Shown: positions 1 to 32,426 of the stretch, piece after piece
How positions within the stretch are numbered: position 1 is the stretch's first letter
Layout: every line of letters starts with the position of its first letter
DNA from: Pseudobdellovibrionaceae bacterium
Lineage (GTDB): Bacteria > Bdellovibrionota > Bdellovibrionia > Bdellovibrionales > Bdellovibrionaceae
DNA: 32,426 bases
Reading direction: 5' to 3'
Assembly: GCA_044359815.1 (NCBI GenBank)
Contig: JBIKLL010000025.1
Coordinates: forward strand, 1 to 32,426
Translations under genes and position numbers: made by a program
The notes under the pieces: model-generated
The model's database searches: none
What the model saw: only the letters and a program-made list of their open reading frames with translations
What the model was told of the DNA's origin: nothing

Positions 1-270
1 GATGACGCCTCAGGGGTTTATGAACATTTGTTATAAAAATATGAAAAAAAGCGACCCATTAGTTCAATCAGATACAGGTTGGGAAAAATCCATTTTGAAA
101 AAGGTGAAATCCAAAAGGCTTCTACAATTTGGGCTCCATTGAAAGAAGAAAAGAATGATTTCTGGTACAAGTTATCACAGGAAAGACTGAAGGGTTCAGA
201 GTGGTCTGAGAATTACAAGAAATACATCAGAAGAATTCCTGCAATGGAAAATTCGGAGGTTGTAAGATGA
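1..270 (+). CDS. C-terminal part of a TPR-like protein upstream of flgB; 5'-truncated by the window, with an in-frame TAA at 34-36 (possible pseudogene or base-call error)
   Basis: Frame 1 reads DDASGVYEHLL*KYEKKRPISSIRYRLGKIHFEKGEIQKASTIW..., a TPR-like helix pattern (A..Y..LL..Y....SIRY.LG.I.F..G....A..W) on both sides of the stop. Its final stop overlaps the flgB start (ATGA). Confidence 0.6.
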
Positions 271-677
271 GTGATCTGTTTGACAAAACAACATCTGCCT
301 TAGGTACGGCATTGAACATGCGTTTACTGAGGCACAATATCACATCGGCGAACATCGCAAATGCTGAGACGCCGAATTACAAAGCTAAAAAATTAGATTT
401 TGAGGAAGCTTTGGCCAGGGCCGTGGACACTGACGGTTTAAAATCAATGAACACGTCTGATGAAGCTCATTTTGCCTTGGGAGCAGGGCCGATTCACAGT
501 CTGACACCCGAGATTTATGAAAATCCAGAAGGTGCTGTGAACAATGACAGAAACAATGTGGATCTGGAACGGGAAATGGCGGCTTTGTCTGAAAACAACA
601 TTCATTACAAGGCGGCTTTGCAATTGATCAATAAAAAATTGGCTGCATTAAGGTATGCAGTCAGTGAAGGAAGATAA
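267..677 (+). CDS. flgB: flagellar basal body rod protein FlgB
   Basis: N-terminal rod motif ANIANAETPNYK and C-terminal NNVDLEREMA; first gene of flgB-flgC-fliE. Confidence 0.96.
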   Translation: MSDLFDKTTSALGTALNMRLLRHNITSANIANAETPNYKAKKLDFEEALARAVDTDGLKSMNTSDEAHFALGAGPIHSLTPEIYENPEGAVNNDRNNVDLEREMAALSENNIHYKAALQLINKKLAALRYAVSEGR

Positions 678-687
678 GGGGAATTAA

Positions 688-1131
688 ATGTCTGATTTTT
701 CAACCGGCTTCAGAGTTTCCAGCAGTGGAATGTCTGCCCAAAGGACTAGGATGCATACCATTCAGTCAAACTTGGCAAATGTTAACACCACCAGAACTCC
801 AGAGGGTGGTCCCTATCGTCGTAAGGATGTGGTTTTTGAAAGCATGCCCGACGTGAAAAGTTTCGGTGATGTGATGAGTGTGAATTCGCCCAATGCAGAC
901 ATACATCGAGTTCAAGTTACAGATTTTGCTTATGATAAAAGAGCTCCGTTGATGAAGTATCAACCAGATCACGTGGATGCTAATGAGGAAGGGTATGTGG
1001 CATATCCTAATATCGATGTGTCCGAGGAAATGGTAAATATGATTCAAGCTCAAAGAGCTTACGAGGCCAATGTCTCGGCTTTTCAAGCCAGTAAAGACAT
1101 GGCATTGAGTGCGCTTGAAATAGGTAGATGA
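688..1131 (+). CDS. flgC: flagellar basal body rod protein FlgC
   Basis: SGMSAQRTRM...NLANVNTTRTPEGGPYRRK and YPNIDVSEEMVNMIQAQRAYEAN motifs. Confidence 0.97.
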   Translation: MSDFSTGFRVSSSGMSAQRTRMHTIQSNLANVNTTRTPEGGPYRRKDVVFESMPDVKSFGDVMSVNSPNADIHRVQVTDFAYDKRAPLMKYQPDHVDANEEGYVAYPNIDVSEEMVNMIQAQRAYEANVSAFQASKDMALSALEIGR

Positions 1132-1165
1132 TTTTTGGTTTTTTTGACAGAATAGGAGTAAGGCC

Positions 1166-1522
1166 ATGGAAGGTTTTACAGTAAAGAACGCGAATCAATT
1201 TTTGAACTCAGGCAGACTGGATAACCATTCGGTTGATCAAAAGTCTGTGAAAATAAATCAAGATGACTTGGTAGGAATTAAAGGCTCCTCTGACGATACG
1301 GGTGCCAGCTTTCAAGCAACTCTTTCTCAAGCAATCGGCAAAGTTAATGAATTGCAAAAAGATGCCAATGTTAAAGCCGAGCAATTGGTAACAGGAAAAA
1401 CTGACAATATTGCTGATGTGATGATCGCAGGTGAAAAAGCTGACATTGCGCTGAAATTAATGATGCAAGTTCGAAACAAGATCATCGACGCTTATCAAGA
1501 AATTATGAAAATGCAGGTTTGA
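1166..1522 (+). CDS. fliE: flagellar hook-basal body complex protein FliE
   Basis: C-terminal VMIAGEKADIALKLMMQVRNKIIDAYQEIMKMQV signature; SD AGGAG upstream. Confidence 0.96.
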   Translation: MEGFTVKNANQFLNSGRLDNHSVDQKSVKINQDDLVGIKGSSDDTGASFQATLSQAIGKVNELQKDANVKAEQLVTGKTDNIADVMIAGEKADIALKLMMQVRNKIIDAYQEIMKMQV

Positions 1523-1546
1523 GTTTGGATAAACTAGGGGGATTCG

Positions 1547-3196
1547 TTGAATAAAATATTAGGCAGTTTAGTCGTACAGTTTAAAGACTTCTTTAAGGGT
1601 CTTGGTCCTACCAAGCGAATGTCGATTATCGCTGCGACAATTATTGCGGGGATCGCATTCATGACTGTATCTTACATGATGAGCGGCAAGGACTATATTT
1701 CCCTGTTAACAAATGTTCCGAACGATCAATTGGCACTGATCATTGAAAAGCTTAATGGAAAGAATATCCCCTTTCAGTTGCGAGACGATGGTAAGACCGT
1801 AGCAGTTCCTGAAGATCTGTTGCATTCAACACAAATGATGTTGATGTCTGAAATCGGATCCAACCGAATTGGAAGTGTGGGTTTAGAGATTTTTGAAAAA
1901 GAAGATTTTGGTACTAATTCCTACGCCCAAAAAGTTCATTTTCAGAGAGCTCTGCAGGGAGAGTTAATTCGGGCTATCAATACTTTGACTGCGGTCAGGC
2001 AGTCCAAGGTTTTATTAGCTATTCCTAATCGTAAAACATTTTTGGAAGAAACAGTTCAGCCTTCGGCATCAGTAGTTTTAGAGCTGTATCCTGGTAAAAC
2101 ACTGCAGCCAGATCAGATCAGAGGGATTCAATACTTGATTTCATCTGCGGTGGAAGGTTTAGCTCCTGAAAAAGTAACAGTGGTTGATGACAGGGGTAAG
2201 ATGCTGTCCAGACAATCTGATACGGCCACTGGTGGATCAGCAGAAATATTAGAGCTGAAAGAAAAAATTGAACAAGATATCGAAGAACGTATCGAAGCGA
2301 TTCTGTCAAAAGTCGTTGGACAGGGGAAGGTCATTGCCCGAGTCGATGCCACATTGAATACAAAAATCATTCAATCAGTTGAAGAAAGCGTTGATCCAGA
2401 AAAAACGGCTATACGCAGTCAGCAAACACAGGAAGAAGCTTTAGATGGATCACGAACAAATCCATCTGGAATTCCTGGAGCCAGAAGCAACATCCCTGGT
2501 GCCGAAGACGGTGGCCAAGTCGGATTTAAGCAAGACGTTAAAAAAGATTTGAAAACTGTGAACTACGAAGTCCCAAAAACAGTTCGAAATATCAAAGAAG
2601 CTGCCGGCAGTATCGAAAGAATCAGCGTGGCGGTTTTGGTGGACGGTTTTGACCAAAGGGTGACTAAAGATGATGGATCGACTGAAATGAAATGGGTGGC
2701 TCGAACACCTGAAGACATTCAGAAATATGATTCACTGGTAAAAAACGCGATTGGTTTTAATAACGGTCGTGGTGATAACGTTAAAATCGAAAATATACAG
2801 TTTATCGCGGAAGATTTTTCTGAGAGCGATCGATTGTTGACATCTTTAGAGCGCAAAAAATTACTGCATGCTTTGTTTAAATGGTCGATGTTGGGATTCA
2901 GTTTAGCACTGTTTTTCTTTGTCGTGATCAGACCCTTCATGCAATGGATTACAGATAGTTTCCAAGACTCTGTTGAAGAAATGCTTCCAAGAACAATCGA
3001 GGAGCTTGAAGAGCTTCAGTCTGTTGACAACACTTTGCCTGGTATGAGCTCTGCACTGCCTGTGCTTGAGGAATCGATTGATCCCGACAAAGCTGAGAGC
3101 GAACTACTAAAAGATCGAATTATGAATCTAATGGAAGCAGATCAGGAAAAAGCTTCCGGAGCTTACTCAATGTGGCTCATTAGAAAGGAACAATAA
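1547..3196 (+). CDS. fliF: flagellar MS-ring protein FliF
   Basis: Two TM segments, GLEIF..FG..RALQGELIRAI, PSASVVL and GIPGARSN motifs; TTG start after GGGGGA. Confidence 0.96.
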   Translation: MNKILGSLVVQFKDFFKGLGPTKRMSIIAATIIAGIAFMTVSYMMSGKDYISLLTNVPNDQLALIIEKLNGKNIPFQLRDDGKTVAVPEDLLHSTQMMLMSEIGSNRIGSVGLEIFEKEDFGTNSYAQKVHFQRALQGELIRAINTLTAVRQSKVLLAIPNRKTFLEETVQPSASVVLELYPGKTLQPDQIRGIQYLISSAVEGLAPEKVTVVDDRGKMLSRQSDTATGGSAEILELKEKIEQDIEERIEAILSKVVGQGKVIARVDATLNTKIIQSVEESVDPEKTAIRSQQTQEEALDGSRTNPSGIPGARSNIPGAEDGGQVGFKQDVKKDLKTVNYEVPKTVRNIKEAAGSIERISVAVLVDGFDQRVTKDDGSTEMKWVARTPEDIQKYDSLVKNAIGFNNGRGDNVKIENIQFIAEDFSESDRLLTSLERKKLLHALFKWSMLGFSLALFFFVVIRPFMQWITDSFQDSVEEMLPRTIEELEELQSVDNTLPGMSSALPVLEESIDPDKAESELLKDRIMNLMEADQEKASGAYSMWLIRKEQ

Positions 3197-4233
3197 TGGC
3201 TAAGCTGGCAAAACTTGAGAACGTCGAATTTGAAAGTCTGAAGGGTTTTGAAAAAGCCGCAATTTTGGTAAATTACCTGGGTCCTTCGGCATTGGGAATA
3301 CTGTTTAAAAATCTGGAAGACGGAGACGTTCGAAAGCTAGTCAATATTATGCAAAAGTACCGGATCGTACCGGTGCATGTTACTAAACGAGTTCTTGAAG
3401 AATATTACGAAATGCTCAGCGAATCTAATGAATACATTTTTTCCGAAAATGTTCATAGCAAAGATGCTATTGTAAATGCACTGGGTGAAGAACGTGCTCG
3501 AGGTATTTTGGGCGGTGTGAACATGGCCATAGGCACTGGCAGAACTCTGGAAAGCTTAGAAATGGTTGATGCGAAAAGCTTATCGACTTTTTTGGTCAAT
3601 GAGCATCCGCAAACTGTAGCAGTGATTCTGGCTCACTTAGAGCCAGAAAAAAAGAGTGAAGTTCTAAGAAGACTTCCAGATACTTTGCAGGCCGAAGTGG
3701 TTTTAAGAATGGCAAACCTGGATCAGGTGGCGCCTGAGTTGATTCTTGAAATTGATCAAGTTCTTAAGCGTGAACTTGCATCCATGGGCACTGTCGAGCA
3801 GGCTTCATTGGGTGGAGTTCAGCCAGTTGCTGAAATGCTTAACGTTATGGATAAAAACACTGAGACTTCAATTATGTCCAGGATCGAGGAAAAAGATCCT
3901 CTGTTGGCGGAAGAGATCAGAAAACTTATGTTTGTATTTGAAGACATCAGTAAAATTGATGATCGTGGAATCCAAACGCTTCTTAAAGAAGTTCCGAATG
4001 ACAAATTGTTATTGGCACTCAAAACAGCAAACGAAGACATACGCACAAAAATCTTCAAAAATATTTCTGCTCGTGCGGCTGAGATGTTGAAAGAAGACTT
4101 AAACAATATGGGGCCATCAAGATTGTCAGATGTTGAGGGAGCTCAGCAAGAGATCGTAAACGCAGCAAGAAGGCTAGAGGCCGAAGGCAAGATCCTGATT
4201 GCTCGTGGAGGATCCGAAGATGCGCTTGTCTAA
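3196..4233 (+). CDS. fliG: flagellar motor switch protein FliG
   Basis: EKAAIL, EHPQTVAVIL, GGVQPVAEMLN and MFVFED motifs; TAATG coupling to fliF. Confidence 0.97.
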   Translation: MAKLAKLENVEFESLKGFEKAAILVNYLGPSALGILFKNLEDGDVRKLVNIMQKYRIVPVHVTKRVLEEYYEMLSESNEYIFSENVHSKDAIVNALGEERARGILGGVNMAIGTGRTLESLEMVDAKSLSTFLVNEHPQTVAVILAHLEPEKKSEVLRRLPDTLQAEVVLRMANLDQVAPELILEIDQVLKRELASMGTVEQASLGGVQPVAEMLNVMDKNTETSIMSRIEEKDPLLAEEIRKLMFVFEDISKIDDRGIQTLLKEVPNDKLLLALKTANEDIRTKIFKNISARAAEMLKEDLNNMGPSRLSDVEGAQQEIVNAARRLEAEGKILIARGGSEDALV

Positions 4234-4996
4234 TATACTGAAGGCTAAAAAAGCTGCCGAGACAGTTTTGGATTTTGACCCGCCCAAATTTGAATTGGAT
4301 TCGTCGGCTCAGGCAAAAGCTTATGTCGAAAGAAGAAAGCAAGACTCTACAAAATTTCGGATGGCAGAAGTCATTCGAATGCAGACGGGTGTCAAAGAAA
4401 TCGAAGATGTTTCATCCGAAGAGTCAATTCAAAAACGAGTCGTGGAAGAGCTCAAGCAAGTTCAAGAAAAAGCATACAAGGAAGCTTATCAATTGGGCTT
4501 AACTGAAGGTATCAAAAAAGCCTTTGAAGAAAAAAACTTGGAAATCGACGTTGGCTTGAAGCAGATGGAAGCCGTCATTGATTCGGTAGTGACTTTAAAA
4601 AAAGAACTGGTCCGATTTAATGAAACACATTTGGTGAAACTGCTTTTTCATTTTGCATCTCGTATCGCAGGCAAAGAAGTAACCTTGGATAACACCTTGG
4701 TTTTAGATTTTATCAAGCAAGCAGTGGAAAAAGCTCAAAGCGAAGAGGAAATTGTGCTGAATGTTTCCAATGATCAGTTTCAGTTTGTTGAAGAATTGCG
4801 AAACAGCACTCAGCGCGAAATGGAATTTTTAAAAAAGGTCAAATTGGTAGCCAATGAAGCAGTTAAAGCTGGCGGTTGCATCGTTCAAACCAACTATGGA
4901 GAAATAGATGCGCGCACGGATGAGCGAGTTCAGAAACTTTGGGAACAATTGTCTGAATCATTATATAGAGTGAAAGAAAAAGTGAGCGCTGCTTGA
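4220..4996 (+). CDS. fliH: flagellar assembly protein FliH
   Basis: Lies between fliG and fliI; AYKEAYQLGLTEG repeat region and GGCIVQTNYGEIDAR C-terminal motif; ATG at 4220 preferred over the track start at 4199. Confidence 0.9.
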   Translation: MRLSNILKAKKAAETVLDFDPPKFELDSSAQAKAYVERRKQDSTKFRMAEVIRMQTGVKEIEDVSSEESIQKRVVEELKQVQEKAYKEAYQLGLTEGIKKAFEEKNLEIDVGLKQMEAVIDSVVTLKKELVRFNETHLVKLLFHFASRIAGKEVTLDNTLVLDFIKQAVEKAQSEEEIVLNVSNDQFQFVEELRNSTQREMEFLKKVKLVANEAVKAGGCIVQTNYGEIDARTDERVQKLWEQLSESLYRVKEKVSAA

Positions 4997-6321
4997 ATGA
5001 TCTAAGACTTCATCTCAATAAATTTCATGATCTGATAGACAATTCTCATCTGACCCGTGATACGGGCAAGGTCACTGAATTGGTCGGCCAGATGGTGAAG
5101 GGCTATTTGCCCGGAGCTGCATTGGGCAGTATTTGTGAACTGCAGCCAGTGGGATCAGATCGCCATTTACTGACTGAAGTCGTCGGATTCAAAGACCAAT
5201 CGGTTTTGATGATGCCGCTCAGTGATTTGCGTGGTGTGGGCTTAGGATCAAAGATAAATTTATTGAAAGAGCGCGCAACAGTTCGGGTAGGACCTGATCT
5301 ATTGGGTCGAGTGATGAATGGATTGGGCGAAATCATTGATAGTAAGCCCGAATTTGAAGGTGAGAAAGACGTTCCATTATATGGAGATGTTTATAATCCA
5401 TTAGACAGAAAGCCTATCAGAACTCCGCTGGATCTGGGAGTGAAAGCACTGAATGGTGTTTTAACAATTGGTGAAGGCCAAAGAATTGGAATCATGGCCG
5501 GCTCTGGAGTTGGAAAATCTGTGTTACTGGGCATGATGTCCAGATATTCAAAAGCTGATGTGAATGTGATTGCTTTGATTGGCGAGCGCGGAAGGGAAGT
5601 CCGTGAATTTATCGAAAACGATTTGGGTCCCGAAGGCATGAGCCGCAGTGTTGTCATAGTAGTCACCAGTGATCAGAGCCCTTTGATCCGCATGCGTGGC
5701 GCATTTATGGCAACAGCTATAGCCGAGTATTTTTCAGGATTGGGAAAAAATGTTTTGTTGATGATGGATTCGATCACTCGATTTGCAATGGCTCAACGTG
5801 AAATAGGACTGTCAGTGGGAGAGCCCCCGGCATCAAAGGGATACCCGCCCAGTGTTTTCGGTATGCTGCCAAAGCTTATCGAAAGAACAGGATCTTTTGA
5901 AAAGCAAGGCAGCATCACAGGTTTGTACACGGTTTTAGTTGAAGGTGATGATATGGATGATCCCATTGCCGATTCAGTAAGATCGATCGTTGATGGGCAC
6001 ATTGTCCTGACTCGAAATCTTGCTCAGCGTGGGCATTTTCCTGCCATAGATGTTTTGCAAAGTGCCAGTCGAGTTATGAGAAGCATTGTAGACGAAGATC
6101 ACATGAATGCCGCATTGAAATTGAGAGAGCTTTTGGCGGTGTATAAAGATGCTGAGGATCTGATAAATATTGGTGCATATAAACAAGGTGCCAATCCAAA
6201 AATCGACAAAGCAGTTAAGCTGATTGATTCAGTGAATGTGTTTCTGAAGCAGCGACTGGAGGAGCCTTCCAGTTTTTCTGAAAGTATCGGGATTCTTAAA
6301 TCTATAACTGATCAGGTTTAG
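4993..6321 (+). CDS. fliI: flagellar export ATPase FliI
   Basis: Walker A GSGVGKS, ALIGERGREV, LLMMDSITRFA and DGHIVL motifs. Confidence 0.97.
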   Translation: MNDLRLHLNKFHDLIDNSHLTRDTGKVTELVGQMVKGYLPGAALGSICELQPVGSDRHLLTEVVGFKDQSVLMMPLSDLRGVGLGSKINLLKERATVRVGPDLLGRVMNGLGEIIDSKPEFEGEKDVPLYGDVYNPLDRKPIRTPLDLGVKALNGVLTIGEGQRIGIMAGSGVGKSVLLGMMSRYSKADVNVIALIGERGREVREFIENDLGPEGMSRSVVIVVTSDQSPLIRMRGAFMATAIAEYFSGLGKNVLLMMDSITRFAMAQREIGLSVGEPPASKGYPPSVFGMLPKLIERTGSFEKQGSITGLYTVLVEGDDMDDPIADSVRSIVDGHIVLTRNLAQRGHFPAIDVLQSASRVMRSIVDEDHMNAALKLRELLAVYKDAEDLINIGAYKQGANPKIDKAVKLIDSVNVFLKQRLEEPSSFSESIGILKSITDQV

Positions 6322-6323
6322 CT

Positions 6324-6779
6324 ATGAAATTCAAATTCTCGTTAGATCGAGTCATGAAACATCGAAAAACTCTGGAAGACATTGCTCAAAGAGATTTTCA
6401 ATTGGCTTTGGCAGATCTGAAAAAAGAAGAAAATCAGTTGGAGTTCTTAATTCAAGAAAAAAACAAATGCTATGACATAGTCTTTAAAAAGCAATCCCAA
6501 GGCGGTAATCAGGGGGAGGCCCTAAGTCAGATAGACGCGTTCATGAAGGGGCAGGACATTCGAATAGCTAGACAGCGCAAAAAGATCGAGGAATGCAATT
6601 CAAAGGTTGAGGAAATGCGGGAAATTTTGCTGGAAAAGGCAAAAGAATATAAAATAATAAGTGAGCTTCATGATCGGAAAAAGGCGATTTTTATTAAGGA
6701 ATTTAATAAAAAGGAAAGTCGCAAGTTGGATGATCAAAACATAATGAGGTTCAGAATCAAGGATGATAAAAATGGCTGA
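6324..6779 (+). CDS. fliJ: flagellar export chaperone FliJ
   Basis: FKFSLDRVM N-terminus, coiled-coil character, C-terminal LDD; directly after fliI. Confidence 0.88.
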   Translation: MKFKFSLDRVMKHRKTLEDIAQRDFQLALADLKKEENQLEFLIQEKNKCYDIVFKKQSQGGNQGEALSQIDAFMKGQDIRIARQRKKIEECNSKVEEMREILLEKAKEYKIISELHDRKKAIFIKEFNKKESRKLDDQNIMRFRIKDDKNG

Positions 6780-7608
6780 CGGATACGATCAGTTCTTTAA
6801 AAAAGTTCGCAAGGCCGCAAGTCAACAAAGACCACAGCAAAGCAGCAATGATATGGCTGAATCTCTGCGTGAAAAGGTCAAACCTAGAATCGAGAAAGCT
6901 AAGAAATCAAGGGGCAAGATTCCTTGGAAACTTGTGGGTGTTTCATTTGTTGGTTTAATAGTGGCCATTGCAGGATTAATTTTTTTCGATGATATCGAAA
7001 AAGTTGTGAAAAATATTGAAATCAAACTGATGGGTGAAGCTGTTGCTGAGGAAACTTCAAAAAAGCCAAAAACCGAAGGCGATAAGGGCGCAAAGGACGG
7101 CAAAGACGCAGCTAAAAAATCTGAAGAAAAAACAACTACAGTCGCTGAGGGTAATAAAGAATTTACTTCAGAAGAGTTGAATCATTTCTACCGTCTTAAT
7201 GACAGAAAGCGTGAGCTTGATTCGCGTGAGGAAGAGCTAAATCGGACAGAGTCTGAGCTGAATGCGCAAAAGCAAGAGCTGGACAAAAAACTGCAAGAAT
7301 TGGAAACCACCAGGCAAAATATTAGTTCGGTACTGGAAGATCGAGTTAATGCCGACGACAAGAAAGTGGAAACTTTGGTGCAGGTTTATTCGAACATGAA
7401 ACCAAATCAGGCCGCTAAAATTTTTGAATCAATGGATGAGGACTTGGCCGTTGAGATTCTGGGTAGGATGAAGAAGAAAAATGCTGCCGAAGTTATGAAT
7501 CTTATCAAGGCTGAAAAAGCTCAAGTGATCACCGAGAAATATGCAGGTTATAAACGAAAACCGGCAGCTGCCAATACGGCAGTTCCGGATAGTACTAAAA
7601 ACAATTAA
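6772..7608 (+). CDS. MotE/YlxF-like flagellar protein (TM segment, coiled coil, MgtE-N-like domain)
   Basis: LVQVYSNMKPNQAAKIFESMDEDLAVEILGRMKKKNAAEVM motif; between fliJ and fliK; start could be 6763 or 6772. Confidence 0.8.
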   Translation: MADGYDQFFKKVRKAASQQRPQQSSNDMAESLREKVKPRIEKAKKSRGKIPWKLVGVSFVGLIVAIAGLIFFDDIEKVVKNIEIKLMGEAVAEETSKKPKTEGDKGAKDGKDAAKKSEEKTTTVAEGNKEFTSEELNHFYRLNDRKRELDSREEELNRTESELNAQKQELDKKLQELETTRQNISSVLEDRVNADDKKVETLVQVYSNMKPNQAAKIFESMDEDLAVEILGRMKKKNAAEVMNLIKAEKAQVITEKYAGYKRKPAAANTAVPDSTKNN

Positions 7609-7632
7609 TCATCCACGGAAGGAGGATTTTTT

Positions 7633-9558
7633 TTGAAAATTGATCTCGCGAATCTGGGCCCACCAGCAAAAGGGCTTTCGGGTTTAGAATCTCTCAGGCA
7701 AAAAGCGTTGCCAGCAGATTCCTTAATCCCAAAAGCTGAAGGTGCAGATTCTTTTGATCAGATGCTCTCTAAGGCAGATGCCTCAGAAAATGTCAGATCA
7801 GAGGTCCCTGAAGCAAGGGTGGTCCCTAGCAAAAGTGTGCCCGGTAAAAGCACACAAAATGCTCAGAAGGATTCAAGCCAATACGCGAGTGAAATACAGG
7901 ACAAGTCAGTAACCGGTAATACAGGCCGAATACTGCAGAATGAAAGTTCGGCAGATCCAGAGGCAAAAGACACGGTTACCAAGAAAAGCAGAGAGCAAGC
8001 GATGCTACAATTCATGGACTCGATGGAGAGTGAACTTGGCATCCCCCCGCAAGAAGTTGCGCAGGCAATGGCTGATCTCTCGGTAGAAGACTTACAGAAA
8101 CCCGCCAGTGAAACTGCGGGACTTGTGATTTCACAATTGGAACTGAATCCCAAAGAAGCAGAAAAGGCCATGGCCTTATACTTAGGAATGATAGCTCAGG
8201 TTCAGACCGAGCCAGTTCTTAAGAAGGAAGGTTATTACCAACCGCCAGCAGTTATGGTTAATCCTGCTGTATTACCAGCAGCGAAAAATCGAGAGGCGCT
8301 TAATAATTCATTGGATCAGATGAATTCCAAATTTTTTATGTGGGATAAAAGCAAAATTCCCCAAAAAAATCTAACCCCAGATTTAGAGGGTGGAAAACAA
8401 ACTGACAAAAATGAATTTATAGCAAATCCAGATGCTATAGCTGTTGAGGATGGCTTTTATTCAAAACCCAAAATGATTCAGGTGCCACAGTTTGAGGCCC
8501 AGTTACCTGATCGACCCTTTCCAGATTCAAATCTTCAAAAATTGAGTCAGCTTGAGGGACGATCCGCGACTGGTAAAAGTTCGCAAAACGAACAGCTTCT
8601 TGAAAAACTGTCGGCATTGGGAGCCGCTGCAACCGCGCTAAATGAATCAATGAAGACTGATCCAAGATTATCGCAACCAAATGTCAAAATGCCTGAAATG
8701 CAACAGGCGACCAACGATCAGCAGGGAAAAATCCCAGTGGATCAATTGACGGCAGCTCTTCCTGGGCAGCAGATTGCGATCAATCAGGAGCAAAGTAAAT
8801 CCCAGTTTGGACCAGAAGGACAATCTAAATCTTCGCAAAGCAAGACTGAAAAAATCAGTCAGTCAAAAGGACAATTGCCGGGCGGAGCGGGAGAGTTCTT
8901 TACCAAAACATTGGAGTCCACAACTCATAGCAATTCACTGCACAGTGCAGGAGCTGACTTAAGCTTGCCTGCACTGACTCCGCAAAACCATCCTGAGAGC
9001 ACTGAAAACATCAGGCAACTGATGAATCAGGCTCAGTATCTGATTAAAAAAGGTGGCGGAGAAATGAATGTTCAACTGACCCCAGAAGGATTGGGTAAGT
9101 TGCAAATGAAGGTGATTGTGAGCGACGGAAAAGTGGATGTCCAAATGCAAACAGAGACCAAGGAAGCCAAGAAGGCTCTTGAATCTTCGATTGGAGAATT
9201 GAAATCCAGTTTAGGCATTCATAAGCTCAGTCTTGAGCATCTGAAAGTCGATGTGGGGCAAAAGCTGGCGGATAACAGTGGGAACTTCAATGATACTGCA
9301 CAAAAGCAAAGTGATCAGCGCAATGATCTTGCCCGAGACAATGGGCGTGACGGTTCACGTGAACAGGCCAGACAGTTTTTAGGCCAGTTCAGAGATGAAA
9401 CATTCAATCAACGCGGATTTTTGTTTGATACGGCAAAGCCAACCAGGTATTCGGCTGGGCCCAGTGTGGATCCTTTGAAACCCGCTCCTATGCAGGGAAA
9501 TTCAGTCAAAAGGTACAGTGGTCAAGGCAAAGGATCTGGTCTTGATCTTGTAGTATAG
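7633..9558 (+). CDS. fliK: flagellar hook-length control protein FliK
   Basis: Long polar low-complexity N-terminal region and C-terminal FliK domain (MNVQLTPEGLGKLQMKV...VDVQM...ALESSIGELKSSL); TTG start after GGAGGA; precedes flgD. Confidence 0.9.
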   Translation: MKIDLANLGPPAKGLSGLESLRQKALPADSLIPKAEGADSFDQMLSKADASENVRSEVPEARVVPSKSVPGKSTQNAQKDSSQYASEIQDKSVTGNTGRILQNESSADPEAKDTVTKKSREQAMLQFMDSMESELGIPPQEVAQAMADLSVEDLQKPASETAGLVISQLELNPKEAEKAMALYLGMIAQVQTEPVLKKEGYYQPPAVMVNPAVLPAAKNREALNNSLDQMNSKFFMWDKSKIPQKNLTPDLEGGKQTDKNEFIANPDAIAVEDGFYSKPKMIQVPQFEAQLPDRPFPDSNLQKLSQLEGRSATGKSSQNEQLLEKLSALGAAATALNESMKTDPRLSQPNVKMPEMQQATNDQQGKIPVDQLTAALPGQQIAINQEQSKSQFGPEGQSKSSQSKTEKISQSKGQLPGGAGEFFTKTLESTTHSNSLHSAGADLSLPALTPQNHPESTENIRQLMNQAQYLIKKGGGEMNVQLTPEGLGKLQMKVIVSDGKVDVQMQTETKEAKKALESSIGELKSSLGIHKLSLEHLKVDVGQKLADNSGNFNDTAQKQSDQRNDLARDNGRDGSREQARQFLGQFRDETFNQRGFLFDTAKPTRYSAGPSVDPLKPAPMQGNSVKRYSGQGKGSGLDLVV

Positions 9559-9574
9559 TCATTTCAAAATAAGG

Positions 9575-9600
9575 TGTGCCCCTGTGAAAGCGGGGGCGCA
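9575..9600 (+). promoter_or_regulatory. 11-bp GAAA-tetraloop hairpin between fliK and flgD, without a U-tract
   Basis: TGTGCCCCTGT-GAAA-GCGGGGGCGCA pairs fully when G-U is allowed; ends just before the flgD RBS (AAGGA). Confidence 0.55.
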
Positions 9601-9617
9601 AACTAAAGGAATAATTC

Positions 9618-10592
9618 ATGGCTGTTATGGGAATCAAAACTGGAGTCAAAGCTTGGAGTGATTCTCCTCAGAACGAAATTCAAAAGCCAGAAAAATTGAA
9701 AATGATTGGCGCTGACGTCGCCGCAAAAAGCGCTGATGAAAACATCGGCGACATGTTAAACAAAGTAGCTGATCCTAATTGGGTAGATCCTTCGAAAAAA
9801 TTCAGAGCGGTTGGAAAAGACAAATTAGATAAAGATGCTTTTATGAAGCTAATGCTTGCGCAAATGAAAAATCAGGATCCAACTAATCCTATGCAAAGTC
9901 ATGAGATGGCAGCGCAGCTGGCACAATTCACCAGCGTAGAGCAATTAATGAATATGAATCAAACTCTGGATTCAATGAAAGAATCGCAAAAACCAATGGA
10001 AAGCTTTCAAGCATTGAATTTCCTAGGTAAAATGGTAGCTGGAGATTCTGCAAAACTGGTTAGAGCCAAGGGCGATACCTCGCATGAATTCAATTTTGAA
10101 TTGCCAGACAATGCTCAAGAGGTTTCAATAAAAATCAGAAATTCCCGAGGCGAAATTGTTCGCAAAATGGATTTAAAAGAAATGAAAAAGGGCAACAACA
10201 CTTGGGTTTGGAATGGTCAGAACGATCAGGCACAGGCTCAGGCAGCAGGAGAGTATCAGTTTTTCGTCGAAGCCAACAGCAGTGCTGGTAAAAAATTGAG
10301 TGTGAAAACTGATTTTGAAGGACTGATCACGGGTGTGAATTACACGCCAGAAGGACCTGTCTTGCTGGTCGGAAGCCAGAGTGTGAAATTAAAAGATGTT
10401 AAGAAAATTGTTGATCCCAATGTGAAATCGCAAAACAAGACTGGACCGGACTTGAAAAATAACATGCAACAGCAGCAAACTGAAAATGTAGCAAGAGCTG
10501 GAGATGCCGAAACGCAATTACCATCAAATGTTTTGGATCAAGTAGGGATGTCCAACGAACTGATGAACAGAGTAGAGAAAGAAATTAAGTAA
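9618..10592 (+). CDS. flgD: flagellar hook capping protein FlgD
   Basis: LDKDAFMKLMLAQMKNQDPTNPM...AQLAQFTSVEQ motif and Ig-like WNGQND...AGEY segment. Confidence 0.95.
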   Translation: MAVMGIKTGVKAWSDSPQNEIQKPEKLKMIGADVAAKSADENIGDMLNKVADPNWVDPSKKFRAVGKDKLDKDAFMKLMLAQMKNQDPTNPMQSHEMAAQLAQFTSVEQLMNMNQTLDSMKESQKPMESFQALNFLGKMVAGDSAKLVRAKGDTSHEFNFELPDNAQEVSIKIRNSRGEIVRKMDLKEMKKGNNTWVWNGQNDQAQAQAAGEYQFFVEANSSAGKKLSVKTDFEGLITGVNYTPEGPVLLVGSQSVKLKDVKKIVDPNVKSQNKTGPDLKNNMQQQQTENVARAGDAETQLPSNVLDQVGMSNELMNRVEKEIK

Positions 10593-10996
10593 TGGATTTA
10601 AAACGAGTCAGCCAAACACAAACCCCAGTGACACCAGATAAGGTGAGCACTCGTGTGCCTGAAGGGAAGGGGCCATCGTTTCAGGAGACTCTTGATAAGG
10701 TTGGTTCGACACCAGCTCAATCAAATTTAAATTCAATCACTGATGGAGTGAAGTTTTCAAATCACGCGGTCGAGAGAATGGTCAGTCGTGGGATCAGATT
10801 TTCGCCAGATCAAATGGGGAAACTGAATGAAGCAATAGACCGAGCGGCATCAAAGGGTTCAAAGGACACTTTGGTTTTAATGAACGATGCAGCTTTAATT
10901 GTAAGTGTTAAAAATAAAACTGTGGTAACTGTGATGGACAAAAGCGCACTAAAGGAAAATGTTTTTACCAACATAGATAGCACAATAGTAATGTAG
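10592..10996 (+). CDS. flagellar operon protein (TIGR02530-type)
   Basis: KFSNHAVERMVSRGI...KGSKDTLVLM..ALIVSVKNKTVVTVMD..LKENVFTNIDS; typical position between flgD and flgE. Confidence 0.88.
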   Translation: MDLKRVSQTQTPVTPDKVSTRVPEGKGPSFQETLDKVGSTPAQSNLNSITDGVKFSNHAVERMVSRGIRFSPDQMGKLNEAIDRAASKGSKDTLVLMNDAALIVSVKNKTVVTVMDKSALKENVFTNIDSTIVM

Positions 10997-11010
10997 TTAA
11001 ACAATAAATC

Positions 11011-11084
11011 AGGGCTGGTCCTCTTTGAGGGGGCCCTCCAACCGATCACCGACGATAAAGGTGATCAAACGACATGGAGGTCGT
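11011..11084 (+). promoter_or_regulatory. structured 5' leader of flgE with three hairpins; the third holds the SD in an AUGGAG hexaloop (CsrA-type site)
   Basis: AGGGC/GCCCT enclosing TCCTC-TTT-GAGGG (11011-11037); GATCACC/GGTGATC (11044-11066); ACGAC-ATGGAG-GTCGT (11069-11084) ending at the ATG at 11085. Confidence 0.6.
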
Positions 11085-12368
11085 ATGGGTATATTATCTT
11101 CTCTTTACACCGGTGTATCCGGTCTCGTAGCACAAGGTGAAGCCTTAGGAGTTGTTGGTGACAACATCGCCAACGCAAACACCGTGGGCTTCAAATCATC
11201 ACGTGCTGAATTTCAGGATATCTTATCCAAGGATTTAAAGGGAATTCTTGGTGGTAACCAAATCGGTCGTGGTGTGAAAATCGGTGCTGTTAATCCAATC
11301 CTTTCGCAAGGTAATGTGGATTCAACAGATAAATCAACGGACTTAGCGATTTCTGGTGATGGATACTTTGTGCTTAAAGGCAGCGACGGAGCTAGTTTCA
11401 CCAGGGATGGATCATTCCATTTTGACCGTGAAGGCTATCTGGTAACTAATGATAACCAAAAGGTTCAGGGTTTCCAGGCTGACGACAAAGGTAATATCTT
11501 AAACAAAACAGACAACGTTCGCTTTCCTCGTGCCTTAGTTCCTGCGAAAGCCACTTCTGAAGTTAAAGTGAATTTGAATTTGGATTCAAGAGTTGAAACA
11601 ACCAAGAAGTTTGACGAAAAGGATCCTTATTCAACGGCACATTATTCAACAGGGATCGAGATTTTCGATTCTCAAGGTAACAAGCACTTGGTGACTTTAT
11701 TTTTCAACAAGGTTGCTGATCGTGAATGGGAATATAAGGGAATGGTTGACGGCAAAGAGGTCATGGGCGCCGAAGAGGGGCAGTTGGCCGCAGTGGTTAC
11801 TGGTAAACTGAAATTCACAGACCAAGGTATCTTGGATTCACAAGAAGTGACTGAAGCCAACTTCAATTTCAAAGGTGGAGCTTTCCAGGATCAAAAAATC
11901 AAAATGAATTTTGGTGATGCTATCCAAGAAGGTGGCAAAGGCATCGAAGGCACAAAACAGTACGGTAAAGATTCAGATTTGATCAGTTGGGGTCAGGATG
12001 GATCAGGTGCTGGTACGATCACAAACATTTCATTCAATGATGAAGGTGTTTTGACGGCTGTTTACACGAATGGTGAAGCTAAAGATTTAGGACAAATCTG
12101 TATAGCTAAATTTGAAAACTCGGATGCTCTATTCAAGGTTGGTAACAACCGATTGAAAGAATCCAGAGATTCAGGTTCACCTGCAGTGGGACAGGCTAAC
12201 CGAGCAGGCCGTGGTAAACTGTTTGCCAAATCATTGGAAAGATCAACAGTGGATCTGGCCGCAGAATTTGTTAACTTGATTCAGAATCAAAGAGGATTCC
12301 AAGCCAATGCTAAAACAATCACTACGACTGACCAATTGTTAGAGGAAGTGATTCAGCTTAAGCGATAA
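11085..12368 (+). CDS. flgE: flagellar hook protein FlgE
   Basis: SLYTGVSGL...GDNIANANTVGFK N-terminus and LERSTVDLAAEFVNLIQNQRGFQANAKTITT C-terminus; ATG 11085 follows GGAGG (track start at 11025 rejected). Confidence 0.97.
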   Translation: MGILSSLYTGVSGLVAQGEALGVVGDNIANANTVGFKSSRAEFQDILSKDLKGILGGNQIGRGVKIGAVNPILSQGNVDSTDKSTDLAISGDGYFVLKGSDGASFTRDGSFHFDREGYLVTNDNQKVQGFQADDKGNILNKTDNVRFPRALVPAKATSEVKVNLNLDSRVETTKKFDEKDPYSTAHYSTGIEIFDSQGNKHLVTLFFNKVADREWEYKGMVDGKEVMGAEEGQLAAVVTGKLKFTDQGILDSQEVTEANFNFKGGAFQDQKIKMNFGDAIQEGGKGIEGTKQYGKDSDLISWGQDGSGAGTITNISFNDEGVLTAVYTNGEAKDLGQICIAKFENSDALFKVGNNRLKESRDSGSPAVGQANRAGRGKLFAKSLERSTVDLAAEFVNLIQNQRGFQANAKTITTTDQLLEEVIQLKR

Positions 12369-12392
12369 TAGTAACTGATCAATAATTAAAGG

Positions 12393-12425
12393 CCCTCTGC
12401 TGTGAACCAGCAGGGGGATTTTTTT
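12393..12425 (+). terminator. intrinsic terminator of the flagellar operon, possibly bidirectional
   Basis: CCCTCTGCTG-TGAAC-CAGCAGGGGG followed by A and a T-run; lies between convergent genes. Confidence 0.85.
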
Positions 12426-12606
12426 ATTGGCTGTCTGAGCTCATTTTTCGAGTGATAGTCGATTGGCTTTCGCTAGTGAATGGATTATCAGACATGGTCA
12501 CCAGATAATTAGACATTTTAAAAATCAAAATACAAATCACTGCAAAAGCCCCAGTCAGCATAAACAATTGGATTTTTTGAAACAATGTTAGGTTTTGTGT
12601 TCTCAT
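12424..12606 (-). CDS. small hypothetical membrane protein (60 aa, one TM helix)
   Basis: Fills the gap between the terminator and the OmpA gene; hydrophobic stretch LFMLTGAFAVICILIF; sigma28-like promoter just upstream. Confidence 0.6.
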   Translation of the reverse strand: MRTQNLTLFQKIQLFMLTGAFAVICILIFKMSNYLVTMSDNPFTSESQSTITRKMSSDSQ

Positions 12607-12615
12607 TCATTGTAT

Positions 12616-12642
12616 TCATCGGAATTCACGACCAAAACCATA
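12616..12642 (-). promoter_or_regulatory. candidate sigma28 (FliA) promoter
   Basis: Minus strand TATG-N15-TCCGATGA versus consensus TAAA-N15-GCCGATAA, with exact 15-nt spacing. Confidence 0.45.
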
Positions 12643-12686
12643 AACAACGTTTCAAAAAGAAACGTACATTTATCCAATGATTTTAG

Positions 12687-13967
12687 TTATTTCCAAACCT
12701 TAAATTCAACTCGGCGATTTTTCTGACGGCCTTGAAAATTTGCGTTATTAGCAATGGGCTTAATTTCCCCAAAACCAATTGTCGTGATTTTTGAACCCGC
12801 CAATCCGTAGGTGTTAACCATATAGTTTTTAACTGATCGGGCCCGTCTTTCTGACAAATCCAGATTGTAATTTGCGTCTCCAATTGAATCAGTATGACCT
12901 TCAATCTGCATTTTTGAAAAGCCACGCCTTTTCATCTCTTCAGAAAATTTATTCAAATGGGTCAGATAGTTTGTTTTGAGCTGATCAGAATTAGTATCAA
13001 ACAACACTTCTACATTCAGACGGTAGGTCTCGGATTCTCCGTCAGATGATATTTTTTCTATCCAACTTTTTTCGCAATAGGGGCCAAGCACCCAATTGAT
13101 TCCTGCATAAACTCGCCAATCGGGGCCTCCATAGGTGTCTCCTACCTTAGTTGATCCGCCAAAATGCAAGGCCACATTAGGGTTCAGATCGTATTTGATC
13201 CCAGCCAAAGCTTCCAATGAATTTAAACTTCTGTCAGAGCTGTAATCAATCTGCTTTGCAGCTGAACTGCCAAAAAGTTCCAAAATTAATTTAGTTTTTT
13301 GGGGTTCAAAAAAATAACTTCCAGCGACTGAATAAATATACTGATCCTTGAACGGCAAAAAGGGCTGTCCTGCAATCTGCGTCCCCGGAGTGCGTTTTCT
13401 GTAACCAATATTTATAGCTGTTGCCCACAATCCAAAGGATTTATCAGCAGCGATTTCAAAATTATATGTGGGGCCTGCACCTTCGCCGGCGAAGGGATTG
13501 TTTTCAATTAAATTATTGTTCATGGACAAAATCGCAGCCAGTCCTCCACCTTTGTATTCTTTGAAACGATACTTAGTGTTGATTTTAATTTCATTGGCAC
13601 CTTTTCGCGAAAAAGCTGTCACGGCAGATGGTTGATCGAGCTCTTGTGACAACATAAATGGAATGTTGATTCCGAAATCCCAATAATTATTGATCCCAGT
13701 TCCCAGGCTTATATCAGCAGCAAAAATTCTGTCGCCCGGTTTCGAATTATACTCGACACCGTTAAAGGTGCTCCAATAGCTTAATGTGTTTGCAGCGTAG
13801 TTAAAAAACAATCCAAAATTCAAAACACAGGGACTCAAAGTTTCAGATGACTGAACTGTCACAAAATCTAAGCCATTTGTGGTTGGGTTGAAGTTTTGAA
13901 AGTCTGATCCGCAAACATTTGCTTTTGCAGTAGAGCTTAACAATAAAATGAACAGCCATTTTTTCAT
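12687..13967 (-). CDS. OmpA-family outer-membrane protein (probable N-terminal beta-barrel plus C-terminal peptidoglycan-binding domain)
   Basis: Signal peptide MKKWLFILLLSSTAKA; amphipathic strands; C-terminal LFDTNS...IEGHTDSIG..YNLDLSERRA.SV...GFGE.KP...NRRVEF. Confidence 0.88.
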   Translation of the reverse strand: MKKWLFILLLSSTAKANVCGSDFQNFNPTTNGLDFVTVQSSETLSPCVLNFGLFFNYAANTLSYWSTFNGVEYNSKPGDRIFAADISLGTGINNYWDFGINIPFMLSQELDQPSAVTAFSRKGANEIKINTKYRFKEYKGGGLAAILSMNNNLIENNPFAGEGAGPTYNFEIAADKSFGLWATAINIGYRKRTPGTQIAGQPFLPFKDQYIYSVAGSYFFEPQKTKLILELFGSSAAKQIDYSSDRSLNSLEALAGIKYDLNPNVALHFGGSTKVGDTYGGPDWRVYAGINWVLGPYCEKSWIEKISSDGESETYRLNVEVLFDTNSDQLKTNYLTHLNKFSEEMKRRGFSKMQIEGHTDSIGDANYNLDLSERRARSVKNYMVNTYGLAGSKITTIGFGEIKPIANNANFQGRQKNRRVEFKVWK

Positions 13968-14023
13968 GCAAGAAAAGTATATGCTTGCCACATTTAATTT
14001 CAAACAGTTAACTTAACTTTATC

Positions 14024-14908
14024 ATGATTCAGGCAGTAGTTCTCAGTTACAATCACCCTAATTTGACCAGAAGATCAGTGATTGCAGCGCTGCAAGCATT
14101 CCCCAACAACACAACGCTAATTCATAACGGCAGCCATCGAAGCAACATAAATATTTTGATGCAAGAATTTCCTCAGATTATGCACGCTGAAATCCCTAAA
14201 AACATTGGATACAGCGGCGGAGCTAATTTTGGGATAAAATCCTGCCATGCGGATTGGATTTTATTGTTAACAAATGATTGCGATCTCAAGCAATTTTCTA
14301 TCGACTGGTCCTTATTGGATGAAAATACAGTTTATATCCCAAGCATTTATTTTAGAGACATGAAGCGTGTGGACTCGTTTGGTGGCAGTGTGAATCTTAA
14401 AACGGGCAAGCTGCTTCATTGCAAAACACAAAATCACTTCCAAAGTTTATTTTTAAATCATGACGGAATGGAGTTTCCTTACGTGCCAGGATCGGCGTTT
14501 TTGGTTTCCAAAAAACTTTTTGCAGAATCTGGCGGATTTGATGAAGCCTTGTTTACATATTGGGAAGACGTTGATTGGTCGCTCAGGATGTATTCCATGG
14601 GGTATAAACTCAGATTGCACCCTGGAATTGTGGTCGAACATGGTGGAGGCAAGACCTGTCGCAAGGACCCAATGTATACTAATTTTTATTTTCAACGTAA
14701 TAAACGAATTGTATGTCGCAGATGGATTAAGCATTTTTCTAAAAACCCCATGGATTCTTTATCGCTTGAAAGCAAACTGCTGCGTGAATCAATTTTAAGT
14801 TTTCTGAAAAAATCAATGACTCCCCAGAAAAATTCTTCTACCAATGCCTCTAAACAGAGGAAGCACTATGACGTCGTTAGAAATACTGTACCACCAAGCT
14901 TGGAATAG
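14024..14908 (+). CDS. family 2 glycosyltransferase (GT2, WbbL-like)
   Basis: VVLSYN, NIGYSGGANFG, LLLTND, GSAFLV and GGFDEALFTYWEDVDWSLR motifs. Confidence 0.88.
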   Translation: MIQAVVLSYNHPNLTRRSVIAALQAFPNNTTLIHNGSHRSNINILMQEFPQIMHAEIPKNIGYSGGANFGIKSCHADWILLLTNDCDLKQFSIDWSLLDENTVYIPSIYFRDMKRVDSFGGSVNLKTGKLLHCKTQNHFQSLFLNHDGMEFPYVPGSAFLVSKKLFAESGGFDEALFTYWEDVDWSLRMYSMGYKLRLHPGIVVEHGGGKTCRKDPMYTNFYFQRNKRIVCRRWIKHFSKNPMDSLSLESKLLRESILSFLKKSMTPQKNSSTNASKQRKHYDVVRNTVPPSLE

Positions 14909-15377
14909 CCCCGTTGGCAAACTACATATTTTAGCTACGGATAAACATTTAAAGTTTTTAGAATTTTCTTCGGGGCTTCAAAAGTTTCAGGAAAAGCTTT
15001 TAAAAAAAGAAGTTTTAATAGCAAATAAAAGCAATAAAATTACTGATGCCACCATTGAACAACTTAAGCAGTATTTTAAGGGTGAGCTGGAAAATTTTGA
15101 TATCCCTTTGGATCCCGAGGGAACCTTGTTTCAAAAACTGGCTTGGAAAGCGCTTCGCAAAATCCCTTATGGAAAGACAGTTTCCTATCAGGGGCAGGCC
15201 CAAAAAATCAAAAAGCCAAAGGCTCAAAGGGCCGTAGGTTCAGCCAATGGAGCCAATCCCATAGCTATTGTCATTCCTTGCCACCGTGTGATTTCGTCTG
15301 ATGGAACTTTAGGCGGCTATGGTGGTGGATTGGATATCAAGAAAAAACTCTTAGATCTGGAATCTTCAAAAAGCTAA
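14868..15377 (+). CDS. ogt: methylated-DNA--protein-cysteine methyltransferase
   Basis: GTLFQK..W.AL.KIPYG.TVSY, RAVGSANGANPI and catalytic PCHRV; ATG 14868 follows AGAGGA. Confidence 0.95.
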   Translation: MTSLEILYHQAWNSPVGKLHILATDKHLKFLEFSSGLQKFQEKLLKKEVLIANKSNKITDATIEQLKQYFKGELENFDIPLDPEGTLFQKLAWKALRKIPYGKTVSYQGQAQKIKKPKAQRAVGSANGANPIAIVIPCHRVISSDGTLGGYGGGLDIKKKLLDLESSKS

Positions 15378-15395
15378 GAAGATTAGTTTTGGCTG

Positions 15396-15581
15396 GCTCA
15401 CTTATCTGCGGTTAATTTTAAAATTTGAAATTGTAAACCTTTGATTTTAGTAAAAAAGGTCACAGCTCGTGCTTCTCTGCTCGGGCCAAGCCCCCGCCGT
15501 CCAGGCTCCGCAGAGGACCTTTTTTATTAAAATCAAAGGTTTACAATTTCAAATTTTAAAATTAACCGCAGATAACTGAGC
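15396..15581. repeat. 186-bp foldback element: 66-bp inverted arms (64/66 identical) around a 54-bp GC-rich core; MITE/REPIN-like
   Basis: 15396-15461 (GCTCACTTATCTGCGG...AAAAAAGGTC) is the reverse complement of 15516-15581 with 2 mismatches; the core has its own stems CTCTGC/GCAGAG and GCC-GTCCA-GGC. Confidence 0.92.
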
Positions 15582-15589
15582 TAGTTTAG

Positions 15590-16345
15590 CTAAAGATCGT
15601 TCCAGATTTGTTGCATTTTTATTTTTATTTTATCAGCTTCCAGTTTTAGCTGGCTCTTTCTGGTTGGCAGGTCTTGGCTCAGGTCTTTAGATTTTAATTC
15701 CAAATCATAAAATTCCACATGCATTTTGAATTCTTCCATTTTTTCTATCCATGGAACTCCAATTGAACCGTGCTCCAGAATTTTTCTACCGAAAAATTCT
15801 GAAAATGGCATTACCAAAGCACCAATTTGCGCCGGTATTGGCAGGGACTTTGACCAAGACTCGCTGCCTTTGTGCACTGCCAACAAAATGGGTGACTCTG
15901 TTTCGATCGCCAATTCAATAAAGCGTGAGGAGCGAAAGGTTTTAATCGCTTGATTCATTTCAAAAAAGGAATGCGCGCCTTCTGGAAACACAACTAAGTC
16001 ACCCTTTTTGGTCTTTTTAAATTTACTGATTAATTGATCAAACTCTAAAAACTTATCTGACTGGGTCAGGTATTCAGCCACCATAGTCGTCAACGGATTA
16101 CTGTAAAACCACTTATCAACAATTCCCATGGGGACTCTGTCGCCACCACCGGCTTTGGCGACTTTTGTAGCCAGCAGACTCATTGCAGGAATCCATGACA
16201 GAGGTGTCGCGTGATTGACAACCACAACCATCCGATTTGATTTTACAATTTCTTTAAGAGCTGGCTTTGAACTAAAAGTGGTCTTGTGGCTTACAGATTT
16301 CAGCAGAGAAGTCAGAAAATCCTGGTAGGTTTCAAGCTTTCTCAT
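15590..16345 (-). CDS. PlsC/LPLAT-superfamily acyltransferase-like protein
   Basis: VVVVNH motif I and LVVFPEG motif III; last gene of the liv transcription unit. Confidence 0.7.
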   Translation of the reverse strand: MRKLETYQDFLTSLLKSVSHKTTFSSKPALKEIVKSNRMVVVVNHATPLSWIPAMSLLATKVAKAGGGDRVPMGIVDKWFYSNPLTTMVAEYLTQSDKFLEFDQLISKFKKTKKGDLVVFPEGAHSFFEMNQAIKTFRSSRFIELAIETESPILLAVHKGSESWSKSLPIPAQIGALVMPFSEFFGRKILEHGSIGVPWIEKMEEFKMHVEFYDLELKSKDLSQDLPTRKSQLKLEADKIKIKMQQIWNDL

Positions 16346-16351
16346 AGGGTA

Positions 16352-17062
16352 TTAACCACCCAAATAAGACTTTCTAACCTCATCGTTAGTCAGCAGATCT
16401 TTTCCTGTTCCGGTCAATGTGATTTTTCCGGTTTCAATCACATAAGCACGGTTTGAAATCTTCAATGCCAAGCGGGCGTTCTGTTCCACCAACAAAATTG
16501 TGACTCCCTGTTTATTAACTTCGGTCACTATATCAAAAATTTGTGCAACAATTAAAGGAGCCAATCCCAGCGAAGGCTCATCTAACAACAAAAGTTTTGG
16601 CTTAGCCATCAAAGCTCTAGAAATCGCCAGCATTTGTTGTTCGCCACCCGACATTGTTCCTGATAACTGTTTGCTGCGTTCTTTTAATCTTGGAAAAAGC
16701 TTAAAACATTTCTCCATGTCTTCTGCGATACCTGCTTTGTCGCTTCTGGTAAATGCACCCATTTCCAGATTTTCAGTAACGGTTAGGTTCGGGAACACTC
16801 CACGGCCTTCAGGTGACTGAGCTAAACCCAAGGTGACCCGTTTAAATGCAGGAACTTTTTCGATTCTGGAACCATTCAAGGAAATTTCCCCTGAGCATTC
16901 CAGGATTCCTGATAAGGCTCTCAAGGTAGTGGTTTTACCAGCACCGTTAGCGCCAATCAGCGACACTACTTCGCCTTGATCAACATGAAACGATATCCCC
17001 TTGATTGCAGGGATAGTTCCGTAGGAAACACTCAGATTTTTAACATCTAATATTTTTGCCAT
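16352..17062 (-). CDS. livF: branched-chain amino acid ABC transporter ATP-binding protein LivF
   Basis: GANGAGKTT, PEGRGVF, MSGGEQQML and LDEPSLGLAP motifs. Confidence 0.95.
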   Translation of the reverse strand: MAKILDVKNLSVSYGTIPAIKGISFHVDQGEVVSLIGANGAGKTTTLRALSGILECSGEISLNGSRIEKVPAFKRVTLGLAQSPEGRGVFPNLTVTENLEMGAFTRSDKAGIAEDMEKCFKLFPRLKERSKQLSGTMSGGEQQMLAISRALMAKPKLLLLDEPSLGLAPLIVAQIFDIVTEVNKQGVTILLVEQNARLALKISNRAYVIETGKITLTGTGKDLLTNDEVRKSYLGG

Positions 17063-17835
17063 TAGTGTAAATCCTCCGCTCCCAGATAAGCTTCAATTAC
17101 TTTTTTAGAGGACTTGATAACGTTAGGTCCGCCTTCTTCGATTTTTGTACCATGGTCTAAAACCACTATGTTTTCACAGATTCCCATTACGAACTTCATA
17201 TCATGTTCAATTAACAATACCGTCAATCCAAAAAGCTTTCTGATTTTCGAAATGGTTTCCATCAAGCTTTCCGTTTCAGTGTGATTCATGCCGGCAGCAG
17301 GTTCATCCAAACAAATCAGCTGAGGAGTTGTAGCCAAAGCTCGAATAATTTCCAATTTCCGTTGTTGACCATATGGCAGATTCTTAGATTCTTCATTTGC
17401 CTTAGAGCCTAAATCAAAAATATCCAAAAGCTCCATAGCTTTTTTGGTGTTCTGTTGTTCAGATTTCAAATATTTGGGTGTTTTAATGACTGCGTCCAAA
17501 ACATTGTAATCGTAATGTTTATTTGCACCAATCAAAACGTTTTCTAATACCGTCAGCTCTTTAAAAAGTCTGATGTTTTGAAAAGTTCTTGCGATCCCAC
17601 TGCGGCCAATTTCAAAAGGTTTTAAGCCATTCATTTTTTTGCCGTCAAAAAACACTTCACCTGATGTTGGTTGGTAAACTCCAGTGATCATATTAAACAC
17701 TGTAGTTTTCCCAGCTCCATTGGGACCAATCAGTCCCATCAAGCCACCCTTTGGGATTCCAAAGGAAAGTCTGTCAACGGCGGTCAAACCACCAAATTTT
17801 ATCGTCAAATTCTTAACTTCTAACAATGCGCTCAT
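17062..17835 (-). CDS. livG: branched-chain amino acid ABC transporter ATP-binding protein LivG
   Basis: FGGLTAV, GPNGAGKTT, ARTFQNIRLF, LPYGQQRKLEI and LDEPAAG motifs; ATG 17835 overlaps the livM stop. Confidence 0.95.
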   Translation of the reverse strand: MSALLEVKNLTIKFGGLTAVDRLSFGIPKGGLMGLIGPNGAGKTTVFNMITGVYQPTSGEVFFDGKKMNGLKPFEIGRSGIARTFQNIRLFKELTVLENVLIGANKHYDYNVLDAVIKTPKYLKSEQQNTKKAMELLDIFDLGSKANEESKNLPYGQQRKLEIIRALATTPQLICLDEPAAGMNHTETESLMETISKIRKLFGLTVLLIEHDMKFVMGICENIVVLDHGTKIEEGGPNVIKSSKKVIEAYLGAEDLH

Positions 17836-18848
17836 GTGGCCGACCTTTTTTTCCACTTTTTGATCAAATCAGGAATTTCCAATTTACCAAAAAGGCCTTG
17901 AGGTCTCAGAATCATCATCAAAATCAGCAATAAACTGTAAATTATCATTCGCAAATCCACGCCAGTGATTTCTTGCAATGGCCTTAGTGCCTCAGGAATC
18001 ACTGTTATGAAAATGGCAGCTAAAATTGATCCAGATAAACTGCCCATTCCGCCCAAGACAACCATGATAACAACGTCCACACTTTTATTAAACGTGAAGG
18101 TCGCAGGGCTCAGGTAATTGGTAAAGTGGGCAAAAATACTGCCAGCGATTCCTGCAAAAAAACTGGACATAACAAAAGCTCTAACTTTAGTTTTAGTTGT
18201 GTTAACGCCCATGGCTTCTGCTGCGACTTCATCTTCTCGCACACTCAAGAAAGCTCTTCCGGGTTGACTCTCAATAATTCTCCAAATGACAATGAAAGTA
18301 ATGATGACCCATGCAGAACCGAAAATATAACTCTGCAAAAATTTTGATATAGTGATTCCACCTAACTCAAAATCAGTTAACCCAGGTATTCCATAAAATC
18401 CTCGGGCTCCGCCTACTGCCTGGGTGTTTAATAAAATCACCCGGATGATTTCTCCGAATCCCAAAGTAACAATGGCAAGATAATCACCTTTAAGCCTTAA
18501 AGAAGGTTGACCAACCAGAAACCCAGCAAATGCAGCTAATAATCCACCAGCTATTGCATAGCCAAAAAATCCTACCAGCTGCAGTGGGCCTGTAAAATTC
18601 GGTACAACAGTTGAAAGCCAAGCTGAAAAATAAGCTCCTGTCGCCATAAAGCCAGCGTGCCCCAAAGAAAACTGCCCTGTGTAACCATTAACCAGATTAA
18701 GACTCATGGCCAATATTGTGTTGATCAGAATATAGATCATCATCAATTGGATAAATGCATCTAATGCATAATTAGCAAATACGCCAACCACTAATACAGA
18801 TGCAAATGCGATCAATGGGTTTTTAATAGAATTTTTGATCCAATCCAT
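17832..18848 (-). CDS. livM: branched-chain amino acid ABC transporter permease LivM
   Basis: GYTGQFSLGHAGF, LRLKGDYLAIVTLGFGEI, RED and LGGMGS motifs. Confidence 0.94.
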   Translation of the reverse strand: MDWIKNSIKNPLIAFASVLVVGVFANYALDAFIQLMMIYILINTILAMSLNLVNGYTGQFSLGHAGFMATGAYFSAWLSTVVPNFTGPLQLVGFFGYAIAGGLLAAFAGFLVGQPSLRLKGDYLAIVTLGFGEIIRVILLNTQAVGGARGFYGIPGLTDFELGGITISKFLQSYIFGSAWVIITFIVIWRIIESQPGRAFLSVREDEVAAEAMGVNTTKTKVRAFVMSSFFAGIAGSIFAHFTNYLSPATFTFNKSVDVVIMVVLGGMGSLSGSILAAIFITVIPEALRPLQEITGVDLRMIIYSLLLILMMILRPQGLFGKLEIPDLIKKWKKRSAT

Positions 18849-18849
18849 A

Positions 18850-19752
18850 CTACACCTTCTCCACAACATTTTTTCCCAGCAAGCCAGAAGGTTTAAAAAT
18901 TAAAATAACAATTAAAATTCCAAAGGCTAATGCATCCCTGTAGGTACTGCTCAGGTAGGCCACTACGTATTCTTCAGACAATCCCATCAAAATTCCGCCC
19001 AGCACAGCTCCTGGTAAACTGCCGATACCGCCCAAAACCGCCGCAACGAAAGCTTTCAATCCAATCATCATTCCCATCAGGGGTTCGATTTTGGGATATT
19101 TCATTCCGACGAGTACGCTTCCAACACCCGCCAAAGAAGATCCAACTATGAACGTGAATGAAATGACTTTATCTGTGTTCACACCAAGCATTGAAGCCAC
19201 AGTCATATTAGTGCTGATGGCTCTCATCGCTTTTCCAAACTTTGTGTGATACACCAGGAAATTCAATGCCAACATCATTGCTAAAGTAACTCCGACAACA
19301 GTTGCATCAGAAGCCTTTACTTGAGCGCCAGCTAATTCAAACAAAACCGAGTCTTCTATAATTTGAGGAAATACTTTTGGATCAGCACCAAAAATCACTT
19401 GGCCAGTAAACTGCAATAACAGACTGACGCCAATAGCAGTGATTAAAATATTCAACTTCGGAGCTTTACGCAAAGGTCTGTAAGCCAGCTTTTCGATGGT
19501 GACTCCCAGAATGGAGCAAACAACCATGGCTGCAACTAGCAATAAAATCAGAGTGGTAAAACCGGGTGATCTGCTCATGCCCAGAGCTGCAGCTGTGTAA
19601 TAAGCAGCAAATGCTCCCACCATATATACGTCAGAATGCGCGAAATTAATCAGCTGCAAAATTCCGTAAACCATTGTGTAGCCTAGGGCGATTAAAGCGT
19701 AAATGCTACCTAGGCTGACGCCATTAAAAAAGTGTTGAATGAAGTCTTGCAT
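18850..19752 (-). CDS. livH: branched-chain amino acid ABC transporter permease LivH
   Basis: GSIYALIALGYTMVYG..INFAH and KAFVAAVLGGIGS motifs. Confidence 0.95.
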   Translation of the reverse strand: MQDFIQHFFNGVSLGSIYALIALGYTMVYGILQLINFAHSDVYMVGAFAAYYTAAALGMSRSPGFTTLILLLVAAMVVCSILGVTIEKLAYRPLRKAPKLNILITAIGVSLLLQFTGQVIFGADPKVFPQIIEDSVLFELAGAQVKASDATVVGVTLAMMLALNFLVYHTKFGKAMRAISTNMTVASMLGVNTDKVISFTFIVGSSLAGVGSVLVGMKYPKIEPLMGMMIGLKAFVAAVLGGIGSLPGAVLGGILMGLSEEYVVAYLSSTYRDALAFGILIVILIFKPSGLLGKNVVEKV

Positions 19753-19760
19753 GTCTAAAC

Positions 19761-20891
19761 TTAGGGATTAACCGTAGTTATAAACTTGTTAGCTGTTCCC
19801 TGTACCTGAACAACGACCGCTGATTTTGTAGCGTTTCTTTGCTCATTGATTGTGATTTTACCTGTAGCTCCAGGAAAATCTTTTATCTGTGCTAGAACGC
19901 CACGAATTGCTTCAGGAGTGATTTCAGCAACTGTTTCCAATGCTTTAATCAAAACCTGGGCAGCGTCGTAGCCAGCAGCTGATAATCCGTCAGGTGATTT
20001 GTTGTATTTAGCTTTGAACTTAGTCATAAATTCAACGGCAGCAGGATCAACGCTTTCGGTAGAATAGTGGTTAGAAAAATACCCACCATTAACTGCGTCC
20101 TGTCCAATCTCATACAATTTTGGAGAATCCCATCCGTCTCCGCCCATCAAAGGAACTTTCAAACCAATTTCGCGAGCTTGACGAGCTATCAATCCAACTT
20201 CGGTGTAATATCCTGGGATAAAAATAGCTTCTGGGTTTTTTGATTTTAACTGAGTCAATTGAGCTTTAAAGTCCACGTCATTTGACTGATAGCTCATGTC
20301 AGCAACAACTTCTCCGCCCAATTCTTTAAATTTTTGAGTGAAAAAATCAGCCAAACCAACAGAGTAGTCAGATTTAACGTCTCTTAAGATAGCAACTTTT
20401 TTAACCTTCAGGTTTTCAGCAGCAAATTTTGCCATAACAGTTCCTTGGAAAGGATCAATAAAGCAAACTCTGAAAATATAATCACCAACTTGAGTGACTT
20501 TGGGATTTGTAGATGAAGGAGTGATCATAGGAATTTTTTTAGTCTGAGCAATAGGGGCTGCAGCCAATGAACGGGTGCTTGCCACTTCGCCCAATAAAGC
20601 GACTACTTTTTCTTGTTCAATCAAACGTGTCACAACAGAAGCAGCTTCTTCGGCTTTACCTTGGTTATCCATAGTGATCAGTTTTAATTTCTTACCTTTG
20701 ACTCCACCTTTAGAATTAGCTTCGTCAATGGCTAAACGAATTCCTTCGTCAGTGCTTTGACCAAAAGTTGCTTCACTGCCAGTCATAGAACCAAAGTGAC
20801 CAATTACGATCTCGTTACCAGCTTTTTTTGTGCAACCTACGATGGCTGTCAAAGAAAACATTGCCGCTGCAAGCAGAACTAGTTGTTTCAT
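19761..20891 (-). CDS. branched-chain amino acid ABC transporter substrate-binding lipoprotein (LivJ/LivK family)
   Basis: Lipobox IVGC; periplasmic-binding-protein motifs (GGVKGKKL, SSTNPKVT, IFRVCFIDPFQG, GATGKIT); SD AAGGAG. Confidence 0.93.
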   Translation of the reverse strand: MKQLVLLAAAMFSLTAIVGCTKKAGNEIVIGHFGSMTGSEATFGQSTDEGIRLAIDEANSKGGVKGKKLKLITMDNQGKAEEAASVVTRLIEQEKVVALLGEVASTRSLAAAPIAQTKKIPMITPSSTNPKVTQVGDYIFRVCFIDPFQGTVMAKFAAENLKVKKVAILRDVKSDYSVGLADFFTQKFKELGGEVVADMSYQSNDVDFKAQLTQLKSKNPEAIFIPGYYTEVGLIARQAREIGLKVPLMGGDGWDSPKLYEIGQDAVNGGYFSNHYSTESVDPAAVEFMTKFKAKYNKSPDGLSAAGYDAAQVLIKALETVAEITPEAIRGVLAQIKDFPGATGKITINEQRNATKSAVVVQVQGTANKFITTVNP

Positions 20892-20988
20892 GAGGGGTAC
20901 TCCTTTTTTCTAAAACCAAAGGGGCTCGGTTTTTTCAGGGACCATGGGTACCAAGGTCAATTTAATCAGTCAACGGGTCATTTAAATT

Positions 20989-21981
20989 TTAATGAGCTAA
21001 AGTACTAATAAGGTTTAGAAATTCTTTGGGGGTTTGCTTTTGTGATTTTGTAACTTTTCCTAAGTCTACAGTAACTAAAGAGTTATTCTGGATTCCGACC
21101 ATTATGTCGCTGTTGCCAGCACACAGTTGTTCGACGGCGAAAACTCCCAACCTGCTAGCCAAAATTCGGTCAAAAGCTGTCGGAGTCCCGCCTCTTTGCT
21201 GGTGTCCTAAAATACAAACCTTCGCATCAAGTCCTGATTTTTTTCTGATTTGTTCGGCTAGATCATAGGCCCTTCCAGGTTTTTGCCCCTCGGCTGTAAC
21301 CAAAATGGAACTAGTTTTTCCCTTACTCTGAGCGGATTTTATTTTTTGAATGGCCTGATCAACTGTGATCGGCAGGTCAGGAGTGAAAACTTCTTCAGCC
21401 CCACCGGCCAATCCAACATGGGCTGCGATAAATCCTGTGTTGCGACCCATGACTTCAACAATAAATATCCTGTCATGACTGTTGGCCGTGTCTCTGATTT
21501 TATCAATGGCCGACAAGGCTGTGTTTACAGCAGTGTCAAACCCCACGGTGGCCTCGGTGCCGAAAATATCATTGTCAATAGTACCCGGGATTCCAACGAC
21601 TGGAATCTGATGTTCTGTCCAAAGCAAATGACAACCATTGAAAGACCCATCACCACCAATGCAAATCAATCCATCGATTTTATTTGTTGCCAAAATATCT
21701 GAAGCTTTTTTTCTGAACTCGGGTTTTAAAAAATCCAAGCACCTGGCTGTTTTTAAAACTGTTCCACCACGCTGGATAACATTGGCCATGGATCTTAAGC
21801 TTAAATCTGTGAAATTAGAATCCAACAGTCCCTGAAATCCAGAAATGATTCCTTTGGCGACGAGCCCTCTATTAATAGAGGCTCTGACAGTAGCACGAAT
21901 GGCTGCGTTCATACCTGGAGCGTCTCCACCACTGGTGAAAACGGCGATTGTTTTTAATTTTGTAGAATCAAATTTAGGCAT
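20989..21981 (-). CDS. pfkA: ATP-dependent 6-phosphofructokinase
   Basis: TSGGDAPGMNAAIR, IGGDGS, PGTIDND, EVMGR and GHQQRGG motifs. Confidence 0.97.
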   Translation of the reverse strand: MPKFDSTKLKTIAVFTSGGDAPGMNAAIRATVRASINRGLVAKGIISGFQGLLDSNFTDLSLRSMANVIQRGGTVLKTARCLDFLKPEFRKKASDILATNKIDGLICIGGDGSFNGCHLLWTEHQIPVVGIPGTIDNDIFGTEATVGFDTAVNTALSAIDKIRDTANSHDRIFIVEVMGRNTGFIAAHVGLAGGAEEVFTPDLPITVDQAIQKIKSAQSKGKTSSILVTAEGQKPGRAYDLAEQIRKKSGLDAKVCILGHQQRGGTPTAFDRILASRLGVFAVEQLCAGNSDIMVGIQNNSLVTVDLGKVTKSQKQTPKEFLNLISTLAH

Positions 21982-22010
21982 AAAAAAAGCCAGGGTATTA
22001 GCCCTGGCTT
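21982..22010 (-). terminator. intrinsic terminator after the HU gene; its U-tract abuts the pfkA start codon
   Basis: Minus strand AGCCAGGG-CTAATA-CCCTGGCT followed by a T-run and then directly ATG. Confidence 0.8.
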
Positions 22011-22012
22011 AA

Positions 22013-22021
22013 AGTGTATCA
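22013..22021 (-). promoter_or_regulatory. candidate extended -10 promoter for pfkA
   Basis: Minus strand TG-A-TACACT immediately upstream of the terminator hairpin. Confidence 0.4.
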
Positions 22022-22035
22022 TAGAATAAAATTTA

Positions 22036-22308
22036 TTAGCGAACCATTTGTTTAAATTCTGCACCAGCGCGGAACTTTGGAGCCCAAGCAGCAGGAATTT
22101 TAATTGTTTTGCCAGTTTGTGGGTTTCTGCCGATGCGAGCTTTTCTTTTAGCTTTGGTGAATGTGCCAAAACCAACAAGCTTTACATCGTCGCCCTTCTT
22201 AACAGTTTTTTTGATTGTTTCAAAAGCGCTGTTTAAAATTGCTTCTGTTTGAGCTTTAGTAGCTTTTGTTTCTTCTGCGATCTTTTCAATAAGTTGCTGT
22301 TTGTTCAT
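22036..22308 (-). CDS. hup: DNA-binding protein HU
   Basis: MNKQQLI...VKLVGFGTF...RIGRNPQTG..IKIPA...PKFRAG; 90 aa; SD AAGGAG. Confidence 0.96.
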   Translation of the reverse strand: MNKQQLIEKIAEETKATKAQTEAILNSAFETIKKTVKKGDDVKLVGFGTFTKAKRKARIGRNPQTGKTIKIPAAWAPKFRAGAEFKQMVR

Positions 22309-22350
22309 CTTGAACTCCTTTGTTGTTTAAAGTTTATTCCGTCAGACAAC

Positions 22351-22379
22351 ATTAGAAAAATAGAGCCCATGGTCGTCAA
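22351..22379 (-). promoter_or_regulatory. candidate sigma70 promoter of hup
   Basis: Minus strand TTGACG-N17-TCTAAT. Confidence 0.4.
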
Positions 22380-22414
22380 CATCAATATTAGATTTTTATT
22401 TCTGCGTCGTAGAA

Positions 22415-22618
22415 TCAGGACTCTTGTTCATCATTATGTTCGTTTTGTTGAGCATCATCGCCATCAAAATTAGCAACTTCTTTACCTTCTATCTTGTAAT
22501 CTTGATTAGCCCATGCACCCAGATCGATTATCTTGCAGCGCTCTGAACAAAAAGGTCTGAACTTATTCTCAGTGGAATATTGGATTTCTTTTTTGCAAGT
22601 AGGGCATTTAACCATCAT
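22415..22618 (-). CDS. yacG: DNA gyrase inhibitor YacG
   Basis: VKCPTC...RPFCSERCKIIDLGAWA zinc-finger signature with acidic tail. Confidence 0.95.
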   Translation of the reverse strand: MMVKCPTCKKEIQYSTENKFRPFCSERCKIIDLGAWANQDYKIEGKEVANFDGDDAQQNEHNDEQES

Positions 22619-22627
22619 CGCTGACAG

Positions 22628-23395
22628 TTATCTGCCACAATTTGCAGTTTTACAACGGACCATGCGGCCATGCACAGCGGCTGATCCTAAATCATTATTT
22701 GAGGCAGCAGCGATGTTGTTGATGAAGATAGCAAAATCAAAAGCGGGATCTTCAAGTTTTCCGTTTGGAACAACAATCTGTAAAATTGTTCCTTGAGCAT
22801 AACTGTATTGTGGGCCATAGCCTCGCAGTTCAAAACCCTGACTGTTATTTATTGGATTTACAGTCATACCCAAAACCAATGGGTTAAATATTCCAGCTGG
22901 ATTTCCAACCGGCATACCAGTAAGCCCCGCGAAAAATTCAGACAATCCAGGTAGGTTATAATAATAGTTAAAACTAGGATTGATGTTTGGGTAAGATTTC
23001 ATGATCAGCTTCACATTATTAGCTGTGGTTTTACTGGCGTGAATTGTGATGTCGTGAAATCCAGACATCCATGAACCACAATCAGCTAACCCGCCGTTAT
23101 AAGTTTCACGATCACAAGTTCCCATAAAATCACGAAGCACTCTGATAAATTGTTGAGAGTTTATAATGAACTGACTGCCATTATTTAAATAGTAGTAATC
23201 CATATTAGGTGTTTGGGCATAAAATCCAGATTCTTGAGCTTGAGGTACAACGCCAACACCACAAGTATTGTTTGGGCATGATGGGCCCAGTGCGGGTCCG
23301 CTGCTGGAATCAGAACAAGCAGCCAGATTCATAAGTGCGGCTCCTAAAAACCCCACAACAAACCAATGATACCATCTAGCATTTCGGATCTTCAT
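22628..23395 (-). CDS. hypothetical Cys-containing lipoprotein
   Basis: ATG 23395 after GAGGAGG; signal peptide ending in lipobox LAAC; paired Cys near both ends of the mature chain. Confidence 0.8.
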   Translation of the reverse strand: MKIRNARWYHWFVVGFLGAALMNLAACSDSSSGPALGPSCPNNTCGVGVVPQAQESGFYAQTPNMDYYYLNNGSQFIINSQQFIRVLRDFMGTCDRETYNGGLADCGSWMSGFHDITIHASKTTANNVKLIMKSYPNINPSFNYYYNLPGLSEFFAGLTGMPVGNPAGIFNPLVLGMTVNPINNSQGFELRGYGPQYSYAQGTILQIVVPNGKLEDPAFDFAIFINNIAAASNNDLGSAAVHGRMVRCKTANCGR

Positions 23396-23444
23396 AAAAT
23401 CCTCCTCGGATCTCTGTATATCTGATGCTAAATCCATGATTTGT

Positions 23445-23460
23445 GCCCAATTTATTGGGC
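23445..23460. promoter_or_regulatory. palindrome upstream of the lipoprotein gene (possible operator)
   Basis: GCCCAAT-TT-ATTGGGC with perfect 7-bp arms, about 50 bp before the start codon. Confidence 0.35.
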
Positions 23461-23527
23461 TTAAAGCTAATATAATTGATCTGAGGCATTTATTTTGGCT
23501 TAAAACGCAGCCAGGACAAAAATGGGC

Positions 23528-24268
23528 TTACGGCTGTCTAAGCTTTGGCAGCAGCAGACCCAGCAAACCTAAGCCCACAATGGCTAAGCTGATCAGGGTA
23601 GATATTGAAAATCCCCATATAAAATGACCTCTAAAATCATCCCTAAAAACTTCCATCAAAATCCTGCCCAATCCGTGCAGGCACAGCCAAAGCAAAAACA
23701 AATCACCCAATTTCAAAAACTTGCGTTTTTCCAGGCTGAGTAAAACAACTAAAGCCACAAGTTCAGTCAGCATGGCATAGATCTGGGTAGGATGGCGAAA
23801 TATGCCTGCCCTGTCTGCCACGGCCCATGGCAAATCACAGAATTTCCCATAGCAACAGCCTGCTAAAAAACATGAAAACCTGCCCAGCATATATCCGCTG
23901 GAAACTATGGGAACAGCAAAATCAGCCCAAGTAAAAAAGCTTTCCTTTATTATTTTTAAATAGATCCATCCTGATATTGTTGAAACAATCACTCCACCAT
24001 AAAAAACAAATCCGCCTTGCCAAAAATAAAAAATCTGTTTGGGATCAAGTAAATAAATTGCGGGTTCTTCAAAAACCACATGCACAAGCCTTGCGCCCAT
24101 AAAGCCTGAAACCGCCACAATGATATACAGATCCAGCGCAAGTTTAAGGTCTCGTTTTTGGATTTGAGCTCTTTTGACCAGATAAAACAACTCACCTAAA
24201 AATACCAACGATATCACCAAAAAATATGTTGGGATTTCAACTGAGCCAATTTTAATCAAAGGTAACAT
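23528..24268 (-). CDS. lgt: prolipoprotein diacylglyceryl transferase
   Basis: GARLVHV, WQGGFVFYGG, LGRFSCFLAGCCYG, RHPTQIY and EVFR motifs. Confidence 0.92.
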   Translation of the reverse strand: MLPLIKIGSVEIPTYFLVISLVFLGELFYLVKRAQIQKRDLKLALDLYIIVAVSGFMGARLVHVVFEEPAIYLLDPKQIFYFWQGGFVFYGGVIVSTISGWIYLKIIKESFFTWADFAVPIVSSGYMLGRFSCFLAGCCYGKFCDLPWAVADRAGIFRHPTQIYAMLTELVALVVLLSLEKRKFLKLGDLFLLWLCLHGLGRILMEVFRDDFRGHFIWGFSISTLISLAIVGLGLLGLLLPKLRQP

Positions 24269-24774
24269 CAGGCCTTCTGAGATGCTTTCTTCATTTGCCT
24301 TTGTTCAAGCACCATCAAGACCAGTAAAATACAAACTCCGCACACGATAGCTGTGTCAGCAACGTTGAATGCAGGCCAAGTGAATTTTTCTTGAATGTGA
24401 AAATCTAAAAAATCCACAACATATCTGAAGCGCAGTCGATCAATGTAATTTCCAACAGCGCCGCCAAACACAGAAGACAAAGCAAAAATTTGCCAATAAT
24501 CATTGTCCTTAACTGTCTTTAAAATCATCAATATCACAATCAAAGCCGCGGGCGGCATAGTCAGGAAAAAAAACTCTCTAAATGAAGGATGACTTTCTGC
24601 TAAAAAACCAAAGGCTGCTCCCAGATTTCGAACATAGGTGATGTTAAAAAAACCTGGAATCACGGGGATGGATTCACCGTAGGCCATAGTGGTTAAAATC
24701 ATCATTTTAGTCAATTGATCCAATGCCACCAAAAAAAACGAAAACGACAGCAAGATAACAAATTTCTTTTTCAT
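24268..24774 (-). CDS. lspA: lipoprotein signal peptidase II
   Basis: DQLTK, NLGAAFG, GAVGNYIDR, VVDF and FNVAD motifs. Confidence 0.97.
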   Translation of the reverse strand: MKKKFVILLSFSFFLVALDQLTKMMILTTMAYGESIPVIPGFFNITYVRNLGAAFGFLAESHPSFREFFFLTMPPAALIVILMILKTVKDNDYWQIFALSSVFGGAVGNYIDRLRFRYVVDFLDFHIQEKFTWPAFNVADTAIVCGVCILLVLMVLEQRQMKKASQKA

Positions 24775-27566
24775 ATTTTTAAAGCCTCAACACATTTGGG
24801 GCAAATCCCAGGATGGCTGGGGGTTTTGCCGGTTTCCTCAGAATAAATCCAGCATCGCTGACACTTTTCACCACCAGCAGGGCTGACCTGAATCTGATAT
24901 TTACCTTGGGTTAACGATACCTTTGATACAATTAAAAACTCTCTCAGATCAGAGGTCAATCCTCCTTTTTCATCAAAAGCTTTTAGCCAATCAAACAATT
25001 GACCTTCGGCTGTGATGTGAACCTGGGCCTCCAGGCTGGAGCCAATTTTTTTATCGGCTCTTAATGCTTCCAGTTCCTTTTGCGCTTCAGATCTGACTCT
25101 GATCATTTCATCAAACTGTCCCAGTAATTCTGAATTCTTCCAGATTTCCTGTGGGACTGGGAAGTCCTCTAAAAAGATGCTGTCTTGCTTTGTCTTTTTT
25201 AAATAAGTGTAAGCTTCTTCGGATAAGAAAGACAAAATCGGAGCCATCATTTTCAATAAATTTTCAGTCATAATAAAAATCACAGTTTGAGCAGATTTTC
25301 TGTGAAGGCCTGATTTTTTCCAAGTGTACAATCGGTCTTTCAATATATCTAAATAGGTCGCCGATAAATCCACGGTAAAAAACAAATTCATTAAATGAAA
25401 AGCTTTGTTAAACGAATACTCATCATAGGCTTTAGTGAGCTCCTGTGAAAATTGATAAAATTTTGCCAAAGCCCATTTGTCAATTTTGGTCAGATCCTTA
25501 TGTGGGATTGCTTCCTTGGAAAAATCAAAATCATTCAGCGTTCCCAGCATAAATCTGAGGGTGTTTCTGATTCTGCGATAAGACTCAGTGACTCTGTCAA
25601 ACTCAGCTTGGCCACATTTTATGTCGCCGCCATAATCTTCGTAAACGGTCCAAAAACGCAAAATCTCAGAACCGCTTTTACCAGCGACAACCTGTGGATC
25701 GACCACATTGCCTTTTGATTTGCTCATTTTAAAACCCTGTGAATCAGTCACAAAACCATGGGTGATCAGGGCTTTAAAGGGGGCCTGATTATTGGTGGCC
25801 AAAGATGAAATCAACGAAGTATTAAACCAACCTCGATGTTGATCGCTGCCTTCCAGATATAAATCAGCTGGGAAGTTCATTCCCTTGCGTTTTTTCTGAA
25901 CGGCTGCATGGCAGATACCAGAATCAAACCAAACGTCAAAAATATCCTTTGATCTTCGGAAGCCCTTAGATCCAAATTCGCCCTGAGGTTTTATAGATTT
26001 TAATAGCTCGTCAACTGCGGGTGAATAAAAACTTTCGATACCGCCTTTTTCAACCACATTCGCGACTTTTTCAATCAAAGCTAAATCAATCAAAGGCTTG
26101 TTTGTTTGATTGCAAAAAAACACTGGGATTGGAACACCCCAAACCCTTTGTCGGCTTAGACACCAGTCAGGGCGGCCCTCCATCATTGATTGAAAGCGAG
26201 CTTTTCCCCAAGAAGGAAAAAAACCAATTTCGTTGATTGAGCTCAAGGCTTTTTTGCGGATATCATTCTCGGGGTTGTCCAAACCTAAAAACCACTGTGG
26301 AGTGGCTCTGAATATCAATGGAACTTTACTGCGCCAACAATGGGGATAGCTGTGTTCGATTTCTTTGTATCCCAGTAATTGATTTGCTGACTTCAGTTTT
26401 TCAACAATCAATGGGTTGGCTTTAAAAATATTCATACCCTTCATTTCGGGATATTCATCTGTGTAGAGGCCCTTTTCATCAACAGGGCTCAGTACTTTTA
26501 GACCATATTTCAGCCCGACTTTGTAATCGTCCGCTCCGTGGCCCGGAGCTGTGTGGACGCAGCCTGTGCCGGCCTCGGCTGTAACGTGGGGGCCCAGCAC
26601 AATCAGCGAATCTCGATCTAAAAATGGATGTCTGGCCAAACCTTTTTCCAGCAATGAACCTTTGAATTTAAATTTAGCATCCGATAATTTTAAGCCCGTG
26701 TCTTTTTCAAAAAAATCTTTCAGAGCTGTAGCTACTATCAAAAGCTCCTTTGTCTCGAGCAATTCAAACACGCCATATTCAAAATCGGCATTTAAACAAA
26801 CACCCAAATTTGCCGGAAGGGTCCAAGGAGTCGTTGTCCAAATAACCAAAGAGGTTTTTGATGATGGCGAATTTATTTTTTTAAGAGTTGCTGCATCTTT
26901 GATTTCGAACTTCACATATATCGCTGGGCTTTTGTGCGGATGGTATTCGACTTCGGCATCAGCCAAAGCTGTTTGTAAAACCCAATTCCAGTAAACTGGC
27001 TTTGTGCCCAAATAGATCAAACCTTTTGCGTAGGCCTTTGCAAATTCACGCATTTGTTCAGCCTCATAAGCGGAATCCATTGTGTAATAGGGATTTTCCC
27101 AGTCAGCCAAGACACCTAAACGCTTAAACTGAGGTTGTTGGTGGTCAATCCATTTTTTGGCTTCCTGTCGGCAAAGGGTTCGCAACTGATCGTCGTTTTT
27201 TTCATTCAGCTTACTGCCCAGTGATTTCATCACAGCATGTTCGATGGGCAGTCCATGACAGTCCCATCCAGGGATAAAGGGTGATTGAAAGCCCTTCATG
27301 TTTTTGTATTTGATAATAATGTCTTTTAAAATTTTATTAAGTGCATGACCTATGTGAATTGATCCATTTGCATAGGGTGGTCCATCTGGCAAAGTGAATT
27401 TGGTTTTAGTCGCATTTTTTTGCTGAAGCTTTTGATAGATTTTTTGATCATCCCATTTTTTGATAATTTCAGGTTCTTTAACCGGTAAATTTCCCTTCAT
27501 AGGAAAATCAGTTATGGGCAAATGGACAGTGGTTTTGTAATCAGGGGTGTTGTTTTCAGAGTTCAT
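24771..27566 (-). CDS. ileS: isoleucine--tRNA ligase (bacterial type 1)
   Basis: DGPPYANGSIHIGH, GWDCHGLP, WTTTPWT, EGSDQHRGWF, KMSKS and C-terminal CQRC...CPKC. Confidence 0.98.
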   Translation of the reverse strand: MNSENNTPDYKTTVHLPITDFPMKGNLPVKEPEIIKKWDDQKIYQKLQQKNATKTKFTLPDGPPYANGSIHIGHALNKILKDIIIKYKNMKGFQSPFIPGWDCHGLPIEHAVMKSLGSKLNEKNDDQLRTLCRQEAKKWIDHQQPQFKRLGVLADWENPYYTMDSAYEAEQMREFAKAYAKGLIYLGTKPVYWNWVLQTALADAEVEYHPHKSPAIYVKFEIKDAATLKKINSPSSKTSLVIWTTTPWTLPANLGVCLNADFEYGVFELLETKELLIVATALKDFFEKDTGLKLSDAKFKFKGSLLEKGLARHPFLDRDSLIVLGPHVTAEAGTGCVHTAPGHGADDYKVGLKYGLKVLSPVDEKGLYTDEYPEMKGMNIFKANPLIVEKLKSANQLLGYKEIEHSYPHCWRSKVPLIFRATPQWFLGLDNPENDIRKKALSSINEIGFFPSWGKARFQSMMEGRPDWCLSRQRVWGVPIPVFFCNQTNKPLIDLALIEKVANVVEKGGIESFYSPAVDELLKSIKPQGEFGSKGFRRSKDIFDVWFDSGICHAAVQKKRKGMNFPADLYLEGSDQHRGWFNTSLISSLATNNQAPFKALITHGFVTDSQGFKMSKSKGNVVDPQVVAGKSGSEILRFWTVYEDYGGDIKCGQAEFDRVTESYRRIRNTLRFMLGTLNDFDFSKEAIPHKDLTKIDKWALAKFYQFSQELTKAYDEYSFNKAFHLMNLFFTVDLSATYLDILKDRLYTWKKSGLHRKSAQTVIFIMTENLLKMMAPILSFLSEEAYTYLKKTKQDSIFLEDFPVPQEIWKNSELLGQFDEMIRVRSEAQKELEALRADKKIGSSLEAQVHITAEGQLFDWLKAFDEKGGLTSDLREFLIVSKVSLTQGKYQIQVSPAGGEKCQRCWIYSEETGKTPSHPGICPKCVEALKI

Positions 27567-27589
27567 AGACTCAAAAACATAATACAGAT

Positions 27590-28141
27590 CTATTTATCTT
27601 TCATTAAATTCTTTAATTGTTTGTGGCCAACTGAAACAATCAATCGCAGAGCTTCAGACTCTGAAGATAAATTCATCATTTCTTTGACCTCTCGAATCAA
27701 ATTTTGAGTAGTGGAATCCAGGCTGTCAGTGGCTTTCTTAGAGCTATAACTGGGGGGCTCGGTAAATGATGTGTCTTTTTGGATGGCTTCTTCCTTGGGC
27801 GCAGCTTGGCGGTTGTTATTGGGCTGTGCCGTTTGCGATGCCACATTAGGATTTTTTGGATTTGTGTTTTGTAAAGGTGGGGCTTGATAATTTGCTGTGG
27901 GATTTGAATCCAAATCACCCATCAATCCAGCCAGATTTTTCAGTTCGGCCTTAAAATTTTTAATACTGGGTCTTTCCAGAAAATCATTTCCCTGCGATTT
28001 ATATTTCAAATACAGGCTTACTAAAATATCAGGAGTGGAGGCGATTTCTTTAATGCTGTCGTTCTGATTCTGCAGCCACGCATAAGCCTGCACCAATGTG
28101 TCTCTGGTATAGGCTTGAGGTGGAATGGGATTCATGGCCAT
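27590..28141 (-). CDS. hypothetical protein: helical N-domain, Q/N/P-rich linker, small C-domain (ribbon-helix-helix-like)
   Basis: Intact 183-aa ORF filling the gap between the regulator and ileS in the same orientation. Confidence 0.75.
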   Translation of the reverse strand: MAMNPIPPQAYTRDTLVQAYAWLQNQNDSIKEIASTPDILVSLYLKYKSQGNDFLERPSIKNFKAELKNLAGLMGDLDSNPTANYQAPPLQNTNPKNPNVASQTAQPNNNRQAAPKEEAIQKDTSFTEPPSYSSKKATDSLDSTTQNLIREVKEMMNLSSESEALRLIVSVGHKQLKNLMKDK

Positions 28142-28162
28142 GCAGCAAAATTTCCTTAAAAG

Positions 28163-29644
28163 TTAGATTGCAAAGTCTCTTGCATTGATTCCGTATTTTT
28201 CGATTTTGCGGAGCAAAGTCTTTTTAGGAATATTTGCATGAAGTGCTGTCTGGTTGATTCTGCCTTTAAAAGTTTTAAGGGCCTTAATGATGAATTCTTT
28301 TTCAAAGGCTTCTTTTTGAGCGTTAAAATCAAGACCCTCAGTGGCGCCTACTGTCGAAGTCTCTAAGGGTTCATCATCAGTCAGATCATCGGTGCCAAAG
28401 GATTCTAAATCCTCTTCTGTTTCAGCGGTTACCCGTAATGCGATCTCGTCATGAGCATCAGGGATTGAGCATCCAATTGTTTTCAAAACAGATTCTGGCA
28501 GGGATGCCAGTGATAGCAGATTTGAAGTTTCCATAACAAACATATGTTCAATGACATTTTCAAGCTCACGGATATTTCCGGGCCAGTCGTATTTTTTCAG
28601 TGCATTAAGAGTGTCGCCCGCAACGCCCACGATTCTTTTACTGTGAGTGGTGTTGAATTTGCGGATAAACATAGTGATTAAATTTTCTAAATCATCTTTG
28701 CGATCAACAAGGGATGGTAAATACACAGGGATAACATTTAATCGATAAAACAAATCATCACGAAATTCACCGGTCTTGATCATTTGTTCCAGTGGCCTGT
28801 TGGTGGCGGCGACTATCCTGACATTGGTAGGGATTTCGCGGTTAGAACCAACCGGCATAAAGACCTTTTCTTGTAATACCCTAAGTAATTTTACCTGCAT
28901 CATTAAAGGCAAATCACCGACCTCATCCAAAAATAAGGTGCCGCCTTCAGCATACTGAAATTTTCCGATCTTGCGCTGATCTGCTCCAGTGAAAGAGCCC
29001 TTTTCATGTCCAAACAATTCAGACTCAAACAAATTTTCAGGAATGGCTGAACAATTGATGGCAACAAATTTTTCGTCTTTGCGGGCCGAATTGAAATGGA
29101 TGGCTCTGGCAACAAGCTCTTTACCCGTACCGGAAGCTCCACGAATCAAAACAGGAGTGTCAACTTTGGAAACTCTGTGAATGACTCCAAAAACCTTCTG
29201 CATTTGCTGATTTGAACCAATAAATTTTTTGCCGTTTTCAACCAAAACAGGGGCGCTGGCGGCAACATTTGAAATCAGATTGACGGCCAACAAAGCTTTG
29301 TCGATCAGCTTAATTAACTCATCAATTTGCACTGGTTTTGAAAGGTAATTGTAGGCACCGTCTTTTACAGCTTGAACAGCGTTGTCGATGGTCGCAAACG
29401 CAGTCAGCATGATCACGATGATTCCTGGATTAAATTCCTTGATCGCTTTTAAGGCTTCATGTCCATTCAGTCTGGGCATGTCGACGTCCAAAACGACGAC
29501 ATCAAAATTTCCTGAGTTTATTTTTTCTACGGCGTGCAGTCCATCAAAGGCATCTTCAACTTCAAAGCGGTTAGTGCTCAGCAAGCTTGATTTCATTGAC
29601 TGTCTGAGTCCTTGATCGTCATCAACTACTAAGATTTTAATCAT
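28163..29644 (-). CDS. sigma54-dependent response regulator (NtrC family: REC-AAA+-Fis HTH)
   Basis: ILVVDDD and VLDVDMP receiver motifs; GASGTGKE; ESELFGHEKGSFTGA; FLDEV; FRDDLFYRLNV; WPGNIRELEN; C-terminal HTH. Confidence 0.96.
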   Translation of the reverse strand: MIKILVVDDDQGLRQSMKSSLLSTNRFEVEDAFDGLHAVEKINSGNFDVVVLDVDMPRLNGHEALKAIKEFNPGIIVIMLTAFATIDNAVQAVKDGAYNYLSKPVQIDELIKLIDKALLAVNLISNVAASAPVLVENGKKFIGSNQQMQKVFGVIHRVSKVDTPVLIRGASGTGKELVARAIHFNSARKDEKFVAINCSAIPENLFESELFGHEKGSFTGADQRKIGKFQYAEGGTLFLDEVGDLPLMMQVKLLRVLQEKVFMPVGSNREIPTNVRIVAATNRPLEQMIKTGEFRDDLFYRLNVIPVYLPSLVDRKDDLENLITMFIRKFNTTHSKRIVGVAGDTLNALKKYDWPGNIRELENVIEHMFVMETSNLLSLASLPESVLKTIGCSIPDAHDEIALRVTAETEEDLESFGTDDLTDDEPLETSTVGATEGLDFNAQKEAFEKEFIIKALKTFKGRINQTALHANIPKKTLLRKIEKYGINARDFAI

Positions 29645-29757
29645 ATCTGAAAATCCCTCCCAACCAGGTTTTCAGTAGTACCACAGGGATTTTAGCAGGC
29701 TCAAGCAAGTTCAGATAAAATGCAAAGTGTTCGCTAGTTTACGGCAGTAAAGCAGAG

Positions 29758-29766
29758 ATTATAGCA
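29758..29766 (-). promoter_or_regulatory. candidate extended -10 promoter between the kinase and the response regulator
   Basis: Minus strand TG-C-TATAAT (perfect consensus) just after the kinase stop; a second TG-C-TAAAAT at 29689-29697. Confidence 0.5.
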
Positions 29767-29773
29767 TAAGTAA

Positions 29774-31663
29774 TTAAATGAATGGTTGTTTCTGGATTGG
29801 CAGCACAATTGAAAACGTCGAACCCGCTCCCAATGAGCTTTCCACAGAGATTTCCCCACCGTGCAGCTCAACAAAGTATTTGGCCAGATAAAGCCCTAGG
29901 CCGCTGCCTTTAATGGTTGAGGATTTGGCGTTTTTGGATCGAAAAAATTTCATAAAAACATTGGAAATTTCATCACTTGGGATGCCTATGCCCTGATCTG
30001 CAACCTGGATCATCACCCCGTTGGTTGATTCCTCGGTAGAAATCAGAATCTTGGATCCTTCGGGACTGTATTTAATGGCGTTTTCGATCAGGTTGGCCAG
30101 CACCTGTCTGATCAGCTCGGGATCCAACGAAATCGAAAATAAGGGTTCCAATTCCAATACAAAATTGATCCCTTTGGATTTTGCCATAAAGTCGAATTTT
30201 TTAATGGTCTCGCGAACTAACTGATTGATATCCCTGCTTTCGACATGCAGTTCGATCCCCTGGCTTTCGATTTTTGTATAGTTCAAGATTGTGTTAATAA
30301 ATTTAACTAAATCTTCAGATGAAGATTTAATTGTATCCACGGCTTCAGCTTGCGCGGTCGACAGGGCGTTGTGATCTCGTTTAATAAGATCGGTCATTCC
30401 CTGAATCCGAGCCAGAGGGGTTTTTAAATCGTGAGACATCATACCAACAAAATTAGTCTTCAGTGTTTCAACCTCGGATAATAGTTTGTGTTTTTGGTAG
30501 TATTCCCAAGATCTGCGGTTTTCGACAATCAAGCGGTAAGGAATAAAAAAATAGTAGCACAGAAAAACTGCCAGCAAGGGGTGTGATAACTCAATGATAA
30601 TCCCAAATGGATAAAATCCCAAATAAGCAACCAAGCACAGCACTAAACAAGACAGGACTACTAAAATGATTCCTTTCAGCGGTTTAGCAATCAAAACGAT
30701 CTGCACAGTGAATATTGAAATTAAAATAGTGATCAATAAATCCAACCAGTAATTGGTTCTGGTGGGAGACGAGTTTCGTATTAAAGTTTCGATCATGTTT
30801 GCATGAAGCTCTATCATTGGGAGAGCTTCGGGGGATGGGTCCAGTGGGGTGGCTACGTAAAAATCAAATGACTGTCTGAAGTCATCACCAATTAAGACAA
30901 TTTTGTCTTTGAGCTCGTTAGGATCAAAATCCCCTGCGACGACGTTTTCAAAAGGTAGTGTTTTGAAAAATCCTTTTTTGTTGTAGTCGATTAATATTTG
31001 CAGGGATTCAAGGGTTTCAAAAACCCCTTTGATGTTTTTGATGTCTGAAACCGCAGGATTGTAATGGGATGCCAGCTCTTGGTGCAAAAATGTTTGATCC
31101 TGATAGGAAATTAAAATCCGTCTGGAGACTTTATCTTTTGCAAAAGTGTTTTTATCTTTGGTGTGCGGAGCCGAGGCCACCGGTAAAAAATCAAGAGGGG
31201 GCTTTAGGTTCAGGGAACCGTGTTGGCCCTTGATCGCAGTTTCGTCAACAGCCACCACCAGATTTTTGGTGTCTTTTGCGGATTGGATAAACGTATTTGT
31301 GTCTGAAATAGATCCACCAAGAGATTTTAGATCAGAAAAATAGACAAGCTTATAGGCTTGGGTTGTTTTTAGTTTTTCTAACAGTTTTGCGTGGTCAGCA
31401 AAGCTGGGCAGCCTGCCCAATTTAAAAACGGATTCCCGATCAGCAACTATTAAAACAATTTTCTGTGATGAGCTTTGAGTCGGCTTCAGTTGGACTCTGA
31501 CGTCATAAAAAAAACCGTCTAGCTGGTTGGTTGGAATTTTAGTTATTAAAAATGCTACGATGGACGCAAAAAAAGCTCTCTGTAAAAAAACAAATGGGGT
31601 ATTTGCTACCCCATCGAAATTTTTGCCTAATGAAAAATTTAAAAACTTTCTAAAATCAAACAT
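29774..31663 (-). CDS. CHASE2-domain membrane sensor histidine kinase
   Basis: YDVRVQL...KIVLIVAD, DKVSRR, LKDKIVLIG and IELHANMIETL followed by three TM helices (CHASE2 architecture); H-box SHDLKTPL; N-box NLIENAIKYS; DQGIG; GSGLGL. Confidence 0.9.
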   Translation of the reverse strand: MFDFRKFLNFSLGKNFDGVANTPFVFLQRAFFASIVAFLITKIPTNQLDGFFYDVRVQLKPTQSSSQKIVLIVADRESVFKLGRLPSFADHAKLLEKLKTTQAYKLVYFSDLKSLGGSISDTNTFIQSAKDTKNLVVAVDETAIKGQHGSLNLKPPLDFLPVASAPHTKDKNTFAKDKVSRRILISYQDQTFLHQELASHYNPAVSDIKNIKGVFETLESLQILIDYNKKGFFKTLPFENVVAGDFDPNELKDKIVLIGDDFRQSFDFYVATPLDPSPEALPMIELHANMIETLIRNSSPTRTNYWLDLLITILISIFTVQIVLIAKPLKGIILVVLSCLVLCLVAYLGFYPFGIIIELSHPLLAVFLCYYFFIPYRLIVENRRSWEYYQKHKLLSEVETLKTNFVGMMSHDLKTPLARIQGMTDLIKRDHNALSTAQAEAVDTIKSSSEDLVKFINTILNYTKIESQGIELHVESRDINQLVRETIKKFDFMAKSKGINFVLELEPLFSISLDPELIRQVLANLIENAIKYSPEGSKILISTEESTNGVMIQVADQGIGIPSDEISNVFMKFFRSKNAKSSTIKGSGLGLYLAKYFVELHGGEISVESSLGAGSTFSIVLPIQKQPFI

Positions 31664-31669
31664 CCAAAA

Positions 31670-31825
31670 TTAGCGTGATGATTGATCTGTAGGTAGGCAT
31701 TTCAATGATCTGCCTGCCACAGTGACTTTAGTTCCTTGAGAAAGTTTTCTAACGTGAATTTTTGTTGAAGCAGTCACAGCTTTTGAAGCGTCAGTTTTTT
31801 TAACTGGATTCGTATTCTGGTTCAT
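31670..31825 (-). CDS. 51-aa peptide MNQNTNPVKKTDASKAVTASTKIHVRKLSQGTKVTVAGRSLKCLPTDQSSR; candidate RiPP precursor
   Basis: Translated by hand and absent from the ORF track. Strong SD AAGGAGA 5 nt before the ATG; begins 13 nt after the SPASM gene stop and ends 6 nt before the kinase ATG, filling the whole gap. Confidence 0.8.
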   Translation of the reverse strand: MNQNTNPVKKTDASKAVTASTKIHVRKLSQGTKVTVAGRSLKCLPTDQSSR

Positions 31826-31838
31826 AGGGTTCTCCTTT

Positions 31839-32426
31839 TCAGGCTTCGCCTTGTGGCGATCTGCATTTAAGATAATATAAGATTGATGATAAAAGCAAGG
31901 ACCGAGTTCTGTCGCAAAAAGATTTTACGGGTTTATTTTTGTCACCGTTCACTCTTTTGTGAATGTACGAACAACCGCCAGCACAAAGGTTTTTAGCCCA
32001 GCAGCTCTGACAATCAGTTTGTTTGCTAATCGGGTCTAAGTACTTGGAAACTGCATCAGAATTCAAAACCGATTCGTGACCGATTTTTTCAGATTTATCA
32101 TTCACGTCCCAAGGGCAAGCAAAAACTTGATTTTGAGAATCGATCATAAAAAACGAATTTCCGGCGCCACAGTAGTGTTTGACCAAAGCCTGTGTGTCGA
32201 GATTGTGAAACAGTTTATTGATCATTTGAATTTTTAAAAGCTCTGATTCCTGTCCAATCTGATAAGCATGCTCTAAGATTTTGTTAAACCCAGCTACAAA
32301 TTCATTGCTGGCATTGAGATCCTCAAAATTCAAATTGTTCATTGTTGAAGAATCATTCTGTCCAGATTGGTCAACAGTCGTTGCTTGACGTTCAGCTTTA
32401 GAGTCGTGATCACCTTTATAGTCGTG
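31839..32426 (-). CDS. radical SAM/SPASM-domain protein, C-terminal part (start lies beyond the window)
   Basis: Seven-Cys SPASM pattern CGAG-..-ACP...CQSC-x5-C-x3-C-x18-C. The frame stays open from 32342 to the window edge. The CxxxCxxC radical SAM motif itself is not visible. Confidence 0.85.
   Translation of the reverse strand, partial: HDYKGDHDSKAERQATTVDQSGQNDSSTMNNLNFEDLNASNEFVAGFNKILEHAYQIGQESELLKIQMINKLFHNLDTQALVKHYCGAGNSFFMIDSQNQVFACPWDVNDKSEKIGHESVLNSDAVSKYLDPISKQTDCQSCWAKNLCAGGCSYIHKRVNGDKNKPVKSFCDRTRSLLLSSILYYLKCRSPQGEA
32391..32426 (-). repeat. 18-bp tandem repeat inside the SPASM-protein gene (at least 2 copies)
   Basis: CACGACTATAAAGGTGAT / CACGACTCTAAAGCTGAA, 15/18 identical (HDYKGD / HDSKAE); runs to the window edge. 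Confidence 0.55.

Follow-up and report, generated by a model that had tools for sequence, protein, structure and literature searches.

The window, the whole stretch of DNA analysed here (32,426 nt), carries an operon that looks like a self-activating peptide-signalling loop, a candidate system in which a radical-SAM/SPASM peptide maturase, a small one-cysteine precursor peptide, a CHASE2 sensor histidine kinase and a sigma-54 activator are encoded side by side. The initial annotation of this DNA had read these genes as a loop based on a RiPP; the maturase, the precursor and their linkage to the kinase and regulator held up under analysis, whereas export of the peptide and its sensing by CHASE2 are putative. 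Its placement of the host in the predatory Bdellovibrio group also stands, judged by named relatives.

The four genes run in the same direction on the minus strand, with the coordinates and two short gaps originally reported for them (Table 1). The window is an entire contig, and the maturase gene is open at the contig end, with its 5′ part lost. Between kinase and regulator lies a gap of 129 nt, on which the initial annotation was silent, and downstream of the regulator come a gene for a conserved 183-aa protein and, after a further 23 nt, ileS, followed by lspA and lgt. Because tight spacing runs on to the 183-aa gene and ileS, short gaps alone do not single out four genes. The 183-aa gene may be a fifth gene of the operon: it follows the regulator in 13 of 16 loci and is also found in loci that lack the enzyme, while its product matches no Pfam family and, in the Atlas, only hypothetical proteins of Bdellovibrionota. 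The reported absence of hairpins between the genes holds for the two short gaps; inside the kinase ORF, however, 48–70 nt from its start, is a terminator-like hairpin that may end some transcripts once the peptide gene has been read or may have arisen by chance. We rejected it as a conserved attenuator, as a loose rule matched it in only 12 of 43 relatives, mostly weakly. The runs listed (n = 24) are all DNA, mostly from lake-water metagenomes, and none is RNA.

Table 1 Features of the candidate peptide-signalling operon, in window coordinates.
Feature	Coordinates	Strand	Description
Radical-SAM/SPASM fragment	31839..32426	minus	195 aa, C-terminal SPASM half of peptide maturase
Spacer, maturase to peptide	31826..31838	minus	13 nt, ribosome-binding site AAGGAG at 31837-31832; read from sequence
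Precursor peptide ORF	31670..31825	minus	51 aa; from ORF list and same-position ORFs in relatives
Spacer, peptide stop to kinase ATG	31664..31669	minus	6 nt
CHASE2 sensor histidine kinase	29774..31663	minus	629 aa; Pfam domains and hydropathy
Terminator-like hairpin	31593..31615	minus	9-bp stem then T-run, kinase codons 17-27
NtrC-type response regulator	28163..29644	minus	493 aa; Pfam domains
Conserved 183-aa protein	27590..28141	minus	21 nt downstream of regulator

Profile searches and structural modelling support the proposal that the SPASM gene encodes a RiPP-type peptide maturase, its nearest match in both sequence and fold being the thioether synthase 5wgg/5why. The window fragment passes the SPASM model TIGR04085 (43.5 bits against a cut-off of 27), and its best family match is PapB at 59.4 bits, far below the cut-off of 340. 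Sixteen full-length relatives align with it over their C-terminal portion, and the SPASM cysteines are invariant in all 17 rows of that alignment, the fragment included. The suggested search for CxxxCxxC was run on relatives and was positive in 16 of 16 aligned full-length proteins, which score 58–68 bits for Pfam Radical_SAM, as well as in the full-length maturase of a metagenome relative (L161) that is 86% identical. A search of the assembly for the N-terminal ~270 aa returned only the fragment itself and an unrelated radical-SAM gene in contig C58. The top NCBIfam matches of the full-length relatives are all maturases of cysteine-containing peptides, each below its cut-off: nif11-type (166–180 bits, cut-off 518.7), PapB (164–174 bits, cut-off 340) and SCIFF (144–145 bits, cut-off 425). 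A PDB profile search matched the maturase to 5wgg with E 1.3e-48, and the model of a relative's maturase (pLDDT 83.8) superposes on 5wgg/5why with TM 0.72–0.81 over 452–454 columns, a span that therefore covers the N-terminal domain too; residues 31–98 of this model form a strand-rich domain plus helices (pLDDT about 77–93). The thioether synthase in these PDB entries is, we presume, CteB. The maturase is built like CteB yet falls outside every curated NCBIfam family, and it probably forms a thioether at the peptide's only cysteine.

That the adjacent short ORF is a real precursor gene, as had been claimed, is borne out by its ribosome-binding site, its conserved leader and core, its low pN/pS and the ORFs at the same position in relatives. 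The AAGGAG motif sits 6 nt ahead of the peptide ATG in the window sequence, and a small ORF occupies the peptide position in 16 of 16 fetched loci and in all 46 gaps of named relatives. Aligned peptides share a leader and a cysteine-containing core (consensus HIKKxKP ... GxxCxPxG; core GxGCxP); exactly one cysteine is present in 55 of 57 peptides, a proline stands at +2 in 54 of 57, and the core tail after the cysteine is 3–12 residues long. The window peptide is hydrophilic and lysine-rich, with a diverged copy of the family leader motif and a single cysteine, 9 residues from the C-terminus, followed by x-Pro. The ORF is under purifying selection, with a pN/pS of 0.28 against L161 and of 0.11–0.46 across three close pairs. 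The window copy is the sole one in the genome, and the peptides match no family in Pfam or NCBIfam. Hydropathy analysis of the window peptide found no signal peptide and no hydrophobic or membrane-spanning segment. A lipoprotein, an idea raised by a cysteine-containing peptide near lspA and lgt, was ruled out since the peptide carries no hydrophobic signal segment and ileS–lspA is a common housekeeping pair. With its new leader, one-cysteine core and maturase outside curated families, the pair represents an undescribed RiPP-like family in predatory Bdellovibrionales.

The sensory half of the operon is a two-component system whose domains all score above Pfam cut-offs. The kinase combines CHASE2 (95 bits, cut-off 26.3) with HisKA and HATPase_c, and its hydropathy profile predicts a first transmembrane helix at residues ~24–43, a periplasmic CHASE2 domain at ~44–305 and three more transmembrane helices at ~306–375. 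The regulator consists of a receiver domain (Response_reg, 98 bits), a sigma-54 AAA+ activator domain (Sigma54_activat, 242 bits) and a Fis-type helix-turn-helix (HTH_8, 27 bits); its best NCBIfam matches, NtrC and AtoC, are below cut-offs. Kinase orthologues encoded behind a peptide gene are 43–50% identical and regulator relatives 64–73% identical, and rpoN is present in the genome.

A sigma-54-type promoter ahead of the enzyme gene suggests that the operon activates itself. A scan of the 200 nt ahead of the maturase gene found a −24/−12 element scoring at least 13 in 29 of 42 loci against 1.9% of 3,000 random windows, and one scoring at least 12 in 37 of 42 loci against 9.5%; these counts come from relatives, the 5′ end of the operon lying beyond the window contig, and, the loci being kin, they overstate the independent support, as do those for synteny. 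Such an element also precedes the maturase gene in L161, and none occurs within the window's part of the operon. A search for a conserved activator site upstream of the promoter by shared 7-mers returned A/T-rich words only. On this sequence evidence, the regulator probably activates its own operon.

The four-gene arrangement is conserved far beyond chance. In 16 of 16 fetched loci the maturase gene, small ORF, kinase gene and regulator gene stand side by side in one orientation, and among 47 named Bdellovibrionales loci (a set that overlaps the first, at least 6 of them coming from genomes among the 16) the kinase follows the maturase in 46, the one exception being a contig end, and the regulator comes next in 37, with the contig ending sooner in the remaining 10. 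The synteny of the enzyme, peptide, kinase and regulator genes that the initial annotation proposed to check is thus present in relatives. By contrast, 33 distant radical-SAM loci of other phyla (≤32% identity) are without such neighbours. Across the order, the maturase occurs in 99 and the kinase in 141 of 201 genomes, and the kinase is present in 96 of the 99 maturase-bearing genomes, the three misses being MAGs that are 89, 84 and 57% complete; no complete genome was seen with the maturase and without the kinase. Outside the order, the maturase was found in 1 of 164 genomes of the phylum; the operon is restricted to Bdellovibrionales among the genomes searched. Upstream of the operon the genes vary and encode, among others, PBP1A, an MBL-fold protein, another kinase, a potential outer-membrane barrel and, in a single case, an ABC transporter; a 654-aa upstream protein matches hypothetical proteins in the Atlas, with weak likeness to outer-membrane barrels. 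The initial annotation had allowed that an exporter or protease could lie beyond the right edge of the window, but in relatives neither is conserved within 5–7 kb up- or downstream, and no conserved immunity gene adjoins the operon. Conserved order and short gaps reach as far as ileS–lspA–lgt, so some of the synteny may reflect common descent and not function.

The initial annotation had named orthologues of the kinase and regulator that usually occur without the pair as a sign of chance adjacency, and here the counts point both ways: 45 of the 141 kinase-bearing genomes are without a maturase (E ≤ 1e-40), but nearly all enzyme genomes have the kinase. Every genome sampled from families f3, f5 and f10 lacks the enzyme, as do most from f6 and a single genome (G012) of the window's own family, and none of the 43 enzyme-less loci inspected has a maturase upstream of the kinase. 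In f5 and f6, a sigma-54-like element abuts the kinase gene, leaving no space for a peptide. In f10, 6 of 6 loci have a small lysine-rich, cysteine-free ORF that follows the sigma-54 element and precedes the kinase gene. In f3, 3 of 7 loci carry a small ORF at the peptide position with a ribosome-binding site and a pN/pS of 0.35, whose product combines a Sec-type signal peptide with a two-cysteine motif at the C-terminus; the signal peptide suggests a periplasmic destination, the compartment of the CHASE2 domain. Searches for homology between the small ORFs of these lineages and the peptide family returned none (best HMM E 0.47 among 3,418 ORFs; E 7–12 for the f10 ORFs), and the ORFs are positional analogues only. 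These natural variants (enzyme with cysteine peptide, signal-peptide two-cysteine ORF, cysteine-free ORF, none) offer ready comparisons for the role of the peptide.

The suggested modelling of the peptide with the CHASE2 domain gave a partial answer. Co-folding of CHASE2 (residues 44–306) with the full precursor scored 0.41 against 0.00 for the best of three controls, but this was obtained with the unmodified precursor and lies in a weak zone: 116 of 157 solved complexes attain the mark, as do 2 of 215 mismatched pairs, and scores of 0.60 or less include only 18 of the 157 and both passing mismatches. Contact agreement between runs was at least 56% and partner pLDDT at least 38; the peptide's own fold is uncertain. 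From this model and the positional analogues, CHASE2 might sense the peptide, which we hold to be somewhat short of an even chance.

In the loop that we propose, a putative N-terminal leader-recognition domain of the maturase would bind the HIKKxKP leader, and the enzyme would then modify the GxGCxP core, most likely by forming the thioether. The phosphorylated activator would switch on the sigma-54 promoter ahead of the maturase gene and, since this is the promoter of its own operon, the operon would amplify itself. The modified peptide would reach the periplasm and act on CHASE2, closing the autoinduction loop. We tentatively propose that the sigma-54 operon, comprising the maturase, peptide, CHASE2 kinase and activator genes and probably the 183-aa gene, constitutes such a loop in its entirety.

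A possible link to predation comes from Bdellovibrio bacteriovorus HD100, in which, according to one study, Bd3357, Bd3358, Bd3359 and Bd3360 are upregulated 1.6- to 3.0-fold on prey entry and are annotated as 'heme biosynthesis'/radical SAM, hypothetical, kinase and zraR-like, respectively (PMC2797640). A second study places the maximum of the Bd3360 protein at 3 h, with a log2FC of +1.96 (PMC12546842). We match these genes to the operon by gene order and annotation only. The operon regulator of one relative (L032) shares a ≥90%-identity cluster with proteins that carry the label B. bacteriovorus; the cluster shows no tie to an HD100 accession, and none of the best 120 of 1,102 kinase matches is labelled HD100. 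If Bd3357–Bd3360 are orthologous, the unit is induced in prey invasion and growth and could help to control the predatory life cycle. A bolder and, as a whole, unlikely version would make the modified one-cysteine peptide an autoinducer acting in the periplasm and the first class of CHASE2 ligand to be identified, with the self-activating loop sensing confinement or progeny density and thereby timing the intraperiplasmic growth programme of predators sealed in prey, and with enzyme-less lineages having swapped in a Sec-exported disulfide-type or an unmodified peptide.

The same genes could be read with the peptide as an output, such as a secreted effector, an antimicrobial or a small cofactor-like molecule, and with CHASE2 sensing some different periplasmic signal, perhaps of prey or cell-envelope origin; we regard this as rather less probable than the signalling loop, though a serious contender. 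The enzyme-less genomes speak for it, for where kinase and regulator work without the pair CHASE2 must have another input, and the sigma-54 element places maturase and peptide under an activator of this type. Two-component systems beside RiPP clusters, moreover, often serve only as regulators, and prey-entry induction, given orthology of Bd3357–Bd3360, fits a product linked to predation. However, so short a core and the lack of immunity and export genes would be unusual for an antimicrobial, the peptide gene is always immediately ahead of the kinase gene, some enzyme-less lineages keep or replace a small-peptide gene at that very position, and the co-folding result, if weak, exceeds its controls.

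Alternatively, the peptide might act on the kinase as MgrB does on PhoQ, from the cytoplasmic side or in the membrane, with the iron–sulfur, SAM-dependent maturase gating the peptide and so feeding the cell's redox, iron or SAM state into the two-component system. Its hydrophilic, lysine-rich sequence, its missing secretion signal and the missing conserved exporter would all fit; the cysteine-free, lysine-rich ORF ahead of the maturase-less f10 kinases and the oxygen-labile clusters of radical-SAM/SPASM enzymes also agree with it. Unlike MgrB-type regulators, however, the peptide has no membrane-spanning segment, the signal peptide of the f3 analogue points outward, and the weak co-folding pass came with the periplasmic domain, the sole domain tried; we consider action inside the cell or membrane improbable. 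Least probable of all, and by our reckoning very unlikely, is that there is no functional link, the pair having landed downstream of a regulated promoter in some ancestral genome and its synteny with kinase, regulator and ileS–lspA–lgt frozen since. The housekeeping genes do share the conserved order and short gaps, and many kinase-keeping lineages lost or never had the pair, but no complete genome has the maturase without the kinase (the 3 exceptions among 99 being incomplete MAGs), the upstream flank is freely reshuffled while the maturase–peptide–kinase junction is not, and where the pair is present the promoter precedes the maturase, not the kinase.

Circuits in which a modified peptide induces its own production through a two-component system are established for agr of staphylococci and for nisin and subtilin (NisRK/SpaRK), and we judge the cassette to be a new variant of this wiring, with putative peptide sensing. 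As in those systems, precursor, maturase, membrane kinase and regulator share one locus, here co-oriented, and a promoter likely driven by the operon's own regulator would give positive feedback. The cassette differs in showing no homology to AgrB, AgrD or AgrC or to LanB, LanC or LanM, in using a periplasmic CHASE2 sensor, a sigma-54 AAA+ activator and a radical-SAM/SPASM enzyme, and in having no exporter or leader protease at the locus. The maturase in turn resembles SCIFF/ranthipeptide (CteB), PapB and QhpD enzymes, with a predicted N-terminal leader-binding domain, a radical-SAM core that bears CxxxCxxC in full-length relatives and a SPASM domain carrying the auxiliary-cluster cysteines, and as in those systems the precursor gene adjoins the enzyme gene and the core contains cysteine. 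In contrast to SCIFF and PapB precursors, the peptide has one cysteine, not six or repeated CxxxD motifs, and another leader; full-length relatives of the enzyme score far below the curated SCIFF, PapB and nif11-type cut-offs; and, unlike the SCIFF, PapB and QhpD cassettes, this one occurs in aerobic predatory Bdellovibrionales, inside a two-component operon. The view of the initial annotation that no system of this architecture had been described agrees with our searches, which found no account of the cassette in the literature and no such family in NCBIfam; the accessible parts of PMC12186529, PMC13635244 and PMC3526173 contain nothing bearing on it. For CHASE2 itself, the available part of a paper on the kinase of the Burkholderia 'BiofilmReg' operon states that the factors recognized by the domain are not known (PMC5192318); the domain is widespread and has no established ligand by that source, and the operon supplies a genetically linked, testable candidate. 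As described there, the Burkholderia kinase shares the layout seen here (a transmembrane helix, an extracytoplasmic CHASE2, three transmembrane helices and a kinase core) but is accompanied by an OmpR-type regulator and a LysM/FecR protein, in place of the sigma-54 activator and upstream peptide–maturase pair of the Bdellovibrionales operon (PMC5192318).

The four genes of the cassette are co-oriented on the minus strand, exactly as initially annotated, with 13 nt between the radical-SAM/SPASM enzyme gene and a small ORF and 6 nt between this ORF and the kinase gene. AAGGAG lies inside the 13-nt gap, 6 nt ahead of the ATG of the peptide. Kinase and regulator are separated by 129 nt, and downstream of the regulator the tight spacing runs on through a gene for a 183-aa protein and then ileS, lspA and lgt. 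The kinase combines CHASE2, HisKA and HATPase_c domains and the regulator Response_reg, Sigma54_activat and HTH_8 domains, all well over their Pfam cut-offs. Hydropathy places CHASE2 (approximately residues 44–305) after one N-terminal membrane helix and ahead of three more, and the domain therefore faces the periplasm. A terminator-like hairpin in the start region of the kinase gene was sought in relatives and is not conserved there.

Coordinates of features in the window and in related loci (L-numbers, loci from other genomes or metagenomes; f3, a family of the order whose loci here carry no enzyme gene)
Feature	Position	Strand	Remark
Radical-SAM/SPASM protein, C-terminal 195 aa	31839..32426	-	open at contig end
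First 38 residues of the enzyme fragment, low-complexity	32313-32426	-	no alignment with relatives
Small ORF, 51 aa	31670..31825	-	
Terminator-like hairpin, 9-bp stem then T-run	31593-31615	-	within kinase codons 17-27, just past peptide gene
Histidine kinase, 629 aa	29774..31663	-	
Response regulator, 493 aa	28163..29644	-	
183-aa protein	27590-28141	-	21 nt past regulator
ORF ahead of the kinase gene, family f3	about -250 to -112 from kinase start		L148, L160, L147
Variable gene upstream of enzyme, L032	3583-5787	-	
Variable gene upstream of enzyme, L069	4079-5896	+	
Variable gene upstream of enzyme, L027	3548-5296	+	
Variable gene upstream of enzyme, L031	3818-5782	+	

We consider it highly probable that these genes form a real, order-wide and probably self-activating operon that works as one functional unit. 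Relatives of the enzyme fragment occur in 22 of 24 further genomes from the window's family and in 3 of 16 from other families of the order, and the order of enzyme, kinase and regulator, for which synteny had been proposed as a check, is kept in all 16 fetched loci, with ileS present downstream in 12. An enzyme alignment scan covering one genome per species yielded 47 loci that carry the label Bdellovibrio, Pseudobdellovibrionaceae or Bdellovibrionales (36–82% identity; at least six are the same genomes as among the first 16 loci), below which identity falls abruptly to ≤32%, seen in 33 loci from other phyla. The kinase gene follows the enzyme gene in 46 of the 47, the contig ending in the remaining one, and the regulator comes next in 37, the other loci ending earlier; kinase or regulator neighbours were found in none of the 33 radical-SAM loci from other phyla. 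Among 201 sampled genomes of the order, the enzyme is present in 99 and the CHASE2 part of the kinase in 141, and comparison of the two tables places both in 96 of the 99. Outside the order, an enzyme match was found in 1 of 164 genomes of a phylum sample; it is partial, lies on a short contig (G305:C246:425-1099) of a genome 89% complete with 4% contamination, and may be mis-binned. The gene for the 183-aa protein, which follows the regulator in 13 of 16 loci and is found in enzyme-less loci too, may belong to the operon. In its product a low-complexity linker connects two conserved parts, ~80 aa at the N-terminus and ~40 aa at the C-terminus; the protein matched no Pfam family, and its Atlas matches are clusters with Bdellovibrionota as the commonest known phylum.

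The short ORF beside the SPASM gene, initially read as a RiPP precursor, proved to be a real precursor gene: a small ORF fills every enzyme–kinase gap, in 16/16 fetched loci and in 46/46 of the larger set (43 recognized by pattern and three more by eye), with leader and core retained. In the alignment, a conserved leader (consensus HIKKxKP) is followed by a variable stretch and a short core, GxxCxPxG. Exactly one Cys is present in 55 of 57 distinct peptides, followed by only 3–12 residues; Pro stands two residues past the Cys in 54, and Gly occupies position −3 in 40 peptides and position −1 in 31. At two loci the Cys lacks its accompanying Pro, and in L053 (7253-7560) the precursor gene occurs as two tandem copies in overlapping frames between enzyme and kinase. 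The window's own peptide, encoded by a single-copy gene in its genome, has a diverged leader and a Cys-x-Pro core. Low pN/pS values between close pairs (0.28, 0.11 and 0.46) indicate that the reading frame is under purifying selection. Neither Pfam nor NCBIfam has a family that the peptide matches, and hydropathy reveals no signal sequence in the precursor.

The assignment of the SPASM enzyme as a RiPP-type maturase is supported by its sequence and fold, which are nearest to a thioether synthase; the crosslink itself is a prediction from this kinship. On the SPASM domain model the fragment scores 43.5 bits, above the cut-off of 27, and its best NCBIfam matches are all maturases of Cys peptides, far below the family cut-offs. 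Full-length relatives (428–547 aa) carry CxxxCxxC and the invariant SPASM cysteines, with ~70–120 residues ahead of the radical-SAM core, or more in a few over-extended ORFs. The best NCBIfam matches of these relatives (nif11-type maturase, PapB and SCIFF maturase) likewise all lie far under cut-offs, and the enzyme therefore falls within the class but outside every described family. Among solved proteins, 5wgg/5why comes closest (E = 1.3e-48); we take it to be CteB, and its entry title concerns thioether formation. A structure model of one enzyme relative (pLDDT 83.8, pTM 0.85) superposes on it across the entire chain, including the N-terminal domain (452–454 columns, TM 0.72–0.81). Given this match and superposition, a thioether formed from the peptide's single Cys would be the most likely chemistry. 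The window makes up the whole of contig C109, and the N-terminal half of its enzyme was not found elsewhere among the assembly's 125 contigs. As a metagenome relative with 86% identity (L161) has a complete enzyme of 457 aa with CxxxCxxC, the window's enzyme gene, judged by sequence, is probably intact too. The low-complexity stretch of 38 residues that opens the fragment is longer than the corresponding part of L161 and is probably a variable linker ahead of the SPASM half.

A sigma-54-type −24/−12 element lies within 200 nt upstream of the enzyme start in most of the 42 loci counted, five of the 47 being excluded because they begin inside the enzyme gene. With 3,000 random windows from the same loci as control, elements scoring ≥12 were found in 37/42 loci versus 9.5% of windows, ≥13 in 29/42 versus 1.9% and ≥14 in 15/42 versus 0.27%. 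The GG and TTGC positions hold across loci and the spacer letters vary. L161 has such an element ~32 nt ahead of the likely enzyme start codon; the window's portion of the operon contains none scoring ≥12, and its genome carries rpoN. In one genus (L028-L032 and L045), the element stops 12–16 nt short of the presumed enzyme start codon, implying either a leaderless transcript or a true start further downstream. With a sigma-54 promoter at its head and a sigma-54 activator among its products, the operon would most simply be self-activating through its own regulator. A different activator could drive the promoter, and a conserved activator-binding site near it was sought in the related loci and not found.

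Overall, the observations of the initial annotation were confirmed and its interpretation was partly supported. Feedback of the peptide on the kinase is a tentative reading, one we hold to be possible and somewhat doubtful. In its favour, the peptide–kinase junction is invariant in related loci while the upstream flank is reshuffled, and co-folding the precursor with the CHASE2 domain lends weak support, scoring 0.41 versus 0.00 for the best of three controls (contact agreement between runs of at least 56%, partner pLDDT of at least 38). Of 157 solved complexes, 116 pass the co-folding mark, as do 2 of 215 mismatched pairs; among these passes, a score of ≤0.60 was seen for just 18 of the solved complexes and for both mismatches. 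Against the link stand the 45 of 141 kinase-bearing genomes that have no enzyme, 43 inspected loci from enzyme-less genomes showing no maturase upstream of the kinase, and the lack of a signal sequence in the peptide. For chance adjacency, under which the kinase would usually occur apart from the enzyme–peptide pair, the outcome is mixed, as the enzyme occurs without the kinase in only 3 of 99 genomes, all incomplete MAGs (89, 84 and 57% complete). These loci are related to one another, so all counts for and against the peptide–kinase link overstate independent support. An exporter or protease, which could have lain beyond the right edge, is not conserved near the operon in relatives, and this too speaks against the link.

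Some enzyme-less lineages have other small ORFs in the slot ahead of the kinase gene, and those of families f10 and f3 speak for the link. All six loci of family f10 (L123, L141-L145) carry a sigma-54-like element (score 14) 120–172 nt upstream of the kinase, followed by a small, Lys-rich, Cys-free and fast-evolving ORF of 27–37 aa in five loci and up to 56 aa (longest frame) in one. In family f3, 3 of 7 loci have a perfect sigma-54 consensus, then a small ORF, then the kinase; this ORF, absent from the other four, has a ribosome-binding site and a pN/pS of 0.35, and its product combines a Sec-type signal peptide with a two-Cys motif at the C-terminus; such a secreted peptide points to the periplasm, where CHASE2 is located. 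L117 (genome G012), the one locus sampled from the window's family that lacks the enzyme, has a 42-aa Gly/Asn/Pro-rich Cys-free ORF with an internal repeat between a sigma-54-like element and the kinase. Two observations count against the link: loci of families f5 and f6 have no peptide at all, their promoter-like element lying directly against the kinase gene, and no homology of the slot ORFs to the Cys-peptide family was detectable (best E = 0.47 among 3,418 ORFs). Upstream of the enzyme the neighbours vary: often a 650–800-aa protein of no family with weak likeness to outer-membrane barrels, in other cases a second kinase that matches CHASE2 weakly or a kinase on the same strand, and once an SbmA/BacA-like ABC transporter.

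In the agr and nisin/subtilin loci, a two-component system is encoded alongside a modified peptide and the enzyme that matures it. The likeness of our cassette to them is functional, the same kinds of genes being grouped with no shared families: the cassette instead has a radical-SAM/SPASM maturase nearest to ranthipeptide synthases, a CHASE2 sensor and a sigma-54 activator as regulator. By this analogy we class the unit as a putative peptide-autoinduction-type circuit based on a RiPP-like family not described before. A literature search found no description of such an architecture, in line with the initial claim of novelty, and NCBIfam of June 2026 has a model for neither enzyme nor peptide. 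PMC5192318 gives CHASE2 ligands as not known.

In Bdellovibrio bacteriovorus HD100, Bd3357–Bd3360 are consecutive and match the cassette in order and annotation, and the cassette regulator of a named Bdellovibrio genome clusters with B. bacteriovorus-labelled proteins at ≥90% identity; by gene order and annotation, the four are probable cassette orthologues. A supplementary table of PMC2797640, whose main text names Bd3359 and Bd3360, lists rises on bdelloplast entry, and not in host-independent growth, of 1.6-fold for Bd3357 ('heme biosynthesis'), 2.0–2.2-fold for Bd3358 (hypothetical), 2.1–2.2-fold for Bd3359 (histidine kinase) and 3.0-fold for Bd3360 (zraR-like). In the supplements of PMC12546842, Bd3358 is undetected, Bd3357 carries the annotation 'Radical SAM superfamily' and was identified from 18 peptides, Bd3359 is up by +0.86, and Bd3360 protein reaches its maximum at 3 h (log2FC +1.96).

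Follow-up and report, generated by a model that had tools for sequence, protein, structure and literature searches.

The agrBDCA locus of staphylococci encodes, in order, a maturase, a peptide, a sensor kinase and a response regulator, the maturase AgrB being a membrane protease, the regulator being of the LytTR type and the product carrying a thiolactone. Anaerobic sulfatase maturases (anSMEs) act on motifs of the type C/S-x-P/A-x-R, and in C-x-P-x-R they convert the Cys to formylglycine. Some small proteins are modulators of sensor kinases. Two radical SAM (rSAM) enzymes, CteB (precursor CteA; thermocellin, a SCIFF-type ranthipeptide of Clostridia) and PapB (precursor PapA; freyrasin, a ranthipeptide whose thioethers are of the Cys-X3-Asp kind), make Cys thioethers; SCIFF stands for six Cys in forty-five residues, and in ranthipeptides the Cys is joined to a carbon other than the alpha carbon. 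The seven-Cys SPASM pattern of CteB leaves an open Aux I site while the auxiliary clusters of anSMEs are fully ligated and use an eighth Cys. PapB joins the Cys of CX3D/E motifs to their Asp or Glu, tolerating n = 0-6, and also accepts C-terminal carboxylate residues; a transposed Asp...Cys peptide was not cross-linked by it. CHASE2 domains occur widely, and no ligand of theirs is known.

The window is the whole stretch of DNA that was analysed (32,426 nucleotides) and is an entire contig, at whose end (position 32426) the rSAM gene is broken off. A peptide gene was located here between the genes of a probable rSAM modifying enzyme and a membrane sensor kinase (Table 1), an arrangement present in nearly all Bdellovibrio-type predators examined, and its product may be a self-made signal.

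Table 1. Features of the peptide locus in the window
Feature	Position	Strand	Remarks
Radical SAM/SPASM maturase gene, 3' part, 195 codons	31839..32426	minus	Counterpart of Bd3357; cut by the contig end
Shine-Dalgarno sequence AAGGAG	31832..31837	minus	6 nt before the ATG (31823-31825); seen in the sequence itself
Precursor peptide gene, 51 aa	31670..31825	minus	Listed ORF, ATG start; positional counterpart of Bd3358, B. bacteriovorus HD100
Leader motif KIHVRKL, residues 22-28	31742..31762	minus	Aligned with family motif H-I/V-K-K-V/I/L-K-P
Core C43-L-P45-T-D47	31685..31699	minus	C-x-P turn and Cys-X3-Asp motif
CHASE2 sensor histidine kinase gene, 629 aa	29774..31663	minus	Counterpart of Bd3359
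NtrC/ZraR-type sigma-54 activator response regulator gene, 493 aa	28163..29644	minus	Counterpart of Bd3360

The original prediction had described an ORF of 51 aa with a strong Shine-Dalgarno sequence, and the ORF, its sequence and the ribosome binding site at a spacing of 6 nt were all confirmed from the ORF list and the DNA. The 51-codon gene is real, as earlier described. Its rSAM neighbour ends with a stop codon (31839-31841) 13 nt upstream of the peptide ATG, the peptide stop is followed after 6 nt by the kinase ATG (31661-31663), and 156 bp of the 175 bp spacer between the rSAM and kinase genes are taken up by the peptide ORF. Residue counts on the translation gave 7 K, 3 R, 7 T, 6 S, 2 D, a single H (H24) and a single C (C43) with W, Y, F and E all absent, in agreement with the one His, the one Cys and the lack of Trp, Tyr and Phe reported before; the C-terminus reads VAGRSLKCLPTDQSSR. 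A pattern drawn from relatives, namely H[IV][KR]K[VLI] followed after 8-45 residues by C.P at most 12 residues from the end, matched 2 of the 87,167 stop-to-stop frames of at least 20 aa in the whole assembly, one of which was the peptide ORF, and the occurrence of the motif pair in this ORF exceeds chance. The second match sits antisense in a 383-aa gene of contig C14 and was rejected as a chance match. An identical peptide was found as a called gene in a protein collection, and in HD100 its counterpart carries the annotation of a hypothetical protein. Window DNA was contained in 24 sequencing-run rows, mostly lake-water metagenomes, among which no RNA run was listed, which is not evidence either way. 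Contigs from four sequencing runs covering 30900-32426 carried an identical peptide ORF, which left a selection test no variants to draw on, and they did not extend beyond the contig end.

Homologues of the rSAM fragment were found in 39 of the 61 genomes searched, among them 33 of the 36 from the window's own family. A short, co-directional ORF with a single Cys directly followed the rSAM stop codon in 38 of 38 related genomes, one of these ORFs being cut by a contig end. The collected peptides (99 distinct sequences from 129 loci, 96 of the 99 with exactly one Cys) consist of a leader with H-I/V-K-K-V/I/L-K-P, a variable linker and a core with C-terminal C-x-P. In an alignment of 59 sequences the only invariant columns were C43 and P45, and MAFFT placed KIHVRKL of the window in the HIKKVKP columns such that the window peptide aligned in leader and core alike; H[IV][KR]K[VLI] was matched by 56 of the 99 relatives' peptides. 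As the original prediction had anticipated, conserved short ORFs occur downstream of homologous rSAM genes and their conserved parts are an IxVRKL-like segment and the Cys, so the proposed leader/core split and the role of KIHVRKL as the likely recognition motif were supported by the comparison among relatives. Pro45 of the C-x-P and the CHASE2 kinase and sigma-54 context had escaped that prediction. The likeness it had drawn between RSLK and the KSLK motif of atropopeptides is a coincidence, as the segment before the Cys is not conserved in relatives, where residues -4 to -1 are variable and Gly-rich.

Pro was present at +2 from the Cys in 92 of 100 peptides, the most frequent tail after the Cys was four residues (34/100), and Cys-x-Pro-x-Asp also terminates the peptides of three other loci (L064, L084 and L086). 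The pooled pN/pS of the peptide gene was 0.23 in eight close pairs of relatives (12 pairs were chosen and four left out over unequal length), and the gene is under purifying selection in these relatives. The sole significant sequence match of the window peptide was P0002, which is 82% identical with seven of the ten differences within the first 17 residues; the changes are conservative and KIHVRKL differs by R26K alone.

Judged by sequence score alone the window peptide is no detectable member of this family. A profile HMM from the 99 relatives' peptides gave it 2.4 bits (E of about 1e3 for 87,167 frames), it was absent among the genome-wide matches of that profile, and its membership is therefore assigned by position and by the two motifs. 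A direct search of the peptide against 60 relatives returned no significant match (best E 0.12), so that among 61 genomes it recovered the window alone, and ten weak matches (E 0.12-1.5) were dismissed as noise, one of them (L007) falling within a 552-aa ORF of the same strand but in a different frame. The window peptide matched no NCBIfam or Pfam model and its nearest ESM Atlas clusters (0.79-0.80) were at noise level. The earlier view that the peptide is not a SCIFF precursor held, with one Cys found instead of a core with about six and no match to the SCIFF or other RiPP-precursor models among the 59 peptides scanned. Two stray single-member matches to unrelated families (E 0.019 and 0.045) were recorded in the same scan.

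The rSAM fragment in the window scored 43.5 bits with the SPASM domain model TIGR04085, above its cut-off of 27, and contains all seven SPASM Cys. The missing 5' part was not found elsewhere in the assembly, and a weak match on contig C58 belonged to a different rSAM gene. Because of this truncation the putative recognition domain, the radical SAM core and the promoter are invisible in the window genome. PapB was the top NCBIfam match for the window fragment and for three of the four relatives scanned. For full-length relatives the scores were 137-183 bits with the PapB model (cut-off 340), 149-175 bits with that of the nif11-type maturase and 107-145 bits with that of the SCIFF maturase (cut-off 425), with QhpD and the SCIFF maturase ranking after PapB and the nif11-type maturase. 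No relative's enzyme reached any NCBIfam equivalog cut-off, such that the scores for the curated ranthipeptide maturase families (PapB and SCIFF maturase) are below membership. The best PDB sequence match of the family was CteB (E 2e-32), and an AF2 model of a relative's enzyme (pLDDT 87.5) aligned to CteB with a TM of 0.79-0.80 over about 445 columns. The N-terminus of the relatives' models contains four strands and two helices, this strand-helix domain is taken in by the CteB structural alignment, and the models align with full-length CteB. Conserved Cys columns in the family number only 3+7, the seven being those of the SPASM pattern known from CteB. In sum, the maturase family is built like CteB and has its best scores with PapB, and each of these two enzymes forms Cys thioethers.

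The CteA/CteB system resembles the locus and its relatives in an N-terminal domain, for which a recognition role is predicted in the present family, in the radical SAM core and seven-Cys SPASM domain, in the short precursor encoded beside the enzyme and in the Cys as the likely reactive residue. It differs in having six Cys rather than one and another leader motif, and unlike CteA/CteB the peptide system is embedded in a CHASE2 and sigma-54 two-component operon of Bdellovibrionales. With PapA/PapB it shares the C43-L-P-T-D47 of the window, a CX3D unit of the kind cross-linked by PapB, although PapA has six such motifs and in about half of the peptide family no Asp or Glu comes after the Cys. 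The literature consulted on PapA describes no Pro at +2 like the one that is invariant in the peptide alignment. An Asp or Glu follows the Cys in only 48 of 100 peptides; of the 52 others, 39 have one only within the four residues before the Cys and 13 have neither, and no acceptor residue conserved across the family was found in the 100 peptides. The idea of a single thioether, put forward in the original prediction, fits the nearest characterised relatives of the enzyme (PapB, CteB, SCIFF maturase and QhpD) and the seven-Cys SPASM pattern. We infer one Cys thioether for the peptide, possibly joining C43 to D47.

The order rSAM gene, peptide gene, CHASE2 kinase gene and sigma-54 activator gene is conserved, and corresponds to Bd3357-Bd3360 in HD100. 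Of 129 loci, 126 have a CHASE2 kinase homologue after the rSAM gene, and the other three end at most 138 bp after the rSAM stop; in 18 of the 20 long loci the activator gene comes after that of the kinase in the same orientation. All of the 20 genomes that were sampled from the window's family across the phylum carried the system. By hydropathy and Pfam the kinase of the window has a transmembrane segment at about residues 22-43, a periplasmic CHASE2 domain (about 44-304; 5.7e-27), further transmembrane segments (about 305-375) and then HisKA (2e-16) and HATPase_c (3.6e-28) domains, and the regulator contains Response_reg (5e-28), Sigma54_activat (3.3e-72) and HTH_8 (4.3e-06). In 81 of 99 distinct regions of the relatives a sigma-54-like element, TGG-N9-TTGC[AT] with a score of at least 5 of 7, precedes the rSAM start, mostly by 20-110 bp, as compared to 8 of 98 control regions inside the kinase gene. 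On the minus strand of the window no such element scoring at least 5 was present from 27000 to 32426, the 129-nt gap between kinase and regulator genes included. Since the sigma-54 promoter of the relatives precedes a unit that itself encodes a sigma-54 activator, the cassette is probably self-activating.

The likeness to agrBDCA lies in the gene order, in a promoter probably driven by the cassette's own regulator, and in a product that would be a small ring formed from a single Cys near the C-terminus. It is a likeness of wiring only. None of the proteins are related, with a radical SAM enzyme, a CHASE2 sensor and a sigma-54 AAA+ activator in place of an AgrB protease, an AgrC kinase and a LytTR regulator, a would-be thioether in place of the thiolactone, and a Gram-negative predator as the host. 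The Pfam content given above (CHASE2/HisKA/HATPase and Response_reg/Sigma54_activat/HTH_8) accordingly departs from that of an agr system.

Published data on HD100 cover the counterparts of all four genes. Attack-phase and growth-phase reads were 3 and 52 for Bd3357, 1 and 3 for Bd3358, 8 and 63 for Bd3359 and 22 and 132 for Bd3360, and all four genes were 1.6-3.0-fold up-regulated upon prey entry, which was not seen in host-independent growth. The Bd3359 and Bd3360 proteins were highest at 3 h (log2FC 0.86 and 1.96, respectively), and Bd3358 was undetected in the same time-course proteome. The proposal of Lambert et al. went no further than a sensing of bdelloplast conditions by Bd3359/Bd3360. 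The tags Bd3357-Bd3360 were missing from the supplements of the Tn-seq paper.

A link between peptide and kinase was also sought by prediction. The complex of the peptide with CHASE2 residues 44-304 scored 0.43 (runs of 0.39, 0.45 and 0.43), a value graded as weak support, with the best of three controls at 0.00, a partner pLDDT of at least 38 and a contact agreement of at least 38%. In calibration 116 of 157 solved complexes attained the mark, as did 2 of 215 mismatches; with scores of 0.60 or below it was attained by only 18 of the 157 and by both mismatches. A value of 0.43 falls in a range where, according to the tool, a call is wrong more often than right if it was not probable to begin with. 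Among 31 genomes the distances between peptide cores and between CHASE2 domains were correlated once kinase-core distance was controlled for (partial Mantel test, r 0.32 and p 0.0004), which is a weak hint as relatedness inflates such tests. We infer export and sensing of the product, and the CHASE2 kinase may be the route by which it exerts feedback. A signal sequence is absent from the peptide while CHASE2 is periplasmic, and no conserved transporter or protease was located upstream of the operon in the nine long loci listed.

Taken as a whole, the ORF would be the precursor of a ribosomally synthesised peptide (RiPP) with one Cys thioether in a self-activating cassette of maturase, peptide, kinase and regulator, and we give this explanation a probability of about 0.6. 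The precursor would carry a basic leader in which KIHVRKL is the part grasped by the N-terminal recognition domain of the maturase encoded next to it, and a short C-terminal core centred on the invariant Cys-x-Pro turn. The open auxiliary Fe-S site of the maturase would most likely hold this single Cys and direct it into one intramolecular thioether, for which Asp47 is the favoured partner here (Cys-X3-Asp, as in PapA/PapB), giving a five-residue ring. With its gene translationally packed between those of the maturase and the CHASE2 kinase, and the sigma-54 activator gene next, the peptide would belong to a cassette that probably turns itself on, and the modified product may be the signal sensed by the CHASE2 kinase in an agr-like loop during growth within prey. 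A more specific proposal, which we regard as doubtful, is that the thioether-ringed product is the first natural CHASE2 ligand and closes a sigma-54 autoinduction loop, acting in the sealed prey as a timer of confinement or density for the passage from filamentous growth to septation and exit.

Sensing of the product by the kinase competes with a less probable arrangement in which the peptide is the rSAM substrate and yet the output of the two-component system, the kinase sensing another cue of the prey periplasm, the activator switching on the operon and the product acting elsewhere, for instance within the predator, on the prey or on competitors. The operon has no linked exporter or protease, CHASE2 domains in general have no known ligand, Lambert et al. 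went no further than to propose bdelloplast sensing by Bd3359/Bd3360, a sigma-54 promoter suits plain regulation and feedback equally, and the support from complex prediction is weak, all of which are consistent with an output. The peptide and kinase genes, however, are inseparable (126/129 loci, the exceptions being contig ends), the 6-nt gap in the window is unusually tight for an output gene, and 0.43 against a control of 0.00 together with the partial Mantel signal leans towards sensing. A different departure concerns the chemistry, with the enzyme oxidising the Cys of C-x-P to formylglycine in an anSME-like manner, or making some other Cys-centred change. The anSMEs are likewise SPASM radical SAM enzymes that act on the Cys of a C-x-P turn, their structures were among the fold matches of the maturase model (TM 0.62-0.67), the C-x-P is invariant and no thioether acceptor is conserved; with Arg or Lys at +4 from the Cys in 22 of 100 peptides (Arg in 14), members ending in CIPVR bear a sulfatase-type motif. 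We consider this improbable, since the +4 residue of the window peptide is Asp rather than Arg, the anSME model gave relatives only 76-83 bits (cut-off 349) against their 137-183 for PapB, the anSME sequence match was at E 6e-6 against 2e-32 for CteB, and the family conserves seven SPASM Cys where anSMEs with their fully ligated clusters use an eighth. Moreover the substrates of anSMEs are sulfatases, not a dedicated small peptide, and the N-terminal domain that aligns with CteB is missing from the matched anSME structures.

It is also conceivable that the product of the ORF is a small regulatory protein that stays unmodified and acts on the kinase or activator, the rSAM substrate lying elsewhere, given that such modulators of sensor kinases are known and that the modification is a predicted one. 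This reading is very unlikely in view of a leader motif, a variable linker and a short core with an invariant Cys, which are typical of a RiPP precursor, and in view of an enzyme with a CteB-like N-terminal domain whose gene is always followed by the ORF. That the ORF is a chance open frame within an intergenic spacer would agree with its insignificant profile HMM score, but is hardly credible for a frame with a well-spaced Shine-Dalgarno sequence that fills 156 of 175 bp and carries a motif pair found in 2 of 87,167 frames, with a conservatively changed 82%-identical homologue, purifying selection in relatives and a transcribed counterpart in HD100.

No paper describing the peptide, or tying it to the kinase, was found in a literature search that covered mainly openly accessible journals and few subscription ones. 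If the precursor reading is true, the peptides make up a precursor family that is missing from Pfam and NCBIfam and whose enzyme lies below every curated equivalog cut-off. A dedicated peptide gene that lies 6 nt ahead of the gene for a CHASE2 kinase would then provide a concrete ligand candidate, and would bear on how Bdellovibrio senses the prey interior and times its development. The model strain HD100 is genetically tractable, and the operon there consists of just four genes (Bd3357-Bd3360).

The window spans the entire contig C109 (32,426 bp), which belongs to a 2.95 Mb assembly of 125 contigs with 41% G+C. At its right end, a radical SAM/SPASM maturase gene (rSAM), a peptide gene, a histidine kinase gene, a response regulator gene, an ORF of 183 codons and ileS follow one another on the minus strand. 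The 51-codon frame proposed earlier as a precursor gene is present, with AAGGAG located 6 nt 5' of its ATG, and the composition described for it was borne out: one cysteine (C43), one histidine and no aromatic residues. The rSAM stop is separated from the peptide start by 13 nt and the peptide end from the kinase ATG by 6 nt. The 183-aa ORF, which may be part of the operon unit, recurred in this position in 18 of 20 long loci, with identities of 35-73% that are best in the N-terminal part, and had only weak NCBIfam hints (FlhF N-terminus, E 0.045). A 35-bp stretch at the kinase start (31631-31665) also occurred, with 5 mismatches, in three lake-water runs on contigs from a different organism; these contigs were unlike the window on both sides of the stretch, and the match is probably chance or low-complexity.

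Features of the operon region at the right end of contig C109
Feature	Coordinates	Strand	Remarks
Radical SAM/SPASM gene, last 195 codons	31839-32426	-	Cut by contig end
51-codon peptide ORF	31670-31825	-	No Pfam match
Histidine kinase gene, 629 aa	29774-31663	-	Pfam CHASE2, HisKA, HATPase_c
Response regulator gene, 493 aa	28163-29644	-	Pfam Response_reg, Sigma54_activat, HTH_8
183-aa ORF	27590-28141	-	No Pfam family; between sigma-54 regulator gene and ileS

A direct search of 61 genomes with the window peptide matched the window alone (next best E 0.12). The rSAM fragment had matches in 39 of the 61 genomes (33 of 36 within the same family), and the short ORF that the original prediction looked for next to homologous maturase genes was found 3' of the rSAM stop in 38 of 38 relatives, one being cut by a contig end. 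Scanning of named genome contigs gave 80 further loci, 79 of them titled Bdellovibrio, Bdellovibrionaceae, Pseudobdellovibrionaceae, Bdellovibrionales, Bdellovibrionia or Bdellovibrionota and one Streptomyces griseus. A CHASE2 kinase homologue was located directly 3' of the rSAM gene in 126 of 129 loci, some genomes having been fetched twice, and in the remaining three the sequence ends no more than 138 bp past the rSAM stop. In a phylum sample of 200 genomes, full-length homologues (E 1e-60 or better) occurred in all 20 that belong to the window's family and in 3/12, 1/1 and 1/14 genomes of three other families, with none in the remainder.

Several loci departed from the common arrangement. 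Two tandem peptide-gene copies with differing cores, such as GCVPTGVDRK... and ACVPQGGEIKR, were present in each of L015 (2008-2280), L047 (10060-10328) and L109 (4253-4560). In L044 (genome G030) the sigma-54 regulator gene is on the other strand, 5' of the rSAM gene, instead of after the kinase, and the peptide is long (61-69 aa) with a second cysteine in its leader (HIKVCKP). The kinase match in L038, L027, L120 and L058 begins only at query residue 152-165, with a gap of 588-813 bp past the rSAM gene, and may reflect a diverged sensor domain or an insertion. The locus titled 'MAG: Streptomyces griseus' (L101, CALQIT020000002.1) has a Bdellovibrionales-type operon with an enzyme 50% identical to the query, a CHASE2 kinase and a peptide ending in RRPGCIPQGE, and its bin is probably mislabelled.

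The relatives' ORFs encode 99 distinct peptides, 96 with exactly one cysteine, that share a basic N-terminal motif (most commonly HIKKVKP), a variable linker, a Gly-rich stretch before the cysteine and C-x-P. Relative to the cysteine, 57 of 100 peptides have Gly at -3 and 43 have it at -1; position +2 is Pro in 92, and position +4 is Gly, Arg or Lys in 68. The proposed leader segment and cysteine both proved conserved, as a MAFFT alignment of 59 sequences placed the window KIHVRKL in the HIKKVKP columns and left C43 and P45 as the sole invariant columns. The invariant proline may only shape a turn, or may take part itself. Cores closest to that of the window were ...SCLPTD, ...ACIPTD and ...RCFPSD (L064, L084, L086). 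A profile HMM built from the 99 peptides gave the window peptide 2.4 bits and left it unranked among the 87,167 frames of the assembly; since the family is short and compositionally biased with a variable linker, membership rests on position and the two motifs. A regular expression for these motifs matched two of the 87,167 frames, the window ORF and an antisense frame within a 383-aa gene, which was rejected.

Among 5.8 billion proteins a single relative of the window peptide was found (P0002, 50 aa, 82% identical), with seven of its ten differences within the first 17 residues and the others being R26K, V34I and a tail shorter by one Ser. The pooled pN/pS was 0.23 in eight close pairs of relatives, four of the twelve pairs chosen having been dropped for unequal length. 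Contigs from four lake-water runs were all identical over the peptide ORF. The conserved short ORF, leader motif and C-x-P core make the reading of the 51-aa peptide as the maturase precursor well supported by comparison.

At 43.5 bits, the window rSAM fragment clears the SPASM domain model's cut-off of 27, and it retains all seven SPASM cysteines. Its best family matches were PapB, a nif11-type maturase and QhpD, all far under cut-off as expected of a fragment. Four full-length relatives scored 137-183 bits against PapB (cut-off 340), 149-175 against the nif11-type maturase, 107-145 against the SCIFF maturase, 99-131 against QhpD and 57-83 against the anaerobic sulfatase maturase (anSME). With the enzyme below every equivalog cut-off and the peptide matching no Pfam or NCBIfam model, the system belongs to no curated family. 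The closest solved structure by sequence was CteB (E 2e-32; anSME E 6e-6), and an AF2 model of one relative's enzyme (pLDDT 87.5, pTM 0.87), with four strands and two helices N-terminal to the radical SAM core, aligned with CteB at TM 0.79-0.80 over ~445 columns and with anSME at TM 0.62-0.67 over ~385 columns. The conserved cysteines are the CxxxCxxC triad and seven SPASM cysteines only, whereas anSME is described as fully ligated, its Aux I being coordinated by Cys255, 261, 276 and 330; on this evidence the family resembles thioether synthases and not sulfatase maturases.

PapB joins Cys to the Asp beta-carbon or Glu gamma-carbon in CX3D/E motifs, tolerates spacings of 0-6 residues and leaves a transposed Asp...Cys peptide unprocessed (PMC9413430); C-terminal carboxylate residues are further partners that it joins to Cys (PMC12373016). 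In the window the core, C43-L-P-T-D47, has the CX3D form, and its three most similar cores end in the same Asp. Across 100 peptides Asp or Glu follows the cysteine in 48, occurs only before it, within four residues, in 39, and is found at neither place in 13. Given this mixed acceptor picture, we put the probability that the window peptide would receive a Cys thioether at roughly 0.65, and a C43-D47 bond in particular is less likely than not. The system would work like the ranthipeptide or sactipeptide maturation pairs CteA/CteB and PapA/PapB.

Both the modification of the peptide and its part in signalling are inferred; the operon is wired like agrBDCA. CHASE2 ligands are described as unknown (PMC10581220), and no description of the peptide or its tie to the kinase was found in the literature under Bdellovibrio, the accessions or the Bd tags. 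Complex prediction of residues 44-304 of the window kinase, its periplasmic CHASE2 part, with the peptide returned 'weak support' with a score of 0.43 (runs 0.39, 0.45 and 0.43; best of three controls 0.00), a partner pLDDT of at least 38 and contact agreement of at least 38%. Of 157 solved complexes, 116 reach the mark, as do 2 of 215 mismatches; passes at scores of 0.60 or below comprise only 18 of those complexes and both mismatches. By the tool's own account, a pass in that range is therefore more likely an error than not, except for a pairing that was probable from the outset. Divergence is faster in the sensor part, whose mean identity to the window is 34%, against 63% for the kinase core. 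Peptide-core distances tracked CHASE2 distances with the kinase core controlled (partial Mantel r 0.32, p 0.0004, 31 genomes; reverse test r 0.21, p 0.02), a result that is only a hint because relatedness inflates such tests. The modified peptide is a possible signal for the kinase, with the odds somewhat against it.

The relatives carry a sigma-54-like TGG-N9-TTGC[AT] element 5' of the rSAM start, mostly at 20-110 bp, in a region before which the window contig ends. Of 99 distinct regions, 48 had a best score of 6/7 and a further 33 one of 5/7; the corresponding counts among 98 control regions of equal size inside the kinase gene were 1 and 7. The operon's own regulator was the only sigma-54 activator gene found beside the promoter, and no exporter or protease was conserved 5' of the operon in nine long loci of relatives.

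The L061 peptide, from a named B. bacteriovorus contig, is letter-for-letter CAE78161.1/Q6MI21, which is listed for strains 109J, ATCC 15356 and Tiberius as hypothetical or uncharacterized. The HD100 counterpart operon, from an organism other than that of the window, appears in Karunker et al. 2013 (PMC3627812, supplementary table) as Bd3357 ('heme biosynthesis', 1,284 bp), Bd3358 (hypothetical, 117 bp), Bd3359 (histidine kinase) and Bd3360 (ZraR-type regulator). As we interpret its columns, attack- and growth-phase reads were 3 and 52, 1 and 3, 8 and 63, and 22 and 132, respectively, and 8597 and 33 for the neighbour Bd3356. In a 2025 time-course proteome (PMC12546842) Bd3358 was undetected, Bd3357 (18 unique peptides) had a rise that was not significant and was down by 7 h, Bd3359 (29 unique peptides) had a log2FC of 0.86 at 3 h, and Bd3360 (27 unique peptides) reached 1.96 at 3 h in the 'peak 3 h' cluster. 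On the array of Lambert et al. 2010, Bd3357-Bd3360 were up 1.6-, 2.1-, 2.1- and 3.0-fold at bdelloplast entry and not up in host-independent growth; their text names Bd3359 and Bd3360 alone, as sensors of bdelloplast conditions (PMC2797640). What makes the system attractive is that it can be tested directly in the model strain. Bd3357, the maturase, probably inherited its 'heme biosynthesis' label from the names of NirJ/AhbD-type radical SAM enzymes, and the label keeps keyword searches from reaching the RiPP context.
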